A DNA stretch of 64,000 nucleotides from Flavobacterium sp. GTDB taxonomy: Bacteria; Bacteroidota; Bacteroidia; Flavobacteriales; Flavobacteriaceae. The DNA is taken from positions 204,280 to 268,279 of the forward strand of contig NZ_SEBR01000002.1 of assembly GCF_004295795.1 (NCBI RefSeq), read 5' to 3'. Positions 1 through 64,000 of the stretch are shown piece by piece (the stretch's first letter is position 1; every line of letters begins with the position of its first letter). The position numbers were made by a program, and so were the translations under genes. The notes beneath the pieces are model-generated. The model searched no databases, was not told where the DNA came from, and saw only the letters and a list, made by a program, of their open reading frames with translations.

Positions 1-269
1 GGTGGCGGATCGTCTCCTTCAAGATCCCCATTTTCATCGTCGTTACCCGGTTGGGCGAAAGCGACGAAATCGATGAGAAGGAAGAAGGTCAGAAAATATA
101 GTTTAGTCAAATTCTGTCTCATATACTGCGTTTTGCGGGTGTAAAGATAGAAATCATTTTCAATTACGGAAACTTGAAGCCTAGTTTTTTAAGGCATTGT
201 TCGCAATTTGCGTCCGAATTCAATCTGTGTTTACCTTGGGTTGATTTCTTCTAAATATAGGCAAATTTC

Positions 270-1859
270 TCAATCCATTTCGGACGTAAAGAATAATTTA
301 ACCGAAGGATATTTCTGTTGCGTCATCTGGATCGTGAAATCGGAATCGGCTAAAAACACCAGTTGTCCGTATTTGTCGGTGGCCAGAAATTTCTGTTTGA
401 TGCGTCGGAATTCCTTGAACTCTTCGTTTTTGGCATCATCGGGCTTGACCCAGCAAGCTTTGTGCACCGGAAACGGTTCGTAGGAACATTTCGCGCCATA
501 TTCGTGCTCGAGTCTATATTGGATGACTTCATATTGAAGCGCACCGACGGTTCCGATGACTTTCCTATTGTTCAATTCGAGCGTAAACAACTGGGCGACA
601 CCTTCGTCCATCAATTGGTCGATGCCTTTTTCGAGTTGTTTGGCCTTAAGCGGGTCGGCGTTGTTGATGTATCGGAAATGTTCCGGAGAGAAACTTGGAA
701 TTCCTTTGAAACTCATGTTTTCGCCTTCGGTCAATGTGTCTCCGATCTTGAAATTCCCGGTGTCGTGCAATCCGACGATGTCGCCCGGATATGAGATGTC
801 GACGATTTCTTTCTTCTCGGCAAAAAACGCGTTCGGGCTCGAGAATTTGAGTGATTTGTTCTGGCGCACGTGCAAATACGGTTTGTTGCGCTCGAAAGTT
901 CCGGAGACGATTTTGACGAAAGCCAGACGGTCGCGGTGTTTCGGGTCCATGTTCGCGTGGATCTTGAAGACGAAGCCCGAAAGTTTCTGTTCTTCGGGTT
1001 TTACCAGACGCGTATCGGATTCCTTTGGACGCGGAGACGGCGCGATCTCGATAAAGCAATCGAGCAGCTCGCGTACTCCGAAGTTGTTCAATGCCGATCC
1101 GAAGAAAACGGGTTGCAGATCGCCATCGAGATATTCCTGACGGTCGAACGCCGGATAGACTTCCGAAATCAACTCAAGTTCTTCCCGCAATTTATTGGCT
1201 GGCTTGTCGCCGATGATTTTCTCGAGTTCGGGATTGGCTACGTCGTCAAAAGCGATCGTCTCTTCTATGTTTTTACGGCTGTCACCGCTGAAAAGATTGA
1301 TGTTCCTTTCCCACAGATTGTAGATTCCCTGGAAGTCGTATCCCATTCCGATCGGGAAGCTTAAAGGCGTGACGCGAAGCCCGAGTTTTTGCTCGACTTC
1401 GTCCATCAAATCGAACGCATCTTTTCCTTCGCGGTCGAGTTTGTTTATGAACACGATCATCGGGATGTTTCGCATGCGGCAAACGCTCACGAGTTTTTCG
1501 GTTTGTTCCTCGACACCTTTTGCCACGTCGATCACGACGATCACCGAATCTACGGCTGTCAAGGTTCTGTAAGTGTCCTCGGCGAAATCCTTGTGACCGG
1601 GCGTGTCGAGAATGTTGATTTTTTTGTCCTTATAGTTGAAAGCAAGTACCGAGGTCGAGACTGAGATTCCTCTCTGGCGCTCGATTTCCATAAAATCGGA
1701 AGTGGCTCCTTTCTTGATCTTGTTGCTTTTTACGGCTCCGGCTTCCTGGATCGCGCCTCCAAAAAGGAGCAATTTTTCGGTCAGGGTCGTCTTACCCGCA
1801 TCTGGGTGTGAAATGATGCCGAAGGTGCGGCGTCTGTCGATTTCTTTTAAAAAACTCAT
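270..1859 (-). CDS. prfC: Peptide chain release factor 3
   Basis: RRTFGIISHPDAGKTTLTEKLL, DTPGHKDF and NKLD GTPase motifs; 529 aa from ATG at 1859 (the ORF-track extension upstream is non-coding repeat). Confidence 0.97.
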   Translation of the reverse strand: MSFLKEIDRRRTFGIISHPDAGKTTLTEKLLLFGGAIQEAGAVKSNKIKKGATSDFMEIERQRGISVSTSVLAFNYKDKKINILDTPGHKDFAEDTYRTLTAVDSVIVVIDVAKGVEEQTEKLVSVCRMRNIPMIVFINKLDREGKDAFDLMDEVEQKLGLRVTPLSFPIGMGYDFQGIYNLWERNINLFSGDSRKNIEETIAFDDVANPELEKIIGDKPANKLREELELISEVYPAFDRQEYLDGDLQPVFFGSALNNFGVRELLDCFIEIAPSPRPKESDTRLVKPEEQKLSGFVFKIHANMDPKHRDRLAFVKIVSGTFERNKPYLHVRQNKSLKFSSPNAFFAEKKEIVDISYPGDIVGLHDTGNFKIGDTLTEGENMSFKGIPSFSPEHFRYINNADPLKAKQLEKGIDQLMDEGVAQLFTLELNNRKVIGTVGALQYEVIQYRLEHEYGAKCSYEPFPVHKACWVKPDDAKNEEFKEFRRIKQKFLATDKYGQLVFLADSDFTIQMTQQKYPSVKLFFTSEMD

Positions 1860-1877
1860 GGTGTGTGAAATGGACGG

Positions 1878-1885
1878 CAAAGGTA
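1878..1885 (-). promoter_or_regulatory. Bacteroidota sigma-70 -7 element for prfC
   Basis: TACCTTTG on the minus strand matches TAnnTTTG, 18 nt upstream of the ATG. Confidence 0.65.
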
Positions 1886-1905
1886 GGTTTTTTTTGGAAG
1901 CGCGA

Positions 1906-1990
1906 AAGTGCCGGAGTTTCTGAGTTTCGAAGTGCCGGAGTTGGAAGTCACAGACTTCCTCACGCGTTTCGCGAAGTTGCAAACTTCGCG
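1906..1990. repeat. Octamer array plus two GAAGT-N5-ACTTC palindromes
   Basis: AAGTGCCG/GAGTTTCT/GAGTTTCG/AAGTGCCG units, then GAAGTC-ACA-GACTTC (1944-1958) and CGCGAAGTT-GCA-AACTTCGCG (1970-1990); related copy at 59105-59196. Confidence 0.8.
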
Positions 1991-2124
1991 ACCAAAACCC
2001 ACCAAAAACCCAAAATTCCAACTGAAACCCAAGCGTGAGGGATACTTGCATTGTCTAAGCTCTTTTGCCGCAACGAAATTTCGTGGCTAACCAATAGTTC
2101 TCACGGCAAAAAGCGAGTGCAAGC

Positions 2125-2212
2125 AGCCCGACGGCGGCTTCCAAAACCAGTTGCAGCAGCAGAAAGCAGTAGCAAAAAGTTCGGTGTTGCGGGAACGGCC
2201 GCCGGCACGCCC
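2125..2212. repeat. REP-like imperfect hairpin element
   Basis: AGCCCGAC-GGCGGC...GCCGCC-GGCACGCCC; GC-rich arms pair (2133-2138 with 2198-2203). Resemblance to a Flavobacteriaceae intergenic repeat is from recollection and unverified. Confidence 0.45.
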
Positions 2213-2335
2213 AAAAAAAAGTTCGTCATTCACAAACCTGGCAGGTTCAAATGGAGAAAGCAAGTTCAGGTTAAAAACCAATTCTAAAGTGTTCAAAACC
2301 CGTTCAAAATAATTTGTTAATAGTAAAGGTGATAC

Positions 2336-2365
2336 TTGCGGGCGAAGTTTGAATTGCTACTTTTG
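2336..2365 (+). promoter_or_regulatory. Promoter of the PPIase operon
   Basis: TTG (2336-2338), 19-nt spacer, TACTTTTG (2358-2365). Confidence 0.7.
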
Positions 2366-2429
2366 TCAGTCGGATTTTCCATCTGGGAAGCGATGCGAAA
2401 ACCAAAACCATAATTGATTAGATAACTAA

Positions 2430-4421
2430 ATGAAAATCAAACATTTGTCTTTAGGCTTGTTGTTTGTGCTTGCTTCGTGCGGCGTCCAAAAAAACCAAGA
2501 AGCCACCGCTGTCAAAAAGACCGACAAGGAAGTCTTGTTCACCGTCGACGACAAACCTTACTACACTGACGAATTCCTACGCGTTTACAACAAGAACCTC
2601 GATTTGGTCAAGGATGAATCCCAGAAAGATCTCGATCAATACCTCGAGCTTTTCATAGGTTACAAACTCAAGATCAACAAAGCCCACAAACTTGGATTGG
2701 AAGCCGGACAAGGCTATCAGAACGAGTTGCGCCAATATCGCGCGCAGTTGGCAAAAGGCTACCTGACCGATTCGAAAGTCACGAAAGAGCTTGTCGAAGA
2801 AGCTTACCAACGCTCACTCAAGGAAGTGCGTGCGTCCCACGTTTTGATTCTAGCCGATGAGAACGCGACGCCGGCCGATACCTTGAAAGCCTTCAATCTC
2901 GCGATGGACGTTTACAAAAAAGCGACTGCCGGAGAGGATTTCGCGAAGTTGGCCGAACAGTATTCGCAAGATCCCTCGGCGAAGGAAAACAAAGGCGATT
3001 TGGGATATTTCTCGGCATTCAGAATGGTTTATCCGTTTGAAAGTGGCGCTTATCATACCAAAAAAGGCGAAGTTTCGAAGCCGGTGCGTTCGCGTTTCGG
3101 ATATCACGTGATCAAAACTTTCGATGTCCGCGAAAACCGCGGCGAGCTTCAGGTGGCGCACATCATGATCTTGAAACCGAAGACGGACGATGCGGCCGAA
3201 GCCAGGAAAGCCAAGGACAAAATCTTCGAGATCAACAACAAACTCAAGCAAGGCGAGAATTTCGAGGAATTGGCCAAGCAGTTTTCTGACGACAAATCTT
3301 CGTCTTCGAAAGGTGGCGCTTTGAACCGTTTCGCTTCGGGACAATTGAGTTCGGAAGAGTTTGAGGACGCGGCTTTCGCACTTACCAAGGACAAACCGGT
3401 TTCGGAACCTGTCGAGAGCCAGTTCGGATGGCACATCATCAAACTCATCAACAAATTCCCGGTCAAGACTTTTGACGAAGCCAAAGCCGAATTCGAGAAC
3501 AAAGTAAGCAAAGACGATCGTTCGCGCCTGATCACATCGGCTTTGAACGAGAAACTGCACAAAAAATACACCGTCAAGAACGACGAAAAAGAGTACAAAA
3601 AAGCGAAAGCTGCGGTAACTGAAGCTTACTACAAAAACGAATGGGAAGCGCCGGATGCGAAGAATTTCCAGGGCGTACTTTTCACCGTGAAAGACAGGAA
3701 AGTTACGGGCGCAGATTTCCATCAGTATATCCTGGCGCAGCAAAAAACAGGTTTTACCGAACAGCCGCTTGACAAATTGGTAGATCGTCTGTACGCAAAA
3801 TTCAACGATGATGTTTTGGCATCGTACTACAACGATCACCTCGAAGACGAATTCCCTGAGTTTGCGGCTGTCATGGACGAATACCGCGACGGATTGCTGC
3901 TTTTCGACCTGATGGAAAAAGAAATCTGGGATCGTTCGAAAACCGATACTTTGGGCTTGAGAAACTTCTATGAAGCCAACAAAACCAAGTATCAGTGGAA
4001 AAATCGCGTCGATGTCGTGCTGGTTTCATCGATCAATCAAGACATGGTGAAAAAGGCGCAGAAGTTCCTCAAGGAAAACAAGACGCCGGAGTTCATCAAA
4101 GAGAAACTGAACTCAAAAGAGAAAATCAACGTCATGGCCTCTTCGGGGATTTTCGAGGAAGGAAACGACGCGTTACCGAAGAATCTTGCGTTCAAGGAAG
4201 GTCTTTCGGAAGTGTTCAAGGACGGTGATTATTACTATGTGGCCAAAGTCAACAAACTGATGCCGGCCGGACCCAAAACGATGGACGAGGCGAGAGGTCG
4301 CGTCGTGAACGATTACCAACAGCACCTCGAGGAAAACTGGGTAAAAGACCTCAAAGGTGAATTTACCGTGAAGGTGAACCAGGACGTTTTCGAGAAGACG
4401 AAAGCGAAAGTAAAAGGATAA
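2430..4421 (+). CDS. Parvulin-type peptidylprolyl isomerase lipoprotein (SurA/PrsA-like)
   Basis: Lipobox LASC; two rotamase domains (ASHVLI...FAKLAEQYSQD...GDLG...FGYHVIK and VAHIMI...FGWHIIK). Confidence 0.9.
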   Translation: MKIKHLSLGLLFVLASCGVQKNQEATAVKKTDKEVLFTVDDKPYYTDEFLRVYNKNLDLVKDESQKDLDQYLELFIGYKLKINKAHKLGLEAGQGYQNELRQYRAQLAKGYLTDSKVTKELVEEAYQRSLKEVRASHVLILADENATPADTLKAFNLAMDVYKKATAGEDFAKLAEQYSQDPSAKENKGDLGYFSAFRMVYPFESGAYHTKKGEVSKPVRSRFGYHVIKTFDVRENRGELQVAHIMILKPKTDDAAEARKAKDKIFEINNKLKQGENFEELAKQFSDDKSSSSKGGALNRFASGQLSSEEFEDAAFALTKDKPVSEPVESQFGWHIIKLINKFPVKTFDEAKAEFENKVSKDDRSRLITSALNEKLHKKYTVKNDEKEYKKAKAAVTEAYYKNEWEAPDAKNFQGVLFTVKDRKVTGADFHQYILAQQKTGFTEQPLDKLVDRLYAKFNDDVLASYYNDHLEDEFPEFAAVMDEYRDGLLLFDLMEKEIWDRSKTDTLGLRNFYEANKTKYQWKNRVDVVLVSSINQDMVKKAQKFLKENKTPEFIKEKLNSKEKINVMASSGIFEEGNDALPKNLAFKEGLSEVFKDGDYYYVAKVNKLMPAGPKTMDEARGRVVNDYQQHLEENWVKDLKGEFTVKVNQDVFEKTKAKVKG

Positions 4422-4422
4422 T

Positions 4423-5265
4423 ATGTACAAGGTTTTCGGTATCGGATTGTTGCTCGTGGCAATAGGTTGCTCCGGGCCAGATCGAAAACCCAAAGCGGTA
4501 GCAAGGGTAGGCGAGTCCTACTTGTATAAAGAGGAATTGAAAGACCTTGTCCCGAAAGGCACTTCGAAAGAAGACAGCGTCGCGATCGTGCAAGGCTTCA
4601 TCAATCGCTGGGCGGCTCAAAAGTTGCTCATGAATGCATCCGAAGTCAATCTTGGCGATGCATCCAAAGCCGACCTCGACAAGTTGGTGCGCCAGTACAA
4701 AGTCGATCTTTACACGAAGGCTTACATCGAAGAAGTGGTCAAACAATCGGTAGACACGGTCGTTTCCGAAGCCGAACTCTCCAGCTATTATAAGGAGAAC
4801 AAGGACAATTTTAAAACAAACGGCACTTTGGTGCGTTTACGGTATATCCATTTGCCGAAAGACAATCCGAAGTATGCGACAATAAAGCAGAAGTTCTTTG
4901 ATTTCAGGAAATCGGACAGGAAGTTTTGGGATACCTATTCCTTGCAGCTCAAGGATTTTGCGTTGAACGACAGCGTTTGGGTCGATATGGAACAGGTTTA
5001 TTCAAAATTGCCTTTCATCAATCCGGACAATAGAAACGAATATGTTTCGGGTGGAAAATCCATCCAAAAAGAAGATTCGCTAGATGTTTATCTCGTGAAA
5101 ATCAGAAGCGTGCTCGACAAGAATCAGGTCAGTCCGTACGAATTCGTGAAACCGACCTTGAAAGAAGTCATCCTGAACAAAAGAAAACTGGAACTGATCA
5201 AAAAATTTGAAAAAGATATTACAGACGATGCCATTAAAGACAAGAAATATGAGATTTATAAGTAA
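4423..5265 (+). CDS. Conserved lipoprotein of the PPIase operon
   Basis: Lipobox IGC; 280-aa ORF coupled to both neighbours. Confidence 0.75.
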   Translation: MYKVFGIGLLLVAIGCSGPDRKPKAVARVGESYLYKEELKDLVPKGTSKEDSVAIVQGFINRWAAQKLLMNASEVNLGDASKADLDKLVRQYKVDLYTKAYIEEVVKQSVDTVVSEAELSSYYKENKDNFKTNGTLVRLRYIHLPKDNPKYATIKQKFFDFRKSDRKFWDTYSLQLKDFALNDSVWVDMEQVYSKLPFINPDNRNEYVSGGKSIQKEDSLDVYLVKIRSVLDKNQVSPYEFVKPTLKEVILNKRKLELIKKFEKDITDDAIKDKKYEIYK

Positions 5266-6640
5266 GCTGATCCTGGTTATGGGAATTTTGTTGCCGATGT
5301 TCGCAAGCGCCCAAGATTCAACCGATGTCGCGATCAACACCGAACCTGCGTTCAAGAAACACCAAAAGATCGACGGCATCATTTCGACGATCGGTGATTA
5401 TCTGATTCTGGATTCGGACATAGACAAAGCCTATCTGGAAATCCAGAGCCAGGGCGTCGAAGTAAAAAGCATCACGCGTTGCCAATTGCTGGGCAAATTG
5501 ATGGAGGACAAATTGTTCGCCCACCAAGCGATCCAGGACAGTATCGTAATCCAGGACAGCCAAGTGCGCGAAAAAATGAACAAGCAAATCGACTATATGG
5601 TCGAACAACTTGGTGATATCAAGAAAGTGACTGAGTATTTCAAGAAGGATTCCGAAGAAGAATTCCGCACGGAAATGTTCGATATCCTGAAGCAGAACAT
5701 GCTTGTGGAGCAAGAACGCGACAAGATCATTGAAGACGTGCAGATTACGCCAGAAGAAGTGCGCACGTTCTTCAACAAGATCCCGGCTGCTGATTTGCCT
5801 ACGTTCGGAGCCGAAATGGAAGTTTCCCAGATCGTCGTCGAACCCAAAGTGAACGATGCCGAGAAACAGAAAGTCATCGCCAAACTCAAGGAAATCAAAA
5901 AAGAAGTCCAGGACGGCGCGAGTTTCTTCGGAAAAGCGGTTTTGTACACAGACGACAAAGGTTCGTCGTCAACCGGCGGCTTTTATAAAATCAACCGAAA
6001 GACGCAGTTCGTCAAGGAATTCAAGGAAGTCGCTTTCAGTCTTAACGAAGGCGAGATCTCGGAACCTTTCGAGTCGGAATTCGGCTACCACATCATCATG
6101 GTCGAGAAAATCCGCGGACAGGAAGTGGAATTGCGTCACATTCTGATGGTTCCGAAAGTGTCTGAAGCCGATATGAAAGCGGCCCGCGAAAAAGCCTACT
6201 TGATCAAAAAGAGAATTGACGACAAAGAAGTTTCTTTTACTGATGCGGCTCGCACGATGAGTGACGACAAGGACACCCGTGTAAACGGAGGCGTTCTGAT
6301 CAACCCAAAAACACAGGACACGCGTTTCGAATTGACCAAAATGGATCCGGCTTTGTACCGCGATTTGGTGAATCTCAAAGACAACGAGGTTTCGCTTCCG
6401 ATCCTTGAATCGGAACCAAGCGGCAAAAAGAAATACAAATTGCTTACGGTTACCAACAAATACGAAGAACACACGGCTGATTATTCGAAAGATTTCACCA
6501 AAATCAAATCTTTGGCTTTGAAAGAAAAACAGCTTCAGGCGGTTGCAAAATGGTTCGACGACAAGATCAAGGACACTTATGTCAAGATCAATGGCGAGTA
6601 CCGCGATTGCGAATTTGCGAACAACTGGTTGAAGAAATAA
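5249..6640 (+). CDS. surA: SurA-like periplasmic chaperone/PPIase
   Basis: Signal peptide MRFISKL...ASAQ; SurA N-domain (IDGIISTIGD) and rotamase domains (FGYHII); alternative start 5228. Confidence 0.85.
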   Translation: MRFISKLILVMGILLPMFASAQDSTDVAINTEPAFKKHQKIDGIISTIGDYLILDSDIDKAYLEIQSQGVEVKSITRCQLLGKLMEDKLFAHQAIQDSIVIQDSQVREKMNKQIDYMVEQLGDIKKVTEYFKKDSEEEFRTEMFDILKQNMLVEQERDKIIEDVQITPEEVRTFFNKIPAADLPTFGAEMEVSQIVVEPKVNDAEKQKVIAKLKEIKKEVQDGASFFGKAVLYTDDKGSSSTGGFYKINRKTQFVKEFKEVAFSLNEGEISEPFESEFGYHIIMVEKIRGQEVELRHILMVPKVSEADMKAAREKAYLIKKRIDDKEVSFTDAARTMSDDKDTRVNGGVLINPKTQDTRFELTKMDPALYRDLVNLKDNEVSLPILESEPSGKKKYKLLTVTNKYEEHTADYSKDFTKIKSLALKEKQLQAVAKWFDDKIKDTYVKINGEYRDCEFANNWLKK

Positions 6641-6673
6641 TTATTAATTAATAATTAGTAATTAATAATTGGG
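6639..6673. repeat. AATTNNN heptamer array (5 units)
   Basis: AATTATT AATTAAT AATTAGT AATTAAT AATTGGG. Confidence 0.7.
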
Positions 6674-6735
6674 TTTTCGTTCGCATTTTTCCATGATTGA
6701 CAACCCTTACATTTATAATTCATAATCTAAATTTG

Positions 6736-7689
6736 ATGTCAGACGTAACAGCCATCCAGAATCTAGTTGAAAAACGCCACAAGCTGAAACAGGAAATCGC
6801 CAAGATCATCGTTGGTCAGGAAGAAGTCGTGGACCAAATCCTGATTTCGATATTTTCCGGCGGACACGCTTTGTTGGTTGGTGTTCCGGGATTGGCCAAA
6901 ACCTTGATGGTCAATACGATCGCTCAAGCTTTGGGACTTGATTTCAAGCGAATCCAGTTTACGCCAGATTTGATGCCGTCAGACATTTTGGGAAGCGAGA
7001 TTCTCGACGAGAACCGCCAGTTCAAGTTCATCCGCGGCCCGATTTTCTCGAATATCATTTTGGCCGACGAGATCAACCGTACGCCGCCAAAAACACAGGC
7101 AGCCTTGCTCGAGGCGATGCAGGAACGCGCGGTTACGATTGCCGGTGAAAGCCACAAACTCGCGCTTCCGTATTTCGTTTTGGCAACGCAAAACCCAATC
7201 GAGCAGGAAGGAACCTATCCGCTTCCGGAGGCGCAACTCGACCGTTTCATGTTTTCGATCAAGCTCGATTATCCGAGTTTTGCCGAAGAAGTCCAGGTCG
7301 TAAAAGCCACGACATCGGATGAAAAGAAAACCGTTTCTCCATTGTTTTCCGATACCGAAATCATCGACTTCCAGCACTTGATAAGACGTGTTCCGGTTGC
7401 CGACAACGTGATCGAATATGCCGTGACCTTGGTTTCCAAAACACGTCCAGACAATCAGCTTGCCACAGATTTCGTCAAGAATTATATCGATTGGGGTGCC
7501 GGGCCGCGCGCTTCCCAAAACCTGATTTTGGCAGCGAAAGCGCATGCGGCGTTCAACGGAAAGTTCTCTCCGGACATCGAAGACGTGAAAGCGGTCGCTA
7601 TCGGGATTTTGCGTCATCGCGTCGTAAAGAACTACAAAGCCGATGCCGAGAACATCTCGATCGAGAAAATCATTTCTTCGCTGTTCTGA
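6736..7689 (+). CDS. MoxR-family AAA+ ATPase
   Basis: GVPGLAKT, RIQFTPDLMPSDILG, LADEINRTPPKTQAALLEAMQE, LPEAQLDRF. Confidence 0.95.
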   Translation: MSDVTAIQNLVEKRHKLKQEIAKIIVGQEEVVDQILISIFSGGHALLVGVPGLAKTLMVNTIAQALGLDFKRIQFTPDLMPSDILGSEILDENRQFKFIRGPIFSNIILADEINRTPPKTQAALLEAMQERAVTIAGESHKLALPYFVLATQNPIEQEGTYPLPEAQLDRFMFSIKLDYPSFAEEVQVVKATTSDEKKTVSPLFSDTEIIDFQHLIRRVPVADNVIEYAVTLVSKTRPDNQLATDFVKNYIDWGAGPRASQNLILAAKAHAAFNGKFSPDIEDVKAVAIGILRHRVVKNYKADAENISIEKIISSLF

Positions 7690-8240
7690 TTTTGTCCTCG
7701 AGTTCTTTGTCGTAAAAAAAAAAGAACGCGCTTCCCATCATGTCTTGCTCGATTTCAGAAGTATTGTCGACTTCGAGCACGAGTTCGTAATCGTGGTTTT
7801 CGAAAAGCCAGATGCCTTTTTCGGACGTAAAATCTTCCACCTTATCGAGTCCGATTGCGTTTTTGTGATTGGTCATCCTGCTGATGAAAATCGGTTTTCC
7901 GGTCGTCTTGTCTGATCCCTATGCGGTCGTCCCATGCGATAGCGACGTCTCTGCCATACCAATATCGAAAGCGCTCGATTCCAAGCAACTGTACATAATT
8001 CGAAGCTTTCGAGCCTTCCATCGACTTATAGATGCCGTCGATCAGCAGCGTCGGTGAGAGCATTTTGCATTCTTGAGGTCATTGTTTACGCGCCAATCGC
8101 TGTCGACGATTCCGGTGCGATGCAGGAATTCGGTCTTGACGATGGCTTTGTGGCGTTGCTGAGTTGCGAATAGTTGTTGCGGCGACAATTCCCATCAGCG
8201 CTACGACGCCCAGAATTTTGTATACCTTTGATTTGACCAT
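7670..8240 (-). pseudogene. Frameshifted ~190-aa secreted hypothetical protein (pseudogene or sequencing indels)
   Basis: Signal-peptide start MVKSKVYKILGVVALMGIVAAT; protein-like segments in successive frames join with +A at 8174, 8147, 8063 and -G at 7917. Confidence 0.55.
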
Positions 8241-8259
8241 GATGGCAAATTTAGAAGTT

Positions 8260-9372
8260 ATGAGCCGACAAATCGAAACGCAGCACAACCGCATTTTTGG
8301 GCTTGACCTGATGCGCGCGTGTGCCATAATCATGGTTTTGCTGGGCCATTTGACCTGGATTTTACCCCAGAATTTCAAGACGGTCAACATGCTTTTGAGC
8401 CTTCTCGGCTTCTTGGGCGTCGAGATTTTCTTCGTCCTCAGCGGATTTTTGATCGGGAGGATTTTGTTCCGTGCTTTCGCCGATGGAGATTTCACGTTCG
8501 ATGCTGTCAAACTGTTCCTCAAACGCCGCTGGTTTCGCACGCTTCCGAACTATTTCCTGATTTTGCTGTTGAATATCGTCATCGCACTCTGGATCGTCGA
8601 CTACGACATTGAAGGTTTGTGGCGCTACTTTTTCTTCCTTCAGAATTTTACCGATCGGATGCCGGTTTTTTTTCCCGAAAGTTGGAGTTTGTCGGTTGAG
8701 GAATTCGCCTATTTATTGTTGCCATTCGCTTTGTTGCTTGCAGTTTCCGTTTTTGGAAAGTCGAATGGACAGAAGCTTTTTTTGAAAACCATAGTTGCTG
8801 TTTACGCGCTTTTCATCGGAACCAAAATCATCTTCACATTCACGACTTCGCTCGACGATTTGGCGCAATGGAACATTTACCTGAAAGGCGTCGTGATTTA
8901 TCGGGTCGACGCGATCTGTACGGGCGTGATTTGTGCGTGGCTTTCGCTGAACAAATCCAACTTTTGGCACAAGACGCGTTGGTTGGCCGCATTTTCAGGC
9001 GTTTTCTTCGGACTGCTTTTGATTTTCGGATCGTCTTTTCTTGGCATTTCGGTCGTGCGGCATCACTTTTTCTGGAACGTCGTTTTCCTTCCGATGCTTT
9101 CTGTCGCGATCGCGTCGGTTTTGCCCATTTTGTCGGCTTGGCGCAAACGCCCTTATGGCATCGGCAAGCCCATAACTTATGTGAGCCTGATTTCTTATTC
9201 GATGTATCTTTTGCACTACGGCGTCGTACTGCAGTTGCTTCATGGCTTTGTGCTGGAACGCGTCGGTTGGCAAATCACAGCTTTGCTTTATTTCGGCTTG
9301 ACCGCGATTACAAGTGCGTTGCTGTATCACAACTTTGAGAAACCCATGACAGGCTTGCGCGACAAGCACTAA
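8260..9372 (+). CDS. Acyltransferase family 3 (OafA-like) membrane protein
   Basis: GLDLMRA, GVEIFFVLSGFLI, KRRWFRTLPNY, SWSLSVEEFAY, SYSMYLLH. Confidence 0.92.
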   Translation: MSRQIETQHNRIFGLDLMRACAIIMVLLGHLTWILPQNFKTVNMLLSLLGFLGVEIFFVLSGFLIGRILFRAFADGDFTFDAVKLFLKRRWFRTLPNYFLILLLNIVIALWIVDYDIEGLWRYFFFLQNFTDRMPVFFPESWSLSVEEFAYLLLPFALLLAVSVFGKSNGQKLFLKTIVAVYALFIGTKIIFTFTTSLDDLAQWNIYLKGVVIYRVDAICTGVICAWLSLNKSNFWHKTRWLAAFSGVFFGLLLIFGSSFLGISVVRHHFFWNVVFLPMLSVAIASVLPILSAWRKRPYGIGKPITYVSLISYSMYLLHYGVVLQLLHGFVLERVGWQITALLYFGLTAITSALLYHNFEKPMTGLRDKH

Positions 9373-9614
9373 TTTCACAGCGAAATCGTTTTCAGTGCGT
9401 AATTTAGAATCATTCTTAGCGATTTTAAAAGCGTTGCTCAAACACATGTTTTTTCAAATCGGCAATAAAATCATTTTAAATTAACGAATCGGTAATATTT
9501 TTAGAGGTTAATGCGTTTAGTGCAATTAATTTCAAAGTTTCTTTGATATCGGAAATAATAATATCCCGATTTGTTCATTTTATTAAAAATCTTTCAGCAA
9601 TGTGACCAATTCCG

Positions 9615-9622
9615 TAAATTTG
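9615..9622 (+). promoter_or_regulatory. -7 element for aconitase
   Basis: TAAATTTG 27 nt upstream of the ATG. Confidence 0.6.
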
Positions 9623-9649
9623 CATCACACAAATTAACAAACAGATTTT

Positions 9650-11911
9650 ATGGCTTTTGATATTGAAATGATCAGAAAGGTATATGCGAATATGCCCGCT
9701 CGTGTAGACAAAGCTCGCGAGATTGTAGGCCGTCCGCTAACGCTTTCCGAAAAGATTTTATACAATCACCTTTGGGAAGGAATGCCGTCCCAAGCTTTTA
9801 CCCGTGGAAAGGATTACGTTGACTTCGCTCCAGACCGCGTGGCTTGCCAGGATGCGACTGCACAAATGGCACTTTTGCAGTTCATGCACGCCGGAAAAAA
9901 CAAGGTTGCCGTTCCAACTACGGTACATTGCGACCACTTGATCCAGGCGAAAGTCGATGCCAAGACAGATTTGGCGCGCGCAAAACAACAATCAAACGAG
10001 GTTTTCGACTTCCTTTCGTCGATCTCGAACAAATACGGAATCGGTTTCTGGAAGCCAGGCGCCGGAATCATCCACCAGGTTGTCCTTGAAAATTACGCAT
10101 TCCCGGGCGGAATGATGATCGGGACGGATTCGCACACGGTAAACGCCGGCGGACTCGGAATGGTTGCAATTGGCGTCGGTGGTGCCGATGCGGTTGACGT
10201 AATGTCAGGAATGGCTTGGGAATTGAAGTTCCCGAAACTCATCGGAGTACATTTGACAGGAAAATTGTCAGGTTGGACTGCTCCAAAAGACGTCATCCTA
10301 AAAGTGGCCGGAATCCTTACCGTTAAAGGTGGAACCGGAGCGATCGTGGAATATTTCGGAGAAGGTGCAAAGGCAATGTCTTGTACTGGAAAAGGAACGA
10401 TCTGTAATATGGGTGCCGAAATCGGGGCGACGACTTCAACTTTCGGATACGACGACTCGATGGATCGTTACCTGCGTTCGACTGGTCGCGCCGATGTAGC
10501 CGATGCCGCCAACGAAGTAGCCGATTATCTGACTGCCGATGCTGAAGTTTACGCGAATCCGGAGCAATATTTCGACCAGATCATCGAAATCAACCTTTCG
10601 GAATTGGAGCCGCATTTGAACGGACCATTCACTCCAGATTTGGCCACGCCGATTTCGAAAATGAAAGAGGAAGCGATCAAAAACGATTGGCCGCTTCAAA
10701 TCCAGGTAGGTCTTATCGGATCCTGTACCAACTCGTCTTACGAAGACATCGCGCGTTCGGCTTCGCTGGCCAAACAAGTCGCCGACAAAAAACTAAAGAC
10801 CAAAGCGCAGTTCACGATCACTCCGGGTTCAGAAGTAGTTCGCTACACGATCGAGCGCGACGGATTCATCGATATTTTCGACAAGATCAACGCGACGGTT
10901 TTCGCAAACGCCTGCGGACCGTGTATCGGAATGTGGGATCGCGAAGGAGCCGAAAAAGAAGAGAGAAACACGATCGTTCACTCTTTCAACCGCAACTTCT
11001 CGAAACGCGCTGACGGTAACCCGAACACCTTGGCGTTCGTCGGTTCGCCGGAATTGGTCACAGCTTTGGCAATCGCCGGAGATTTGTCTTTCAACCCGCT
11101 GACTGACACGCTTATCAACGAAGACGGAGAAGAAGTGAGATTGGACGAGCCGACAGGAAACGAATTGCCTCCAAAAGGTTTCGACGCCGACGATCCGGGT
11201 TATCAAGCGCCAGCTGCCGACGGTTCGGGAGTTCAGGTTGCCGTTAGTCCAACTTCAGAACGTTTGCAACTGCTTGAGCCGTTCGATCCGTGGGATCACA
11301 AAAATATCACAGGAGCGAAATTGCTTATCAAAGCCTTCGGAAAATGTACAACCGACCACATTTCAATGGCCGGACCATGGTTGCGCTTCCGCGGACACTT
11401 GGACAACATTTCCAACAACATGCTTATTGGAGCGATCAACGCCTACAACATGAAAGCCAACTCGATCAAGAATGAATTGACTGGCGAATACGATGCGGTT
11501 CCGGCTGTTCAGCGCGATTACAAGGCGCACGGCATTCCGTCAATCGTTGTTGGTGATCATAACTACGGTGAAGGTTCGTCCCGCGAGCACGCTGCGATGG
11601 AGCCGCGTTTCCTTGGTGTGAAAGCTGTTTTGGTGAAATCGTTCGCACGTATCCACGAAACGAACTTGAAAAAGCAGGGAATGTTGGCACTTACGTTCGC
11701 TAACGAAGCAGATTATGACTTGATCCAGGAAGGCGACGTGATCAATTTCCTTGACCTTACGGAATTCGCTCCGAACAAGCAATTGACTTTGGAATTCGTC
11801 CACAAAGACGGATCGAAAGACATCATCATGACAAACCACACTTACAACGCCGGCCAGATCGGTTGGTTCGTTGCAGGTTCGGCTTTGAATTTGATCGCTG
11901 CCGAAGCTTAA
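9650..11911 (+). CDS. acnA: Aconitate hydratase (mitochondrial-like type)
   Basis: [58 protein letters not shown]; 753 aa. Confidence 0.96.
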
Positions 11912-11932
11912 TCGGCATCCGCTATAAAAAAG

Positions 11933-11960
11933 AAGCCTCTCGAAATCGGGGGGCTTTTTT
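11933..11960 (+). terminator. Intrinsic terminator
   Basis: AAGCCTCTCG-AAAT-CGGGGGGCTT followed by a T run. Confidence 0.75.
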
Positions 11961-11963
11961 GTT

Positions 11964-12524
11964 TTATGTTTTTTCGGAAGCTTTTCGTTTGTAAAAAAGA
12001 AGGATTGCGCCCGAATCAAAAGTGTGTGATTTGAGTAGCTCAAAGACAGTTCTGTCGTTGATCTCGTCGAACAGCGGCAAACCTTTCCCGACGATTACCG
12101 GGTGCACGCAAAGCTGGAATTCGTCGATCAAATCGAGATTGGTGAGTTGCACGATCAGGCTTCGGCTGCAAACCAATACGTCTTTGGAAGGTTTTTGTTT
12201 GAGTTCGGATACTGTTTTTTCGAGCGATTCGTCGGCTAAAGACGCAGATTTCCAATCGGAGTTTTGCATCGTTTTCGAGAAGACGATTTTGGGCGTTTTG
12301 TCCATCGTCGCGGCAAATTCGTCCATTGATTTTTCTCCTGTCGGATGCTCGACGAAAGGCCGCCAATATTCCATGAGCCCAAACGTTTTACGTCCGTAAA
12401 GCACAACTTCGCAATCGTCAAGCAACTTTTTGTAGTGATCGTGGATTTGCTCATCGGGCGACATGCCTTCGTGATCGCAAAACCCGTCGATCGTCATGTT
12501 TATCGCGGCGACTATCTTTCCCAT
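11964..12524 (-). CDS. Dihydrofolate reductase family (RibD C-terminal-like) protein
   Basis: INMTIDGF, LYGRKTF, KIVFSKT, LIDEFQLCVHPVIVGKGLPLF. Confidence 0.88.
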   Translation of the reverse strand: MGKIVAAINMTIDGFCDHEGMSPDEQIHDHYKKLLDDCEVVLYGRKTFGLMEYWRPFVEHPTGEKSMDEFAATMDKTPKIVFSKTMQNSDWKSASLADESLEKTVSELKQKPSKDVLVCSRSLIVQLTNLDLIDEFQLCVHPVIVGKGLPLFDEINDRTVFELLKSHTFDSGAILLFYKRKASEKT

Positions 12525-12525
12525 T

Positions 12526-13176
12526 TCATCGCGATTTTTTTAGAACCATCGTCACGAAATGCCTTCTGATGTGATGTCCCGTTTTGCTCATGACGTCCTC
12601 GAATTGCCGATCGATTCTTGCAAGTTCGAAATTCGTCTGCGGAAGCAATTTCTCGATGTCTTCGGGCATGTAAAGATTGAAAACGCAATCAGTGAACGCC
12701 AATTGTTCCATCGAATCTCTTTCGGCGAAAGTCAGGCAAAAAATGCCATCCGGTTTCAAAACGCGTGAGATCTCGTTTAGCATTTTGACGACATCGGGCC
12801 AAAAATACAGTGTGTTTGCCGTAAATGCTTTATCGAAGAAATTGTCGGCTCTCGGGATTTTTTCCCCGTCGTAAAGCTCGAAACAAATGCCGTTTGATCC
12901 TTGGTTCAAGCGTTTGGCTTCGGAATGCATCGTCTCGGAAATCTCGAAACCTTCGTACCGGATCTGGTCAGCGCGTTCCAGCAATTCGCCAAGGTGGCCG
13001 CAGTTTCCGTGGCCCAATTCCATAACCGAATCGTTGTTGACAAGGTTCAAATTGGCAATCGAGTTCCGCGTCATGCCGATGTTTGTCTCGTTCATGTTCT
13101 CGGCCAGATGAATCCCGAATTCTCCGTCCGGATGGCTCAATTGCATAGCCAGATGATGTAGCTCTTCGTTGGTCAT
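12526..13176 (-). CDS. Class I SAM-dependent methyltransferase
   Basis: VMELGHGNC motif I, FDKAFTANTLYFW, RVLKPDG. Confidence 0.85.
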   Translation of the reverse strand: MTNEELHHLAMQLSHPDGEFGIHLAENMNETNIGMTRNSIANLNLVNNDSVMELGHGNCGHLGELLERADQIRYEGFEISETMHSEAKRLNQGSNGICFELYDGEKIPRADNFFDKAFTANTLYFWPDVVKMLNEISRVLKPDGIFCLTFAERDSMEQLAFTDCVFNLYMPEDIEKLLPQTNFELARIDRQFEDVMSKTGHHIRRHFVTMVLKKSR

Positions 13177-13892
13177 GGCATCAGGATAATCAGTTCGTTT
13201 CTTACATTTCCGTTTTCCAGCGTGATGATCCTGTACCCGAAATAGTCGGCGTGGGCTTCGATTTCCTGCGTGCCTTTTTTGACCTGATAGGAAGCCGCGG
13301 GCGTTTCATATTGCGAGATCGCGCCGCTTCCGGTTTCGTCCTCGCAATGGTAATGTCCGCAGAAAATAAAAACTTCGTGCTCCTGATTTTCCAAAAGTTC
13401 GCGAACGGCATCGCGGTTTTTGAGCGGATACTTGCGATCGACATAACTGTCAACCTCGAAAATCGGGTGGTGGATGAACAGCACTATCTTGAGTTGATTC
13501 CCGTCCAGTTTTTCCTTGAGCCAATGCAGTTGCGACTTGCTGATCTCATCCGAAGAAGAATCCAAAAACAGGTAAAGGAAATTCTCGTCGCGAAAGCTAT
13601 AATACAACTCCGACAGATCGACGTTTTCGGGATTCGGGAAATGCTGAAGCAATTTGGGAACGACGTCGTGGTTTCCCGGAATGATCTGGAATCGGCCTTC
13701 GTATGCCTTCAAGTCTGTAAAGAAATCCGAATAATACAGGGCATCCGAAATATCGCCACCAATCACGATCTGGTCGATTTGCCTGTGAGATAAATCTGCC
13801 AAAACCTTTTTCCAATGCGACATTTGGTCGACAGTCACGGGAAGTTTTTCCTCGAGATGCGTATCCGTGATGAAAGCGATCGTTTTTTTCAT
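13173..13892 (-). CDS. Calcineurin-like metallophosphoesterase (Icc/CpdA-like)
   Basis: ITDTH, GGDIS, PGNHD, IHHP, FCGHYH. Confidence 0.88.
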   Translation of the reverse strand: MKKTIAFITDTHLEEKLPVTVDQMSHWKKVLADLSHRQIDQIVIGGDISDALYYSDFFTDLKAYEGRFQIIPGNHDVVPKLLQHFPNPENVDLSELYYSFRDENFLYLFLDSSSDEISKSQLHWLKEKLDGNQLKIVLFIHHPIFEVDSYVDRKYPLKNRDAVRELLENQEHEVFIFCGHYHCEDETGSGAISQYETPAASYQVKKGTQEIEAHADYFGYRIITLENGNVRNELIILMP

Positions 13893-13949
13893 GCCTCAAT
13901 TTACGAATTGGCGGTTAAACAAATTGGCGGTTTATGACGATTTTAGTAC

Positions 13950-13987
13950 AAAAAAAAGCCCCGAAAACAATTTGCTTTCGGGGCTTC
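13950..13987 (-). terminator. Intrinsic terminator of the T9SS protein gene
   Basis: A8-GCCCCGAAA...TTTCGGGGC. Confidence 0.8.
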
Positions 13988-14004
13988 AGCTAGTTTGAAA
14001 TCAA

Positions 14005-17000
14005 TTATTTCTTGATGATCTTGAAGGTTTCGGAAGCGTTGCCCGAAGAAACTTTCACGAGGAATGTTCCCGCCGGAAGACGCGTCATGTCAAGCTGTGT
14101 CGAAGTCGCGCTCACGTTTTTCGAGATCACGATCTGTCCGATGATGTTGAAAACCTGCACCTCGCTCAATTGGTCGGTGTACTCGACGTTCAGAATGTCG
14201 TTCACAGGATTCGGGTAAACCTTGAATTTGGCGTGCCCAAGATCGCGTGTTCCCAATTCGGTAACCGAAATGCAGTCAGAAGTGACTGAACATTCGCCAA
14301 CCGTAATCACGACATAGTAATCGCCAACAACAGTCGGAGTGAAGGTTTGCCCGGTTTCGCCGGCAATCGCCAAAGTGGAGCAGGTGAACCATTGATAAGT
14401 CGCGCCGGTTTGCGTCGCATTGACGATTCCGCCGTTTTGGGTAACCGATGCGTTCGGGGCAGGATTTACGGTAAGCGAAGTCGCCGCCGATGCCACAGAA
14501 TCACAGCCGCCGTTGTTCACGACAACCGAATAGTTTCCGGCGTCAGAAACCGTGATCGATTGTGTAGTTTGTCCGTTTGACCATGTGTTTCCGGTCGCCG
14601 CCGATGAAGTCAGCACAACATTTCCACCTTGGCAGAAAGTCGTCGCTCCGGAGGTGGAAATCGTCGGAGTCGCAGGCAATGGAATGACCGTCGTGGTCAA
14701 AGTCACTGATGTCGCGCATTGGTTCGCGTTCGGCGTAAATGTGTAAGTTCCGCCAGTCGAGTTGTTGATTGTCGATGGATTCCAGGTTCCCGAAATTCCG
14801 TTTTGGGAAGTCGTCGCCAATGAAGGAGCCGAACTTCCGGCGCAAAACGTCAGGGCAGTAACGAAATTCGGAGTCGTCGGATTGTTGACCGTAACAGTCG
14901 TTCCCGCAGAAATCGCTGAACCGCAACCTGAGTTCGACACCGAAACTGTATAAGTTCCAGCGGTTGAAACCGTGATTGATTGCGTCGTCGCTCCGTTTGA
15001 CCAAGTATTTCCGGTCGTTGCCGATGAAGTCAAAACAACGTTTCCACCTTGGCAGAAAGTCGTCGCCCCAGAAGCAGAAATTGTCGGAGTGGCCGGAATC
15101 GGGTTAACCGTAACCAAAGTCGAAGCCGAAGTTGCAGACGAACATCCGGAATTTGAAACCGAAACTGAATATGTTCCAGAATCAGAAACCGTGATCGATT
15201 GTGTAGCTTGTCCATTTGACCAAGTATTTCCAGTCGTTGCAGACGAAGTCAAAACAACATTTCCACCTTGGCAGAAAGTCGTCGCTCCAGATGCAGAAAT
15301 CGTTGGAGTGGCCGGGATCGGATTAACCGTAACAGTCGTTCCCGCAGAAATCGCTGAACCGCAACCTGAACTCGTCACAGCAACCGTATAAGTTCCAGAA
15401 GTTGAAACCGTGATTGATTGCGTCGTCGCGCCATTTGACCAAGTATTTCCGGTCGTAGCCGATGAAGTCAAAACAACGTTTCCGCCTTGGCAGAAAGTCG
15501 TTGCGCCAGATGCAGAAATCGTCGGCGTAGTCGGAATCGGGTTAACCGTGACCGTCGTTCCCGCAGAGATTGCTGAACCACAACCTGAGTTCGACACCGA
15601 AACTGTATAAGTTCCAGCAGTTGAAACCGTGATTGATTGCGTCGTCGCTCCGTTTGACCAAGTATTTCCGGTCGTTGCAGATGAAGTCAAAACAACATTT
15701 CCACCTTGACAGAAAGTCGTTGCGCCAGATGCAGAAATCGTCGGAGTAGCAGGCGTCGGATTGACCGTAACCGTGATTCCGGTTGAAGTTGCAGACGTAC
15801 AAGTTCCATTGGTTACAGAAACCGAATAAGTTCCGGAAGTTGAAACCGTGATGAATTGCGCCGTCGCACCATTTGACCACAGGTTTCCGGTCGCCGCAGA
15901 CGAAATCAACGTCACATTTCCGCCTTGGCAAAAAGTCGTAGCTCCGGTTGCCGTGATTGTTGGCGTTGCAGGAAGTGGGTTAACCGTAACAGTCGTTCCC
16001 GCCGAAGCTGCAGACGTACATCCGCCGCTTGTCGTCGTTACCGAATATGTTCCAGAAGCCGAAACCGTGATAGACTGTGTCGTCGCGCCGTTTGACCAAA
16101 GATTTCCGGTGGCAATCGACGAAGTCAAAGTGACGCTTCCGCCTTGGCAGAATGTCGTATCGCCCGAAACTGAAACCGTCGGAGCAACCGGCAATGGCGT
16201 AACCGTAATCGTCGTTCCTGCCGATGTTCCGGAAGTACAACCTGAGTTTGTGACCGAAACCGTGTAAGTTCCTGAAGAAGTTACGGTGATCGATTGTGTT
16301 GTCGCGCCGTTTGACCAAACGTTTCCTGTCGTTGCAGATGAAGTCAAAACAACGTTTCCGCCTTGGCAGAAAGTCGTTGCGCCAGACGCAGAAATCGTCG
16401 GCGTGGCCGGAATCTGGTTAACCGTAACTGTCGTGGAAGCCGAAGCTGCCGAAGGACAAGTTCCGTTCGTTGTCGTAACTGAATATGCTCCGGATGCTGA
16501 AACCGTGATCGATTGTGTCGTGGCTCCGTTTGACCAAGTATTTCCGGTCGTGGCCGATGAGGTCAAAGTGACGCTTCCGCCTTGGCAGAAAGTTATCGCT
16601 CCCGAAGCTGAAATCGTCGGAGTTGCCGGAGCAGGATTTACCGTAACTGCTGTCGCAACCGATGGAGCGGAAGTACAAGTTCCGTTGTTGACCGAAACAG
16701 TGTAAGATCCGGAAGAAATAACTGTGATCGATTGCGTTGTCGCGCCCGTTGACCAAATGTTTCCTGTGGTTGACGATGAGGTCAAAGTGACGCTTCCGCC
16801 TTGGCAGAAAGTCGTCGTTCCCGAGGCGGAAATCGCAGGCAAAATTGCCGAGAAAGTCGCGCTGATCGTGTGATTGGCAGCAACTCCCGTAAAAGTATAG
16901 GTGGCAATCGTGCCTTGTGAAATGCCGTCGACCAAAACACTTTGGATCGTGTATCCGCAGTTGGCCGTAATGGTGTAAGTTTGGTTCATTCCCGTAGGAA

Positions 17001-19632
17001 CAGTTGTCGTTCCCGCAGGAGAAATCGTTCCGTTTGTTCCGGCAGAAGCCGAGATCGCGAATCCGGCAACGTTGCTTTCGCTTGCGCCAGGCGTCGGAGT
17101 CAAAGGATTTCTCGGCAAACAATCGATGTCGGTCGTGACACTTGCAATCGGTGCTCCGATGCCGTCAATCGTCGGATTGCTTCCCGCCACGAGGTGCAAG
17201 TCGTTGTTTGAAGCAAAAACCGGTTGCACTTCGATCGAGTTGGCGTCTTTTGCAGTCGCTGCGGTCCAGGCGGCCAAAGTCGCATAGCTCGTCCCCGCAT
17301 TGTTTACAAGACCGCCAGAGCGGAAACCGCCGTCCTGAACGCCACCGCTGAAAAATACGTTATTGTTTGAAACAAGGTTGACGAAAGTCGTGCTCAATGT
17401 TCCGAACGCGTAAGTTTTAACAGCACCTCCGCCAGTAGCGATCTGTGTCGTTGAAACGATATTGTTTCTCATTTCCAAAGAAGGATCGAGACCCGAAAGC
17501 GCGATGCCGTAACTTGGCGATTGGTTGGAAACCGAGCCGCGATCGCCGTACAGGTTGATCGTGTTGTTATAGAGTTTGGTGACCGATGCAACGGCACCTA
17601 CAACCCAGATTCCAGCGACATTATAAGTATTCTGTGACAAACCCGATACGTTGCTGATCATGTTGTTCTGCACGACGTTCGGAGCGCCTGATGCCGTTCC
17701 GGAAATCGCGATTCCTGCTGTTGAACCGCCCAAGTCTACGGTGCTTACGACGCCCGTTATCCAGTTGTTGGCGACCAAAGCACCGCTGATTCCGCCACTG
17801 CTTACCGTGTTTGCATACGCCTGGGCCGCCCCAATGGCCAAACCTACTGTTTCGCTGGCGCTGCTGCCTGTAATGTTGTTCACGTATACTTTGTTGAACG
17901 TCACCTGCGGATTCGCCTCGAAAAAGATGTAGACGCCGTTTCTGGAAACGCGGTCTGCTCCCGTTCCGGTGATGTCGTTTTGGGTAACCACCAAATTGCT
18001 GTTCTGGTTCGATGTGCTTACGCCTGTCGAGTAGATTCCGATGGAGGTTTTTCTGGGCGCGCAATTTTCGATGCGGTTGTTTTCATTGTGCGCAGCAGAC
18101 GGAACCGCAATCGAATTTGGAAACACGCGGAACATAATGCCGTAGCCGTTGGCAGGCGAATATCCTACAGTGTTGACATTCTTGACGGTATTGTTGTTTG
18201 CGCCGGCTGCCTGCGATTGAAACAAGAGTACCGCAGAAGTTCCGGCCGTATTGTTCACAAAAGTGAGTTGTCGCAAAGAAGCGTCTCCACCGATCTGGCA
18301 ACTTGCAGCCGTTGCTCCCGTGAGCGATCCGTTGATGGTTACGTTGTCTGTTCCTTCGAATCGGATCAAACCAAGATTGTCGATGCTGTTGCTTACCGAG
18401 CCGGTTACGGTTCTCGCAGCGCCGAAAGGCTGGATCAAAACAGCGTGTCCGCCAGCGATTTCATTGAGTGGAATGTTTCCGGTTTCACCCGTCAAGTCAG
18501 AGATGATGTTGATGGTAAGCGGTCCGGAAACGCCGGCAATGTTCGTGTTGATCTTTTGGAAAATTCCGCCCGCGTTGGTAAGAGACGGATAATCGCCTCC
18601 GTTTCCAACGGTGTAAGTTCCCTGCATCGGAGGCAAAACATCGATGATTGTAAGTGTAGCGGTTGCGCCGTTGGCAATTGTCGTGTTCGTCGGATTTGAA
18701 AGTGTCAGCGTAAGCGTTTCGCCATTGTCGAGCACAAAGTCGGCATTGATAGGAACACTTATGGTTTTTGGCGTGTTGTCGCCGTCAGCCCAGGATAGAG
18801 TTCCCGCAACCGCGGTGTAATCTGATCCCGCGGTAGCCGTTGCGTCGCTTGTGGCATAATTTACCGAGATCGCGCCCGTCGATCCGCCATTTCGATTTAC
18901 CAAAATGGTTGCAGTCGTGTTTTCGGAAGCGTTGAATTGGGCGTTGTCAAAAGAAACATTGCCCGCTTGTCCGGTCGCAGTGTAAAGCAATTGGATGTTC
19001 GGTTTCCTGCTTTGCGGAACGCCGTATTGGTTGTTGTTGAACGGAGAGCTGAACGCGTACCAAGTCATCGAGCAGTTGTTCGAACCCGAAGACCACCTGA
19101 ATTGTTTGGCGTTCGAAAATTCCGTGTTGTTCGTTCCGGCATTCGTCTCGACGACAACCTCGATGTTGTTTCCGGAGTAAGTAAATGGCGTTTGGAACGG
19201 AATGTAAATCCAGCGACCCGTCACGAAATTCGCAGCCGGCAAAGTTCCCGAATAAACCACGGCCGAAGCCGAATAGACATTCGAATAAATCGACGAAGTA
19301 TAACCGCCTGAACCTGTTCCGGCATTGCTCATGCACAGTTTGACAGGTGTATTTTTCGGAGTGCCGGACGAAGCTTGCATGTAATAGCGAATGCCTGTGA
19401 CGATTGATCCGGCAGGCATATTCAACTCGGCGGCATTGTAAATCGAAGCCACGCGGTCGTGCGCATAAGAGCAACCCAATGGACGCTCGTCAACTGAGTT
19501 GTAAGTGTTTCCCGCGGGAATCGTCAATTGGGAAAAAACCGTCTGGCAGCAAAGCAAAAGCGCCAGGATCGAGAAAAGGGAAAATCGCGAAAGCCACGTT
19601 TTTTCCTTCACGGAAAGGTAATTCTGTTTCAA
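14005..19632 (-). CDS. 1875-aa T9SS-secreted adhesin-like protein (Calx-beta, probable beta-helix, InlB-B-like, Ig-like repeats, type A CTD)
   Basis: TTG start and signal peptide; Calx-beta (VNYATSDATATAGSDY); ten 73-aa repeats; C-terminal FKVYPNP...NIIGQIV...TFKIIKK. Confidence 0.9.
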   Translation of the reverse strand: MKQNYLSVKEKTWLSRFSLFSILALLLCCQTVFSQLTIPAGNTYNSVDERPLGCSYAHDRVASIYNAAELNMPAGSIVTGIRYYMQASSGTPKNTPVKLCMSNAGTGSGGYTSSIYSNVYSASAVVYSGTLPAANFVTGRWIYIPFQTPFTYSGNNIEVVVETNAGTNNTEFSNAKQFRWSSGSNNCSMTWYAFSSPFNNNQYGVPQSRKPNIQLLYTATGQAGNVSFDNAQFNASENTTATILVNRNGGSTGAISVNYATSDATATAGSDYTAVAGTLSWADGDNTPKTISVPINADFVLDNGETLTLTLSNPTNTTIANGATATLTIIDVLPPMQGTYTVGNGGDYPSLTNAGGIFQKINTNIAGVSGPLTINIISDLTGETGNIPLNEIAGGHAVLIQPFGAARTVTGSVSNSIDNLGLIRFEGTDNVTINGSLTGATAASCQIGGDASLRQLTFVNNTAGTSAVLLFQSQAAGANNNTVKNVNTVGYSPANGYGIMFRVFPNSIAVPSAAHNENNRIENCAPRKTSIGIYSTGVSTSNQNSNLVVTQNDITGTGADRVSRNGVYIFFEANPQVTFNKVYVNNITGSSASETVGLAIGAAQAYANTVSSGGISGALVANNWITGVVSTVDLGGSTAGIAISGTASGAPNVVQNNMISNVSGLSQNTYNVAGIWVVGAVASVTKLYNNTINLYGDRGSVSNQSPSYGIALSGLDPSLEMRNNIVSTTQIATGGGAVKTYAFGTLSTTFVNLVSNNNVFFSGGVQDGGFRSGGLVNNAGTSYATLAAWTAATAKDANSIEVQPVFASNNDLHLVAGSNPTIDGIGAPIASVTTDIDCLPRNPLTPTPGASESNVAGFAISASAGTNGTISPAGTTTVPTGMNQTYTITANCGYTIQSVLVDGISQGTIATYTFTGVAANHTISATFSAILPAISASGTTTFCQGGSVTLTSSSTTGNIWSTGATTQSITVISSGSYTVSVNNGTCTSAPSVATAVTVNPAPATPTISASGAITFCQGGSVTLTSSATTGNTWSNGATTQSITVSASGAYSVTTTNGTCPSAASASTTVTVNQIPATPTISASGATTFCQGGNVVLTSSATTGNVWSNGATTQSITVTSSGTYTVSVTNSGCTSGTSAGTTITVTPLPVAPTVSVSGDTTFCQGGSVTLTSSIATGNLWSNGATTQSITVSASGTYSVTTTSGGCTSAASAGTTVTVNPLPATPTITATGATTFCQGGNVTLISSAATGNLWSNGATAQFITVSTSGTYSVSVTNGTCTSATSTGITVTVNPTPATPTISASGATTFCQGGNVVLTSSATTGNTWSNGATTQSITVSTAGTYTVSVSNSGCGSAISAGTTVTVNPIPTTPTISASGATTFCQGGNVVLTSSATTGNTWSNGATTQSITVSTSGTYTVAVTSSGCGSAISAGTTVTVNPIPATPTISASGATTFCQGGNVVLTSSATTGNTWSNGQATQSITVSDSGTYSVSVSNSGCSSATSASTLVTVNPIPATPTISASGATTFCQGGNVVLTSSATTGNTWSNGATTQSITVSTAGTYTVSVSNSGCGSAISAGTTVTVNNPTTPNFVTALTFCAGSSAPSLATTSQNGISGTWNPSTINNSTGGTYTFTPNANQCATSVTLTTTVIPLPATPTISTSGATTFCQGGNVVLTSSAATGNTWSNGQTTQSITVSDAGNYSVVVNNGGCDSVASAATSLTVNPAPNASVTQNGGIVNATQTGATYQWFTCSTLAIAGETGQTFTPTVVGDYYVVITVGECSVTSDCISVTELGTRDLGHAKFKVYPNPVNDILNVEYTDQLSEVQVFNIIGQIVISKNVSATSTQLDMTRLPAGTFLVKVSSGNASETFKIIKK
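14461..16842 (-). repeat. Ten 219-bp intragenic Ig-like repeats (plus one divergent unit)
   Basis: PATPTISASGATTFCQGGNVVLTSSATTGNTWSNGATTQSITV...C...TVTVNP repeated; antisense ORFs recur at 219/438-bp spacing. Confidence 0.9.
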
Positions 19633-19958
19633 AATCGTTGTAGTTTAATTGTTCGTTGATTGAATGGATTTTGTAAAAAAAATCCCGCAAAGATAGGAAA
19701 TAAATAGTTGGGGTTTTTGCGTTACTGATTTTTTTATGTAGAAAATAATGTTACGGTTACAAGCTGATTTCGACGCGATAAGCCGAGTTTGCTTAGTGCC
19801 CATTTTACTGCAAGTTTATCGAATTCGGCAGCTGAAAATCGGGCGGATGAACAAACGTCGCTTTTGGTCGTAGAAGCGTCGGGAATTTCAGGAAATCCGT
19901 TTTTGGCATTGGCAATCCAAATTAAATTGTTAGTATTGACAACCTTAAAACCAGTAAA

Positions 19959-20240
19959 ATGAAAACATTCAAATCGTTCGCAGCCCTTGTGTTGGTTGCT
20001 TTCGCGACAATGTCCGCCACGGTCGACGCCGGATATTTCGACGTGTACCTAAAAAACAACTGCGGAAAAGAAGTAGAAGTCCGCGTTCGCGCCGACGGAT
20101 CTTCGTCGACAAGCAAGTACAAATCTGGAGAGAAAACCAAAGTGCCAGTAAAAGCAGGTTACGAGGTTTACGTCGACGGAAAACTGCTGCAGAAGTTCGC
20201 CGACAGCGACAGCGGAAAGGAAATCAACCTTTGCAAGTAA
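19959..20240 (+). CDS. Small secreted hypothetical protein (93 aa, two Cys)
   Basis: Signal peptide MKTFKSFAALVLVAFATMSA; own terminator downstream. Confidence 0.8.
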   Translation: MKTFKSFAALVLVAFATMSATVDAGYFDVYLKNNCGKEVEVRVRADGSSSTSKYKSGEKTKVPVKAGYEVYVDGKLLQKFADSDSGKEINLCK

Positions 20241-20246
20241 CAATGA

Positions 20247-20273
20247 GTCCACTTTCGAGTGGATTTTTTTTTT
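20247..20273 (+). terminator. Intrinsic terminator (UUCG loop)
   Basis: TCCACT-TTCG-AGTGGA-T10. Confidence 0.85.
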
Positions 20274-20477
20274 GTCCGGATGAAACCGATATCATGAATC
20301 GGAAACCTGCGGAAATTCGCAAATTCGCGGTTGAGAATAATCGCCGCGACCCAAGCAACGCGAACTGGCGCAAGCAATGCACGAATTGTTGGAGTGCAAA
20401 ATCACATCGATAAATCAGCGGCAAAACAAAATAGCAGCGCCAATCATCCGTAAATTTGGCATCCTAAAACAACCACA

Positions 20478-20789
20478 ATGGATTTCTCCGAACTCAAAAA
20501 CCGCTCCCGCGAAATCAGGGAAGCGTATCATAAATTGGAAGTCGCGCACCACGGCAGCAAGTGGTCGGTCGAAGAAGATGCTTTGGCGTTTTTGACCGAT
20601 GCGGCTTTGGTCGGACGCCAGGTCATGTCGCACGAAGGTCGCTGGCCAAAAGCAAATACGCAGGACGAACTCAAGCACAAAATCGGCGAAAGCATTTGGT
20701 GGCTCACAGTTTTGTCCGACAGAATGGGAATCGACATCGAATCGGCTACGACCGAATTTTTATCCAAAACAGAAAAAATCGTAAAATGA
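20478..20789 (+). CDS. MazG-like nucleotide pyrophosphohydrolase family protein
   Basis: WSVEEDALAFLTDAALVG...LKHKIGESIWWL...GIDIE all-alpha NTP-PPase pattern. Confidence 0.7.
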   Translation: MDFSELKNRSREIREAYHKLEVAHHGSKWSVEEDALAFLTDAALVGRQVMSHEGRWPKANTQDELKHKIGESIWWLTVLSDRMGIDIESATTEFLSKTEKIVK

Positions 20790-21337
20790 GCTATTGTTCC
20801 GCCATCGAAAACATGCAACCCGAAGCCAGAAAAGCGTTGCACAAAAACTATCACGACAACCACTACGGTTTCCCGATCGAAGACGACAACGAACTTTTCG
20901 GACGTCTCGTAATGGAAATCAACCAGGCCGGCTTGAGTTGGGAAACGATTCTCAAAAAGGAGGAAACCTTCCGCAAGGCTTATGCGAATTTCAACATCGA
21001 GAAGGTCGCGGCTTTCACCGAAGAGGATCGCGAACGATTGCTTTCAGATCCCGGAATCATCCGAAACAAGCTCAAAGTGAATGCGGCGATCGAGAATGCC
21101 AAAAAGATTCTGGAGTTGCAAAAGGAATTCGGTTCTTTCGGGAAATGGATTGAGGCCAATCATCCCAAAACCAAGGAAGAATGGGTCAAATTGTTCAAAA
21201 AAACCTTCAAATTCACCGGAGGCGAGATCGTGAACGAGTTCCTGATGAGCATCGGATATCTCGAAGGCGCGCACGTCGAAAACTGTCCGGTTCACGCCAA
21301 AGTGCTCAAGTCGAATCCGATGTGGATGCAAAAATAG
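20786..21337 (+). CDS. tag: DNA-3-methyladenine glycosylase I
   Basis: YHDNHYG, LVMEINQAGLSWETILKK, IIRNKLKVNAAIENA; ATGA overlap with the MazG-like gene. Confidence 0.93.
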   Translation: MSYCSAIENMQPEARKALHKNYHDNHYGFPIEDDNELFGRLVMEINQAGLSWETILKKEETFRKAYANFNIEKVAAFTEEDRERLLSDPGIIRNKLKVNAAIENAKKILELQKEFGSFGKWIEANHPKTKEEWVKLFKKTFKFTGGEIVNEFLMSIGYLEGAHVENCPVHAKVLKSNPMWMQK

Positions 21338-21404
21338 GCGAGGACAAATTTGGGGAAACGAAACGCGTTTTGGAGTATATTAGCCGAAACCAACCAACCG
21401 AAAA

Positions 21405-22811
21405 ATGCAAGAACAAGAACACTTCAAACGCGAATTAGGACTGCTTGACGGCACGATGCTCGTCGTTGGGTCGATGATCGGCTCGGGAATTTTCATCGTG
21501 AGTTCCGATATGGTAAGACAAGTCGGATCGGCCTCGTGGCTTTTGCTGATTTGGGCGTTGACGGGATTGATAACCGTAATCGCAGCAGTGAGTTATGGCG
21601 AATTGAGCGCGATGTTTCCAAAAGCCGGCGGACAATACGTCTACCTCAAGGAAGCTTACGGAAAATTGACCGCATTCCTGTACGGATGGAGTTTTTTCGC
21701 GGTGATCCAAACCGGAACGATCGCCGCGGTTGGCGTGGCTTTCTCGAAGTTCGCGGCTTATCTGTATGAACCGTTTTCAGAAAACAACTTTCTTTTTGAA
21801 TCGGATAATTTCAAGTTGAGCGCGGCACAATTGGTGTCGATCGCGACGATAATTTTCCTGACTTACATCAACAGTCGAGGCGTCAAGAACGGCAAAATCC
21901 TGCAGACGGTTCTCACCATAATCAAGATTCTCTCGCTTGCCGGATTGATTCTCTTCGGACTTTTGCTCGCGGCCAAGTCAGAAGTTTGGGACGCCAATTT
22001 CGCCTCGGGCATGTTTACGCAAAGTCTCGATACCGAATCCGGAATCTGGTCGCCCGTGAGCGGAACAGCCCTGATGGGCGCGATTTCTGCGGCAATGGTC
22101 GGGTCGCTTTTTTCGAGCGATGCTTGGAATGGCGTGACTTTTATCGCCGGGGAAATCAAGAATCCACAAAGGAATGTCGGACTCAGTTTGTTTTTGGGAA
22201 CTTTGACCGTAAGTGTGATTTATGTGTTGGCGAACGTCATGTATCTTGCGGTCGTGCCGATGCAGGAAATCGCGAACGCTCCGTCTGACAGGGTTGCGGT
22301 CGTGGCTTCGGAATATATTTTTGGAGGAATCGGGACTTACATCATCGCGGTGATGATCATGATTTCGACCTTCGCCTGCAATAACGGACTCATCATGGCC
22401 GGGGCACGCGTTTACTACACAATGGCCAAAGACGGACTTTTCCTCAAAAAAGCGGCCAATCTCAACGAGCACAGCGTTCCGGCGTGGGCGCTTTGGGTGC
22501 AATGCGTTTGGGCGTCGGCGCTTTGTCTTACCGGAAAATATGGCGATTTACTCGATTTCGTCGTGATCATTGTCCTGATTTTCTACATTCTCACGATTTA
22601 TGGGATTTTCAAACTCAGGAAGTCGATGCCGAACGCCGAACGTCCTTACAAAGCTTTCGGTTACCCGATTCTTCCCGCGTTTTATATTGTCGTTGCCACG
22701 GCGATCTCGATTTCGCTTTTGTGGTTCAAGACCGACACTTGCGGTTGGGGCGTTTTGATCATGTTGATCGGGATTCCGGTTTACTATCTGACGAAACCGA
22801 AAGAGTCTTAA
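21405..22811 (+). CDS. APC-family amino acid permease
   Basis: GSMIGSGIF, SYGELSAMFPKAGGQYVYL; multiple hydrophobic helices. Confidence 0.93.
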   Translation: MQEQEHFKRELGLLDGTMLVVGSMIGSGIFIVSSDMVRQVGSASWLLLIWALTGLITVIAAVSYGELSAMFPKAGGQYVYLKEAYGKLTAFLYGWSFFAVIQTGTIAAVGVAFSKFAAYLYEPFSENNFLFESDNFKLSAAQLVSIATIIFLTYINSRGVKNGKILQTVLTIIKILSLAGLILFGLLLAAKSEVWDANFASGMFTQSLDTESGIWSPVSGTALMGAISAAMVGSLFSSDAWNGVTFIAGEIKNPQRNVGLSLFLGTLTVSVIYVLANVMYLAVVPMQEIANAPSDRVAVVASEYIFGGIGTYIIAVMIMISTFACNNGLIMAGARVYYTMAKDGLFLKKAANLNEHSVPAWALWVQCVWASALCLTGKYGDLLDFVVIIVLIFYILTIYGIFKLRKSMPNAERPYKAFGYPILPAFYIVVATAISISLLWFKTDTCGWGVLIMLIGIPVYYLTKPKES

Positions 22812-22820
22812 ATTTTGAAC

Positions 22821-22923
22821 CATTAAGGACATTAAGTTCATTAAGATTGAAAGGTAAAATACGTATCGCTGTTTTTTTGCGGATTAGATTTTGACCATTA
22901 CGGACATTTTAGTTCATTAGAAT
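22821..22923. repeat. Duplicated nonamer (CATTAAGNN) arrays
   Basis: CATTAAGGA CATTAAGTT CATTAAGAT (22821-22847) and CATTACGGA CATTTTAGTT CATTAGAAT (22896-22923). Confidence 0.75.
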
Positions 22924-22956
22924 TGTCACACTTACAAAAGATCTAATCGTCCCTTT

Positions 22957-23649
22957 CTAAAATCCGTATTCGACCGAACGCGTTTTATATTCGCCTTTTT
23001 CGACAATCCAGACAACGTCATAACCGCCGGCGCCGTCGCTGTTTGACGAATGAACGTATAAAATATCGTTGGTTTCATCGTAGTTCGCACGCGTGTTGTG
23101 AAGCGTCGGTTCGTACAGATCGCGAAATGCGGTTTTTGGAAGTTCGATCGGCTTTCCGTCAATCGTGATTTTGATCGATTGGTATTCGCGCTTCGGGATA
23201 TTTCCGTCAGTTCCGAAGAATTTTGCACCGTCGATTTCGGTAACGATCGCATTGTTGTTTTGGAAGTAACCGAATTTGTGGTTTTTCGGAATGAATCTGG
23301 TTTGGATGAGTTCGATGGAAATCTTGTCGGTTTCTAAAATTGCGTTCTCGGAATTACTCGTTTTCAACGGAATTTGAGGAAAATCGGATACCAATCTGAT
23401 CCGGTCTTTGTAAATGAATCCGTTTTTGTCTTTGCCTTCCTTGTAGTAATCGATATTGCTCCAATTTTGTTTCGGCTCGAACACGTAGACCACAAAACCG
23501 TTCGCGAGTTTGTCGGTTATATTTTTCCCGAATTTTGCCTCGCTTCTGACGTTGCAGAAACCGTCCGGGTCATTTACGATCCCAAATTGGCAAAACCCGA
23601 AAGTCGTCCAAAGCAAAAATACAAAACCAATCGCGCTGCTACAACTCAT
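22957..23649 (-). CDS. Secreted hypothetical protein with probable N-terminal SH3-like domain
   Basis: Signal peptide ending FCQ; DPDGFCNVRS...W pattern; SH3 assignment tentative. Confidence 0.7.
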   Translation of the reverse strand: MSCSSAIGFVFLLWTTFGFCQFGIVNDPDGFCNVRSEAKFGKNITDKLANGFVVYVFEPKQNWSNIDYYKEGKDKNGFIYKDRIRLVSDFPQIPLKTSNSENAILETDKISIELIQTRFIPKNHKFGYFQNNNAIVTEIDGAKFFGTDGNIPKREYQSIKITIDGKPIELPKTAFRDLYEPTLHNTRANYDETNDILYVHSSNSDGAGGYDVVWIVEKGEYKTRSVEYGF

Positions 23650-24100
23650 AATTCTTGAGTAAAGCCAGTTGTCCCAAGTGGTAAGCGTCGTGTTGCATGA
23701 TCCCGAAAATCAGGTCGTAAACCGTGTAATGCGTTTCGAGATAGCGTTGGGAAAGTTTCTCGTCTGTCAATTTATCAAGAAAACCCAGCCAATCTTCCTG
23801 TGATTTTTCGAGTTTCCGAAGCGAAATGCTCCAGGCTTTTTCAGATTTGTCCGCAATCGGAAGAAAATAATTGTGATCTGGTGTATCGGCTTCGGCTCCG
23901 TTGATGCGATCCAGAACGACTTCGCGCCAAATCGACAAATGGTTCACGATTTCCCAGATCGAGTTGGTGACGTGCCGCGGTTTTTGCGCCGCCCATTCGG
24001 CATCGATGTTGCTCAAATTGCCGCTTATCGAACTGTCGAGCCAAGGATCGCCGTTGTACAATTCCTTGAAAAGCTTGATGATTCTGTCCTTTTCTTTCAT
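23639..24100 (-). CDS. DinB family protein
   Basis: NSIWEIVNHL and HDAYHLGQL His motifs. Confidence 0.88.
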   Translation of the reverse strand: MKEKDRIIKLFKELYNGDPWLDSSISGNLSNIDAEWAAQKPRHVTNSIWEIVNHLSIWREVVLDRINGAEADTPDHNYFLPIADKSEKAWSISLRKLEKSQEDWLGFLDKLTDEKLSQRYLETHYTVYDLIFGIMQHDAYHLGQLALLKNYEL

Positions 24101-24129
24101 CGGTAGTTTTTTTGCTCGATGGAAAGTAC

Positions 24130-24160
24130 AAAAAAATCCGCCAAACGATGACGGATTTTT
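24130..24160 (-). terminator. Intrinsic terminator after gap
   Basis: AAAAAAATCCG...CGGATTTTT. Confidence 0.7.
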
Positions 24161-24183
24161 CATAGTCAGTCAAGCGTAAAATC

Positions 24184-25632
24184 TTAATAGTACGTGTAAC
24201 GACGCACTTTCGATATGTATTTTGCAAGCCGCACGACTTGGTGGCTGTAGCCGAATTCATTGTCGTACCAAACGTAGAGCACGATGCTTTTTCCGTCCGG
24301 AGAAACAATTGTCGCGTTGCTGTCATAAATCGACGGTGCGTTCGTCCCGACGATATCCGAAGAAACCAACTCATTGTTGAGCGAATACTTGATCTGCTCG
24401 ACGAGTTCGCCTTCCAAAGCATATTTTTTCATGATGGAATTCACTTCTTCGACCGAAGTTTCGCGTTCCACTTCGAGGTTCAAGACCACAAGCGAACCGT
24501 TCGGAACCGGAACCCGAATCGCGTTCGAGGTCAGTTTTCCGGCCAAAGACGGCAATGCTTTCGCGACTGCGCTTCCGGCGCCCGTTTCGGTGATTACCAT
24601 ATTGAGCGCCGCTGCACGTCCGCGACGGTATTTGTTGTGCATATTGTCGACGAGATTTTGGTCGTTCGTGTAAGCGTGGATCGTTTCCAGATGGCCTTTC
24701 ACGACGCCCAAAGTGTCTTCGACGGCTTTCAGGATAGGAGTAATTGCGTTCGTCGTACACGAAGCCGCCGAGAAAATATCGACGTCGTCCGGATCGTATT
24801 CGTTGTGATTTACTCCGTGAACGATGTTCGGGATGCCTTTTCCGGGCGCGGTCAAAAGCACTTTCGAAACGCCGCCTGATTTGAGATGTCGCGACAAAGC
24901 TTCTTTCGTGGTGAACGCTCCGGTGTTGTCGATTACCAACGCATCGTCGAATCCGTAGGCTGTGTAATCGATTTCCTCGGGTGAATTTGCGGTGATCACG
25001 TGAACAGTCGTTCCGTTTATGATTAGCGCTTTTTGGTCGGCATCGGCTATGACCGAACCTTGAAAATCGCCGTGAACCGAATCGTATCGCAACAAGGAAG
25101 CGCGTTTTTCAAGTGAAACCGCGTCGTTTTTGTCCCTTGTCACGATCGCCCGAAGCCGCATTTGTGTGCCTTTTCCGGTTTTTGACATGAGCTCGCGCGC
25201 CAAAAGTCTCCCGATTCGGCCAAATCCGTAAAGCACGACGTCTTTGGGTTTGTTGTTCTTGAAATCGCGTGCGTTGGCGAGTTTATCGATGATGAACGAG
25301 GTCGCATTTGGATAATGGTTGTCTTCCGAACGATATTCGTGCGTGAGTTTGCCGATGTCGAGTTTGGAAGGCGGCAAATCCATCGACAAGATCGCTTTTG
25401 CAATCTCGACCGAATCGAATACCGAAATCGGTTTCCCGACGAATTCTCCCGCATATTCGTGTAAGTTGATGATGTCGCTCACATTGCAATTCAAAAGTTG
25501 ATTGCGGAACAAGACCATTTCTATCGATTTGTCGTACCAAAGGTCGGACACGATCCGGATGAATTCTACCGCGGCGCGTCTTCTGTCGGCTTGGTAGGCA
25601 ACTTCCTTCTCGTATAAACTGGCTGTAGTCAT
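24184..25632 (-). CDS. gap: Glyceraldehyde-3-phosphate dehydrogenase (long form with N-terminal extension)
   Basis: YGFGRIGR, SAASCTTN, WYDNEFGYS; 482 aa. Confidence 0.95.
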   Translation of the reverse strand: MTTASLYEKEVAYQADRRRAAVEFIRIVSDLWYDKSIEMVLFRNQLLNCNVSDIINLHEYAGEFVGKPISVFDSVEIAKAILSMDLPPSKLDIGKLTHEYRSEDNHYPNATSFIIDKLANARDFKNNKPKDVVLYGFGRIGRLLARELMSKTGKGTQMRLRAIVTRDKNDAVSLEKRASLLRYDSVHGDFQGSVIADADQKALIINGTTVHVITANSPEEIDYTAYGFDDALVIDNTGAFTTKEALSRHLKSGGVSKVLLTAPGKGIPNIVHGVNHNEYDPDDVDIFSAASCTTNAITPILKAVEDTLGVVKGHLETIHAYTNDQNLVDNMHNKYRRGRAAALNMVITETGAGSAVAKALPSLAGKLTSNAIRVPVPNGSLVVLNLEVERETSVEEVNSIMKKYALEGELVEQIKYSLNNELVSSDIVGTNAPSIYDSNATIVSPDGKSIVLYVWYDNEFGYSHQVVRLAKYISKVRRYTYY

Positions 25633-25766
25633 TTAGTTGTGAAGATTAGTGAATTCGTGAAATTTTCGGCAAATGTAAAATATTTCAATCGTTTTCGTAA
25701 AATAAAAACCTGCTTTTTTCGCAATGAAATCTTTAAATCGTCCAAAAGATGATTCCTGTCGGAAAC

Positions 25767-25799
25767 AAAAAAGCCACTCGCGAAATCGGGTGGCTTTTT
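25767..25799 (-). terminator. Bidirectional terminator after degP
   Basis: AAAAGCCACTCG-CGAAAT-CGGGTGGCTTTT. Confidence 0.75.
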
Positions 25800-25825
25800 A
25801 GTCGTAAAGTCGTCAGATTTTTTGC

Positions 25826-27223
25826 TTACATTATCACGCGAACCAATTCTCCGTTGCTGGTCATGAGCTGCACTTGTACCGATTGGTTGTCGTCGAATCT
25901 TTTGAGCAGACTTGAAACGGTTTCTACGTCGGAAAGTTTCACGTTTCCGATCGACAGGATCACGCCGCCTTGCAGTTCGTCTTTGTATTCGGCCAATCTT
26001 TCATTGTTGACCTCGTCGATCTTGACGCCATAATTCACGCGGAAACGCTTTTTGTCTTCGGCAGACAAATTCGACAATTCCATCTGTTTGAATGTAACGG
26101 TCGCGGCTTCGGTTTTTATCAATTTAACGCCAGTCGTGTAGGTTTTCGCATCGCGGATGTAAGTCACGTTCACGATGTCGTTCGGACGTTTGGTCGTGAT
26201 TACCGAGTTCAGATCGGCAAACGTATAAATGTCGTGTCCGTCGACCTGCGTGATGATGTCGCCTTTTTTGAGTCCGGCTTTTTCAGCGCCAGAACCTTTC
26301 GTGGCCGAACTGACATAGAAACCTTGCGTGCGCCCGACGTTCAGGTCTTTCGAGATTTTCGTGTTCAGTTCCGTGCCCTGGATTCCGATGATCGCTCTTT
26401 GCGTGTTTCCGTATTCCATGATGTCTTCGACGACTTTTCTCGCCACGTTAGACGGAACCGCGAACGAATATCCAACGTAAGATCCGGTCATCGACGAAAT
26501 CATAGTGTTGATTCCCACCAATTCGCCTTGCGTGTTCACCAATGCGCCGCCCGAATTTCCCGGATTCACGGCCGCGTCGGTTTGTATGAACGACTGCAAT
26601 CCGTCGCCGCTTAGGTTTCTGGCTTTCGCCGATACGATTCCGGCGGTGACGGTCGAAGTCAGGTTATAAGGATTTCCGACAGCCAAAACCCATTCGCCCA
26701 CCTTGATATTGTCGGAATTGGCGAAAGCGGTGTAAGGCAATTTTTCATCGGAATCGATCTTGAGAAGCGCGATGTCCATTTTTGGATCTGTTCCGATGAG
26801 TTTCGCCTTATAAGACTTGCGGTTGTTCAGAGTCACTTCCAATTCGGACGCGTCCTTGATCACGTGATTGTTCGTCACGATATAGCCGTCTTCTGAAATG
26901 ATCACGCCCGAACCCGTACCAACTTGCTCTTGTTGCTGGCCGCCGCGATAGCCGTAGTAAAATTCCAACATCGGATTCGAAACCGTGCGATACGAAACGT
27001 TCTTCACGTGAACCACATAGTGCACGGCTTTTTCTGCCGCTTGTGTAAAATCGACATTTTCAGCGCCGCCGAAACCAACCGTTCGCGTGTAATTTTCGGG
27101 AGCCGATGTGATGATGTTCGCTTTGTCAGGGAATACATTCTCCTCAGACAACATCTTGTAAGCACCAAGCGTAACGCCCGCGCTCAACAGGGAAACCAAG
27201 AATAAACCAGAGAATCTTTTCAT
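25826..27223 (-). CDS. degP: DegP/HtrA serine protease with PDZ domains
   Basis: GSGVII, TNNHV, D, GNSGGAL catalytic triad; two PDZ-like domains. Confidence 0.93.
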   Translation of the reverse strand: MKRFSGLFLVSLLSAGVTLGAYKMLSEENVFPDKANIITSAPENYTRTVGFGGAENVDFTQAAEKAVHYVVHVKNVSYRTVSNPMLEFYYGYRGGQQQEQVGTGSGVIISEDGYIVTNNHVIKDASELEVTLNNRKSYKAKLIGTDPKMDIALLKIDSDEKLPYTAFANSDNIKVGEWVLAVGNPYNLTSTVTAGIVSAKARNLSGDGLQSFIQTDAAVNPGNSGGALVNTQGELVGINTMISSMTGSYVGYSFAVPSNVARKVVEDIMEYGNTQRAIIGIQGTELNTKISKDLNVGRTQGFYVSSATKGSGAEKAGLKKGDIITQVDGHDIYTFADLNSVITTKRPNDIVNVTYIRDAKTYTTGVKLIKTEAATVTFKQMELSNLSAEDKKRFRVNYGVKIDEVNNERLAEYKDELQGGVILSIGNVKLSDVETVSSLLKRFDDNQSVQVQLMTSNGELVRVIM

Positions 27224-27363
27224 CTTTTTAGTTTGATAAATTGAGATGCTTCAAACATTTTCCCTAAAAATTGGGAATCTGTCGAGAAGCGGATTGTTTG
27301 TTTGAATAATCATGTTTGGGTTTAACACCAAAATTATTCCTTTATTGCTTGCGTGAAATCACT

Positions 27364-27400
27364 TTAACCACGCCTTAACAGCGTTTAACTTTACTTTAAA
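27364..27400. promoter_or_regulatory. Phased TTAAC direct repeats in the degP/dapF divergent region
   Basis: TTAAC at 27364, 27375 and 27385, TTAAA at 27396 (10-11-bp period). Confidence 0.4.
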
Positions 27401-27406
27401 ACTTCG

Positions 27407-27414
27407 TACTTTTG
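27407..27414 (+). promoter_or_regulatory. -7 element for dapF (near-leaderless)
   Basis: TACTTTTG ends 4 nt before the ATG. Confidence 0.6.
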
Positions 27415-27418
27415 AGCT

Positions 27419-28198
27419 ATGGAAATCACCTTCTCAAAATATCAGGGAACAGGCAACGACTTTGTGATAATCGACAACCGTTCGCTCCGTTTTCCCAAAA
27501 ATGATACCGAACTCGTGGCGAAGCTTTGTGACCGGCGTTTTGGCATCGGAGGCGACGGATTGCTGCTTTTGGAAGACGATCACGACTTCGATTTCAAGAT
27601 GGTTTACTTCAATTCTGACGGAAATTTGGGTTCGATGTGCGGAAACGGCGGGCGTTGTCTGGTCGCATTCGCCAAAAACCTCGGAGTTATCGAAGACACG
27701 GCCGAATTCATTGCGTCAGACGGACCGCATTTCGCCAATGTATCGGACGGAATCGTTTCGCTTCAGATGAAAGATGTCGATTCGGTGAACGTCCAGCCTG
27801 ATTACGTTTTTCTCGACACAGGTTCGCCTCACCACATTGAAATCGTCGACGATCTCGAGCATTTCGATGTTTTCGGAAAAGGAAAGGAAATCAGGTACGG
27901 ATCGCTTTACGGACAAAAAGGCGCGAACGTGAATTTCGTGAAGCCCGAAAGCGACGGAAGTTTTTCGGTCAGAACCTACGAACGCGGCGTCGAAGATGAA
28001 ACTTTGTCGTGTGGAACAGGCGTAACTGCGGTCGCTATCGCGATGTACAAACTCGGGAAAACGACCTCCGATCGCGTAAAATTGAACGTGCAAGGCGGAA
28101 AACTCGAGGTTTCGTTCTCTGAAAAAGACGGGAATTTTACCGATGTCTTTTTGATCGGACCGGCGAAATCAGTATTCGAAGGCACTTTTCCATGTTGA
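27419..28198 (+). CDS. dapF: Diaminopimelate epimerase
   Basis: GTGNDF, MCGNGGRC, GSPH, TYERGVEDETLSCGTG. Confidence 0.97.
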   Translation: MEITFSKYQGTGNDFVIIDNRSLRFPKNDTELVAKLCDRRFGIGGDGLLLLEDDHDFDFKMVYFNSDGNLGSMCGNGGRCLVAFAKNLGVIEDTAEFIASDGPHFANVSDGIVSLQMKDVDSVNVQPDYVFLDTGSPHHIEIVDDLEHFDVFGKGKEIRYGSLYGQKGANVNFVKPESDGSFSVRTYERGVEDETLSCGTGVTAVAIAMYKLGKTTSDRVKLNVQGGKLEVSFSEKDGNFTDVFLIGPAKSVFEGTFPC

Positions 28199-28722
28199 CG
28201 CTTTCCGGAAATAACGTCTTTTTGCGCGCGCTCGAACCCGAAGATCTCGAGTTCATTTTCGCCATTGAGAACGACGAATCGATTTGGGAAGTCAGCAACA
28301 CGCAAACGCCTTACAGTAGGTTTTTGATCAAACAATATCTCGAAAACGCACAACAGGATATTTACGAAGCCAAACAGCTTCGGCTCGCGATCGCGCAACA
28401 AAACACGGCAAAAACCATCGGATTGATCGATCTTTTCGACTACGATCCGCGTCATCACCGCGCCGGAATCGGAATCGTCATCAAGGACAAAGCCAACCAC
28501 GACAAGGGTTTCGGTGGCGAATCGCTTGAACTTCTCATCAAATATTCTTTCGCACATCTCGGCCTTCATCAATTGTATGCCAACATCGATCCCGAGAACG
28601 TTCGCAGTGTGGCGCTTTTTACTAAATTTGGCTTCACTTTGGGCGGCGTCAAAAAAGACTGGAACCGCAGCCAAGGGAAATATAAAGACGAAGCGTTCTA
28701 TCAACTAATCAACAACAAATAA
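28192..28722 (+). CDS. GNAT N-acetyltransferase (RimJ/RimL/SpeG-like)
   Basis: LRALEPEDL, KGFGGESL, LHQLYANI, SVALFTKFGF. Confidence 0.85.
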   Translation: MLTLSGNNVFLRALEPEDLEFIFAIENDESIWEVSNTQTPYSRFLIKQYLENAQQDIYEAKQLRLAIAQQNTAKTIGLIDLFDYDPRHHRAGIGIVIKDKANHDKGFGGESLELLIKYSFAHLGLHQLYANIDPENVRSVALFTKFGFTLGGVKKDWNRSQGKYKDEAFYQLINNK

Positions 28723-28723
28723 A

Positions 28724-29764
28724 GTGAGCTTTAAAAAAATCGCGGGCATCGTTTCGGTCATCGTCGTGACCGCCGCCATCGTTTACGGATATATTCTCTA
28801 TCGCAACATATTTTCGTCGAACACTAAGTTTGACAGAAAGGAACAAGCTGTTTTTGTTCCGACGAACGCCAATTTCGACAAGGTCAGGGAAGTGCTTTCG
28901 CCTTATATCGAAAACATGGAAAATTTCGTGTCGACGGCCGAAAAGAAATCGTACCAAACCAATGTCAAAGCCGGGAAATTCATTCTCAGGAAAGGCATGA
29001 ACAACAACGAGATCGTAAACGCTTTGCGTCAACCGGTTTCGGTCAAGATCGCTTTCAACAATCAGGAAAGGCTCGAGGATTTCGCGGGTCGCATAGGGCA
29101 ACAGATCGAGGCCGATTCCACGAGTTTGATGAAGGCTTTTCTCGACAAGAAGTTTTTGGAAGAAAACGGATTCACCGAAGAAAACGTGCTGTCGATGTTC
29201 ATCCCGAATTCATACGAGTTTTTCTGGAATACTTCAGCCGATAAATTTCGCGACAGGATGGCCAAGGAATATCGCGCGTTCTGGAACGATGAGCGAAACA
29301 AAAAAGCCGAAGCGCTCGGTTTGACGCCGCTTCAGGTTTCGGCGCTTGCATCGATCGTGCACAAGGAAACGGTCAAAACCGACGAGCGTCCGCGCGTGGC
29401 CGGCGTTTATCTTAACAGACTTGAAAAAGGCATCAAACTCGAAGCCGATCCTACGGTGATTTATGCCGTGAAAAAGAATTCCGGCGACTGGAACCAAGTC
29501 ATCAAACGCGTGCTGAACAAAGATCTTGTAACAGTTTCTCCTTATAATACGTATGCCGTAAACGGATTGCCGCCGGGACCGATCGCGATGCCAGACATTA
29601 CGGCAATCGACGCGGTTTTGAGTCCGGAAAAGCACAATTACATTTACTTCTGCGCCAGCGTGACCAACTTCGGCTACCACGAATTTGCCGTGACGCCAGC
29701 CCAACACGAGGCCAATCGCCAGAAATATGTGGCTTGGATAAACGCTCAAGGCATCAAGCGCTAA
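28724..29764 (+). CDS. mltG: Endolytic transglycosylase MltG (YceG-like)
   Basis: N-terminal TM helix; LASIVHKET, VAGVYLNRL, LEADPTV, SPYNTY, GLPPGPI. Confidence 0.95.
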   Translation: MSFKKIAGIVSVIVVTAAIVYGYILYRNIFSSNTKFDRKEQAVFVPTNANFDKVREVLSPYIENMENFVSTAEKKSYQTNVKAGKFILRKGMNNNEIVNALRQPVSVKIAFNNQERLEDFAGRIGQQIEADSTSLMKAFLDKKFLEENGFTEENVLSMFIPNSYEFFWNTSADKFRDRMAKEYRAFWNDERNKKAEALGLTPLQVSALASIVHKETVKTDERPRVAGVYLNRLEKGIKLEADPTVIYAVKKNSGDWNQVIKRVLNKDLVTVSPYNTYAVNGLPPGPIAMPDITAIDAVLSPEKHNYIYFCASVTNFGYHEFAVTPAQHEANRQKYVAWINAQGIKR

Positions 29765-30685
29765 ATGGATTTTCGCGCCTCCATATACGTCATGATTTTT
29801 GGCCTTGTCGGAATTTCGGCAGCGGCACAAAATGGAGTGGAGCGCTTTCTCAAGCCCGCCGATTCCTTGAGTGTCGGCAGAAGAAATGCTGTCATCATTG
29901 GCGAAGCGGTCGTGGCTGTTGGAACTTATGCCGCGCTGAACCAACTTTGGTACGCCGATTACGACAAATCTGATTTTCATTTCATAAACGACAATGCCGA
30001 ATGGATGCAAGTCGACAAAGCCGGACACGCGTTCTCGACTTATCATTTGAGCAGCCAAAGTGCGAATTTGTTCCAATGGAGCGGAATGGACAAGCGCAAA
30101 AGCGCTATTTACGGAGCCGCGACAGGATTCGTCTTTGTATCGGCAATCGAGATTTTCGATGGATTTTCGCAGGAATGGGGCGCGTCTACCGGAGATTTGG
30201 CGGCGAATGCTGGTGGAACTTTACTTTTCATCGGTCAGGAATTGCTGTGGAAAGAGCAGCGTATCGTGCCCAAATTCTCGTTCCACAAAACCCAATACGC
30301 ATCGGTTAGACCCGAGGTTTTGGGAAGTACGTTCACCGAACAGATCGTCAAGGATTACAACGGACAAACCTACTGGCTTTCGGCCAACGCGAGATCTTTC
30401 TTCAAGGAGGCGAATTTTATTCCAAGGTGGTTCAATGTTGCCGTCGGATACGGAGCGACCGGAATGGTCACAGGAGAAAACCGTCCGGTGAATCTCGTGT
30501 TTCTTCCGGAGAAAAAACAGGTTCGCGAATTCTATTTTTCGATAGACGCCGACCTTACGAAAATCCGTACAAAATCCCATTTGTTGAAAACAATTTTCTC
30601 TGTGGTGAACACCGTAAAAATTCCTGCACCTACTTTAGAGTTCAATGGTAGTGGCAAAGTCAAATTCCATCCACTTTACTTTTAG
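29765..30685 (+). CDS. DUF2279/YfiM-like periplasmic protein
   Basis: DKAGHAFSTY, EIFDGFSQEWGASTGDLAAN, KDYNGQTYWLS. Confidence 0.8.
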   Translation: MDFRASIYVMIFGLVGISAAAQNGVERFLKPADSLSVGRRNAVIIGEAVVAVGTYAALNQLWYADYDKSDFHFINDNAEWMQVDKAGHAFSTYHLSSQSANLFQWSGMDKRKSAIYGAATGFVFVSAIEIFDGFSQEWGASTGDLAANAGGTLLFIGQELLWKEQRIVPKFSFHKTQYASVRPEVLGSTFTEQIVKDYNGQTYWLSANARSFFKEANFIPRWFNVAVGYGATGMVTGENRPVNLVFLPEKKQVREFYFSIDADLTKIRTKSHLLKTIFSVVNTVKIPAPTLEFNGSGKVKFHPLYF

Positions 30686-30728
30686 AAAACATTAACTGAT
30701 TGATTTTCAGTATTTGTTTAATTGTCGT

Positions 30729-30890
30729 ATATTTGCCCCCGCAGAAATTTTTAGTGAGATACCTAAAATTTTGAGCAGAAATGACCTACAAGTCACTCTG
30801 CCACAGTTAGGTTAAGCCAGAGAGATGACTATACGTTCTAACGCGTTTTTCTTGTCTTTTTTGGCGACGTCCGCCGAAAGAAAACAAACA
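30729..30890 (+). promoter_or_regulatory. Promoter plus structured 5' leader
   Basis: TATATTTG 30729-30736; hairpins 30745-30771 and 30775-30801; alternative pairing 30791-30800 with 30818-30830; hairpin around 30852-30888. Confidence 0.5.
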
Positions 30891-30892
30891 TC

Positions 30893-31531
30893 GTGATTAA
30901 AAAATGGGTATATTATCTTAGCATCATCGCAATTATCGCCTTTCTGAGTTACGGTTTCAAACCGTTCAATCTACAAGCTCACGATTGGTTCAACACTTCG
31001 GGTGAAGACCAACTTTCCTACAATTATCCTTCGCTCAACTCAGCCGAGTACGACAACCAAAGAATTCCATTTACCGGAAAATTTTTCGTGGCTTACAAAG
31101 AAGCCATCGCCAAGCGCGAATCCCAAGGCCAATATAAGTTGGTGAATACTTTCGGGTATATGGGCAAATACCAGTTCGGTAAATCGGCATTGCGCGCCAT
31201 CGGAATCCACAACTTCAGCAACTTCCTGCGCAATCCTTCACTTCAGGAAAAAGCGTTCGAGGCTTTGTGCTCGCGCAACAAATATGAGTTGCGAAAGGAA
31301 ATTGCGAGATACGACGGGAAGATCGTCGGCGGAATAAAAGTCACTGAATCGGGCATCCTTGCTGCGGCGCATTTGGGCGGAGCGGCCTCGGTAAAACGCT
31401 TTTTCGCCAGCAACGGCGCGCGTTTCCTTAGAGACGGATACGGAACTTCAATCAAAAGTTACATGCGAAAATTCGGAGGTTACGAAACCGTGGGAATCGT
31501 CGCCGACAGTAACGCGACTGTTCAACTTTGA
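30893..31531 (+). CDS. Lysozyme-like / lytic transglycosylase-like membrane-anchored protein
   Basis: GTG start, N-terminal TM; RESQGQY...NTFGYMGKYQFG, AAAHLGGA. Confidence 0.75.
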   Translation: MIKKWVYYLSIIAIIAFLSYGFKPFNLQAHDWFNTSGEDQLSYNYPSLNSAEYDNQRIPFTGKFFVAYKEAIAKRESQGQYKLVNTFGYMGKYQFGKSALRAIGIHNFSNFLRNPSLQEKAFEALCSRNKYELRKEIARYDGKIVGGIKVTESGILAAAHLGGAASVKRFFASNGARFLRDGYGTSIKSYMRKFGGYETVGIVADSNATVQL

Positions 31532-31560
31532 TCGAAAAAAGATACTTTGATTCGTGAAAA

Positions 31561-31582
31561 CTTGCTTCGGCAGGTTTTTTTT
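31561..31582 (+). terminator. Intrinsic terminator (UUCG loop)
   Basis: CTTGC-TTCG-GCAGG followed by a T run. Confidence 0.65.
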
Positions 31583-31685
31583 GTATCGAACTGCAAGCGC
31601 TTCAAGATTGGTCATTCAAGGAAATCCAAAAGCATAAAAAAACCTGCGTGTTCGGCAGGTTTTGTTGTTCTTGTATTTTCGGAGT

Positions 31686-32081
31686 CTACATTTTGGTGAA
31701 GATCAGCGTCGCTTCGGCTGCTTGGAAAATCAGTTCTTTGTCGGTGATTTTCGTGATTTTTCCTTCTGGCGTTTCGTTCGGCATTCCGTCGGTTTTTTGG
31801 AACAGTGACTTTCCGTCTTCCGAAACCGTGTAAGTGCCGGTTCCCGCAGCTTGTCCGGCGGCGCTTTTGCTATTGAATTTTCCGTCCTTTTCAAAACAGA
31901 CGACAGTGCTGACGACCTGTTTTTTGATTTCTGCCATTTGCGGCGGTTCCGGAGTCAGCTTGAAGTCCGTGAGTTTCCAGCATCCGACAAGTGCTTTTTC
32001 GGTTTTTGCTTTTTGGGCGAATACTTGCGAAGTAGAGAAGAAGCAGATCGAAAAAAGGGCGAATAGGAGAATGCGTTTCAT
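31686..32081 (-). CDS. Secreted lipocalin-like hypothetical protein
   Basis: Signal peptide ending VFAQ; LVGCWKL motif; GTYTVSEDGK. Confidence 0.7.
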   Translation of the reverse strand: MKRILLFALFSICFFSTSQVFAQKAKTEKALVGCWKLTDFKLTPEPPQMAEIKKQVVSTVVCFEKDGKFNSKSAAGQAAGTGTYTVSEDGKSLFQKTDGMPNETPEGKITKITDKELIFQAAEATLIFTKM

Positions 32082-32217
32082 ATGTCTTTATTTTTGTGGT
32101 TGAATAGTTATCGAAATCACGGATATCTAACGCAGTTTCGGATGTTTCAGTATTTGTCTTGGCATAAATTCCAGATGTATCCGATTTCGAAAGGCAATAA
32201 TTTCCGGACAGAAAATG

Positions 32218-32943
32218 TCAGTTCTTGTGAATGATGAAAATCGCCGGACGGTTCTGCAAATCGGGCAAATGTTTCTTCCAGTCTGAAACCTTGAGCGTTC
32301 GGATGAATTCCGTGGGAAGCGTAATGTCTGCGGCGATGCACAAAAGCGTATTCGGTTGAAGGGTTTGTAACAAATCCTCGACGAATTTGTTGTTGCGATA
32401 AGGCGTTTCTATAAAAAGCTGCGATTGATCCTTGTCGCCCGAAAGTTTCTCGAAATTCTTGATCGCGGTTTTTCGTTCAGATTTGTCGATTGGAAGATAA
32501 CCGTTGAAGGCAAAACTCTGTCCGTTCATGCCCGAACCCATCATGGCAAGCAAAATGGACGAAGGCCCGACAAGCGGAATCACCTGAATGCCTTTTTCAT
32601 GCGCGAGTTTTACGATCACCGCGCCCGGATCAGCGACTCCGGGGCAACCGGCTTCACTCATAAGACCGATGTTTTTGCCGTGAAGCAAAGGTTCGATCAT
32701 GGCTTTGAGTTCGCTTTCTTCGGTTCTTTTGTTGAGAAGCGAAATGCGCAAATCAGGCTGTTTTTTTTCGGGATGGACGAGTTTGATGAACTTTCGCGCC
32801 GTTTTTTCGTTCTCGACAATATAGTCGCTGATGAAATCGATGGTGCGTTTTATGGTTTGCGGCAGGACGTCATTCGGGTCGTCGTTTTCGCCAAGCGTCG
32901 TCGGAATCAGGTAGAGTTTCCCTAAGACAGTAAACGGTTTCAT
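32218..32943 (-). CDS. Tetrapyrrole-methylase-family SAM methyltransferase (RsmI-like)
   Basis: LYLIPTTLG, SEAGCPGVADPG, PLVGPSS, FIETPYRN. Confidence 0.88.
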   Translation of the reverse strand: MKPFTVLGKLYLIPTTLGENDDPNDVLPQTIKRTIDFISDYIVENEKTARKFIKLVHPEKKQPDLRISLLNKRTEESELKAMIEPLLHGKNIGLMSEAGCPGVADPGAVIVKLAHEKGIQVIPLVGPSSILLAMMGSGMNGQSFAFNGYLPIDKSERKTAIKNFEKLSGDKDQSQLFIETPYRNNKFVEDLLQTLQPNTLLCIAADITLPTEFIRTLKVSDWKKHLPDLQNRPAIFIIHKN

Positions 32944-33407
32944 GGATTTTCCGCTTTTAGTTTGTCGGCGATATTGGCCGTGGCTTCGTCCAGCATTGCG
33001 TAGACTTTGTTGAATCCGTCATGCAATCCGAAATAGGGATCAGGCACGTCCATGTTTTCGCCAGGAAAAAGTTCGTTCAGGATAAGTTTGACTTTGTTTC
33101 GGTCGTCGTCGTTTCTTGCCAATGCTTTCACATTCGATAGATTGCTCGCATCCATCACAAAAATATAGTCGAAGGTATCGAAGTCGGAAACCTTGAATTG
33201 ACGGCCACGTTGTCTCGAAATGTCGAGTCCGTTGCGTTTTGCGACTTCGATCGAACGTTCATCAGGGCAAGACCCGACGTGCCAATCGCCTGTTCCGGCA
33301 GAATCGACCGTGAATTTATCGCTTGGTAGCTTGGCTGCCAAAAGTCCTTCCGCCAGCGGAGAACGGCAAATGTTTCCAAGGCAGACCATCAGGATTTTAA
33401 CCGACAT
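32940..33407 (-). CDS. Low-molecular-weight protein-tyrosine phosphatase
   Basis: VCLGNICRSP, DSAGT, DVPDPY. Confidence 0.95.
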   Translation of the reverse strand: MSVKILMVCLGNICRSPLAEGLLAAKLPSDKFTVDSAGTGDWHVGSCPDERSIEVAKRNGLDISRQRGRQFKVSDFDTFDYIFVMDASNLSNVKALARNDDDRNKVKLILNELFPGENMDVPDPYFGLHDGFNKVYAMLDEATANIADKLKAENP

Positions 33408-33409
33408 GA

Positions 33410-34837
33410 TTACAAAGAAAGTTTCTTGTTGATATCCTCTACGAATTTCTTGAATTGCTTGTCGGTAGAAACCAGGTTGTCGACAGTTTTACAAGCATGC
33501 AAAACCGTGGCGTGGTCGCGGTCGCCGATTTGTGATCCGATGTTCGCCAAAGAAGCTTTCGTGAATTTCTTGGCAAAGAACATGGCCAACTGACGCGCCT
33601 GGACTACGTGGCGTTTTCTGGTTTTCGACTGAAGCGTCTCGATGTCGAGCTGGAAATAATCGGATACGATCTTTTGGATGTATTCGATGGAAATCTCTCG
33701 CTTTACGTTCTTTACGAACTTCTCGACGACATTTTTGGCCAGGTCGAGCGTGACTTCCTTTTTGTTGAAAGACGATTGGGCAATCAGTGAAATGATAGCG
33801 CCTTCGAGTTCGCGCACGTTTGTTTTGATGTTGCGCGCCACATATTCAATGATGTCTTCCGGCATTTCGACGCCGTCGCGGTACAAGATGTTGCGAAGGA
33901 TGGAAACGCGGGTTTCATAATCGGGTTGGTGCAATTCTGCCGACAGCCCCCATTTGAAACGCGAAAGCAATCTTTGTTCGATGTCCTGCATGTCAACCGG
34001 CGCTTTGTCAGAAGTCAGGATGACCTGTTTTCCGTTTTGGTGCAGATAGTTGAAAATGTGGAAGAAAACGTCCTGCGTTCCCGATTTTCCGGAAAGGAAC
34101 TGCACGTCGTCAATGATCAAAACATCTATCAATTGATAGAAGTGGATGAAGTCGTTGCGGTTGTTCTTTTTTACCGAGTCGATGTATTGTTGGGTGAAAA
34201 CTTCGGCTGAAATATACAGCACGGTCTTTTCGGGATATTTGTCTTTGATCTCAACTCCGATGGCGTGTGCCAAATGCGTTTTCCCCAAACCGACACCTCC
34301 GAAAATCAAAAGCGGGTTGAACGACGTTCCGCCCGGCTTGTTTGCGACCGCCATACCGGCAGAACGCGCCAAACGGTTCGAATCGCCTTCGAGGAAATTG
34401 TCGAAACTGTAATTTGGATTGAGTTGTGATTCGATTTTTAGGTTGCGAATGCCGGGAATCACGAAAGGGTTTTTGAGTTCCGGGCTTAGATTGCGAACCG
34501 GAGCGTCGACCTCTTGCGCGCGCATAGGCGAACGATGTGCGCTTGGCAACTGTTCCGTGAACGGCTGTTTGTTGCCATAGGTATTCTCCATTTTGATTTT
34601 ATAGAGTAACTTCGCGTTTTTTCCGAGTTCTTTGGTCAGGGCAACCTTGAGCAACTTTACGTAATGTTCCTCGAGCCATTCGTAGAAGAATTTACTCGGA
34701 ACCTGAATGTAAAGCGCGTTGTCGGTGAGCTCAACTGACTTGATTGGTTCGAACCAGGTTTTGTATGCCTGCTCCTGGATATTGTCCTTTATAAACGATA
34801 GACAGTTTTCCCATACCGATTGCGCAGTTTTGCTCAT
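33410..34837 (-). CDS. dnaA: Chromosomal replication initiator DnaA
   Basis: FNPLLIFGGVGLGKTHL, LIIDDVQF, RLLSRF, NVRELEGA, RDHATVLHA. Confidence 0.98.
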   Translation of the reverse strand: MSKTAQSVWENCLSFIKDNIQEQAYKTWFEPIKSVELTDNALYIQVPSKFFYEWLEEHYVKLLKVALTKELGKNAKLLYKIKMENTYGNKQPFTEQLPSAHRSPMRAQEVDAPVRNLSPELKNPFVIPGIRNLKIESQLNPNYSFDNFLEGDSNRLARSAGMAVANKPGGTSFNPLLIFGGVGLGKTHLAHAIGVEIKDKYPEKTVLYISAEVFTQQYIDSVKKNNRNDFIHFYQLIDVLIIDDVQFLSGKSGTQDVFFHIFNYLHQNGKQVILTSDKAPVDMQDIEQRLLSRFKWGLSAELHQPDYETRVSILRNILYRDGVEMPEDIIEYVARNIKTNVRELEGAIISLIAQSSFNKKEVTLDLAKNVVEKFVKNVKREISIEYIQKIVSDYFQLDIETLQSKTRKRHVVQARQLAMFFAKKFTKASLANIGSQIGDRDHATVLHACKTVDNLVSTDKQFKKFVEDINKKLSL

Positions 34838-35029
34838 AGATGACTGTAAAATTTTTAATTATTAAAGGTTATCTTACAAAAGAAAAGTGGCGTCTTTTGT
34901 ACCTCTTTTGGGAGAACAAATATGTGAACAAAAATCCTTAAAAAAAAATAATTTCCACGTTGATTTTTCAAAATTATTATTGTAAGCACAACGTTAGAAA
35001 AATGTTAAAATTTCATTACTAATACACTC

Positions 35030-35452
35030 ATGAGAGAAGACAAAATCCAAGTGCGGGTGCGCTATTCCGAGACCGATCAAATGGGCGTCGTCTACCACGG
35101 TTCCTACATTCCTTACTTCGAAATAGGGCGCGTGGAGTGGCTTCGCAAGCTTGGCGTTTCCTACAAGGTAATGGAAGAAAACGGGATCGCTTTGCCCATA
35201 GTTTCCATGCACTTAAACTACAAAAAACCCGCGAGGTACGACGAGCTTTTAACAGTTAAGACAACGCTAAAAAAACACGCTTCGGTCAAAATAGAATTCG
35301 ACTGTAAAATCGAAAATGAGGCAGGCGATTTGCTCACGACGGCACACTTCATTTTGGTGTTCGTCGATATAAAAACAGGACGTCCGGTTGCGCCTCCCGA
35401 CTACATCAAAACAATCCTGGTCAATTTTGAAAACGAACCCGAAAACAACTAG
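35030..35452 (+). CDS. Acyl-CoA thioesterase (YbgC/4HBT family)
   Basis: RVRYSETDQMGVVYH, YFEIGR, PARYDELL. Confidence 0.9.
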   Translation: MREDKIQVRVRYSETDQMGVVYHGSYIPYFEIGRVEWLRKLGVSYKVMEENGIALPIVSMHLNYKKPARYDELLTVKTTLKKHASVKIEFDCKIENEAGDLLTTAHFILVFVDIKTGRPVAPPDYIKTILVNFENEPENN

Positions 35453-35462
35453 AGTTATTAAC

Positions 35463-35496
35463 AATTATCAATTAATATTATCAATTAATAATTATA
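35463..35496. repeat. AATTNNN heptamer array between convergent genes
   Basis: AATTATC AATTAAT ATTATC AATTAAT AATTATA. Confidence 0.65.
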
Positions 35497-36094
35497 CTTC
35501 GGACACTGAAATCCCGTAAATCGCCTCGAAAGCCGTCAGCGTTTCCGTGGCGTTTCTTTTTCTGACCGAAAACGTGATCTCGCAGTCAAGCTCCATTTTT
35601 TGAGAGACGACATTGAGGTTTTTCTCGCGGATTATCCGCATGACCTTATTGATGTCTTTGTATTCGAAAGCGACCATATAATATAGGTCGATCGTTTTTT
35701 CGACGATTTCGCTGGCTTCGAGTGCCATTTGTGCCGATGTTCGGTATGCCGAAATCAGTCCGCCGACGCCCAGTTTCACGCCTCCGAAAAAGCGCACGGA
35801 AACCACCAGGACATTGGTGACGCCAAACGACTGGATTTGCCCGTAAATGGGCATTCCGGCCGAGTTTGACGGTTCGCCGTCGTCGTTGGCGCGGTATTGG
35901 ATTTTGTCGGTTCCGATCTGGAAAGCGTAGCAAAAATGCACCGCGCCGACGTGTTGCCTGCGCAGTTGTTCCAAGTGCATTTTGACTTGTTCCTCTGTAT
36001 TTACCGGGAAAGCGTATCCGAAAAACTTGCTGCCTTTTTCCTTGTAAAGCGTTTCTTCGGATGGATTTTCAAGCGTTTTGTAAGTGTCGTCCAA
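35492..36094 (-). CDS. yigZ: YigZ/IMPACT family protein
   Basis: EKGSKFFG, HFCYA, NDDGEPSNSAG, VRFFGGVKLGVGGL; TTG start. Confidence 0.92.
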   Translation of the reverse strand: MDDTYKTLENPSEETLYKEKGSKFFGYAFPVNTEEQVKMHLEQLRRQHVGAVHFCYAFQIGTDKIQYRANDDGEPSNSAGMPIYGQIQSFGVTNVLVVSVRFFGGVKLGVGGLISAYRTSAQMALEASEIVEKTIDLYYMVAFEYKDINKVMRIIREKNLNVVSQKMELDCEITFSVRKRNATETLTAFEAIYGISVSEV

Positions 36095-36703
36095 TTAAGC
36101 GGTCTCGAATTTTTTCTCGAACAAATGTACGACATCTTCTTCACCGACTTTTAGGTTCCAAACCTGAAGTCCGGCCTGGCGCGCCGCATCGGTGTTTTCT
36201 TTTTTGTCGTCTATGAACAAGGTTCGTTTTGGCGACAGGTCGTGTTTGCGGATGATGTAGTTGAAAATCTCGACATCTGGTTTTCGCATGCCCATTTCGT
36301 AGGAATAGTAGACTTTCTCGAAACAGCGGTAAAAGTCGCCCGCAAAGGTCGATCCGACGAGTTCTTCAAAATGTGCGATGTGGATCTGGTCAGTGTTCGT
36401 GAGCAGGAACATTCTGTAACGCCCGCAAAGCATCTGAAGGAATTCCAACCTTTCAAGCGGAAAATCGCCTATCACCAAGTTCCACGCGGCGCGGATTTCT
36501 TCGACTTTTGCGTTTGGGATGAATTTTGAAAATCCGTCGAGAAACGATTTTTCCGAAATATGGCCTTTCTCGAATTTGTCGTTGAGCTCGACGAGTTCGT
36601 CATTTGGGCCGTCGATCCCGAGTTTGCGAAAAGCCTCAACCGAAGCTTCCTTGTCAAGATTCACGAAAATGTCGCCAAAGTCAAAGATTATGGTGTTGAT
36701 CAT
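36095..36703 (-). CDS. HAD-family phosphatase (YihX-like)
   Basis: FDFGD, LTNT, KPD, FIDD. Confidence 0.9.
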   Translation of the reverse strand: MINTIIFDFGDIFVNLDKEASVEAFRKLGIDGPNDELVELNDKFEKGHISEKSFLDGFSKFIPNAKVEEIRAAWNLVIGDFPLERLEFLQMLCGRYRMFLLTNTDQIHIAHFEELVGSTFAGDFYRCFEKVYYSYEMGMRKPDVEIFNYIIRKHDLSPKRTLFIDDKKENTDAARQAGLQVWNLKVGEEDVVHLFEKKFETA

Positions 36704-37727
36704 AATTGCGGTACATTAAAAGTTCGTCCCCGAAAACATCGCGTTTTTCGTCGTAATTGTGCTGAAAATCGGGCGCTTTGGTTCCTGTTTTTAAAACAGT
36801 TTTGGAGCGGAATACCCGAGCTTCATCCCAAATTCCGGCATCGATAAAAGCCTGAAGCGTTTTGCGTCCGCCTTCGACTATCACCGATTGGATGTCGTGC
36901 TGTCGCAAAACCTCGCAAATTTGAGTAACGGGCGTATCGTCAAAATCTACTATCGCGGTTTGCGCATACTCCAATTTCGATTGCGAAAGCGCTATTGTTT
37001 TTGCCTGATTATCAAATATATAATTTTCTTTCGGAATGCGATGTTTTCGGTCGAGAACAATTCTGACCGGATTATTTCCTTTCCAGTCGCGAGCCGTAAG
37101 CGAAGGATTGTCGTCGATCGCGGTTTGTGTTCCGACCAAAATCGCGTGTTCTTCGGTTCGCCATTTGTGCACAAGCTGACGCGAATATTGATTTGTGAGC
37201 CAGATTGGTTTTGCTTCAGATTTGGATTCTGGCGACAAAAATCCGTCCTGACTTTGCGCCCATTTCAGAATTATGTACGGACGTTTTTTGTTCTGGAAAG
37301 TGAAAAATCGTCGGTTCAGTTCAAAACAGTGTTTTTCGAGAATTCCGACGGTTACGGTTTTGTCCGATTCCATGAGTTTGGCGATGCCTTTTCCGGAAAC
37401 TTTCTCGTTCGGGTCGACGCAACCCACGACGATATTCGGGATTTCGTTGGCGATTATCAGGTCGCAACAAGGCGGCGTTTTTCCGAAATGGCTGCAAGGT
37501 TCGAGCGTGACGTAAATCGTCGATTTTTTCAGAAGCGATTTGTCCTTCACGGAATTCACGGCGTTGACTTCGGCATGCGCTTCGCCCGATTTCCTGTGCC
37601 AGCCTTCGCCGATAATCTTGCCGTCGCACACAATTACGCTGCCCACGATCGGGTTCGGATATGTTAAACCCAAACCTCCTGAAGCCAGTTGGAGCGCGCG
37701 TTCCATGAATTTTTCGTGTTCGACCAT
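36681..37727 (-). CDS. ribD: Riboflavin biosynthesis deaminase/reductase RibD
   Basis: PNPIVG, HAE, LEPCSHFGKTPPC, VEGG. Confidence 0.96.
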   Translation of the reverse strand: MVEHEKFMERALQLASGGLGLTYPNPIVGSVIVCDGKIIGEGWHRKSGEAHAEVNAVNSVKDKSLLKKSTIYVTLEPCSHFGKTPPCCDLIIANEIPNIVVGCVDPNEKVSGKGIAKLMESDKTVTVGILEKHCFELNRRFFTFQNKKRPYIILKWAQSQDGFLSPESKSEAKPIWLTNQYSRQLVHKWRTEEHAILVGTQTAIDDNPSLTARDWKGNNPVRIVLDRKHRIPKENYIFDNQAKTIALSQSKLEYAQTAIVDFDDTPVTQICEVLRQHDIQSVIVEGGRKTLQAFIDAGIWDEARVFRSKTVLKTGTKAPDFQHNYDEKRDVFGDELLMYRNYDQHHNL

Positions 37728-37787
37728 GACACAAAAATAGGCAATCACGGCCGTATGAGCTATATTTGTAAGAAACCGAATCTACTC

Positions 37788-38285
37788 ATGTCTGAACTTA
37801 CTATACGCCTTATCAACGAAAAAGACGACGCCAAAATCGCGTCAATCATCAGGGAAAGCCTTTTGGAATTTGACGCTCCCGAAGCCGGAAGTGCCCTTGG
37901 AGACGCCGAACTCGACTACATGACAAAAGCGTTTTCAGAAGAAAAATCAGCATATTTTATCGCCGAGGAAGACGGCAAGATCTTGGGCGGAGCCGGAATC
38001 GCGTCTCTCGACACGTCTGACGAAGAAACCTGCGAACTTCGAAAAATGTATCTGTCGCAAAATTCGCGCGGAAAGGGAATCGGGGCGGCGTTGATGCAAG
38101 CTTGTCTCAACCAGGCGCAATTTTTCGGATACAAATTCTGCTACATAGAAACGTTTCCGTCCATGCGCGATGCCCAGAAATTGTATGTGAAAGCTGGATT
38201 TTACTACTTGAATTCCTCGAAAGGTTCGACAGGCCACACGGCTTGCACGGTTTGGCTGCAAAAGGAATTGTCCGATGGAAATTAA
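37788..38285 (+). CDS. GNAT N-acetyltransferase
   Basis: CELRKMY, RGKGIG, LYVKAGF; TATATTTG at 37761-37768. Confidence 0.88.
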   Translation: MSELTIRLINEKDDAKIASIIRESLLEFDAPEAGSALGDAELDYMTKAFSEEKSAYFIAEEDGKILGGAGIASLDTSDEETCELRKMYLSQNSRGKGIGAALMQACLNQAQFFGYKFCYIETFPSMRDAQKLYVKAGFYYLNSSKGSTGHTACTVWLQKELSDGN

Positions 38286-39120
38286 GCAGCTTCGCGAGGC
38301 GTTTTTGCGTGAACTGACTCCAGTTTACGACGCGATCGAGGCCGAGAGCTTTTTTTATTTGTTGTCCGAAGCGTATCTTTCGATGAAAAGGATCGATGTG
38401 GCGATGCATCCGACAAAGGAAATTCCGAAAGCTGAAATCGACCGTTTCGAATCGGCTAAAGAAAAACTCAAAGCCCAAATTCCGATACAATATATAATAG
38501 GTAAGGCGTATTTTTATTCACTCGAGTTCGAAGTGAACGAAAATGTACTGATTCCGCGGCCGGAAACCGAGGAATTGGTCGATTGGATCAAAACCGATTT
38601 TGAATTCAAAGGCAATCCTGAAATCCTCGACATAGGAACTGGAAGCGGTTGCATCGCGGTTTCACTCGCAAGGAATTTGCCCGATGCGAAAGTTTCTGCC
38701 ATCGATGTTTCGGACAAAGCTTTGGAAATGGCCAAACGCAACGCCGACACAAATCAAGTTGCCGTAAATTTCGTGCGTCGCGATATTCTGGAAACATCAA
38801 GTTTGGATCGCAAATATGACGTTATCGTTTCGAATCCGCCTTATGTGCGCCATTTGGAAAAAGAGGAAATGCGCAAGAATGTTTTGGAACACGAGCCACA
38901 TTTGGCGCTTTTTGTCGAAAACGACGACGCTTTGATCTTCTACCGCAAAATCGCGGAATTGGCTTTTGAAAATTTGAATCAAGATGGAACGCTTTACTTC
39001 GAAATCAACCAGTATTTGGGTTCGGAAACCGTGCAAATGCTAGAGTCGAAAGGATTTTCAAAAGTGGAACTTCGCAAAGATCTGTTCGGGAACGACAGAA
39101 TGATAAAGGCGCAAAAATAA
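38275..39120 (+). CDS. prmC: Release factor glutamine methyltransferase
   Basis: PIQYIIG, VLIPRPETEEL, LDIGTGSG, SNPPY. Confidence 0.96.
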   Translation: MEIKQLREAFLRELTPVYDAIEAESFFYLLSEAYLSMKRIDVAMHPTKEIPKAEIDRFESAKEKLKAQIPIQYIIGKAYFYSLEFEVNENVLIPRPETEELVDWIKTDFEFKGNPEILDIGTGSGCIAVSLARNLPDAKVSAIDVSDKALEMAKRNADTNQVAVNFVRRDILETSSLDRKYDVIVSNPPYVRHLEKEEMRKNVLEHEPHLALFVENDDALIFYRKIAELAFENLNQDGTLYFEINQYLGSETVQMLESKGFSKVELRKDLFGNDRMIKAQK

Positions 39121-39127
39121 TTTCGCG

Positions 39128-39550
39128 ATGGAAAGATCGACCGCCCAAAAACTTGGAGTCAAAACCGGAATGCGCGCAATTTTCGTGAATTCGGAAAAGC
39201 TCGAAAGTACTTTCGGTTTGCCCGACGTCGACTTGAAAACGCGATTGTCGGCAGAATTCGACTTCATCATGGCGTTCTTCAAAACCCAATCGGAATTCAA
39301 GAGGACGTTTCCGAAACTCAAAATCCACCTCAAAAAAACCGGAATGCTCTGGCTTTCGTGGCCGAAATCACGTAAACTCAATTCCGATCTGAATCTGCCC
39401 AAAATAATTGAAATCGGCTATACCTTCGGATTGGTCGAAAGCAAAACGGTCAGTATCGACGAAACCTGGTCGGCGATAAAATTCACGCATCCGAAAAAGG
39501 GAAAAATTTACGAGAACAGTTTTGGGACTTTGCCCGAAAATCACTCGTAA
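39128..39550 (+). CDS. DUF3052-like hypothetical protein
   Basis: STAQKLGVK, GMLWLSWPK, GLVESKTVSIDETWSAIKF. Confidence 0.7.
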   Translation: MERSTAQKLGVKTGMRAIFVNSEKLESTFGLPDVDLKTRLSAEFDFIMAFFKTQSEFKRTFPKLKIHLKKTGMLWLSWPKSRKLNSDLNLPKIIEIGYTFGLVESKTVSIDETWSAIKFTHPKKGKIYENSFGTLPENHS

Positions 39551-40779
39551 CGCAAAGCTTCGATAGGATTGAGTCGCGAGGCCTTGATCGCGGGATAAAG
39601 TCCTGAAACGACAGCCACGGCGAAAGCGATTCCGAAAGCCAGCAACATCGCGATCCACGGTACGGCGAACGAGAATTTTAGCGCCATGGCAATGATCCAT
39701 CCGAGCAAAATTCCAAGAATCATACCCATAATGCCGCCAAGTTGCCCAATGACAACGGTTTCTATGAAAAATTGTACCGCGATCGTCGTGCGTTTTGCGC
39801 CCAAAGCTTTTCTCACACCAATTTCACGCGTTCTTTCGGTGACAGAAACCAACATGATGTTCATGAGCGCAATCGAAGATCCGAAAATCGTGATTGCGCC
39901 GATAACGCCGGCTGCGACCGTGAGATAACCCGTAATTTCCTGGATTTTCTTGATGAGATCGTCGCTTCTTGAAATGCCGAAGTTGCTTACCTGTGTTGGA
40001 TGCAAACCGCGGATGTTCCGGAAAGCCAGCGCCGCGCGATCGACCGCGTCGCCAAGCATTTCCTTGCGTTGCACCATCGCGCTCACGTTGTAATTGATGT
40101 TTGGAGCCGTGAAAAGTGACCGCGCGACCTGAATTGGGATAATCACACGCAAATCCTGGCTGTTGCCGAAAGTCGAACCTTTTTCCTTGAGGATTCCGAT
40201 GACGCGGAAACGCGCGCCGCGAACCGAAATTACTTTGTCGATCGGGTTGACGTTCTTGAGCAATCCCTTGCCGAAATCGGATCCTACGATGCACGAATAC
40301 GTATTGTTCGAAACGTCGAAAGTGGTGAAATTGCGGCCTTTGTCGATTTCGAGTCCGGAGTTTGGCAGGAAGAATTCATCGGCACCCAAAATCGTGATGT
40401 CGGGATCTGATTTTTCCGATTCGAACCTGACTTCGGCCTTTGAGGTTGCCGTGAACGAAAGCGAAACGGTCGTTCCGGGAAAGTCGAAATTTTCTTTGAA
40501 CGCTTTGGCCTGCGCGTAGGAAATCACAGGATTCGGGCGTTTTTCGTCGTTTCCGTCGTATTGTTGGCTGTAATCGTATTGTTGCAGATTGAATGTGTTT
40601 GCGCCCATCGAGGCAAAATCTCTCGAAAGTGTGTTCTCGAGCGCCGAAACGACCGTAAGGATGCAAACCAAGGCCATGATTCCGATCCCGATGATGAAAA
40701 CCGTCAGAATCGTGCGCAGCAATTGGGCTTTGATCGAGCCGAGGGCGATGTTGATGTTTTCCCGAAGTAGTTTGAACAT
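39541..40779 (-). CDS. ABC transporter permease (MacB/FtsX family)
   Basis: LRTILT, periplasmic domain, MNIMLVSVTERTREIGVRKALGA, PIEALRYE. Confidence 0.93.
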   Translation of the reverse strand: MFKLLRENINIALGSIKAQLLRTILTVFIIGIGIMALVCILTVVSALENTLSRDFASMGANTFNLQQYDYSQQYDGNDEKRPNPVISYAQAKAFKENFDFPGTTVSLSFTATSKAEVRFESEKSDPDITILGADEFFLPNSGLEIDKGRNFTTFDVSNNTYSCIVGSDFGKGLLKNVNPIDKVISVRGARFRVIGILKEKGSTFGNSQDLRVIIPIQVARSLFTAPNINYNVSAMVQRKEMLGDAVDRAALAFRNIRGLHPTQVSNFGISRSDDLIKKIQEITGYLTVAAGVIGAITIFGSSIALMNIMLVSVTERTREIGVRKALGAKRTTIAVQFFIETVVIGQLGGIMGMILGILLGWIIAMALKFSFAVPWIAMLLAFGIAFAVAVVSGLYPAIKASRLNPIEALRYE

Positions 40780-40940
40780 TGGTTTGTTGTGAAATTATCG
40801 GAATGTCGTGATGTCGGATTTCTGAATCGACTGAATCTTATTCCGCCACTAAAATACGATTATTTCCACCCGTCAAACAGGTTCGCAATCGCTTTTTATT
40901 CCTAGGTTAAATCCCGATATTTGCGCCTCATTCCACAATT

Positions 40941-42317
40941 ATGGCACAAAAAACAGGCATACCCAAAGGCACGCGCGACTTTTCTCCGGAAGAAGTGGCC
41001 AAGCGTCAATACATCATGTCGATCATGCGCTCGAATTTCGAGAAATTCGGTTATCAACCCATCGAGACGCCGTCTTTCGAGAATTCCGAGACTTTGATGG
41101 GCAAATATGGGGAAGAAGGCGATCGCTTGATTTTCAAGATATTGAATTCGGGAGATTATTTGGCCAAAGCCGATGAAAGTCATTTGTCGAACAAAGACAG
41201 TTTGCGACTCACCTCTTCAATCTCCGAAAAAGCCCTGCGTTACGACCTGACCGTGCCGTTCGCGAGATATGTCGTGCAACACCAAAACGATTTGCAGTTT
41301 CCGTTCAAGCGTTACCAAATCCAACCGGTTTGGCGTGCCGATCGTCCGCAGAAAGGCCGTTTCAGGGAGTTTTTCCAGTGCGATGCCGATGTCGTCGGAT
41401 CGGATTCGCTTTGGCAGGAAGTCGAACTCGTGCAATTGTACGATTCGGTTTTTGCCGAGTTAAGATTGGACGCAGCGACGATAAAAATCAACAACAGGAA
41501 AGTTTTGTCGGGCATCGCCGAGACGATAGGAGCGAAGGACAAACTCATCGATTTCACGGTGGCTTTGGACAAACTCGACAAAATCGGTGCCGACGGTGTG
41601 AAGACCGAAATGCTCGAGAAAGGAATATCGGCCGAAGCCATTGAAAAAGTACAACCGCTGTTTTCGTTTATGGGAAGCGTCGATGAAAAACTCGAAAAAT
41701 TGTCAGTTTTGCTGTCTGAATCCGAAGAAGGAAAAAAAGGGATCGCCGAATTGCGTTTCATCTGTGACAACGTGAAAGCTTTGGGATTAAAAGGTTCTGT
41801 TTTGGATCTGGACGTGACTTTGGCGCGCGGCCTCAATTATTACACCGGTGCGATTTTCGAGGTCTCGGCTGCAAACGTTGCAATGGGATCGATTGGCGGC
41901 GGCGGACGCTACGACGATCTGACGGGAATCTTCGGGCTCAAGAATATGAGTGGCGTAGGGATTTCTTTCGGACTGGACAGGATTTATCTCGTTCTCGAAG
42001 AACTGGGACTTTTCCCGGAAACGGTCACATCGGCTCCGACCGCACTTTTCCTCAACCTCGGAGAAGGTGAAGCTTTGTTCGCGATGCAGGCCGTGACTGA
42101 ACTCCGCAACGCCAACATTCGCGTGGAAATGTATCCGGACAAGGCCAAATTCGACAAGCAGTTCAAGTTTGCCGAAAAACGCAATATTCCGTTCGTCGTG
42201 ACAGTTGGCGAACAGGAATTGATCGATGGGAATTATTCGGTCAAGAATTTGATCAGTGGCCAAAAATCTACGGTTTCCTTACGCGAATTGAAGGAACTTT
42301 TTTTGGAGATTTTTTGA
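40941..42317 (+). CDS. hisS: Histidine--tRNA ligase
   Basis: [42 protein letters not shown]. Confidence 0.98.
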
Positions 42318-42394
42318 GGGATGTTGTGAGCGATTTTCGAACAGCTACTAGTCAAATCGAGTTATCAGTATAAAATAAAAATCTTGCAGATTAC

Positions 42395-42424
42395 TTGGTA
42401 TATTACAAATAGTTATTATATTTG
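42395..42424 (+). promoter_or_regulatory. Promoter of the small-RNA/NYN unit
   Basis: TTG (42395-42397), 19-nt spacer, TATATTTG (42417-42424). Confidence 0.75.
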
Positions 42425-42429
42425 CACTC

Positions 42430-42488
42430 ATAACGCCACCCCGTAGTCTCTGTACTGCGGACCTGCTCCTTCTGGGAGCATTTTTTTT
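42430..42488 (+). ncRNA. Candidate ~55-nt small RNA or attenuator (two hairpins, second a terminator)
   Basis: CCGTAGT-CTCTGT-ACTGCGG (42441-42460) and TGCTCC-TTCTG-GGAGCA-T8 (42464-42488), between the promoter and the NYN start; 5' end approximate. Confidence 0.55.
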
Positions 42489-42498
42489 ATGCTAGATT

Positions 42499-43173
42499 AT
42501 GGAACAACCAATACCTCCTAAAAAAGTTGTCTTCTATTTCGATGGCTTTAATTTCTATCACGGATTCAAAGCCTACACGTTAATCAACGATGAATGGAAA
42601 AACTATTATTGGTTAGACTTTGGGAAATTTTGCTCGCAATTTGTTAATGAAGATGACAATCAGAAATTACATAAGGTTAGATATTTTACAGCGCCTCCGA
42701 AGAACGTACAAAAACGAAGTAAGCAAAGCGCTTTGTTCTCAGCAAATACTATTTTAAATGGAGATTTGTTTGAGGTCATCAATGGACACTACTCGGATAA
42801 ATTTATCGACTGTCATGCAACTTGCAAAGAGCGATTTATGGTGCCAGAAGAAAAGTGTACAGATGTAAACTTAGCCTTGGCAATGATAAATGATTGCATC
42901 GAAGGAAATGTAGATGTTATAACTTTGATTACTGCGGACAGCGACCAGGTTTCAACAATCAAATATATCAAGGAGAAATTTCCTAAAATAAAAATAAAAG
43001 TATATTTTCCACCAGAAAGGAAATCGAATGAAATACGTCATCTCATGAAAACGGTTGTATTTTTGGAAAACCACGAAGACAAGTTCAAAAATGCAAAAAT
43101 GTCAGGTACGGTAACTGGTGACATAAAAGGAAAACAAAAAAACTACACTCGCCCTGAAGAGTGGAAAAAGTAG
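42499..43173 (+). CDS. NYN/LabA-DUF88 (PIN-like) ribonuclease
   Basis: FYFDGFNFY, EEKCTDV, TADSD acidic motifs; visibly more AT-rich than its neighbours. Confidence 0.9.
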   Translation: MEQPIPPKKVVFYFDGFNFYHGFKAYTLINDEWKNYYWLDFGKFCSQFVNEDDNQKLHKVRYFTAPPKNVQKRSKQSALFSANTILNGDLFEVINGHYSDKFIDCHATCKERFMVPEEKCTDVNLALAMINDCIEGNVDVITLITADSDQVSTIKYIKEKFPKIKIKVYFPPERKSNEIRHLMKTVVFLENHEDKFKNAKMSGTVTGDIKGKQKNYTRPEEWKK

Positions 43174-43199
43174 TCCTGTTTTGAATAAAAAATGAAACT

Positions 43200-43311
43200 G
43201 CCGCTAATCGCCATCGCTGGTTCACGGTTAATAGAACCAACTTTTTACATAACTTCGGTTTTGTTCGGCAGATAGATTTCTCTCAGGAAGGCCTCGACGG
43301 CGTTTAGCGGC
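43200..43311. repeat. 112-bp element with 17-bp imperfect terminal inverted repeats
   Basis: GCCGCTAATCGCCATCG (43200-43216) pairs 15/17 with CGACGGCGTTTAGCGGC (43295-43311); internal stem 43218-43239. Confidence 0.7.
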
Positions 43312-43317
43312 CTCACG

Positions 43318-43477
43318 TTATGAGTTACGAGTTATGAGAATTAAGCTACTAGTTTACTCCTGCCGACTCAATACTCTATATTCGTCATTCCGCACTAGAT
43401 ACTCAATGCTCAAAACTCACCACTCGATACTCATTACTCAACACTCATTACTCAACACTCATCACTCTTTACTCATA
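43318..43477. repeat. Head-to-head heptamer arrays
   Basis: TTATGAG TTACGAG TTATGAG (43318-43338) and eleven ACTCNNN units (43401-43477), reverse-complement related. Confidence 0.85.
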
Positions 43478-43487
43478 ACCAGAAATA

Positions 43488-43515
43488 GAAAAGCCTCTCG
43501 AATCAAGAGGCTTTT
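43488..43515. terminator. Bidirectional terminator
   Basis: GAAAAGCCTCT-CGAATCA-AGAGGCTTTTC. Confidence 0.8.
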
Positions 43516-43561
43516 CTGTTTTGGGGAAAAAGGGTAAAATAGTGGGTGTTCTTTTTGTTCG

Positions 43562-46500
43562 TTATTTGATTACGACTTTTTGCGTCATCAGGCCGCCGGT
43601 TGTCTCGATTTTCACGAGGTACGTTCCGGCGCTAACGTTTTTGAGCTTGATCTGGATGTTGTCCTGATCCTGGCTTTCGACGTCGTACGAATTCACGCTT
43701 TGTCCCAACATGTTCATCAACGTGGCTTTTTTGACCGTCATGTCGTCGAACATATTTCGGATCGAAAGCACTGAGGTTTTCTCGTCATAAGCGATCTTGA
43801 GGTTTGCGCTCGCCGTTTTCTCGTCCGCTTTGAGCAATTGGGCTTGCTGCAGGAATCTCAGATAGAATCGGCCTTCGTGCGTTCCCGCCGGAAGGTTCAG
43901 CGCAAAACTCTCGTCTCTGAGGTCGTGGTACAATCCGGTTTGGTTGTCAAAGATATAGATTGGTTGGTCTGCGTCGAAATTCTCGGTTCCGTCAAGGCTG
44001 AATTTGACGTTTCCGGCTGCGGCCGCTTTCACTTCCAACGGATAACTGCTCGTCGCATCGAAGTAGCCGTCGCCTTGGATAATAGCTCTGTGATCGCCGA
44101 TTCGGAACACCATTTCGTCCGGGTTCGAATCGTAGTTGTCGGCATCGTATCCGAAATCAAAATCCGGAGTCGCCAAGTCATCCATGAATCCGATCAAAAC
44201 CTGACGGTGGTAGCCATTGGCATAATCGTATCCGATCCTGATTTTTGGATAAGCGACTTCTGATGGAATCGCGTCTTCCGCATTGCTGTTGTCGCCAACT
44301 GGAGCATTGCCCGACGGTCTGAACATCGCATAAGAAAGCGCATTGTCTTCTTTGATAAAAGCGCGTTGCGTGTTCTTGAACCTGATCGTTCCGCCAGTCG
44401 CAGTCGCAGTCACGAAGAAACCTTGTCCCACCGGAATGTAGCGTTTTGGCGTTCTGGTACTCGATCCTAGGCCACTCGCGTCCGGATGCGCTACCGGAGG
44501 CGTTCCTCCAACCAAAGTGTAAGTTGCATAACCGCCTTGGTAGAAAGCCGTGACGTGCGTCGTGTTAGTTCCGAAGTGTTCCCAGAAATGGATCGCTCCG
44601 TTGATTACACCGGCGTTGTCGGTAATGAAGGCATTTGCGTCCATGGCCGATGCGTATGGGTTACCGGCGAGGTTGAGCATGTTAGGTGCGATCGGCAAAG
44701 TGATCAATCCGTTGTAAGGTTTTCCCCTGAACGTGAAATTCTGGCTTTCCGAAGGAGCGTTGCTGCCTTTGAGCGTGTAACCCTGACCCGGAGTCAATTG
44801 GCCGTTTTGTCCAACCGCAACCCAGTTCGCATAATTGTTCGAGGTGTTCTGGAATTTGTAGATCCAATAACTGCTCAATGTGATTGGGCTCGTGGCCGAT
44901 GAATTTACGCCTGTCGTCCAGTTCATGTTGAGTGGATTGGCCGCGTTCGTTCCGTCTTTCATCACACCCGAAACCGTGTAATTGTTGTTGTTCGTGGCGG
45001 CATTTATCGCGCCTACCGGAGAAGACCAATAGTTGTAATTGAACCTGTTGGTCGTTCCTTGCTGGTCTTTTTCCAAATAACCTGCGCTCGTGGCATCCAA
45101 ATCGCTGAACTCGCCCTGAACCAATTGGGACTTGCCCTGAAGATCGAGGATTCCGTCGAGCTTGAGCCACCAATTGTTCTCGAGTTTGTTGTTATTGTTG
45201 AGGTTGACGCGCACGCCAGGAAGGATTCTCATACCCAAACCGGTAGTGTTTTGCGTGAGGTTGATGTTGTGGCGCACGTCGACTATAGAATAATTGTAGG
45301 TGTAAATGTCGGCTCCGTTCACGAAATTGTTTTGGCTTACCGCCGTTTCGATGCTCGAAGACTGCGTGGTCACAAAAGGCATCGGAGCCAATTGGTAGCG
45401 GATGTTCTTGACGTTGTAGATTCTCGCCAATGACGTGCTTGAACCCGCGTCGATCGCCGTCGTGATATGGTTGTCGATCACGTCGTCCTTGAAATTGTCC
45501 ATGCGGTAATAGGCAAGAACCGATGGCCAGGAAGTTCCTTCGACGTTCTTCGGAACGAATTCACCGCGAATCGCGCCCGCATTTTCACGAATTTCCTGAT
45601 AGACCATTTTCTGGAGCTGATCTGGCGTAAGCGTGACATTGAAAGCGCGTACTTCTTCTACAGATCCGTTGAAGAAATTGGCACTCGAGGCCGCATTTTT
45701 GGCGATCGTGAATTTGTTTGTGCTCGCAGCCAAAGCGCCAGATAGCGTTGCGTTAGACGATGCCGCCGAAACCGCAACCTGCGTTCCGTTCAGGTACAGT
45801 CGCAACTGTTGGGACGATTGTGTTCCGTCGAAAGTTGCCGCTACGTGATACCAACGGTTTGGTTGCAACACGTTTGTCGATCCGCCGGAAACTGTGACGC
45901 CTTTGGCCACGGTGCGCAGTTGCATGTTTGCCGGGATTCTTATCATGAAATTTTCCTGTCCGAAGACGATCGCATCCGAAGCATAGCCGGAAGGAATCTT
46001 GATCCAACCCATAATCGTCGACTGAGGAAGCGAACTCAGGATTTGGGAACCTTCGGCATAATCGTTTCGTCCGTCAAAATCGATGTACAACTTGCGCTCG
46101 AGATTTCTTGGCGAGCCCAAAGCCGTGACCGTCGTGTCGAAATTGTCGAGAATTCCGTCTTTGTCGACGTCTGTGTTTCCGTCGATTCTTCCGTCGTTGT
46201 TCGTATCGAGATTCGCATACAAACTGCCTGCGATGTCAAAAACGCCGTCGCTGTTCGAATCGAGTTGCATGTAATCAGGGTTTCCGGCTCCGTCAGTATT
46301 GGCTGCGAACGGACGCACTTGTGTTCCCCAACCAACGAATGTGTCGAACTTGTCGAGGATTCCGTCTTTGTCAGTATCGATTCCGTCTCCAAGACCGTCT
46401 CCGTTGACGTCTCCGTCTCCGTTGGAAAGTCCTGATTCGTCCACGTCGAACAAACTGTCGTTGTCGCTGTCAAGATCCTGGAAGTTGCGCACTCCGTCAC

Positions 46501-49500
46501 CGTCCGTGTCAGGCAAATTGTATGTTCCGTTTGCGATCATCGCGTCGATCGTGTCGTGAAGACCGTTTCCGTTCGCATCGACCCAAACTCCGGCTGTGAG
46601 ATCCATTCTTCCAAGTCCGCCGCTAAGGCTTGCGAAACCGGCTTCTTCGATGTCTGGAATTCCGTCGTTGTCAGAATCCAAATCGAAAACGTTGGCAACT
46701 CCGTCAGAATCGCGGTCACAATAGGTTTGCTTGATCACGATGTCGTCGAGCGCAAGGTCGTTTCCGTTTCCGCCCGGAGCGTTGTTTTTGAATCTGATGA
46801 TGAACGAAGTCACGTTCCCGAGGTTGACACTCGTCGAATATTGTCTCCATTGGCTGTCAGTGCAGCTATTGTCGCCGGTTCCGCTGGTTCCGCAACGCCC
46901 GATGTCGCCCGTGTTGTAACTTGTGATAAGCGTTCCTGTCGTTGTAAGGAATTCTACGGTGATGTTCGGTTTGATCGTTCCGTTGTAAACGCTTGAAGAA
47001 AGAATGTTCAGCGCCCAAAAACTGTAGGCGATCGGCACATTTGGCATGACACCTTGAATGGTCGTCTCGTAGAAAGTTCCGGGAGCGAAACTCGCGTTGA
47101 AAACCGCCATACGCCCGAAGGTGTCGCCTGGCGTGTGATCTTCAAATCCGTTCCAGGCCAAATCGTAGTGGATGTTGTCCGGATGTCCGTAAGTCGTATT
47201 GGCAATCCTGTGTACGACGACATATTCGCCATCGTCAAGAACCGTGCTCGATTGGTAAGGACAAGCCGTAGTGTTGGCTTGCACGATTCCGTCCTCATAA
47301 CAATAAGTGGAAGTCGCACCTGGAATGTTGATGTTGATCAAGCCTTTAGTAGTTCCGGCTCCAAAAGTCTCATTGAGAAACACGTGTTCGTAAACCGAAG
47401 AAAGAGGCGAAAGTTGGCAGTTCGACTGATCGAGCGTGTCGATGATCCCGTCGTTGTCGTCATCGATGTCGATGTTGTCGGTAATTCCGTCGCCGTCAGT
47501 ATCCGGATACGTTCTTACACCAAGTCCCGTAAGGTTGAAATTGTATGGATTTTCATCGAAATCGTCGTTTACGATAAACATCGTGGCGTTCTTGATTCCG
47601 ATTGTTGTCGGATTGAAACTCACCTGAAAACTTGCGGATGCGCCTTGTGCAATCGATGCCGGCGGCGCTGCTGCGATAGAGTAGTTGGCTGCTGCGGCTC
47701 CGGAAAACGAGATCGCTCCGATGTTCAAAGGTCCGACGCCTGTGTTCGTAATCACGAATGTCGTAATGGCGGCACCTCCGTCGATGTTTACCGATCCGAA
47801 ATCTGTGTTGTCGGAAACCGAAGTTGTCGTAGTTCCGTCAGCAATCGCTACGGAATTTCCTGTCACGCCCATTTCCGGATCGTTTCCTGTTCCCACAATC
47901 GCGAAATCGTATGGATTTTCGTTCGGATCGTCATTCGGAATCACGACAGTCGCATTTCTTGCGCCGGTAGCCGACGGATCGAAGGCAATGGTGAAGTTTA
48001 CAGTCGCATTGACCGCAAGCGTCGTAACAGTCGGTTGAGTCACCGTAAAATCGCCAGCTGCCGCGCCAATGACGGTAATTGTTCCGATGTTAAGAGGCAT
48101 TGAACCGACCGATGTGTTGGCGATCGTGAAGGTCTTCGTAAGCATTCCTCCGTTGAGCAAAGTCGCCCCAAAGTTGGTATTGTCGGTCGTGCTTGGCGTC
48201 GTGTCTCCGTCAACGATGCTGTTTCCGTTTCCTAGCACGTCGATTTCCGGAGCCGTTCCGGTTCCCGAAAGCGCGAAAGTGTAAACACTGGTTATGTCGT
48301 CGCTGTTGATGGTGATGATCGCTGTCTGGTTTCCGGCCGAAGTCGGATCGAAAGTCACCGTGAAAGGAGTGGAGTTTCCTACTGGAATTGTCGTGTTGGC
48401 CGTGAATCCGCTTATCGTGAATTGTGCATTTGACGAAGTGACGCTCGAAACCGTAAGTGGATAACTTGCTCCGGTTAGGTTGTGTATGAGAAAAGTCTGG
48501 GTTGAATTCGCTGTGCCGGCGGCCGCAACCGTTCCCATGTTCGTTCCTGTGGCGGTTGAAGTTCCTGTCGTTCCCGTCGCGATCGTGTTTCCGTTTCCTC
48601 TTACGCTGATATCGGCATCGCCACCAGTTCCTCTAAGGTTGAAGTTGTAAGGGTTGTTGTCTGCATCGTTCGTGGCGAAATTGATCATCGCGTTTCTCGC
48701 ACCGACCGCGCTTGGGTTGAAAGTCACCGAGAAAATCTGGGACGCACCGCCGGCAATTGTGGCTGTGGTTGGCGTCACCGAAAAATCACCAGGATTCGTT
48801 CCCGAAAAAGTAACGCCGCTGACAGTAAGGCTGGAAGCATTCGTTGAATTCGATACGACGAATTGTTTTACGATTGTTCCCGTGGCGACGCTCATCGTTC
48901 CGAAGTCAGTGTTGTCTGAGGTGGAAATGGCTGTGTTTCCGTCGGCGATGAAAATCGAGTTTCCGGTGACGCTCATATCTGAGCCCGTTCCTGTTCCGCG
49001 AATGGCGAAAATATAAGGATTCTCGTCCGGGTCGTTGCTTGTGATCGTAACGATTGCCGATCGCGTTCCGTAATCCGAAGGATTGAACACGATGGTAAGC
49101 GTTTGAGTTGATGTGGCATTTATTGTGGCCGTTGGAGAAGCCGTGATCGTAAAGTCGGATGCGTTAGCGCCACCGATACTTACGGAGACCGACGAAAGTA
49201 CGATTCCGCCTGTGTTGTCGACTTGAAAATTCCTCGACTGCGTGCCCGAGACCACATTTATGGATCCGAAATCGGTGAAATCTGCCGTGGATGGCGTCAT
49301 GTCGTTATTCGCGATCGCCACGTTATTGCCGCGGACATTGATGTCCTGGTACCAGATTTTGATAAGTCCGTGTCCGCCTTGTCCGCCTTCGCGGTTGTTG
49401 TTTTGTCTTGATGCGCCGCCGCCACCGCCACCGGGTTGGGCACCGTTCGCGCCGTCTCCGTTTGTTGCGCTTCCTGAAATTCCCGCTCCGCCGTTTCCGC

Positions 49501-50071
49501 CGTTTGCGGGCGCTGTTGCACCAGTGGCGCTGTTGGCCGAGTTTCCGTCGGCACCGGAACCTGCAGAAGATCCGCCGCCGCCCGAGAAATAGCCTCCGAA
49601 GAAGGAGTTCGAAGAACCAGATCCGCTTCCGCCCGAATATTTGGCTGCTCCAAAAGAAGCTGCCGCCGATCCGCCCGTAGCGCCAGAATTGCTGTTGTTA
49701 GCCGCACTGTTTCCGCCTTTGGCCATGATGTTGTTGGCCGCGAGGAACCAAGTGTCTTGACCCGGATTGTTGTCGTTACTTCCCGCACCGACGCTGTAGT
49801 TGATTGTTTGACCCGGAGTTACGGTTATTGTTCTGAAGGCATACGCGCCTCCGCCTCCGCCTCCGGATTTTCCGCTGCTTCCGGTTCTGTCCCCGCCATG
49901 TCCGCCCGCGCCCCAGACCTGAACCTGGATTGAGGTGACGCCCGTCGGAACAGTAAACTGCCCAGTTCCCGGAGTGTCGATGATTTCTTGCTGTGCCTGA
50001 CCAACGAAGCCTACAAAAAGTAGGATAAGGGTCGAAAAAAGTTGTTTTTGTAGTCGCGTAATTTTATCCAT
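43562..50071 (-). CDS. ~2170-aa T9SS-secreted protein (Gly-rich N-domain, five choice-of-anchor-D-like Ig domains, TSP3-like Ca-binding repeats, LamG, type A CTD)
   Basis: Signal peptide MDKITRLQ...GQAQ; five xIxVxGN...DxTDFG units; DTDGDGITDNIDIDDDNDG repeats; WYHVAATFDG LamG motif; NMLGQ...YLVKI...KVVIK CTD. Alternative TTG start 50176. Confidence 0.9.
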   Translation of the reverse strand: MDKITRLQKQLFSTLILLFVGFVGQAQQEIIDTPGTGQFTVPTGVTSIQVQVWGAGGHGGDRTGSSGKSGGGGGGAYAFRTITVTPGQTINYSVGAGSNDNNPGQDTWFLAANNIMAKGGNSAANNSNSGATGGSAAASFGAAKYSGGSGSGSSNSFFGGYFSGGGGSSAGSGADGNSANSATGATAPANGGNGGAGISGSATNGDGANGAQPGGGGGGASRQNNNREGGQGGHGLIKIWYQDINVRGNNVAIANNDMTPSTADFTDFGSINVVSGTQSRNFQVDNTGGIVLSSVSVSIGGANASDFTITASPTATINATSTQTLTIVFNPSDYGTRSAIVTITSNDPDENPYIFAIRGTGTGSDMSVTGNSIFIADGNTAISTSDNTDFGTMSVATGTIVKQFVVSNSTNASSLTVSGVTFSGTNPGDFSVTPTTATIAGGASQIFSVTFNPSAVGARNAMINFATNDADNNPYNFNLRGTGGDADISVRGNGNTIATGTTGTSTATGTNMGTVAAAGTANSTQTFLIHNLTGASYPLTVSSVTSSNAQFTISGFTANTTIPVGNSTPFTVTFDPTSAGNQTAIITINSDDITSVYTFALSGTGTAPEIDVLGNGNSIVDGDTTPSTTDNTNFGATLLNGGMLTKTFTIANTSVGSMPLNIGTITVIGAAAGDFTVTQPTVTTLAVNATVNFTIAFDPSATGARNATVVIPNDDPNENPYDFAIVGTGNDPEMGVTGNSVAIADGTTTTSVSDNTDFGSVNIDGGAAITTFVITNTGVGPLNIGAISFSGAAAANYSIAAAPPASIAQGASASFQVSFNPTTIGIKNATMFIVNDDFDENPYNFNLTGLGVRTYPDTDGDGITDNIDIDDDNDGIIDTLDQSNCQLSPLSSVYEHVFLNETFGAGTTKGLININIPGATSTYCYEDGIVQANTTACPYQSSTVLDDGEYVVVHRIANTTYGHPDNIHYDLAWNGFEDHTPGDTFGRMAVFNASFAPGTFYETTIQGVMPNVPIAYSFWALNILSSSVYNGTIKPNITVEFLTTTGTLITSYNTGDIGRCGTSGTGDNSCTDSQWRQYSTSVNLGNVTSFIIRFKNNAPGGNGNDLALDDIVIKQTYCDRDSDGVANVFDLDSDNDGIPDIEEAGFASLSGGLGRMDLTAGVWVDANGNGLHDTIDAMIANGTYNLPDTDGDGVRNFQDLDSDNDSLFDVDESGLSNGDGDVNGDGLGDGIDTDKDGILDKFDTFVGWGTQVRPFAANTDGAGNPDYMQLDSNSDGVFDIAGSLYANLDTNNDGRIDGNTDVDKDGILDNFDTTVTALGSPRNLERKLYIDFDGRNDYAEGSQILSSLPQSTIMGWIKIPSGYASDAIVFGQENFMIRIPANMQLRTVAKGVTVSGGSTNVLQPNRWYHVAATFDGTQSSQQLRLYLNGTQVAVSAASSNATLSGALAASTNKFTIAKNAASSANFFNGSVEEVRAFNVTLTPDQLQKMVYQEIRENAGAIRGEFVPKNVEGTSWPSVLAYYRMDNFKDDVIDNHITTAIDAGSSTSLARIYNVKNIRYQLAPMPFVTTQSSSIETAVSQNNFVNGADIYTYNYSIVDVRHNINLTQNTTGLGMRILPGVRVNLNNNNKLENNWWLKLDGILDLQGKSQLVQGEFSDLDATSAGYLEKDQQGTTNRFNYNYWSSPVGAINAATNNNNYTVSGVMKDGTNAANPLNMNWTTGVNSSATSPITLSSYWIYKFQNTSNNYANWVAVGQNGQLTPGQGYTLKGSNAPSESQNFTFRGKPYNGLITLPIAPNMLNLAGNPYASAMDANAFITDNAGVINGAIHFWEHFGTNTTHVTAFYQGGYATYTLVGGTPPVAHPDASGLGSSTRTPKRYIPVGQGFFVTATATGGTIRFKNTQRAFIKEDNALSYAMFRPSGNAPVGDNSNAEDAIPSEVAYPKIRIGYDYANGYHRQVLIGFMDDLATPDFDFGYDADNYDSNPDEMVFRIGDHRAIIQGDGYFDATSSYPLEVKAAAAGNVKFSLDGTENFDADQPIYIFDNQTGLYHDLRDESFALNLPAGTHEGRFYLRFLQQAQLLKADEKTASANLKIAYDEKTSVLSIRNMFDDMTVKKATLMNMLGQSVNSYDVESQDQDNIQIKLKNVSAGTYLVKIETTGGLMTQKVVIK

Positions 50072-50452
50072 AACGCCTTTTGGTGTTTTGTCAAGTGTAG
50101 TGCGCCTGACGAGGTTAAGATTGTTTAGAATTGGTGTTGGTATGTTGTTATTGATATCCTGTTTAGGACGTGACAAAATTCGATCGTGGTACTAAACAAG
50201 TTTTGACGGTTCAAATGTAGAATTTCAGTTCAGAAAAAAAAACTTTTTAATCGATTAAATGCAATAAATATCGATGAAATGCACTTTAAAGTCCGTTTTG
50301 AGGGAATATGATTACAGATTTAAGCCGTTGAATGAGAATATACTGTTCGAAAATCACGGTTTGTAAGTAGCTAGCCGTCAGAGTCGTAGAAAATGTCGAA
50401 GCTCGATTTTGTGAGGAATTGGAAGTGTACTCGCCAACGCAGTTTGTAGGGC

Positions 50453-50488
50453 AAAAAAAATCCCGAACCTTTCTGGGTTCGGGATTTT
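50453..50488 (-). terminator. Terminator downstream of the displaced tRNA 3' end
   Basis: A8-TCCCGAACC...GGTTCGGGA-TTTT. Confidence 0.8.
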
Positions 50489-50531
50489 GTAGCGAGGACG
50501 GGAGTTGAACCCGTGACCTCAGGGTTATGAA
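50487..50531 (-). repeat. att-like copy of the tRNA-Met 3' half (45-bp direct repeat)
   Basis: TTGTAGCGAGGACGGGAGTTGAACCCGTGACCTCAGGGTTATGAA identical to 52873-52917. Confidence 0.95.
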
Positions 50532-50620
50532 CTTACACGGGTGCAATTTCTCAACGTATTTGCTGGGCTTGCAAGCGGTAAATCTTGTCAAAAAATAGCA
50601 ATCGTATGCGGATTCGTATC

Positions 50621-51220
50621 TTAGAAAATTATAATTTCATCGACCTTCGTCCATTTGTTATTCTCGATTCGTAAAATGATGTAGCGATGTAGATAACCGC
50701 CTCTGCGTTGCACAATCGCTGTTTTTCGAGTGAGATTATAGAGTGGGCGTGAAAACATTCTGGTATTTGCCGGATCATACACAGCTAATCGTTTTAACTT
50801 TGAAGAACCTTCCAGTTCTTTGATATCGAAACAAAGATTTTCCTTGAACATTGCTTCAAAATCTTGCATTGTGAAGTAATTGTCCAATTTTGAGTACAAT
50901 GCGTGGTAACGCTTTTGCGCTTCGGGATGTTTATCTAGGTTCTCAAAAAAATAAGTCGAGTCTCGCATAACCATAACGTTTGCTTTTTCAGCATTGAGAT
51001 ACCTATAATTGTAGTATTCCTGAATATCACCTATCTCGAAACATGATTTTTCAAAAGAGCTTTTTTCATTCTTGGGAATGGAAAGCAGCATAACATCAAA
51101 GTCATTTTTAGACAGACTTTGCTGAGAATAGGAAAAGCTAGAATACATGTAGGCAAAAATGGCCAGTAAAGCCTTAGTTGCAAGTTTTTGGACTTTTAGG
51201 TCCTTGAGCGGGTGATCCAT
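50621..51220 (-). CDS. Secreted hypothetical protein (~199 aa; candidate partner or immunity protein)
   Basis: Signal-peptide-like KLATKALLAIFAYMYSSFSYS|Q inside the 541-aa track ORF; start at ATG 51220 is inferred. Confidence 0.55.
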   Translation of the reverse strand: MDHPLKDLKVQKLATKALLAIFAYMYSSFSYSQQSLSKNDFDVMLLSIPKNEKSSFEKSCFEIGDIQEYYNYRYLNAEKANVMVMRDSTYFFENLDKHPEAQKRYHALYSKLDNYFTMQDFEAMFKENLCFDIKELEGSSKLKRLAVYDPANTRMFSRPLYNLTRKTAIVQRRGGYLHRYIILRIENNKWTKVDEIIIF

Positions 51221-52620
51221 ATGATGAGTTATGTGATTCGCGTTTGTAAATCCAGTCTTCGTCGTCCCGCCATTGCTGGGATTTTGTAGAAATGTTGCAC
51301 TATCGCTTAGTGTGCCATGAAACATCTTTTTTGCATAATTCAAATCTACCCCTTGGATTCCATTCTGTGCACAATATTGAACAATTTGGTTTGCGATATA
51401 ATTGTCGAAGATATAAAAATAGTTGTGGGAAGTTGCTAAAATAGCTTCCTGCTGTTGGTTAGTAGGGTTCGCAATTGCGTAAAAATTGTTGAAATCGGTA
51501 ACTAAATTTGCGGCAGCTGGCCAATACGTTGCTAATGTTCCATTTTTCCAGAGAATTAGCAAATATGCGTGCAGCAGCTCATGTTGTGCGGTTACAAAAA
51601 TTCCAAGATCCGTACTCGTACTTAAAAATGGATTTTTATCGAGTTGGGTTATTACATGTTTGATGCCGTCCACTACTTGCACATTCGAAGTCTCGCCGTT
51701 TACGCCGGGAGTAGTGATTTCTGCATCATTTATATAGTATTGCACATCATTTGGGACTACTAGTGTACTGTTTATAGACGCTTGTAGAGCGCCGCTACTT
51801 TCAAAGATTTGTAACACAATATTGGCATGGCAAGGCTTTAAATTTGAAACTACTTGGAGAACAGCAACCACTGGCAGATTTAAGTTGCGGGAGATTTCTA
51901 TTGCTTTTTTTACGACCGCAACCCGGTCCTGCGGATAATTGGCGGTAGTCCAAACAGGAGTGATATTGTTTATGTTGTTGTAAACGCCGTCGAGATACCT
52001 GTAAACGAAATTTGAATTCTCTCCGGGATTAGCGGCAATCCAATTGCGCAGCCAGGTGTCATTTGTGGCTCCAATTCCAATAGGTGAATTCTGCTTTAGG
52101 TTTTTTTTGCGAGTATTTGCGTAGGTTTGGGGGCTGATGTTTGATGTCGATGTATAGCCGCTTCTTCCTGGCCCTCCATTTCCAGTGGTACCACCAGTGT
52201 ATGTACCTCCTCCTCCTGCGCCATTTGTCGTGCAAACTTCAACCAAGCCTAGATACGGCTGTACGACATACTGAAAATTGCCTTGCCGCTCAAAGTGTTG
52301 TAAGACTTACTTTCATTATTGAATACAATCCCGGAATATCCCGGCTTTTGTTTGTGCTTCGAGAATCCAGCGATCAAAATAGCCTTGGTCAATTTTTTTT
52401 GGTTGTCGATAAGCGCTTGGTACTTAAATGTACAGCCATCATAGTCGAATGTTTTTAAGTCTTTAATCGTATATCCGTCAAGCGTGGGTTGCGAGAAGCT
52501 GTTAAGTTGAGCGGGATAAATGTTTTTCATGTAGTCTACTTCAGCATCCGAAGTCCAAGACTGTGCGAGGCTTGCAAGCGGGAAAAGTAAAGACAAAGCA
52601 ATTCCTTTTATAAAAAGTTA
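51174..52620 (-). pseudogene. Frameshifted secreted Gly-linker/HExxH protein
   Basis: Signal peptide ...LLFPLASLA|Q; GAGGGGTYTGGTTGNGG linker; HELLH; one extra A at 52283 and at 51283 gives a continuous frame ending PKTCN-stop; start codon not resolved. Confidence 0.55.
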
Positions 52621-52819
52621 AGTTTTTACGGTTATTATAAAATATCGCTCTGTGGTATTTCAAGTCCGGTTAGCGGACACCGCTTGCTGTTTTTGGAATT
52701 TGCAAGCGGGCAAATTTAGCCGATTTGCGGATTGCCCTTATTGTAAAATAGGAGGTATTTTCAAAATGTCAGTCTTTTCAGATCGGATTATAACGCAATA
52801 AAGCAATAATTTGCGACAT

Positions 52820-52850
52820 AAAAAAACGGGTTTGAATCTCTCCAAACCCG
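52820..52850 (-). terminator. Terminator downstream of the intact tRNA-Met
   Basis: A7-CGGGTTTG...CAAACCCG. Confidence 0.7.
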
Positions 52851-52875
52851 CATACGCCCTGCGTTTTTTAACTTG

Positions 52876-52949
52876 TAGCGAGGACGGGAGTTGAACCCGT
52901 GACCTCAGGGTTATGAATCCTGCGCTCTAACCGACTGAGCTACCTCGCC
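52876..52949 (-). tRNA. tRNA-Met (CAT), probably elongator
   Basis: GGCGAGG TAGCTCAGTCGGTTAGAGC GCAGGA TTCATAA CCCTG AGGTC ACGGG TTCAACT CCCGT CCTCGCT A; lacks initiator determinants; Ile2 identity not excluded. Confidence 0.93.
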
Positions 52950-53047
52950 AAATTTTCGGTTATGTATTTCCGCAATACCTCACTGACGTTTACTTTGAAG
53001 CTTTGTTCAGTGATTCGCCTAACGGCTTAATTGCGGGTGCAAATATA
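52950..53047 (-). promoter_or_regulatory. tRNA promoter and structured leader
   Basis: TATATTTG at 53040-53047; CCGCAAT/ATTGCGG and TCACTGA/TCAGTGA stems in the leader. Confidence 0.6.
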
Positions 53048-53154
53048 TAACTAAATTGGGTTTAGGCAAATCTGCGGTCAAAAAAAATATTTTTCAAAAA
53101 GCGGCCGTTTTACTTTTTATTCTATATATTCCCTAAAATTAAACCATTTTTAAA

Positions 53155-53547
53155 ATGAATGTCAAAACCCGTTACGAAATAGAATTCCCTTTAAATTCCT
53201 CACCACAACTGCTTTACCAATATATTTCCACGCCTTCGGGCCTTTCTGAGTGGTTTGCCGACAATGTCAACTCTCGTGGGGAAATTTTTACATTCATTTG
53301 GAACGACAGCGAAGAAAAAGCGCGTTTGACGTCGAAAAAAACCGGTGAGAAAGTGAAATTCCGTTGGTTGGACGAAAACAATAATGATACAGATGTATTT
53401 TTCGAGCTGAGAATCCTCGAAGACGAGATCACCAAAGACGTTTCGCTGATGGTTGTCGACCACGCCGACGAAGATGAAATCGACGAAGCCAAGCAATTGT
53501 GGGAAAATCAGATTTCTGATCTCAAACACGTAATCGGTTCGGTATAG
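53155..53547 (+). CDS. START-like (SRPBCC) domain protein
   Basis: LYQYISTPSGLSEWFADNV, FTFIW, VKFRW. Confidence 0.85.
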   Translation: MNVKTRYEIEFPLNSSPQLLYQYISTPSGLSEWFADNVNSRGEIFTFIWNDSEEKARLTSKKTGEKVKFRWLDENNNDTDVFFELRILEDEITKDVSLMVVDHADEDEIDEAKQLWENQISDLKHVIGSV

Positions 53548-53598
53548 CGAAATCTTTTTAAAACGTATATTTGCCCTGACTTAACTCAGGGTTTTTTT

Positions 53599-54435
53599 AT
53601 GCTCAATTTCAATGGGAAGTTTATTCCTGAATCCGATCCCAAAATCAACAACCGCGGCCTTTTGTTTGGAGATGGCGTGTTTGAGACCGTCAAAGTTTTA
53701 GACGGGAAAGTACTTTTTCTCGAAGATCATTATTTCCGTCTGATGTCGTCCATGCGAATCGTCCGTATGGAAATCCCGATGGAATTCACGATGGAGTTCC
53801 TCGAAAAACAAATTCTTGATACGGCGAACGAAGTTGGCTATCTTGACTCGGCGCGCGTCCGGATGACTGTTTTCAGGAAAGGACAGGGTTATTATCTGCC
53901 ACAAACCAACGACGTCGACTGGATTCTATCCGCGACAGCGCTCGAGAACAAAGTTTATTCCATATCGGAAGGAAAATACGAAGTCGAGCTTTTCAAGGAC
54001 TTTTACGTCACCAAGCAATTGCTTTCAACGATCAAAAGCACGAACAAACTCGTCAACATCACGGGAAGTGTTTTTGCAGATGAAAACGGATACGAGAATT
54101 GCCTGCTGATGAACGATTCCAAAAACGTGATCGAGGCTTTGAACGCCAATCTTTTTATAGTTGTCGGAAACAAGATTTCAACACCACCGATTTCAGAAGG
54201 TTGCCTCAACGGGGTGATGCGCAAGCAAATTTTGGCGCTTGCCAGAAAAAATGAGAATTGGGAAGTGTCCGAAGAAGTGATTTCGCCGTTCGACTTGCAG
54301 AAAGCTGACGAATTGTTCCTGACAAACGTGATTTCCGGAATCCGACCGATTTCACAATATCGCAAGAAATCTTACACCCAAAAGGTTTCGGAGGAATTGC
54401 TTATAAGGCTCAACGCCCAGATCAGGTTGGCCTAA
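53599..54435 (+). CDS. Class IV aminotransferase / aminodeoxychorismate lyase-like
   Basis: NRGLLFGDGVFET, HYFRL, IKS, EALNANLF, GCLNGVMR, ADELFLTN. Confidence 0.9.
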   Translation: MLNFNGKFIPESDPKINNRGLLFGDGVFETVKVLDGKVLFLEDHYFRLMSSMRIVRMEIPMEFTMEFLEKQILDTANEVGYLDSARVRMTVFRKGQGYYLPQTNDVDWILSATALENKVYSISEGKYEVELFKDFYVTKQLLSTIKSTNKLVNITGSVFADENGYENCLLMNDSKNVIEALNANLFIVVGNKISTPPISEGCLNGVMRKQILALARKNENWEVSEEVISPFDLQKADELFLTNVISGIRPISQYRKKSYTQKVSEELLIRLNAQIRLA

Positions 54436-54992
54436 TTCAACATCGGATTTTCGGGCGCGTTCGACCAAAGCATGTAATCGCCCCCGAGTTCCAGGATTTT
54501 TTCCTTCCAAAAATCGTTCGTCGACTTCCCGATGATCTTGTTTTTGTAGTTGTTTTCGGCAATGATCCACGAATTCGACTGCATTTCGTCTTCGAGCTGT
54601 TGGGCTGCCCATCCGGTGTAACCCAGGAAAAAACGAATGTTCTCCTTTTTGACCAAACCATCGTTGATGAGTTTTTTGGTCAAATCGAAATCGCCGCCCC
54701 AATAAATCCCGTTCGAGATCTCGATGCTGTCGGGAATCAAATCTGGAATGTTGTGGATGAAATACAGGTTATCCTGTTCTACAGGTCCGCCGTTGTAGAT
54801 CTTGAAGTTGGCTTCGATGTCCGGAACCAAATCTCCTACGGTATATTTCAGTGGTTTGTTCAGGATAAATCCGACCGAACCATCTACATTGTGGTCGGCC
54901 AATAGAATCACCGACCTGTTAAAAGAAATATCTCCTAAGATTGAGGGTTCGGCAATCAGCAAAAGCCCTTTTGTGAGTTTTTCTGAAATCAT
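54432..54992 (-). CDS. YqgE/AlgH (DUF179) family protein
   Basis: FNRSVILL, GFILNKP, GGPVE, RFFLGYTGWAAQQLEDE. Confidence 0.92.
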   Translation of the reverse strand: MISEKLTKGLLLIAEPSILGDISFNRSVILLADHNVDGSVGFILNKPLKYTVGDLVPDIEANFKIYNGGPVEQDNLYFIHNIPDLIPDSIEISNGIYWGGDFDLTKKLINDGLVKKENIRFFLGYTGWAAQQLEDEMQSNSWIIAENNYKNKIIGKSTNDFWKEKILELGGDYMLWSNAPENPMLN

Positions 54993-55060
54993 ACGCCTGA
55001 CTTTTTGTTTTAAATTTAACGAAAAAAGTTTTGAACCGCCAAAAAAGGTGAGGATTTTGC

Positions 55061-55086
55061 AAAAAAAAGCCTTTCAAATGAAAGGC
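55061..55086 (-). terminator. Terminator after hup
   Basis: A8-GCCTTTCA-AA-TGAAAGGC. Confidence 0.75.
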
Positions 55087-55113
55087 CAATTTTACTCTGT
55101 ATGATCTAAATTC

Positions 55114-55386
55114 TTAGTTTACACCACCTTCAAGTTCAGCGCCAGCTTTGAATTTAACCACTTTCTTAGCAGCGATTTTAATCGTTTTTCCAGTTTGTGG
55201 GTTACGGCCTTCACGTGCAGCTCTGTCTGAAACTGACCATGAACCGAAACCTACCAACGATACTCTGCCTCCGCTCTTAAGCGTGTTTCCTACGTTTGAA
55301 AGAAATGACTCTAAAGCTGTTTTTGCAGCCGCTTTTGAAATTCCTGCGTCAGCAGCAATAGCATCGATTAATTCTGATTTGTTCAT
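55114..55386 (-). CDS. hup: DNA-binding protein HU
   Basis: [27 protein letters not shown]; 90 aa. Confidence 0.96.
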
Positions 55387-55487
55387 AATAATAGTTATTA
55401 ATTGATTGGTTAAACATTCCGTTCTTTCAAACAAATTTAAAAGGAAAAGCTTACTACGCAAGACTTGGCGCGTGTTTTTGACTGATT

Positions 55488-55517
55488 TGTTGATAACTTC
55501 GGTGTTTTTGTGGAAAA
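55488..55517 (-). promoter_or_regulatory. Two DnaA-box-like 9-mers upstream of hup
   Basis: TTATCAACA (55488-55496) and TTTTCCACA (55509-55517) on the minus strand. Confidence 0.4.
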
Positions 55518-55564
55518 GCGTGTTGCAAATGTTAAAATTTACGTCAGTCCAACAATGACGCGGG

Positions 55565-56515
55565 TTAGGACGCAATCGCCGATTCGGAAAACGAAATCCC
55601 GTTCAAAAGTTCCGAAGTTGTCATTTTTTTCTTACCCGGAAATTGCAGCGACAAAATTTTCACGAAACCGTCTTTCACCGCGATTTTCAATTCTTTTTTC
55701 GAGCTCACGATCGTTCCTACAGCGAAATCGTTTGCGTTTGATTCGACTTCCGATTCATAGATTTTCACGTTCCATTCCTGCCCGTTGTCCTTGAACCAGC
55801 ACCAAGCCGACGGATAAGGCGAAAGTCCGCGAATCAGGTCGTGAATTTCACTCGCCGGTTTTGTCCAGTCGATTTTACAGTTGTCCCGATCGAGTTTGTA
55901 AGCGGTTTTGAGCTCGGACGAATCCGATTGGATCGTGGTCTGGACTTCGCCCGAGGCAATCTTTTCCAAAGTCTCGACAACGGCCTTACTGCCAATTTCC
56001 ATCAATCTGTCGTGCAATTCACCAGCCGATTCATTTGGCCCGATCTCGATTTGCTTGCTCAGAATCATCGCGCCCGTATCGATCTTCTCGTCAATAAAGA
56101 AAGTCGTGACCCCAGTTTTGGCTTCCCCGTTTATGATCGCCCAATTGATCGGAGCCGCGCCGCGATACTGCGGAAGCAACGAAGCGTGAAGGTTGAAAGT
56201 CCCGAATTCCGGCATCGCCCAGACCGCTTTGGGCAACATGCGAAAAGCGACCACTACTTGCAGGTTTGCGTTCAAGGCCTGCAATTGTGACAGGAAATTT
56301 TCGTCCTTCAGATTCGGCGGTTGTAACAATGTGAGGTTTTTTTCGAGCGCGAATTCCTTCACGGCGGAATATTTCAGTTTCTGTCCGCGGCCGGCGGGTT
56401 TGTCTGCGGCGGTGATCACGCCCACGACTTCGTGCCCGGCCTTGAGTATGGAATCGAGAATGCCCACGGCAAATTCGGGCGTTCCCATAAAGACGATTCG
56501 GAGTTTTTGACTCAT
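55565..56515 (-). CDS. fmt: Methionyl-tRNA formyltransferase
   Basis: [36 protein letters not shown]. Confidence 0.97.
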
Positions 56516-56553
56516 TTTTTTTTGTTTGATTTTGATCGGATTCGATTCCCGAT

Positions 56554-58446
56554 TTATTTTTTGGATAAAGTGTACTTGTTGTTTGGTTTGATCTGGACAT
56601 AACCCGACTCGAGCAATTCCCGAAGCGCAAAGATAACCTCGTCTGACGGTTCGCGCGTCAGGTTTTCGATTTCTCTCGAGTTCAAATCTTCGGAGGAAAG
56701 CAACATCTTGATTTTTTCGGATACCGCAATGCCGTCGGAAATTTTTTGCTTCTTGGAAATACAGTATGAACATTGGCCGCAATCGTCGGTCGTTTCGCCG
56801 AAATACGCCATTAGTTGCTTGCTTTTGCAATGTTTGTCGTCAGCCACATATTTCAGCACCGACTCCAATTGGTCGTGCTTCAACCGATTTTGGGTTTCGA
56901 GATATTTGGAGACGCGGTTGATCGTGTGTTCGTCCTCTCGCACTTCGTTGAAAACCATTGTCGCGTCGTTGTTGCGCGCCTGGTAATCGATGACTTGGTG
57001 CTCTTTCAATTTCAGAAGCAACGCATAAACCTCAGATTCGTGTCGCCCGGATTTTTTGGCGATCGCGGAAACATTGAGTGTAGCCGGAATGTCGTAAATG
57101 CCCGGATAACCACGTAAAATCGCAAGTAAAATCGCCTCGTCGTTCGGATTCAGGCTGATGTAACGCATGACTTCTTTCGACTCGATGACGAATTGTGCCG
57201 TTATCTTTTCGGAGAATTCCTGAGAAAGCGACAAAATTCCCTGCCTGTCCAGAAATTGCAGCGCGTTGAAAACCTTCATCACGGGAAATTGGTATTGGGC
57301 GCAAAATTGGTTGAGGTTGAACGAAAATTCCTCGTCGATGCCTTCTCCGTAAGCGATCTGGAAATAGTTGCACAATTTGACGTAAACTTTTTTGAGGAAT
57401 TCCTTGTCCGGCAGAACCGACAGGAATTGGTTTTCGGCAATCGAGGCGTCGCTTGGCGCGTGCAGCAAAACGGCGAACGCTTTTTCCCCGTCACGTCCGG
57501 CGCGTCCGGCTTCCTGATAATAATTTTCGAGGTTTTCCGGAAGTTGTATGTGGATCACCGATTTGACGTCGGGTTTGTCGATTCCCATTCCGAAGGCGTT
57601 CGTGGCGACGATTACCTGAACCGAATTTGTCATCCAGGCGTTCATGTTTTTGTCTTTTTCCTTCGGATGCAAACCGCCGTGGTAAAAAGTCGCCGTAAAG
57701 CCGAGCGTTTTGAGTTGTTCGGACACTTCTACGCAGGATTTTCGGTTTCTTACATATATAATGGACGACTGCGGGTATTTTTGCAGAATCTGGCTCACGC
57801 GGAACAATTTGTCCTCGACTTTTATGACCATGTAACCCAGATTTTCGCGCACGAACGATTTTTGGAAAACCGCGGGCGAATCAAGTTTGAGCTGCTCGAC
57901 GATGTCTTTTCGGACGCGGTCTGTAGCCGATGCCGTAAGCGCGATGAAAGGCACTTTTGGCAAATGCGACTTGAGTTCGGAAATCTTGAGGTAGGCCGGA
58001 CGGAAATCATGTCCCCATTGGGAAACACAGTGCGCTTCGTCTACAGCGACGAGGTTTATGGGCAAGGCTTTTATGCGTTCGACAATCCATTCCGACTGCA
58101 GTCTTTCAGGCGAAACATACAGGAATTTGTAGCCGCCGAAACGGGCGTTGTCGAGCAGGTCAGAGATTTCGTCCTCGCGGATTCCGCCGACGAGCGCAAT
58201 GGCTTTGATGTCGCGCTTTTGCAGGTTCGCGACCTGGTCTTTCATAAGCGCGATCAAAGGCGAAACGACCAGGCAAATCCCGTCTTTCATCATCGCCGGA
58301 ACCTGGAAGCAAATCGATTTTCCGCCGCCGGTAGGCAAGAGCGCGAACGTGTCTTTCCCGTCGAGCACCGAGGCGATGATCTCGGCCTGTGGTTCGCGGA
58401 AAACGTCGAATCGCCAGTATTTTTTGAGCACGTCGAGCGCGGTCAT
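56554..58446 (-). CDS. recQ: RecQ-family ATP-dependent DNA helicase
   Basis: LPTGGGKSICFQ, VDEAHCVSQWGHDFRP, ATNAFGMGIDK, QEAGRAGRDG, Zn-binding C...CGQCSYC. Confidence 0.95.
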   Translation of the reverse strand: MTALDVLKKYWRFDVFREPQAEIIASVLDGKDTFALLPTGGGKSICFQVPAMMKDGICLVVSPLIALMKDQVANLQKRDIKAIALVGGIREDEISDLLDNARFGGYKFLYVSPERLQSEWIVERIKALPINLVAVDEAHCVSQWGHDFRPAYLKISELKSHLPKVPFIALTASATDRVRKDIVEQLKLDSPAVFQKSFVRENLGYMVIKVEDKLFRVSQILQKYPQSSIIYVRNRKSCVEVSEQLKTLGFTATFYHGGLHPKEKDKNMNAWMTNSVQVIVATNAFGMGIDKPDVKSVIHIQLPENLENYYQEAGRAGRDGEKAFAVLLHAPSDASIAENQFLSVLPDKEFLKKVYVKLCNYFQIAYGEGIDEEFSFNLNQFCAQYQFPVMKVFNALQFLDRQGILSLSQEFSEKITAQFVIESKEVMRYISLNPNDEAILLAILRGYPGIYDIPATLNVSAIAKKSGRHESEVYALLLKLKEHQVIDYQARNNDATMVFNEVREDEHTINRVSKYLETQNRLKHDQLESVLKYVADDKHCKSKQLMAYFGETTDDCGQCSYCISKKQKISDGIAVSEKIKMLLSSEDLNSREIENLTREPSDEVIFALRELLESGYVQIKPNNKYTLSKK

Positions 58447-58497
58447 GAGCGATGGGTTTTTTGAAAGATGAAAGTACGGATTTTTGGCCGTCGCCGA

Positions 58498-58516
58498 TTA
58501 CAGAAAATCTGTAAAA
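58498..58516. repeat. Short palindrome TACAGA-AAA-TCTGTA
   Basis: 18-bp identity with 62129-62146. Confidence 0.6.
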
Positions 58517-58525
58517 GTGCCTGAA

Positions 58526-59056
58526 TTAAAGCCTTTCGAGTATAAAAGCGATGCGGTTTTCTACCGTTTCCTTTGGAACTTCGACAAGTTCGTACCCGTA
58601 CTTCGAATAGGTTTCGACCAAATGTTCGTGTATCAATTTGGCCTGGTCGTAGTTTTCGTAGCGTTCGTTGTCGCTTTGGTAGATTGCTTCCCAAGGCGGC
58701 AAAAGGAAAATTTTGTGGTATTTGTGGTCGTGGCAAGCTTGGTCGAATGCCTGCGGATACGAATCTCCGATGTAATGCATGTAAGCGAGAACGTCAGGGA
58801 GTCCGCGGTCAATGAAGACGACTTCGCGCGCTTCCTGCTGGGCTTCGCGGAATTGTCGTTTGCGGCCTTCGAGCAAGAGTTCGCTGAACAAAAGCGGATT
58901 TTCGAGAAACAATTGTTCGATGCCGTTTTTTTTCGCCTCGAGAATGACCTCGCGCGAAATTTCGTTGTAGCAGCAATGGCCAATTTCGGTTAGGCGGTCG
59001 ATCAAGGTCGTTTTGCCCGAACCTGGCCCGCCGATGATTACGACAATTTGTTTCAT
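58526..59056 (-). CDS. AAA_28/NadR-like P-loop ATPase/kinase
   Basis: IIGGPGSGKTT, FIDRGLPDVLAY, PPWEAIY. Confidence 0.85.
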   Translation of the reverse strand: MKQIVVIIGGPGSGKTTLIDRLTEIGHCCYNEISREVILEAKKNGIEQLFLENPLLFSELLLEGRKRQFREAQQEAREVVFIDRGLPDVLAYMHYIGDSYPQAFDQACHDHKYHKIFLLPPWEAIYQSDNERYENYDQAKLIHEHLVETYSKYGYELVEVPKETVENRIAFILERL

Positions 59057-59104
59057 TGGGCGCGAAAATAGTAAAAAAGTGCCAAAGTGGGTGCGTTGGT
59101 GTCT

Positions 59105-59196
59105 GAGTTGTTGAGTGCTCGAGTTGTTGCGTTTCAAAAGTGCCGCAGAGCCGAAGTCACAGACTTCACCACACAATTCTCGAAGTCACAGACTTC
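59105..59196. repeat. Octamer array plus two GAAGTC-ACA-GACTTC palindromes
   Basis: GAGTTGTT GAGTGCTC GAGTTGTT GCGTTTCA, AAGTGCCG, palindromes at 59153-59167 and 59182-59196. Confidence 0.8.
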
Positions 59197-59234
59197 CCGA
59201 CCCAGCCAAAATGGCATAAAAAAGCCAATTCCCC

Positions 59235-59375
59235 TAGCCCCGATGGACGCGGTTAGCCCGCAGTTTCAATGGCTTGGTTTTTGAGTCGTGGCGAAGCGAC
59301 CGAAGGAAGCTCTTGCCACGGCTACAAAAACCTGCCGTTGAAGCGAGGACTAAAAGCAGACAGCGGGAAACAGCT
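59235..59375. repeat. ~140-bp imperfect palindrome (REP/MITE-like)
   Basis: Nested arms TTCAATGGC/GCCGTTGAA, TTTTTG/CAAAAA, AGTCGTGGC/GCCACGGCT. Confidence 0.7.
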
Positions 59376-59412
59376 TCAAAAAATGTCAGAAGTCGAAACT
59401 ACACGACATATC

Positions 59413-59468
59413 AATTATTAATTATTAATTGCCAATTATTAATTACCAATTATCAATTGTCAGTTATA
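59413..59468. repeat. AATTNNN heptamer array (7-8 units)
   Basis: AATTATT AATTATT AATTGCC AATTATT AATTACC AATTATC AATTGTC AGTTATA. Confidence 0.85.
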
Positions 59469-59484
59469 TTTGCCTTTTATTATT

Positions 59485-59772
59485 ATGGATCAGAAATCAT
59501 CAGAATTTTACGATAGGCTTCGGGATGAGTTGAACAACACGACCGAGAAATGGCCTACCGAGTATCTTTACAAATTCATCGTTCCTACAGACGACGCAAA
59601 GATCGATGCGGTCGAAGCGGCTTTCAACGGACTTGGAGCGGTGATAAACACGACGAAATCCAAAACCGGAAAATACACCAGTTTGTCGGTTAACGTTGTC
59701 ATGCCAGATGCGCAAAGCATCATTGATCAATACCTTAAAGTTTCCACCATAGAAGGAATCGTTTCCCTATAA
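59485..59772 (+). CDS. DUF493 (YbeD-like) family protein
   Basis: WPTEYLYKFIVP, SKTGKYTSLSV; TATATTTG at 59465-59472. Confidence 0.85.
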   Translation: MDQKSSEFYDRLRDELNNTTEKWPTEYLYKFIVPTDDAKIDAVEAAFNGLGAVINTTKSKTGKYTSLSVNVVMPDAQSIIDQYLKVSTIEGIVSL

Positions 59773-59773
59773 C

Positions 59774-60484
59774 ATGAAGTACGAAAAAGAAAAAGCCGGC
59801 GATGTCGTCTACAATCTGGAATACAATGCGGAGCGCACTCCGTTGATCATTCCCGAATACGGACGCCACTTGCAAAAATTGATCGATCAGGCGACCGATA
59901 TCGCCGACCGCGACGAGCGCAACAAAGCTGCGAAATACATCATTCAGGTCATGGGAAGCCTGAATCCGCATTTGCGTGACGTGCCTGATTTCCAGCACAA
60001 ACTCTGGGATCAATTGTTCATCATGAGCGATTTTAGGATTGACGTCGATTCGCCTTATCCGACGCCGACGCGCGATGTTTTGCAGTTGCGTCCGGATCCT
60101 TTGAATTATCCGCAGAATTTCCCGAAGTATCGCTTCTACGGAAACAACATTCAGTTCATGATCAATGTAGCGATCAGTTGGGAAGTAGGCGAAATGCGGG
60201 ATGCACTTATCAAGGTGATTGCCAACCACATGAAAAAATCATACTTGAGTTGGAACAAGGACGATGTGACCGACGCTGTGATTTTCGAGCACTTGTACGA
60301 AATGTCGAAAGGCGAGCTGAATTTGATCGAGAGCAGTGAATCGTTGCTGGGCACGACCGAAATCATGCGCACGAACAAGAAAACTTCGAACAAGTCCGGC
60401 ATGCAGATGCAACAACAGAACCAGAATCCTTATCAGAAGAAAAACAACAACAATAACAAGAAACCTTTCAAGAAGAAGAATTGA
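59774..60484 (+). CDS. DUF4290 family protein
   Basis: LEYNAER...IPEYGRHLQK, HKLWDQL, YRFYGNNI; K/N-rich tail. Confidence 0.85.
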   Translation: MKYEKEKAGDVVYNLEYNAERTPLIIPEYGRHLQKLIDQATDIADRDERNKAAKYIIQVMGSLNPHLRDVPDFQHKLWDQLFIMSDFRIDVDSPYPTPTRDVLQLRPDPLNYPQNFPKYRFYGNNIQFMINVAISWEVGEMRDALIKVIANHMKKSYLSWNKDDVTDAVIFEHLYEMSKGELNLIESSESLLGTTEIMRTNKKTSNKSGMQMQQQNQNPYQKKNNNNNKKPFKKKN

Positions 60485-60492
60485 TTTCTTGA

Positions 60493-60524
60493 GATAATAG
60501 ATAATAGACGGATAGATAATAGAC
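60493..60524. repeat. GATAATA heptamer array
   Basis: GATAATA GATAATA GACGGATA GATAATA; inverted partial copy at 60605-60616. Confidence 0.7.
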
Positions 60525-60652
60525 GCGTTTCTGTGAGATGTAACGGCAGCAAGATTGGGTTTTTGAGACAGATTTGTCGTCGCCGATTTTGGACATCCTA
60601 ATTTTTATCTATCATCGTTCCTCTAAAAAAGATAATCCAAATACCAATTTAA

Positions 60653-61966
60653 ATGGGCGTTTTTAAGATAGAAGGCGGCATTCGCCTAAAAGGAGACGTG
60701 ACTCCGCAAGGAGCAAAAAACGAGGCGTTGCAGATTTTGTGCGCGGTTTTGCTCACTCCTGAGAAAGTTACCATCAACAACATTCCCGACATCATCGACG
60801 TGAACAAACTTATCACGCTGCTCGGAAACCTTGGCGTGAAAATCACCAGAAATGGAAAAGGATCTGTCACTTTCCAGAGCGATGAGGTCAACGTGGGCTA
60901 TCTTGAAACCGAAGCTTTCAGAAAAGAAGGCGGATCGTTGAGAGGATCGATCATGATAGTGGGACCACTTTTGGCGCGTTTTGGCAAAGGTTTTATTCCG
61001 AAGCCGGGCGGAGACAAGATTGGGCGTCGTCGTCTCGATACGCATTTTGAAGGTTTCATCAACCTCGGAGCCAAGTTCAGATACAATCCTGAAGACCATT
61101 TCTACGGAGTCGAAAAATCGGAGCGAGGTTTGGTTGGAGCCGATATGTTGCTCGACGAAGCTTCGGTTACGGGAACGGCAAACATCGTTATGGCAGCCGT
61201 TTTGGCCAAAGGAAAAACTACAATTTACAACGCGGCCTGTGAACCATATTTGCAGCAACTTTGCAAAATGCTCAACTCTATGGGCGCAAAAATCACGGGC
61301 GTTGGTTCAAACTTGCTTACGATTGAAGGTGTCGAAAGCCTTGGCGGATGCGAGCACAGGATTTTGCCGGATATGATCGAAATCGGTTCGTGGATTGGCT
61401 TGGCGGCCATGACAAGATCTGAAATCACGATCAAGAACGTGAGTTGGGAGAATCTTGGCGTGATTCCGTCGGTGTTCCGAAAACTCGGCATCACTTTGGA
61501 AAGACGCGGAGATGATATTTTCATCCCAACCCACGAATCATACGAAGTAAAAACAGACATCGACGGCTCGATCCTAACGGTTTCGGATGCGCCTTGGCCA
61601 GGTTTCACACCAGATTTGCTAAGCATCATTTTGGTAACCGCCACTCAAGCGAAAGGGGATGTCCTGATCCACCAGAAAATGTTCGAAAGCCGTTTGTTCT
61701 TCGTGGACAAGCTTATCGATATGGGCGCGAAGATCATCCTTTGCGATCCGCACCGCGCCGTGGTAATCGGACACGATTTCAAATCGACCTTGAAAGCCAC
61801 GACGATGTCTTCACCGGATATTCGCGCCGGGATTTCGTTACTGATCGCTGCCCTTTCGGCCAAGGGAACGAGCGTGATCCAGAACATCGAGCAGATCGAC
61901 CGTGGGTATGAGAGTATCGACGATCGTTTGAGAGCGCTTGGTGCAAAGATTGAAAGAATCGATTAA
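60653..61966 (+). CDS. murA: UDP-N-acetylglucosamine 1-carboxyvinyltransferase
   Basis: GAKNEAL, LRGS, PGGDKIGRR, SVTGTAN, PGFTPD, DIRAG, IDRGYE. Confidence 0.97.
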   Translation: MGVFKIEGGIRLKGDVTPQGAKNEALQILCAVLLTPEKVTINNIPDIIDVNKLITLLGNLGVKITRNGKGSVTFQSDEVNVGYLETEAFRKEGGSLRGSIMIVGPLLARFGKGFIPKPGGDKIGRRRLDTHFEGFINLGAKFRYNPEDHFYGVEKSERGLVGADMLLDEASVTGTANIVMAAVLAKGKTTIYNAACEPYLQQLCKMLNSMGAKITGVGSNLLTIEGVESLGGCEHRILPDMIEIGSWIGLAAMTRSEITIKNVSWENLGVIPSVFRKLGITLERRGDDIFIPTHESYEVKTDIDGSILTVSDAPWPGFTPDLLSIILVTATQAKGDVLIHQKMFESRLFFVDKLIDMGAKIILCDPHRAVVIGHDFKSTLKATTMSSPDIRAGISLLIAALSAKGTSVIQNIEQIDRGYESIDDRLRALGAKIERID

Positions 61967-62020
61967 TGCCGATGCGACTTACAAGGTTTTTTCAACTTTG
62001 TTGGTTTGGTCAAAAAATAT

Positions 62021-62054
62021 AAATCCGGAGGTTTTTAGCTTCCGGATTTTCTTT
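62021..62054 (+). terminator. Terminator after murA
   Basis: AAATCCGGA...TCCGGATTT-TCTTT. Confidence 0.7.
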
Positions 62055-62128
62055 TAGCAAAAATGTCACCTGGGTAAAAAACCACCACCACCCACCCGTA
62101 AATTTAGGCGGATCGCGAATTGGGTAGG

Positions 62129-62146
62129 TACAGAAAATCTGTAAAA
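62129..62146. repeat. Short palindrome TACAGA-AAA-TCTGTA (second copy)
   Basis: Identical to 58499-58516. Confidence 0.6.
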
Positions 62147-62213
62147 AATCTTAAATTTTATAGTTCAAAATCCAGAATTGGAATCGCCCGAATTCTAACA
62201 ATTTCCAAACAGA

Positions 62214-62795
62214 TTAGTCCGGTTTATCCAAAATCTGATAAAACTCATGACAGACTCCATCCACGGAATCCAGCTCAGACAAATACACCGAACCCGTTCC
62301 AGACTTTTTAAAAACCATCTTCGATTTCGCCAGAGGTGTCGCTTCCTCAAACGAAAGCACAATCGAATCGCCAGATCTCGAATAAGCGCCTTCGAAAAGT
62401 TTAGGATCGAGAAAAGTTGCAGGAAAATATTCGAAAGTGCCGTCATTCCTGAGTTTGATCCGAGCCATGGAAACCGTGTGTTCACATTTTCCGAAGAAAA
62501 TCACGTCGGCTTTCAGTGCTTCCCGAATTCTGGCAATCGGGGAAAAGACGACAAAAGCCAGTACAAAAATGCCGACGATCGACGGAATGGCAGTTTTCCA
62601 GCGGCTATCAGACAAAGCTTGAAAAAACCCGAAAATTACAAATCCGGCAAGAAGAAATCCGAATACTAGTTCCAATCCGAAAATTATAAGAACCTCAAAG
62701 CCTGTGCAGTGGTCAGTCGCAACATCGCAAACCAGTAATGCCGCGGCAAATGCGATCGTGTAAAGCCAAAGAGTATGGGTCGTGCGCTTTTTCAT
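62214..62795 (-). CDS. Hypothetical membrane protein
   Basis: Three N-terminal hydrophobic helices and a soluble C-terminal beta domain. Confidence 0.75.
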   Translation of the reverse strand: MKKRTTHTLWLYTIAFAAALLVCDVATDHCTGFEVLIIFGLELVFGFLLAGFVIFGFFQALSDSRWKTAIPSIVGIFVLAFVVFSPIARIREALKADVIFFGKCEHTVSMARIKLRNDGTFEYFPATFLDPKLFEGAYSRSGDSIVLSFEEATPLAKSKMVFKKSGTGSVYLSELDSVDGVCHEFYQILDKPD

Positions 62796-62804
62796 TGTTA
62801 TCGG

Positions 62805-63473
62805 TCACAAATTTGTCGGCAGTGAAGTATCGGTCTTAAAAAGAACCATAGCCAATTCTTGATTCTTAAAAGTATACAAATGCGAAATGCCGTCCACGCA
62901 AGAAATCAATTGCACGACCTCGAATCGGTCGAAATCCGTCAATCGGAAATCATCAAAAAAAGTGTTGAGGAAATCCTGTTTGGTCATTCCAATCTGTATT
63001 CCATCGGCAAACAAAACCGACTCGTCATCGATCTCACCGCCTAAAATATACGAATGGGTTTCGGCTTCGTCGCCTTGGTCGAAAAACAAAACCAGTCGGC
63101 TGGAACCGAGTTTCAACGACTGGATTTTGTAGTCGATTCCATCGGCTTTTACTGTTTTTTCAACTGCCGAAAAGTTTCTCAAATGGCTTTTCGGGAAATC
63201 GTCCGCGCTTTCCAATTGTCCGAACGGCTCGTATACGAATTTTGCGCAAGTCACGAGTTTCAATGTGTCGGGCGAGCCGCTTTTTTCGACTGACTGCAAA
63301 TCGAATGACGGTTTGGGTTTCGCCCAAAAGCCATCGATTTTGACCGCATTTGAGGTGTCGACTTTGACTTCATCCGAGGCAAGTTGCTCCGTTTTTTCGA
63401 CTTCCGATTTTCGGTTGCAAGACAAAATCCCGAAAACAACCACAAAGGCGATCGCCAAAAATCGCGCTTTCAT
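62805..63473 (-). CDS. Hypothetical lipoprotein
   Basis: Lipobox ILSC after MKARFLAIAFVVVFG; TGATG overlap with the VOC gene. Confidence 0.75.
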   Translation of the reverse strand: MKARFLAIAFVVVFGILSCNRKSEVEKTEQLASDEVKVDTSNAVKIDGFWAKPKPSFDLQSVEKSGSPDTLKLVTCAKFVYEPFGQLESADDFPKSHLRNFSAVEKTVKADGIDYKIQSLKLGSSRLVLFFDQGDEAETHSYILGGEIDDESVLFADGIQIGMTKQDFLNTFFDDFRLTDFDRFEVVQLISCVDGISHLYTFKNQELAMVLFKTDTSLPTNL

Positions 63474-63859
63474 CACTCCGAAACCTGAGTGGAAACCGAC
63501 CAATAATTTCCGGCGAAATCCAAAAACGAACCGCGTTTGTCGGGATCGCCTTCGTGTCGCGTCGGAGCTTCCAAAGCCTGGCAACCGAAATCGAGCGCTT
63601 TTTGGTAAGTGGCATCGGCATCGGCTACATAAACATGTAAAATGAGCGCGTTTGCCGGATAGTCTTTCGTCGCATCCGAGACCATGATGACCGTGTCGTC
63701 GATCCTGATTTCGAGGTGCATGAGCGAGCCGTCCTCGCGTTCAAACTTGCGAAGTTCCTCGGAATCGAAAACAGCTTTCGTAAAATCACTGAATTTTTGT
63801 GCGCCTTCGACCATGACGTACGGTGAAAGCGAGTTGTAGTTGGTTGGTTTGAATGACAT
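63473..63859 (-). CDS. VOC/glyoxalase (PhnB-like) family protein
   Basis: SLSPYVMV, MHLEIRIDDTVIMV, LHVYVADADATYQKALDFG, DFAGNYW. Confidence 0.9.
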   Translation of the reverse strand: MSFKPTNYNSLSPYVMVEGAQKFSDFTKAVFDSEELRKFEREDGSLMHLEIRIDDTVIMVSDATKDYPANALILHVYVADADATYQKALDFGCQALEAPTRHEGDPDKRGSFLDFAGNYWSVSTQVSE

Positions 63860-64000
63860 TTTTTTAAGATAGTTGATGATAGACTGAAATATACTAGATT
63901 CTGAGGCAAAAGATAATAGAATTGAAGAAAATAGATGATAGACAAATCGAAAGTGACAAGTCTCGTTTTGAATACGGATTTTGCAACAAAGACGCGTCTA

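Follow-up and report, generated by a model that had tools for sequence, protein, structure and literature searches.

Does the short two-hairpin RNA encoded in front of an NYN-domain RNase gene act as a partner of this nuclease, and may it restrain the nuclease as an RNA antitoxin? To our knowledge, RNA antitoxins have been described for few kinds of toxin, namely the ToxN-like fold, AbiF and AvcD. The question was raised by a preliminary description of a Flavobacterium locus in which a promoter, a small RNA and a terminator precede the RNase gene. The whole stretch of DNA that was analysed (64,000 nucleotides) is called the window, and all positions refer to it. Positions 42395-43173 form a self-contained accessory cassette of about 780 bp, which consists of the promoter, the RNA and the NYN ORF. 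Its features are as follows:

42395..42424, + strand: Bacteroidetes-type promoter (-33/-7 form), read in the sequence
42430..42440, + strand: probable transcription start (42430-42432) and single-stranded 5' tail AUAACGCCACC, placed by the start of a metatranscriptome contig
42441..42460, + strand: hairpin 1, 7-bp stem CCGUAGU/ACUGCGG with loop CUCUGU, from the MFE fold
42464..42488, + strand: hairpin 2 (UGCUCCU/GGGAGCA) and U8, predicted intrinsic terminator and 3' end of the ~59-nt RNA, from the fold and a terminator scan
42499..43173, + strand: NYN-domain RNase gene, 224 aa, PADLOC HEC-09 family, from Pfam and the PADLOC HMM

The promoter is composed of TTG (42395-42397), a spacer of 19 nt and TATATTTG (42417-42424), and our reading of the sequence agreed with the preliminary description on this point. 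At most related loci a TAnnTTTG box was located 9-13 nt 5' of the AACGCC tail. This AACGCC (42432-42437 in the window) is conserved, and in the alignment A3, A11, C14, C15 and C17 were invariant and G13 was nearly invariant. In hairpin 1, CCGTAGT (42441-42447) pairs with ACTGCGG (42454-42460), one of the pairs being G-U. In hairpin 2, TGCTCCT (42464-42470) pairs with GGGAGCA (42474-42480) and is followed by T8 (42481-42488), and the gap from the T-run to the ATG (42499) is 10 nt. The structure that RNAfold predicted for the leader consists of just these two hairpins (-19.4 kcal/mol, z = -2.5, with 2/200 shuffles equally good), which matches the earlier claim of two stems and a T8 terminator 10 nt ahead of the ATG. 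The terminator scan also picked hairpin 2. The predicted RNA of ~59 nt comprises the AACGCC tail, hairpin 1, and terminator hairpin 2 with U8. The window, like most loci, has a single RNA unit, and its own genome has one copy.

Transcription of the cassette was followed in metatranscriptome contigs from the same sample. One contig started at 42430-42432, 6-8 nt past the -7 box, and read through the terminator to 42842 at a depth of 21.6. The RNA contig of hisS, behind which the cassette lies, ended at 42318 with a depth of 2.1, and no RNA contigs were found over 42319-42429. Together the assembled RNA contigs span 42432-43168, including the NYN ORF; being assembled contigs, they cannot tell whether the 59-nt RNA accumulates. 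Our results showed that the cassette has its own transcription start and terminator read-through. For a related variant in another carrier, assembled RNA contigs (with no depth profile) also ran through the terminator. An antiterminator, formed by the C-rich 5' tail and the 3' arm of hairpin 2, was considered and rejected, as covariation between the tail and hairpin 2 was not seen across subtypes. Nor was any other pairing found that covaries with hairpin 2. The terminator thus appears to be constitutive, like those of type III loci.

The boundaries of the cassette were examined by comparison with related loci. blastn against seven of them aligned the window from 42395-42410 to 43101-43172 and nothing beyond, and nucleotide homology to related cassettes starts exactly at 42395, the promoter TTG. 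The flanking genes were different at every related locus examined, and one related locus adjoins a helicase/methylase system. The RNA was not found in 310 other Bacteroidota genomes and the NYN protein was not found in the 60 nearest relatives, so the cassette is accessory, in line with the earlier suggestion of an insertion after hisS. In the 40 same-genus genomes sampled, hisS identity was only ~66-76%; this divergence leaves the exact insertion ends undefined, and homology to other cassettes was used instead. NYN homologues with a structured, terminated leader were also detected on enterobacterial ColE1-type plasmids of 3.5-4.2 kb, and an E. coli homologue is borne by a pHFQ5-type plasmid. 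Culturable carriers include Flavobacterium cheongpyeongense IMCC34759, Flavobacterium sp. N1719 and Chitinophaga sp. Cy-1792. The comparisons showed the cassette to be mobile, and we describe window 42395-43173 as a module with two parts, an RNA and a protein.

The protein belongs to a large family of predicted nucleases. Its match to Pfam PF01936 (NYN) was borderline (E 5.9e-5, 24.0 bits at a cut-off of 24.2), and 27 of 30 aligned relatives matched Pfam NYN, with a best E of 1.7e-9. No Pfam family other than NYN matched the window protein. The PADLOC HEC-09 profile HMM matched residues 8-223 on profile positions 2-203 of 203 (E 5.4e-44, 148 bits). The AlphaFold2 model (pLDDT 93.7) had as its top PDB match 2qip, a LabA-like NYN protein (E 2e-7). 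Four acidic residues, D15, D122, D147 and D149, were invariant across relatives, as were P219 and W222 of the C-terminal RPxxW. The GC content of the cassette is 0.32-0.37 versus 0.45-0.55 in the flanks. GC, Pfam, PADLOC and the invariant aspartates all confirmed that this is an AT-rich NYN gene with intact acidic motifs. Clustering at 50% identity divides the HEC-09-type NYN family into 2,689 or more clusters.

HEC-09 was reported as a PADLOC candidate defence gene embedded in Hma systems (Payne et al., bioRxiv 10.1101/2024.01.29.577857). It is a single NYN-domain gene of the same protein family as the window gene. The published description is of the protein only and does not mention a non-coding RNA (bioRxiv 10.1101/2024.01.29.577857); HEC-09 as published is thus without a partner RNA, whereas the window cassette carries one upstream. 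When HEC-09 of Pseudomonas amygdali was cloned with ~150 bp of upstream sequence, E. coli was not protected from any tested phage, and the construct was absent among those flagged as toxic (bioRxiv 10.1101/2024.01.29.577857). The P. amygdali protein is a distant representative relative to the window protein.

If the hairpins belong to the nuclease gene, they should recur with it. A covariance model found the RNA directly upstream of the NYN gene at 44 fetched loci, and in 565 kb all matches at E<0.002 (44/44) were located just upstream of an NYN gene on the same strand. Among 42 aligned copies, 97.6% of cells pair, double changes occur at 11/14 pairs and the compensatory cells number 104, while slid controls reached only 37-52% pairing. 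In hairpin 1, compensatory changes were observed at all 8 modelled pairs over the 42 sequences. In hairpin 2, the stem varied in a compensatory manner among GCUCC/GGAGC, GCCUCC/GGAGGC, GCUGCC/GGCAGC and GCCGCC/GGCGGC. An alignment-free scan of up to 170 nt upstream detected two adjacent perfect hairpins at 65/78 homologue loci, compared with 14/224 control ORFs. A T-rich tail followed the hairpins at 56/78 homologue loci and at none of the controls. At most homologue loci the hairpins are located within 10-45 nt of the start codon.

MAFFT with RNAalifold over all variants recovered just part of hairpin 2, which was due to misaligned stems. The covariance model from the close subgroup and the alignment-free scan were adopted instead. 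The MAFFT alignment of the Ignavibacteria/Bacteroidales subgroup was not fitted by a single structure line, and pairs were formally counted in the 42 aligned copies. The RNA was detected upstream of NYN homologues in Flavobacteriales, Chitinophagales, Bacteroidales and Ignavibacteria, and also in Leptospira, Thermus, Deltaproteobacteria and other groups. Conserved covarying hairpins and a terminator, for which the preliminary description had proposed a test, are therefore present upstream of homologues across many phyla. Termination is not universal, however: in a GC-rich subgroup (Thermus, Deltaproteobacteria, Planctomycetes) the U-run behind hairpin 2 is missing, and 70-110 nt separate the motif from the gene. 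Judged by this covariation, the two-hairpin RNA is not a chance structure.

The loops behave differently from the stems. In the close subgroup, loop positions UCUC-G-A of hairpin 1 were invariant, and RNA subtypes track protein clades down to ~30% protein identity. Within subgroups the loops are fixed while the stems covary, as one would expect if a protein recognises the RNA. The preliminary description had noted UCUG in both loops and had proposed it as a possible cut or recognition site. UCUG is indeed in both loops in the window, but the proposed site is not kept among relatives (loop 1 CUCNGU, loop 2 NNNUG). Distant subgroups have quite different loops. A search of the leader with the covariance models of Rfam 15 gave nothing at E up to 10, and six other variants, with sources in enterobacterial plasmids, Leptospira, Thermus, Ignavibacteria and Bacteroidales, matched no relevant Rfam 15 family. 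Matches of RNA variants to Phe_leader and Thr_leader were dismissed as terminator hairpins only. The two-hairpin RNA is a conserved and apparently undescribed partner RNA of the NYN gene, and on the comparative evidence it is a specific partner that co-evolves with the nuclease.

The RNA was also found in tandem and on its own. Tandem arrays were observed at two Chitinophaga loci, one with 4 units and the other with 2. The U-run is missing from the first unit of the 2-unit array, and in the 4-unit array it is present in every second unit only. Viral genomes encoding no NYN homologue bear the RNA alone, including records that are 91% and 100% complete. One phage copy differs from Flavobacterium leaders by just one base, in a loop, and a second copy comes with a TAnnTTTG promoter of its own and a terminator but no ORF. 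Two phage copies lie near endolysin genes, one immediately behind the stop codon, and these two could be no more than captured terminators. The group-B RNA pattern had no matches in viral contigs. When viral loci fetched by the RNA patterns were searched with tblastn, some NYN-carrying contigs were found. The Chitinophaga arrays and the stand-alone phage copies add support to an RNA that acts in trans and neutralises the nuclease.

A mechanism can be proposed as follows. One promoter would start transcription at ~42430, and most transcripts would end at hairpin 2 and U8 to give the ~59-nt RNA, with terminator read-through supplying the mRNA of the NYN RNase ORF. The short RNA, in excess, would bind the NYN RNase and hold it inactive, like ToxI or RCd22, and the hairpins within the read-through mRNA may also dampen the NYN gene in cis. 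If the module were no longer transcribed, for example because a phage infects the cell or the element is lost, the nuclease would be released and could cleave RNA. The RNA excess, the RNA-protein binding, the toxicity of the nuclease and the role in defence or addiction are all inferred. By analogy with type III antitoxins and AbiF/RCd22, we regard the chances that excess RNA binds and restrains the NYN nuclease as evenly balanced.

RNases commonly regulate themselves through their own leaders, for example RNase E, RNase III and Regnase-1. The NYN RNase might likewise bind or cut the hairpins of its own mRNA, acting in cis only, with the short RNA as a by-product. The hairpins do sit in the read-through mRNA, close to the start codon at most loci (10-45 nt), and co-evolution of RNA and protein would be equally expected. 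However, a strong constitutive terminator is present at 56/78 loci and is needless for pure feedback in cis, array units lacking the U-run still keep both hairpins, and phages without an NYN homologue carry stand-alone RNA genes, one with promoter and terminator. We consider cis-only autoregulation unlikely. Another idea is that the RNA is a positive cofactor needed by the nuclease, as scaffold, guide or sensor, rather than an inhibitor. Co-inheritance and co-evolution would suit any obligate RNA-protein complex, and the inactivity of HEC-09 in a foreign host could reflect a missing trigger or target. The stand-alone phage copies argue against a cofactor, as a phage would have no benefit from switching on a nuclease of its host. 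The RNA has little single-stranded sequence, the alignment shows no variable stretch that resembles a guide, and complementarity to the gene's own mRNA is not significant (8 nt; 213/500 shuffles). We regard a positive cofactor as quite improbable. Type I-like antisense pairing with the NYN mRNA was rejected on this same 8-nt longest complementary word, which 213/500 shuffles reach.

The element could also be generic expression hardware, in which a 5' hairpin stabilises the message, a leaky terminator keeps expression low and phages reuse it as a terminator, and nothing in it interacts specifically with the nuclease. Hairpin 2 does look like a classical intrinsic terminator, and the two phage copies near endolysin genes, one right behind a stop codon, would fit. 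However, the element was found only with this one gene family, with no other copies in 311 genomes and 565 kb of flanking DNA. Generic hardware would also not account for hairpin-1 loop bases that stay invariant within subgroups while the stems covary, for RNA subtypes that follow protein clades to ~30% identity, or for array units that retain both hairpins after losing the U-run, and we therefore hold it to be very unlikely. The simplest idea, that hairpin 2 is the hisS terminator and that hairpin 1 and the promoter are due to chance, is almost certainly wrong. The hairpins do follow the hisS stop codon at a distance of 124-171 nt and share the strand of hisS. However, the promoter-RNA-NYN unit recurs in dozens of unrelated gene contexts, homology to other loci begins at the promoter and not at hisS, and the hisS RNA contig ends at 42318 with a separate contig from 42430.

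How does a restraining RNA of this kind compare with known RNA antitoxins? Like type III systems (ToxIN, CptIN, TenpIN), the cassette has a promoter, a non-coding RNA, a Rho-independent terminator and an endoribonuclease gene expressed via read-through, and the single promoter and the terminator between RNA and toxin gene are both seen in the window. Both kinds of module are mobile, being borne by plasmids and defence islands, and both have tandem RNA units, in the NYN case only at two Chitinophaga loci. The toxin fold in type III systems is ToxN/AbiQ, whereas the window protein is NYN/PIN-like. The type III antitoxin is a tandem direct-repeat array, whereas the window has a single unit. The earlier suggestion of a type III-like system was right in the layout of promoter, RNA, terminator and RNase, and the classical features fail on the lack of a ToxN-fold toxin and of a repeat array. 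As the window RNA extends from the transcription start to the terminator, it would not have to be cut out of a repeat array. It has two simple hairpins and no evident pseudoknot, unlike type III RNAs. Phage RNA copies without a nuclease recall the pseudo-ToxI mimicry of type III systems by phages, reportedly described by Blower and colleagues in PLoS Genet in 2012.

[quoted passage not shown] As in the NYN module, a structured RNA accompanies a single protein gene, here that of an Abi-type toxin. AbiF/RCd22 is the best model, by analogy, for how the NYN module may work. The AbiF protein is Abi_2/HEPN-like and unrelated to NYN, and the RCd22/abiF RNA is unrelated to the window RNA; the abiF family is excluded for the leader by the Rfam search at E up to 10. 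AvcID pairs the sRNA AvcI with the deoxycytidylate deaminase AvcD, is activated by phage infection and has a type III-style RNA antitoxin with a non-ToxN-fold toxin (PMC10511110). AvcD is a deaminase and not an RNase, and the RNA and gene layout are unrelated to those of the NYN module.

More broadly, HEC-09-type NYN proteins with their ~60-nt RNAs might form a large type III-like TA/Abi class in many phyla with a new toxin fold, and the phage RNA copies might be decoys that disarm the nuclease. This proposal is tentative, and we think it rather more probably wrong than right. If the NYN nuclease is restrained by this RNA, the RNA-antitoxin principle would reach a PIN-like RNase family of thousands of members in many phyla, with a spread that includes small enterobacterial plasmids and gut prophages. 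Such restraint would explain why HEC-09, cloned together with its upstream region, was inert in a foreign host. The RNA would be a new structured family missing from Rfam, and phages would for a second time be seen to copy the RNA of an antitoxin in order to evade defence. Should the RNA prove not to be an antitoxin, its co-evolution with a nuclease over this range of bacteria would still make it a ready system for studying RNA recognition by NYN domains.

The pair of RNA and NYN gene was also observed in prophages, including gut prophages.

The preliminary description had reported a promoter, two stems, a U8 tract and a closely spaced ATG in front of an NYN gene, and all of these were present in the sequence.

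Features of the NYN cassette and its surroundings (window coordinates)
40941-42317, hisS, the gene on one side of the NYN ORF
42395-42397, TTG of the promoter, with 19 nt between it and TATATTTG at 42417-42424 (Bacteroidetes -33/-7 form)
42441-42460, hairpin 1, CCGUAGU/ACUGCGG with one G-U pair, loop CUCUGU
42464-42480, hairpin 2, UGCUCCU/GGGAGCA, then U8 at 42481-42488
42499, ATG of the NYN-domain ORF (224 aa)
43200-43216 / 43295-43311, 17-nt inverted repeat, 88% complementary
43317-43345 / 43451-43479, 29-nt inverted repeat
43366-43463, four ~21-nt ACTCA-rich direct repeats
43487-43517, strong bidirectional terminator
convergent, 2,204-aa gene on the other side of the NYN ORF

The RNAfold structure contained both hairpins and nothing else (-19.4 kcal/mol, z = -2.5), and hairpin 2 was called as a terminator by a terminator scan. 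The GC content of the NYN segment was 0.32-0.37 versus 0.45-0.55 in the flanks. Nucleotide homology to seven related loci spans 42395-42410 to 43101-43172 and nothing beyond, indicating that the shared unit is exactly the promoter, the RNA and the ORF; the flanking genes were different at every locus. An upstream ORF of 10 codons (ATGCTAGATTATGGAACAACCAATACCTCCTAA, 42489-42521) follows the U-tract directly and, in a different reading frame, runs across the NYN start codon. It is probably meaningless; related loci have no ATG at that place. Behind the NYN stop codon there is a repeat-rich 390-nt spacer (43174-43560). Nucleotide comparison showed that its repeats and terminator are no part common to related NYN cassettes, so they belong to the host site or another element.

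A metatranscriptome of the same phyllosphere sample as the genome had four contigs on the NYN stretch.

RNA contigs on the NYN stretch (window coordinates; assembled contigs carry no information on the amount of the 59-nt RNA)
42107-42318, end of hisS, depth 2.1
42432-42842, depth 21.6, two extra unaligned 5' bases placing the true start at 42430-42432
42830-43168, depth 8.65
fourth contig, beginning of the neighbouring convergent gene

No RNA contig of this sample covered 42319-42429. This gap and the contig start at 42430-42432 indicated that the cassette has its own start, 6-8 nt past the -7 box, and the contig crossing the terminator indicated that part of the transcripts read through. A contig with leader and ORF of a related variant was found in a wastewater metatranscriptome.

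Close relatives of the NYN protein number in the hundreds. We fetched 80 genomic loci, whose encoded relatives range from 83% down to 31% identity. The layout 5' of the homologues was recurrent: a TAnnTTTG box, an AACGCC-type tail, hairpin 1, hairpin 2 followed by a U-run and, 3-45 nt further on, the start codon. Compensatory stem variants were observed in hairpin 1 (CCGUAGU/ACUGCGG, CUAUAAU/AUUAUAG, CUUUACC/GGUAAAG) and in hairpin 2 (GCUCC/GGAGC, GCCUCC/GGAGGC, GCUGCC/GGCAGC, GCCGCC/GGCGGC). A covariance model was built from 21 close sequences, and 42 matches were then aligned to it. In this 42-sequence alignment 97.6% of the cells were paired, 11 of the 14 pairs had double changes and 104 cells were compensatory; when the partners were shifted by 1-3 columns as a control, only 37-52% paired. 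Because this alignment was fitted to the model, an alignment-free test was added, which required two adjacent perfect hairpins, each of at least 6 bp and with a gap of at most 6 nt, within 170 nt upstream. Of the 78 homologues, 65 had such hairpins, and in 56 of these 65 a T-rich tail was also present; in control ORFs of the same loci the corresponding numbers were 14 of 224 and 0. Most of the 13 homologues missed had the motif with a mismatch, as judged by model matches or inspection, and only one, a Chloroflexota locus, had no trace of it. The test for conserved, covarying hairpins 5' of NYN homologues that the preliminary description had proposed was thus positive. A covarying antiterminator for hairpin 2 was looked for, and none was found.

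More distant protein clades come with two-hairpin RNA versions of their own.

Versions of the RNA in distant clades
Ignavibacteria, UUUACCCCCGCAGGAUGAGAAAGUCCUGUG..AGCCCCUCAAUUGCAGAGGGGCU
Bacteroidales, AUCCCCCGUAGGUGGAAAAUACUACGG..GCCACCU..AGGUGGCUUUUUU
Thermus, Deltaproteobacteria and Planctomycetes, GACGCCC..GGGGCGUC GGGCCAGAGAUACUAUCUCUGGC
Leptospira plasmid, yet another two-hairpin version

Within a subgroup the loop bases were invariant and the stems variable. The UCUG common to both loops in the window, which had been proposed as a cut or recognition site, was not conserved among relatives.

The association with the NYN gene was specific. The model was run over both strands of the 565 kb of fetched DNA, and each of its 44 matches at E<0.002 lay immediately upstream of an NYN gene and on the strand of that gene. 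The RNA has one copy in the window's own 4.4-Mb genome; both RNA and NYN protein were absent from 60 of 60 relatives' genomes, and the RNA from 250 further genomes of the phylum. The suggested search of Rfam 15 was run, and no family was matched by any RNA variant.

The NYN protein matched the PADLOC profile of HEC-09, a candidate defence gene family, over its full length (E 5.4e-44), and by sequence belongs to HEC-09 and to the NYN family. According to Payne et al. (bioRxiv 10.1101/2024.01.29.577857), HEC-09 consists of one NYN-domain gene, lies embedded in Hma systems, is similar to MARF1 and has three conserved aspartates. The Pseudomonas amygdali representative, cloned together with the ~150 bp upstream of it, did not protect against any of the coliphages used, and that paper mentions neither an RNA nor the three invariant cysteines noted here (bioRxiv 10.1101/2024.01.29.577857). 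The AlphaFold2 model of the NYN protein was confident (pLDDT 93.7), and its sole significant PDB match was 2qip, a LabA-like NYN protein. The NYN protein alignment (A1) had invariant D15, D122, D147, D149, C105, C109, C133, P219 and W222. The three cysteines are placed in and beside a beta-hairpin inserted into the NYN fold and may form a metal site or disulphide.

Two Chitinophaga loci have tandem two-hairpin units 5' of the NYN gene: four in strain Cy-1792 (locus L086, 5740-5950; A-B-A-B, ~106-nt period), where the U-run is confined to the B units, and two in strain Hz27 (L011, 2832-2949), where it is confined to the second. Both hairpins are retained in the units that lack the U-run, so hairpin 2 is more than a terminator. 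The unit number in these arrays appears to be under selection.

A viral collection was also scanned with RNA patterns, and the matches were sieved with the covariance model. Stand-alone RNAs were found in a 109-kb phage (91% complete; IMG/VR, L107, 7653-7714; 63.7 bits), a 33.5-kb phage (100% complete; IMG/VR, L147, 1357-1423; 79.4 bits) and a third viral contig, and no NYN homologue was present anywhere in the three whole records. The 33.5-kb phage RNA differs from the Flavobacterium leaders in one loop base, begins directly after an endolysin stop codon and is followed by two DNA methyltransferase genes. In the 109-kb phage the RNA has a 93-aa ORF on one side and, on the other, a gene for a virion structural protein and then an endolysin gene, ~1.4 kb from the RNA. 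Among the viral matches to the gut Bacteroidales subtype, 20 had the full two-hairpin-plus-T-run form, followed by an NYN gene in 8 and not in 12; positive controls in the same search detected NYN. Eight of these 12 contigs are one phage type, in which the RNA comes with a TACCTTTG promoter of its own and a terminator and without an ORF. Together, the arrays and stand-alone phage copies point to a putative trans-acting, nuclease-neutralising RNA.

The simplest account is an RNA-protein pair in which overproduced RNA holds the nuclease inactive, and we give it about an even chance. The RNA would be overproduced because most transcripts would terminate, nuclease mRNA would arise by read-through only, the excess RNA would keep the NYN nuclease inactive, and phages carrying the RNA alone would disarm it. 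Reading the pair as a toxin-antitoxin system is more tentative. The inert P. amygdali homologue, cloned with its upstream region in E. coli, fits a neutralised toxin without being evidence for one.

An autoregulatory leader acting only in cis would account for RNA-protein co-evolution, but it is unlikely, since it leaves the conserved constitutive terminator, the arrays and the stand-alone phage genes unexplained. Phage carriage is also hard to reconcile with an activating cofactor or guide, and complementarity between the RNA and its own mRNA is not significant, making this role quite improbable. Generic cassette hardware is highly improbable, being contradicted by the exclusive association with the NYN gene family and the invariant loops. 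The 44 model matches upstream of NYN genes, the separate RNA contigs and the homology limited to the cassette exclude, to near certainty, a hisS terminator or chance.

The RNA-nuclease module resembles a type III toxin-antitoxin locus in layout, and AbiF/RCd22 (an RNA linked to the abiF gene) in that a conserved structured RNA is associated with a single putative toxin gene; the module lies outside the abiF family. The sequence observation is confirmed and the type III-like interpretation is in part supported: layout, conserved RNA, arrays and phage copies favour it, but the module does not belong to ToxIN, CptIN or TenpIN because its putative toxin has a different fold and its RNA is a single unit. 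In the limited collection of full-text literature searched, no link of NYN proteins to type III systems or a partner RNA was found.

The family comprises 2,689 representatives of 50%-identity clusters (E <= 1e-10). In one lineage (L083-L085, a Bacteroidetes MAG and metagenome contigs) the cassette adjoins a helicase/methylase system, with a large N6-methylase/Eco57I-like gene and a SWI2/SNF2-ResIII helicase gene, and transposases. HEC-09 was originally defined in an Hma-embedded context, which these surroundings resemble. Gut-type cassettes occur in viral contigs, one of which is classed as a provirus, and further relatives are on Leptospira, Thermus and Thiothrix plasmids. In E. coli, Salmonella and Klebsiella, ColE1-type plasmids of 3.5-4.2 kb encode relatives of ~27% identity. 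The leader of these relatives is ~160 nt long and strongly structured (z = -5.9), and it ends in a hairpin-plus-terminator pair ~15 nt before the ATG.

NYN homologues (27% identity) on ColE1-type plasmids
L091, 1162-1481, E. coli plasmid pHFQ5 (3,555 bp)
L092, Klebsiella pneumoniae plasmid (4,232 bp)

Apart from Rop, RNAI and the NYN homologue with its leader, these two plasmids contain little more than an HTH gene transcribed divergently. The region separating the HTH gene from the NYN gene holds two palindromes that are probably operators: CAGTTACTACCTAACTACTCTTAATATAAGAGTAGTTAGGTAGTAAC, which is long and near-perfect, and GGATGACATAAATGTCATCC.

Follow-up and report, generated by a model that had tools for sequence, protein, structure and literature searches.

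In the standard model of integration into a tRNA gene, the 3′ part of the tRNA is rebuilt from element DNA. The A (anticodon-loop) type is the commonest class of attP subsite and accounts for 2083 of the 3919 islands in Islander (Williams 2002; PMC4383910). Cis-mobilizable elements (CIMEs) have been defined for remnants of ICEs and integrative mobilizable elements (IMEs) in Streptococcus (PMC5704250). The acquired interbacterial defence cluster AID-1 of the Bacteroidales rides an ICE that sits in a tRNA-Lys gene (Ross et al., bioRxiv 10.1101/471110).

The window analysed here, a 64,000-nt stretch of Flavobacterium DNA, contains a 2.4-kb islet in a tRNA-Met gene. With a probability of roughly 70%, it is what decay has left of an IME that had integrated into the tRNA-Met 3′ half, a CIME in ICE/IME terms. 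The kind is already known, and the islet fits it as a further example and an ordinary product of decay.

Islet anatomy and the host tRNA gene

The islet is bordered by direct repeats (50487-50531 and 52873-52917) identical at 45 of 45 positions, and a genome-wide search found only these two copies in the 4.4-Mb genome. ARAGORN called a tRNA-Met(CAT) at 52875-52949 on the minus strand, which matches the Rfam tRNA model at 70.7 bits. On the tRNA strand the repeat starts at T32, precisely where the 7-nt anticodon loop (TTCATAA) begins, and ends 2 nt beyond the tRNA 3′ end; the identity block starts at the same base in every other island inspected. Each repeat copy is followed by a hairpin and a T-run, at 50448-50486 (-19.7 kcal/mol, z -5.5) and at 52826-52851 (-19.1 kcal/mol, z -3.3). 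The repeats bracket 2.3 kb, and this interior (50532-52872) has a G+C content of 40.2% compared with 46.6% for the genome. It lies at the 2nd percentile of same-size genome windows for G+C and in their top 1.6% for tetranucleotide distance, and is compositionally foreign. The perfect duplication of the tRNA 3′ half, its boundary at the anticodon loop, the separate terminators and the AT-richer interior had all been described in the initial annotation and are upheld.

Three CAT tRNAs are present in the genome, the other two being an initiator and a possible tRNA-Ile2; the tRNA at the islet may be the sole elongator tRNA-Met. The features of the locus are as follows, in the direction of the tRNA gene.

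52875..52949, minus strand: intact tRNA-Met(CAT) (ARAGORN, Rfam, comparison of the three CAT tRNAs)
52873..52917, minus strand: attL core, the repeat copy embedded in the tRNA, reaching from the anticodon loop to 2 nt past the 3′ end (repeat identity)
52778..52872, minus strand: proximal arm, element-derived, with the replacement tRNA terminator and the invariant TTTTTTTATGTC (alignment to the G194, G022, G023 and G293 islands; fold)
52778..52819, minus strand: integrase gene stub, ATG plus 13 codons (MSQIIALLRYNPI) plus stop (DNA alignment to related islands)
52564..52585, plus strand: distal-arm motif TGCTGGGCTTGCAAGCGGTAAA again, as a second copy that agrees at 19 of 22 positions, within the signal-peptide codons of ORF1 (repeat search)
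52249..52617, minus strand: ORF1, 115-122 aa (open reading frame)
51221..52306, minus strand: putative polymorphic-toxin gene fragment (family homology)
50621..51220, minus strand: immunity-like gene, 199 aa (homology and gene order)
50532..50620, minus strand: distal arm, element-derived (match to the G194 distal arm)
50487..50531, minus strand: attR core, the displaced tRNA 3′ half (repeat identity to attL, 45/45)
50448..50486, minus strand: original host tRNA terminator, stranded after the displaced fragment, where host DNA resumes (fold; lack of G194 homology past the core)

Because all 45 nt are identical in the window, the point of exchange is invisible there. Relatives are more informative: in G190 the identity between the tRNA and the displaced fragment is limited to the first 13 nt, while in G023, G220 and G275 the first 17 nt agree and the T arms differ. 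Comparison of the two copies thus places the exchange in these elements, as far as sequence can tell, within the first 13-17 nt. The crossover at the anticodon loop proposed earlier gains indirect support from this, the span also taking in the 3′ strand of the anticodon stem and the variable region.

Element arms, the integrase stub and the tRNA-Met hot spot

The proximal arm, including the tRNA, is 82% identical to that of the G194 island over 171 nt, and it aligns with four integrase-bearing islands (G194, G022, G023 and G293) through the conserved hairpin and TTTTTTTATGTC. The DNA 3′ of the tRNA is element DNA by this match; that 3′ of the displaced copy is host-specific and shows no homology to G194 beyond the core. 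The distal arm matches that of G194, with CTTGCAAGCCCAGnAAATAC at an equal spacing of 35 nt from the core, and G194 is its sole other match among 401 genomes. What is left of the IME backbone in the islet amounts to about 95 nt of proximal arm and about 89 nt of distal arm.

The arm homology bears on a further alternative in which no integration took place and the tRNA half was either duplicated locally or doubled by an error of assembly. Beyond the draft state of the assembly (49 contigs) nothing speaks for it. The islet lies in the middle of a 325-kb contig, both junctions are built exactly like an attL and an attR, this architecture recurs in many genomes, and the match of the arms to integrase-bearing islands effectively refutes this reading.

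Besides an OLD nuclease, the G194 island encodes an integrase (PF00589), a MobA/VirD2 relaxase and MobC/NikA, a combination that identifies it as an IME. This island and the related ones have tyrosine-type integrases of about 400-450 aa (42% identity between those of G194 and G022) and 14-30 kb of other cargo; G022 also has an excisionase-sized ORF. Their integrase ORFs open with the invariant TTTTTTTATGTC, at the same ATG that is kept in the islet. In the islet the gene is shown by this DNA alignment to be deleted from codon 14 onward, together with the rest of the backbone. The stub is detectable by DNA homology alone: Pfam finds no recombinase and no PF00589 domain in the islet ORFs, and a tblastn search with six integrases that use this att gave a best E-value of only 0.5. 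The initial annotation was thus right that the islet has no recombinase, with the correction that an integrase start persists.

The arm-type repeats have also suffered. G194 has three perfect occurrences of its arm repeat, GAACACGATTT. In the islet the second proximal copy is deleted and the two others are degenerate and unlike each other: one lies inside the integrase stub at about 52780-52788 (ATAATCCGATCTG compared with GAACACGATTTG) and one in the distal arm at about 50600-50607 (ATACGATT). The distal arm also contains a palindrome, GCTTGCAAGC, at 50567-50576. Including the distal-arm original, the 22-nt TGCTGGGCTTGCAAGCGGTAAA motif has three copies, all on one strand, compared with 0.15 expected; the third is a partial copy at 52692-52713.

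The earlier suggestion to look for an integrase of this att elsewhere in the genome led to five tyrosine recombinases, of which two are Xer-like, one lies beside a tRNA-Arg gene and the remaining two are at other places. All five are unrelated to the integrases of G014, G022, G194, G293 and the phages that use this att, so the genome has no cognate enzyme among them and the islet would be stranded. A match to TGCAAGCGG beside the tRNA-Arg integrase was dropped, as it sits within coding sequence.

Both arms and the integrase start match integrase-bearing islands, and the arm repeats are deleted or degenerate, which favours decay from such an island. The ancestral IME would have been a member of the family whose intact elements are those of G194, G022, G023 and G293. 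In line with established knowledge, a tyrosine integrase would have recombined attP, with its copy of the tRNA 3′ half, with the tRNA gene, the exchange falling in or next to the anticodon loop. The outcome would be an attL consisting of the rebuilt tRNA and the element terminator, and an attR consisting of the displaced tRNA fragment and the host terminator. The loss of the integrase from codon 14 onward and of the remaining backbone, seen in the alignment, would have come later. Between the arms there would then remain an orphan ORF, a truncated HExxH toxin gene and, judged by homology, its cognate immunity-like gene. Further movement would be expected only if an incoming element or phage of the same att integrated alongside and co-excised with the islet.

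This att is a busy one. Extra copies of the tRNA-Met half occur in about 30% of the 401 Flavobacterium species genomes, and phages as well as IMEs of several integrase families use the site. At least three integrase lineages are found there (the G022/G194/G023/G293 group, G014 and two phages), whose mutual similarity is little or undetectable. Comparison of cargo across the genus, which the initial annotation had proposed, showed that the site also has integrase-less islets in G024, G190, G293 and G312, which measure 0.8-3.8 kb and differ in cargo without being related, and that the islet interior is absent from relatives in the 401 genomes. Cargo types of these mini-islets are toxin-antitoxin, receptor and toxin-immunity genes. 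In G293 and G023 an islet stands in tandem with an integrase-bearing island at the same att. The G282 genome contains an array of at least eight cassettes. The units that separate them, each made up of a left arm, a tRNA half and a hairpin, are near-identical, and the array contigs have no PF00589 domain. At G282:C44 a gene-less interval of 147 nt separates the tRNA from the displaced fragment, so empty scars do occur.

The recurrence of mini-islets, the G282 array and the variety of integrases at the site would also suit a different origin, in which the islet is a minimal integrase-less cassette, a circle of attP arms and cargo, moved in trans, now or until recently, by the integrase of an IME or phage resident in the same cell, much as integron cassettes or satellites are. 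The perfectly identical core repeats and the retention of both arms at about attP length agree with this. Such an origin is nevertheless unlikely: the persisting integrase start and 13 codons mean that this piece once encoded its own integrase, the arm repeats are damaged, the toxin gene is damaged too, and the genome is without a cognate integrase. Moreover, searches of the 401 congeneric genomes, of 5.8 billion proteins, and of phage, plasmid and metagenome sequences found no second islet, whether as arms plus cargo or as a protein copy; in the phage and plasmid collections the match was limited to the tRNA itself. A junction search of GTDB species genomes and JGI metagenome contigs, using one degenerate 60-nt pattern spanning attL, attR, attB and attP, returned no alleles of this locus; every match was a tRNA-Met locus in another species whose A-rich tail is similar.

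Some observations nonetheless sit uneasily with decay. The 45/45 identity of the displaced fragment argues for recent integration, yet the integrase is almost all gone and the toxin gene has several lesions; recent integration with such heavy loss would fit an element that was minimal on arrival. The surviving arms have about the span of a working attP, where random deletion might leave a ragged end. The recurrent mini-islets and the G282 array, with its uniform arms, are hard to obtain by independent decay alone. These points leave a small chance, no greater than that of the single trans-mobilised cassette, that the tRNA-Met(CAT) att of Flavobacterium is a capture site where integrase-less cassettes, with no more than attP arms and one to a few genes, are inserted in trans by integrases of resident or visiting IMEs and phages and stack into integron-like arrays such as that of G282. 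The window islet would then be a cassette delivering an orphan immunity gene and not a dead end of decay. Of the two readings offered by the initial annotation, a decayed island is the one that the arm matches and the integrase start favour. The satellite-like cassette moved in trans is unlikely, since the integrase remnants show simple decay, the result named beforehand as refuting it, although the recurrence of mini-islets leaves it some support.

Cargo of the islet

None of the three ORFs had a significant match in Pfam, NCBIfam or PADLOC. The N-terminus of ORF1 resembles a signal peptide, and the ORF has no ATG, with ATA at the expected start and TTG as a possible one. A word-based homologue search with ORF1 returned only itself, and ORF1 is either an orphan gene or a remnant. 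ORF1 was also considered as the missing N-terminal domain of the toxin on a likeness seen by eye; this was rejected, as an HMM of 36 family N-termini did not match ORF1, while the same HMM matched a C10 paralogue at 1.9e-29.

The word-based search likewise returned only itself for the 541-aa ORF, and the toxin family was exposed by an exhaustive HMMER search. The fragment consists of a Gly-rich linker, a central region and a C-terminal HExxH (HELLH) domain. This domain recurs at the C-termini of lipoproteins of 435-624 aa; HExxH and one downstream His are invariant in 10 sequences. The domain is a candidate zincin-type metallopeptidase, a class defined by this motif together with a third ligand and the zincin fold. 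In homologue P0002 the central region is common (residues 2-129, 45% identity) and the C-terminus is a Tae4 amidase domain. A common part joined to alternative C-terminal toxin domains, Tae4 or HExxH, is the pattern of polymorphic toxins, to which the family would thus belong by its domain layout. The HExxH domain has no Pfam model, and SprT-like matches in Pfam fall below the cut-off. Its best PDB sequence match in a profile search is Spartan/SprT at a sub-threshold E-value of 0.27, and an AF2 model from the 10-sequence alignment (pLDDT 71.5) found no Foldseek match in PDB (best E = 5).

The window copy is neither a complete gene nor equipped with the N-terminus for export that polymorphic toxins have. 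It is truncated at the 5′ end and so short of the lipoprotein N-terminal domain that every full-length relative has; its frame differs from that of ORF1, with a frame break preceding it. It also has neither the conserved C-terminal tail nor a stop codon of its own, and 17 of the 40 columns conserved in the family are changed. The toxin gene is probably dead.

The fragment continues in frame into the immunity-like gene, which has its own ATG and signal peptide (MDHPLKDLKVQKLATKALLAIFAYMYSSFSYSQQ). Residues 342-541 match free-standing proteins of about 195 aa (homologues P0037 and P0040). In G301 a homologous immunity-like gene directly follows the toxin gene (E = 4e-5), while in G311 an ORF of about 200 aa without detectable similarity has the equivalent position. 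Homology and gene order indicate that 50621-51220 is likely to be the cognate immunity gene of the toxin. The two-gene secreted module described in the initial annotation is thereby replaced by the orphan ORF followed by a truncated HExxH toxin domain, whose reading frame runs on into an immunity-like gene with a signal peptide. The immunity gene may still guard the cell against the toxins of relatives, and such protection would explain why the islet has been retained.

In G301 and G311 the gene of a distant toxin homologue and the adjacent gene of about 200 aa form a free two-gene insert amid housekeeping genes. The att is absent from these two contigs, and the module there is not tied to tRNA-Met islands. 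Together with the empty scar of G282:C44 and the TGCTGGGCTTGCAAGCGGTAAA motif, which recurs at the 5′ end of the cargo and once more upstream, this could suggest that an older island had first been reduced to a near-empty, att-flanked scar, and that the toxin-immunity segment entered later by an unrelated route such as homologous or illegitimate recombination, for which the repeated GCTTGCAAGC motif might have served. No recombinase or transposase is known to act at a site of this type, and the motif, conserved in the G194 distal arm, may just as well serve the arms as a site for an accessory protein. Late entry of the cargo is less probable still than mobilisation in trans, and it would alter the history of the cargo and not the nature of the islet.

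Significance and comparison with known systems

Decay of an IME to a CIME-type remnant explains the odd duplication of the tRNA half and comes with a corrected gene model for the cargo; for this locus it is mostly housekeeping. Because the integrase is gone, island finders that require one would miss the islet. The single tRNA-Met gene is an integration hot spot of the genus and offers a good test bed for the mobilisation of remnants. The domain comparisons point to a candidate lipoprotein-type polymorphic-toxin family of the Bacteroidota, uncharacterised so far, and a matching family of secreted immunity-like proteins. If an orphan immunity gene has indeed been retained on mobile DNA in decay, it would be a counterpart to the acquired interbacterial defence systems of gut Bacteroidales.

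As in AID and rAID-1 systems, an immunity-like gene is kept, here beside a truncated toxin, on acquired GC-skewed DNA. The islet is a single module and not an array of orphan immunity genes with repeats between them, and no XerD-like recombinase such as rAID-1 has was found in or adjoining it; its toxin family has lipoprotein signal peptides in place of T6SS markers, and protection is putative. Integron cassettes and CALINs are likewise short, mostly promoter-less units between recombination sites with no recombinase of their own, a description that also suits the G282 array. The site here is a tRNA 3′ half with lambda-type arms and not an attC hairpin, and the window has one unit with no integrase nearby.

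In the islet as in Islander islands, the ends are marked by an intact tRNA and by its displaced 3′ fragment in the same orientation, with element DNA restoring and following the 3′ part of the tRNA; the database demands an integrase gene inside the island, whereas only the 13-codon stub is kept here. The G194 IME and the G022, G023 and G293 islands are closer, sharing the att core, a homologous proximal arm that includes the integrase start and, for G194, a homologous distal arm. They differ in having a full-length integrase, in G194 also a relaxase and MobC, and other cargo, all lost from the window islet.

Compared with the CIMEs of streptococci, the islet is only 2.4 kb long and lies in a tRNA-Met gene of Flavobacterium; its arm sites are degenerate, its genome has no helper and cis-mobilisation is putative. 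It resembles them in that attL and attR are kept while the genes for integration and transfer are gone, in its derivation from an IME as indicated by the matching arms and integrase start, and in that integrase-bearing elements have accreted in tandem at this att in the relatives G293 and G023.

Attachment-site anatomy and occupation of tRNA-Met

The islet is bounded by two copies of the 3' half of the only tRNA gene in the window:

52875-52949, minus strand, tRNA-Met(CAT) (Rfam, 70.7 bits)
50487-50531 and 52873-52917, a 45-nt perfect direct repeat (repeat comparison)

On the tRNA strand the repeat runs from base 1 of the anticodon loop (TTCATAA) to 2 nt beyond the tRNA, and these two copies are the only ones in the genome (4.4 Mb, 49 contigs searched). 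Each is followed by a stable hairpin and a T-run, with computed folding energies of -19.7 and -19.1 kcal/mol. The interior (2341 nt) has a G+C content of 40.2% compared with 46.6% for the genome (2nd percentile) and, by tetranucleotide usage, ranks among the most deviant 1.6% of the genome. The initial annotation, which described a perfect 45-bp duplication of the tRNA 3' half from the anticodon loop, a terminator after each copy and an AT-richer interior lacking a recombinase, was borne out on these points and on every other item it listed.

In an initial set of 24 congeneric genomes the tRNA always adjoins the same START_2-domain gene (window 53155-53547), and neither the interior of the islet nor its left flank had a match in any of them. 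At least two copies of the tRNA 3' half were found in about 120-125 of 401 species genomes of the genus (roughly 30%), a manual tally of occupied sites from the copy table. Most of these copies form pairs on the same strand, separated by 2-60 kb, and represent islands; a few are genuine second tRNA genes. In every case read (genomes G014, G022, G023, G024, G190, G196, G275, G293, G194, G282 and G312, and two IMG/VR phages) the displaced copy begins exactly at TTCATAA or 3-6 nt before it.

Identity between the tRNA and the fragment is limited to the first 13 nt in G190, and in G023, G220 and G275 the T-stems carry compensatory changes and the first 17 nt agree. Strand exchange in these genomes therefore lies inside those 13-17 nt, which span the anticodon loop and the 3' strand of the anticodon stem and reach into the variable region. 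This zone is the anticodon-loop 'A' subsite, common among tDNA islands (2083 of 3919 in Islander; PMC4383910). The proposed crossover at the anticodon loop is thus reasonable for the window islet, where it is not directly visible because both copies are identical.

Arms, integrase stub and origin of the islet

The distal-arm motif (beside the displaced core, attR) occurs at the correct distance from the core in one other genome of the 401, G194. With genes for a PF00589 integrase, a MobA/VirD2 relaxase and MobC/NikA, besides one for an OLD-family nuclease, the G194 island is an integrative mobilizable element (IME). The distal arms of G194 and the window have CTTGCAAGCCCAGnAAATAC in common with the same 35-nt spacing, and on the tRNA side the two are 82% identical over 171 nt (the tRNA and about 85-95 nt beyond). 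In a five-way alignment of the window, G194, G022, G023 and G293 the terminator hairpin is conserved and TTTTTTTATGTC is invariant; the ATG of the latter starts the integrase ORF (MSN.../MSK...) in the four intact islands. In the window this ORF is reduced to a stub:

52819-52778, minus strand, integrase stub of an ATG, 13 codons and a stop (alignment to intact islands)

The intact islands have two arm-type repeats within the first integrase codons, with a third in the distal arm of G194 and G022; all three in G194 are perfect GAACACGATTT. In the window one is missing, and the remaining proximal (ATAATCCGATCTG) and distal (GCATACGATTGC) repeats are not closely similar to the G194 consensus or to one another. 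Similarity to the intact islands extends no further than about 52778 at the proximal end and about 50620 at the distal end.

The genome is estimated to be 99.99% complete and encodes five tyrosine recombinases: two Xer-sized, one beside tRNA-Arg and two elsewhere. None is a relative of the integrases of G014, G022, G194, G293 or the phages, the best match (E = 1e-6) being the catalytic domain alone of an Xer-like protein, and no other element with this att was found in the 4.4 Mb. The search for an integrase elsewhere in the genome serving tRNA-Met thus found no cognate enzyme.

The arm homology, the 13-codon stub and the degenerate repeats therefore point to the leftover of such an IME, a cis-mobilizable element (CIME), to which we assign a probability of about 0.7. 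An IME of the G194 type would have lost its integrase from codon 14 onward together with its whole backbone. This reading covers the att anatomy, both arms, the stub and the degenerate repeats; it also accounts for a genome with no helper, an islet that is unique and a cargo that is damaged. Of the interpretations in the initial annotation, the decayed island is favoured by the stub and the degenerate arm repeats; the plain two-gene secreted module gives way to a composite, a damaged toxin with an immunity-like part.

A motif of about 22 nt recurs in the islet:

50561-50582, 52564-52585 and 52692-52713, all on the same strand, core TTGCAAGCGG containing the 10-bp palindrome GCTTGCAAGC

The copies lie in the distal arm (conserved in G194), in the signal-peptide codons of ORF1 and in non-coding DNA, respectively. 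The 10-mer has only 9 copies genome-wide, and its three in the islet compare with 0.15 expected in the window. Entry of the cargo into an already empty scar, perhaps at this motif, is very unlikely and would alter the cargo history only.

To the left of the islet, a 2204-aa secreted-protein gene (43562-50176, minus strand) starts about 310 nt past the stranded tRNA terminator. Its product has Gly-rich and repeated Ig-like segments, and its overall G+C content of 51.6%, locally around 60%, clearly exceeds the genome mean. Just 5' of this gene is an 89-nt stretch (50202-50289) with 83% identity to positions 36064-36152 of contig C30 of the same genome, a segment that precedes a GldJ-like lipoprotein ORF by about 90 nt. 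Contig C18 has a shorter copy (at 45820), and three further Flavobacterium genomes gave matches. The stretch is a possible common promoter or leader.

Composite cargo of a putative toxin and an immunity-like gene

Two ORFs were listed in the interior:

52249-52596, ORF1, 115 aa (122 aa stop-to-stop)
50621-52246, a 541-aa ORF in a frame other than that of ORF1

An exhaustive HMMER search revealed that the 541-aa ORF is composite. Residues about 110-325 match a domain at the C-termini of proteins of 435-624 aa, with HExxH...H invariant; the full-length proteins inspected have lipoprotein signal peptides. Residues 2-129 are 45% identical to the middle of P0002, whose C-terminus is a Tae4 amidase domain instead. 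The family (P0002 and 52 other proteins, Bacteroidota-type lipoproteins) thus matches polymorphic toxins in architecture, with a common middle and alternative C-termini, and its partners are signal-peptide proteins of about 195 aa. The HExxH domain has neither a Pfam model nor a PDB fold match: Pfam SprT-like matches were below threshold, and an AF2 model (pLDDT 71.5) had no match in the PDB. Metallopeptidase activity is suggested by the motif alone.

Residues 342-541 open with an ATG and a typical signal peptide, match free-standing proteins of about 195 aa (P0037 and P0040) and are read as the immunity partner. A homologous gene of about 200 aa lies directly 3' of a full-length toxin gene in G301 (E = 4e-5, four-sequence database); for the ORF of about 200 aa after the toxin gene in G311, similarity to the window's protein was not detectable.

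The window toxin is without its family's N-terminal lipoprotein domain, and the start of its frame is broken from ORF1. ORF1 itself lacks an ATG, gave no match with the HMM of that domain and has no homologue among 5.8 billion proteins. The toxin is also without the conserved C-terminal tail and its cysteine, deviates at 17 of the 40 columns conserved in at least 8 of 9 relatives, and, having no stop codon, reads in frame into the immunity ORF. Given these several lesions it is probably non-functional, as judged from sequence; the immunity-like gene may be intact. The N-domain HMM finds an intact-looking paralogue on contig C10 of the same genome (1.9e-29).

This paralogue, a 602-aa lipoprotein (minus strand, open frame from near 127225), combines the N-terminal domain with a Gly-rich linker and a HEMIH motif and ends in ...KTCL, so that the host itself encodes a full-length member of the family at another locus.

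Islands, phages and integrase-less units at the site

Integrase-bearing islands at tRNA-Met include one of 8.8 kb in G014, whose far end encodes a 373-aa integrase, and one of 23 kb in G022, where a 449-aa integrase (42% identical to that of G194) directly follows the tRNA and precedes replication-type genes, a type I restriction system and large secreted proteins. Islands lie in tandem in G023 and G293. Two IMG/VR phage contigs (L050 and L051) have an attP that matches 43 nt of the tRNA-Met 3' half exactly and an adjacent integrase, and phages are therefore a further integrase source for this site. Both phage attP sites have a terminator-like hairpin and GTAATTAC palindromes on both arms.

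Integrase-less islets recur. That of G024 (locus L015, 3411-5389; 1.9 kb) encodes an HTH protein and a HipA-like kinase split into N- and C-terminal ORFs, by eye a HipBA-type toxin-antitoxin, and its proximal arm (beyond the tRNA-embedded core, attL) matches that of the integrase-bearing G014 island. Others are a 3.0-kb islet with a single TonB-dependent receptor (G190), a 3.8-kb islet of small secreted proteins that precedes an integrase-bearing island in tandem (G293), and one-gene units of 0.8-1.4 kb (G312). In G282 a START_2-syntenic tRNA-Met (contig C44; locus L058, tRNA orientation 2884-3120) has its displaced fragment only 147 nt beyond, with no gene between, the end point of island decay.

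In the G282 genome the tRNA half occurs 12 times and the hairpin that follows it 14 times. On short contigs of a fragmented assembly (C129, C105, C83, C8 and C158; loci L056, L057 and L061-L063), gene sets of 1.2-9 kb are kept apart by almost identical units made up of a 34-nt left arm, the 45-nt tRNA half and the hairpin; some separators have a different conserved left part and the same hairpin. No PF00589 domain was found on these contigs. By eye from their N-termini, the cassette genes are hydrolase-like, a nucleotidyltransferase/HEPN-like pair, Fic-like, DinB-like and others. Repeated capture accounts more readily than ten independent decays for arms that stay uniform around unrelated cargo.

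This array is the strongest case of integrase-less units recurring at the site. That the window islet is a cassette mobilised in trans finds some favour in the recurrence of integrase-less islets, in arms that survive at about attP size on both sides and in a displaced fragment without a mutation in 45 nt despite extensive decay elsewhere. The G282 arms differ from those of the window islet and the assembly is fragmented, and we therefore regard this origin as unlikely.

As a decayed IME, the islet is a CIME-type remnant of a tRNA-integrating element with an orphan toxin-immunity module, and is of a known kind. The locus itself is of modest interest and the genus-wide pattern at tRNA-Met somewhat more so; there, the G282 array looks like integron-style accretion, here at a tRNA-Met gene.
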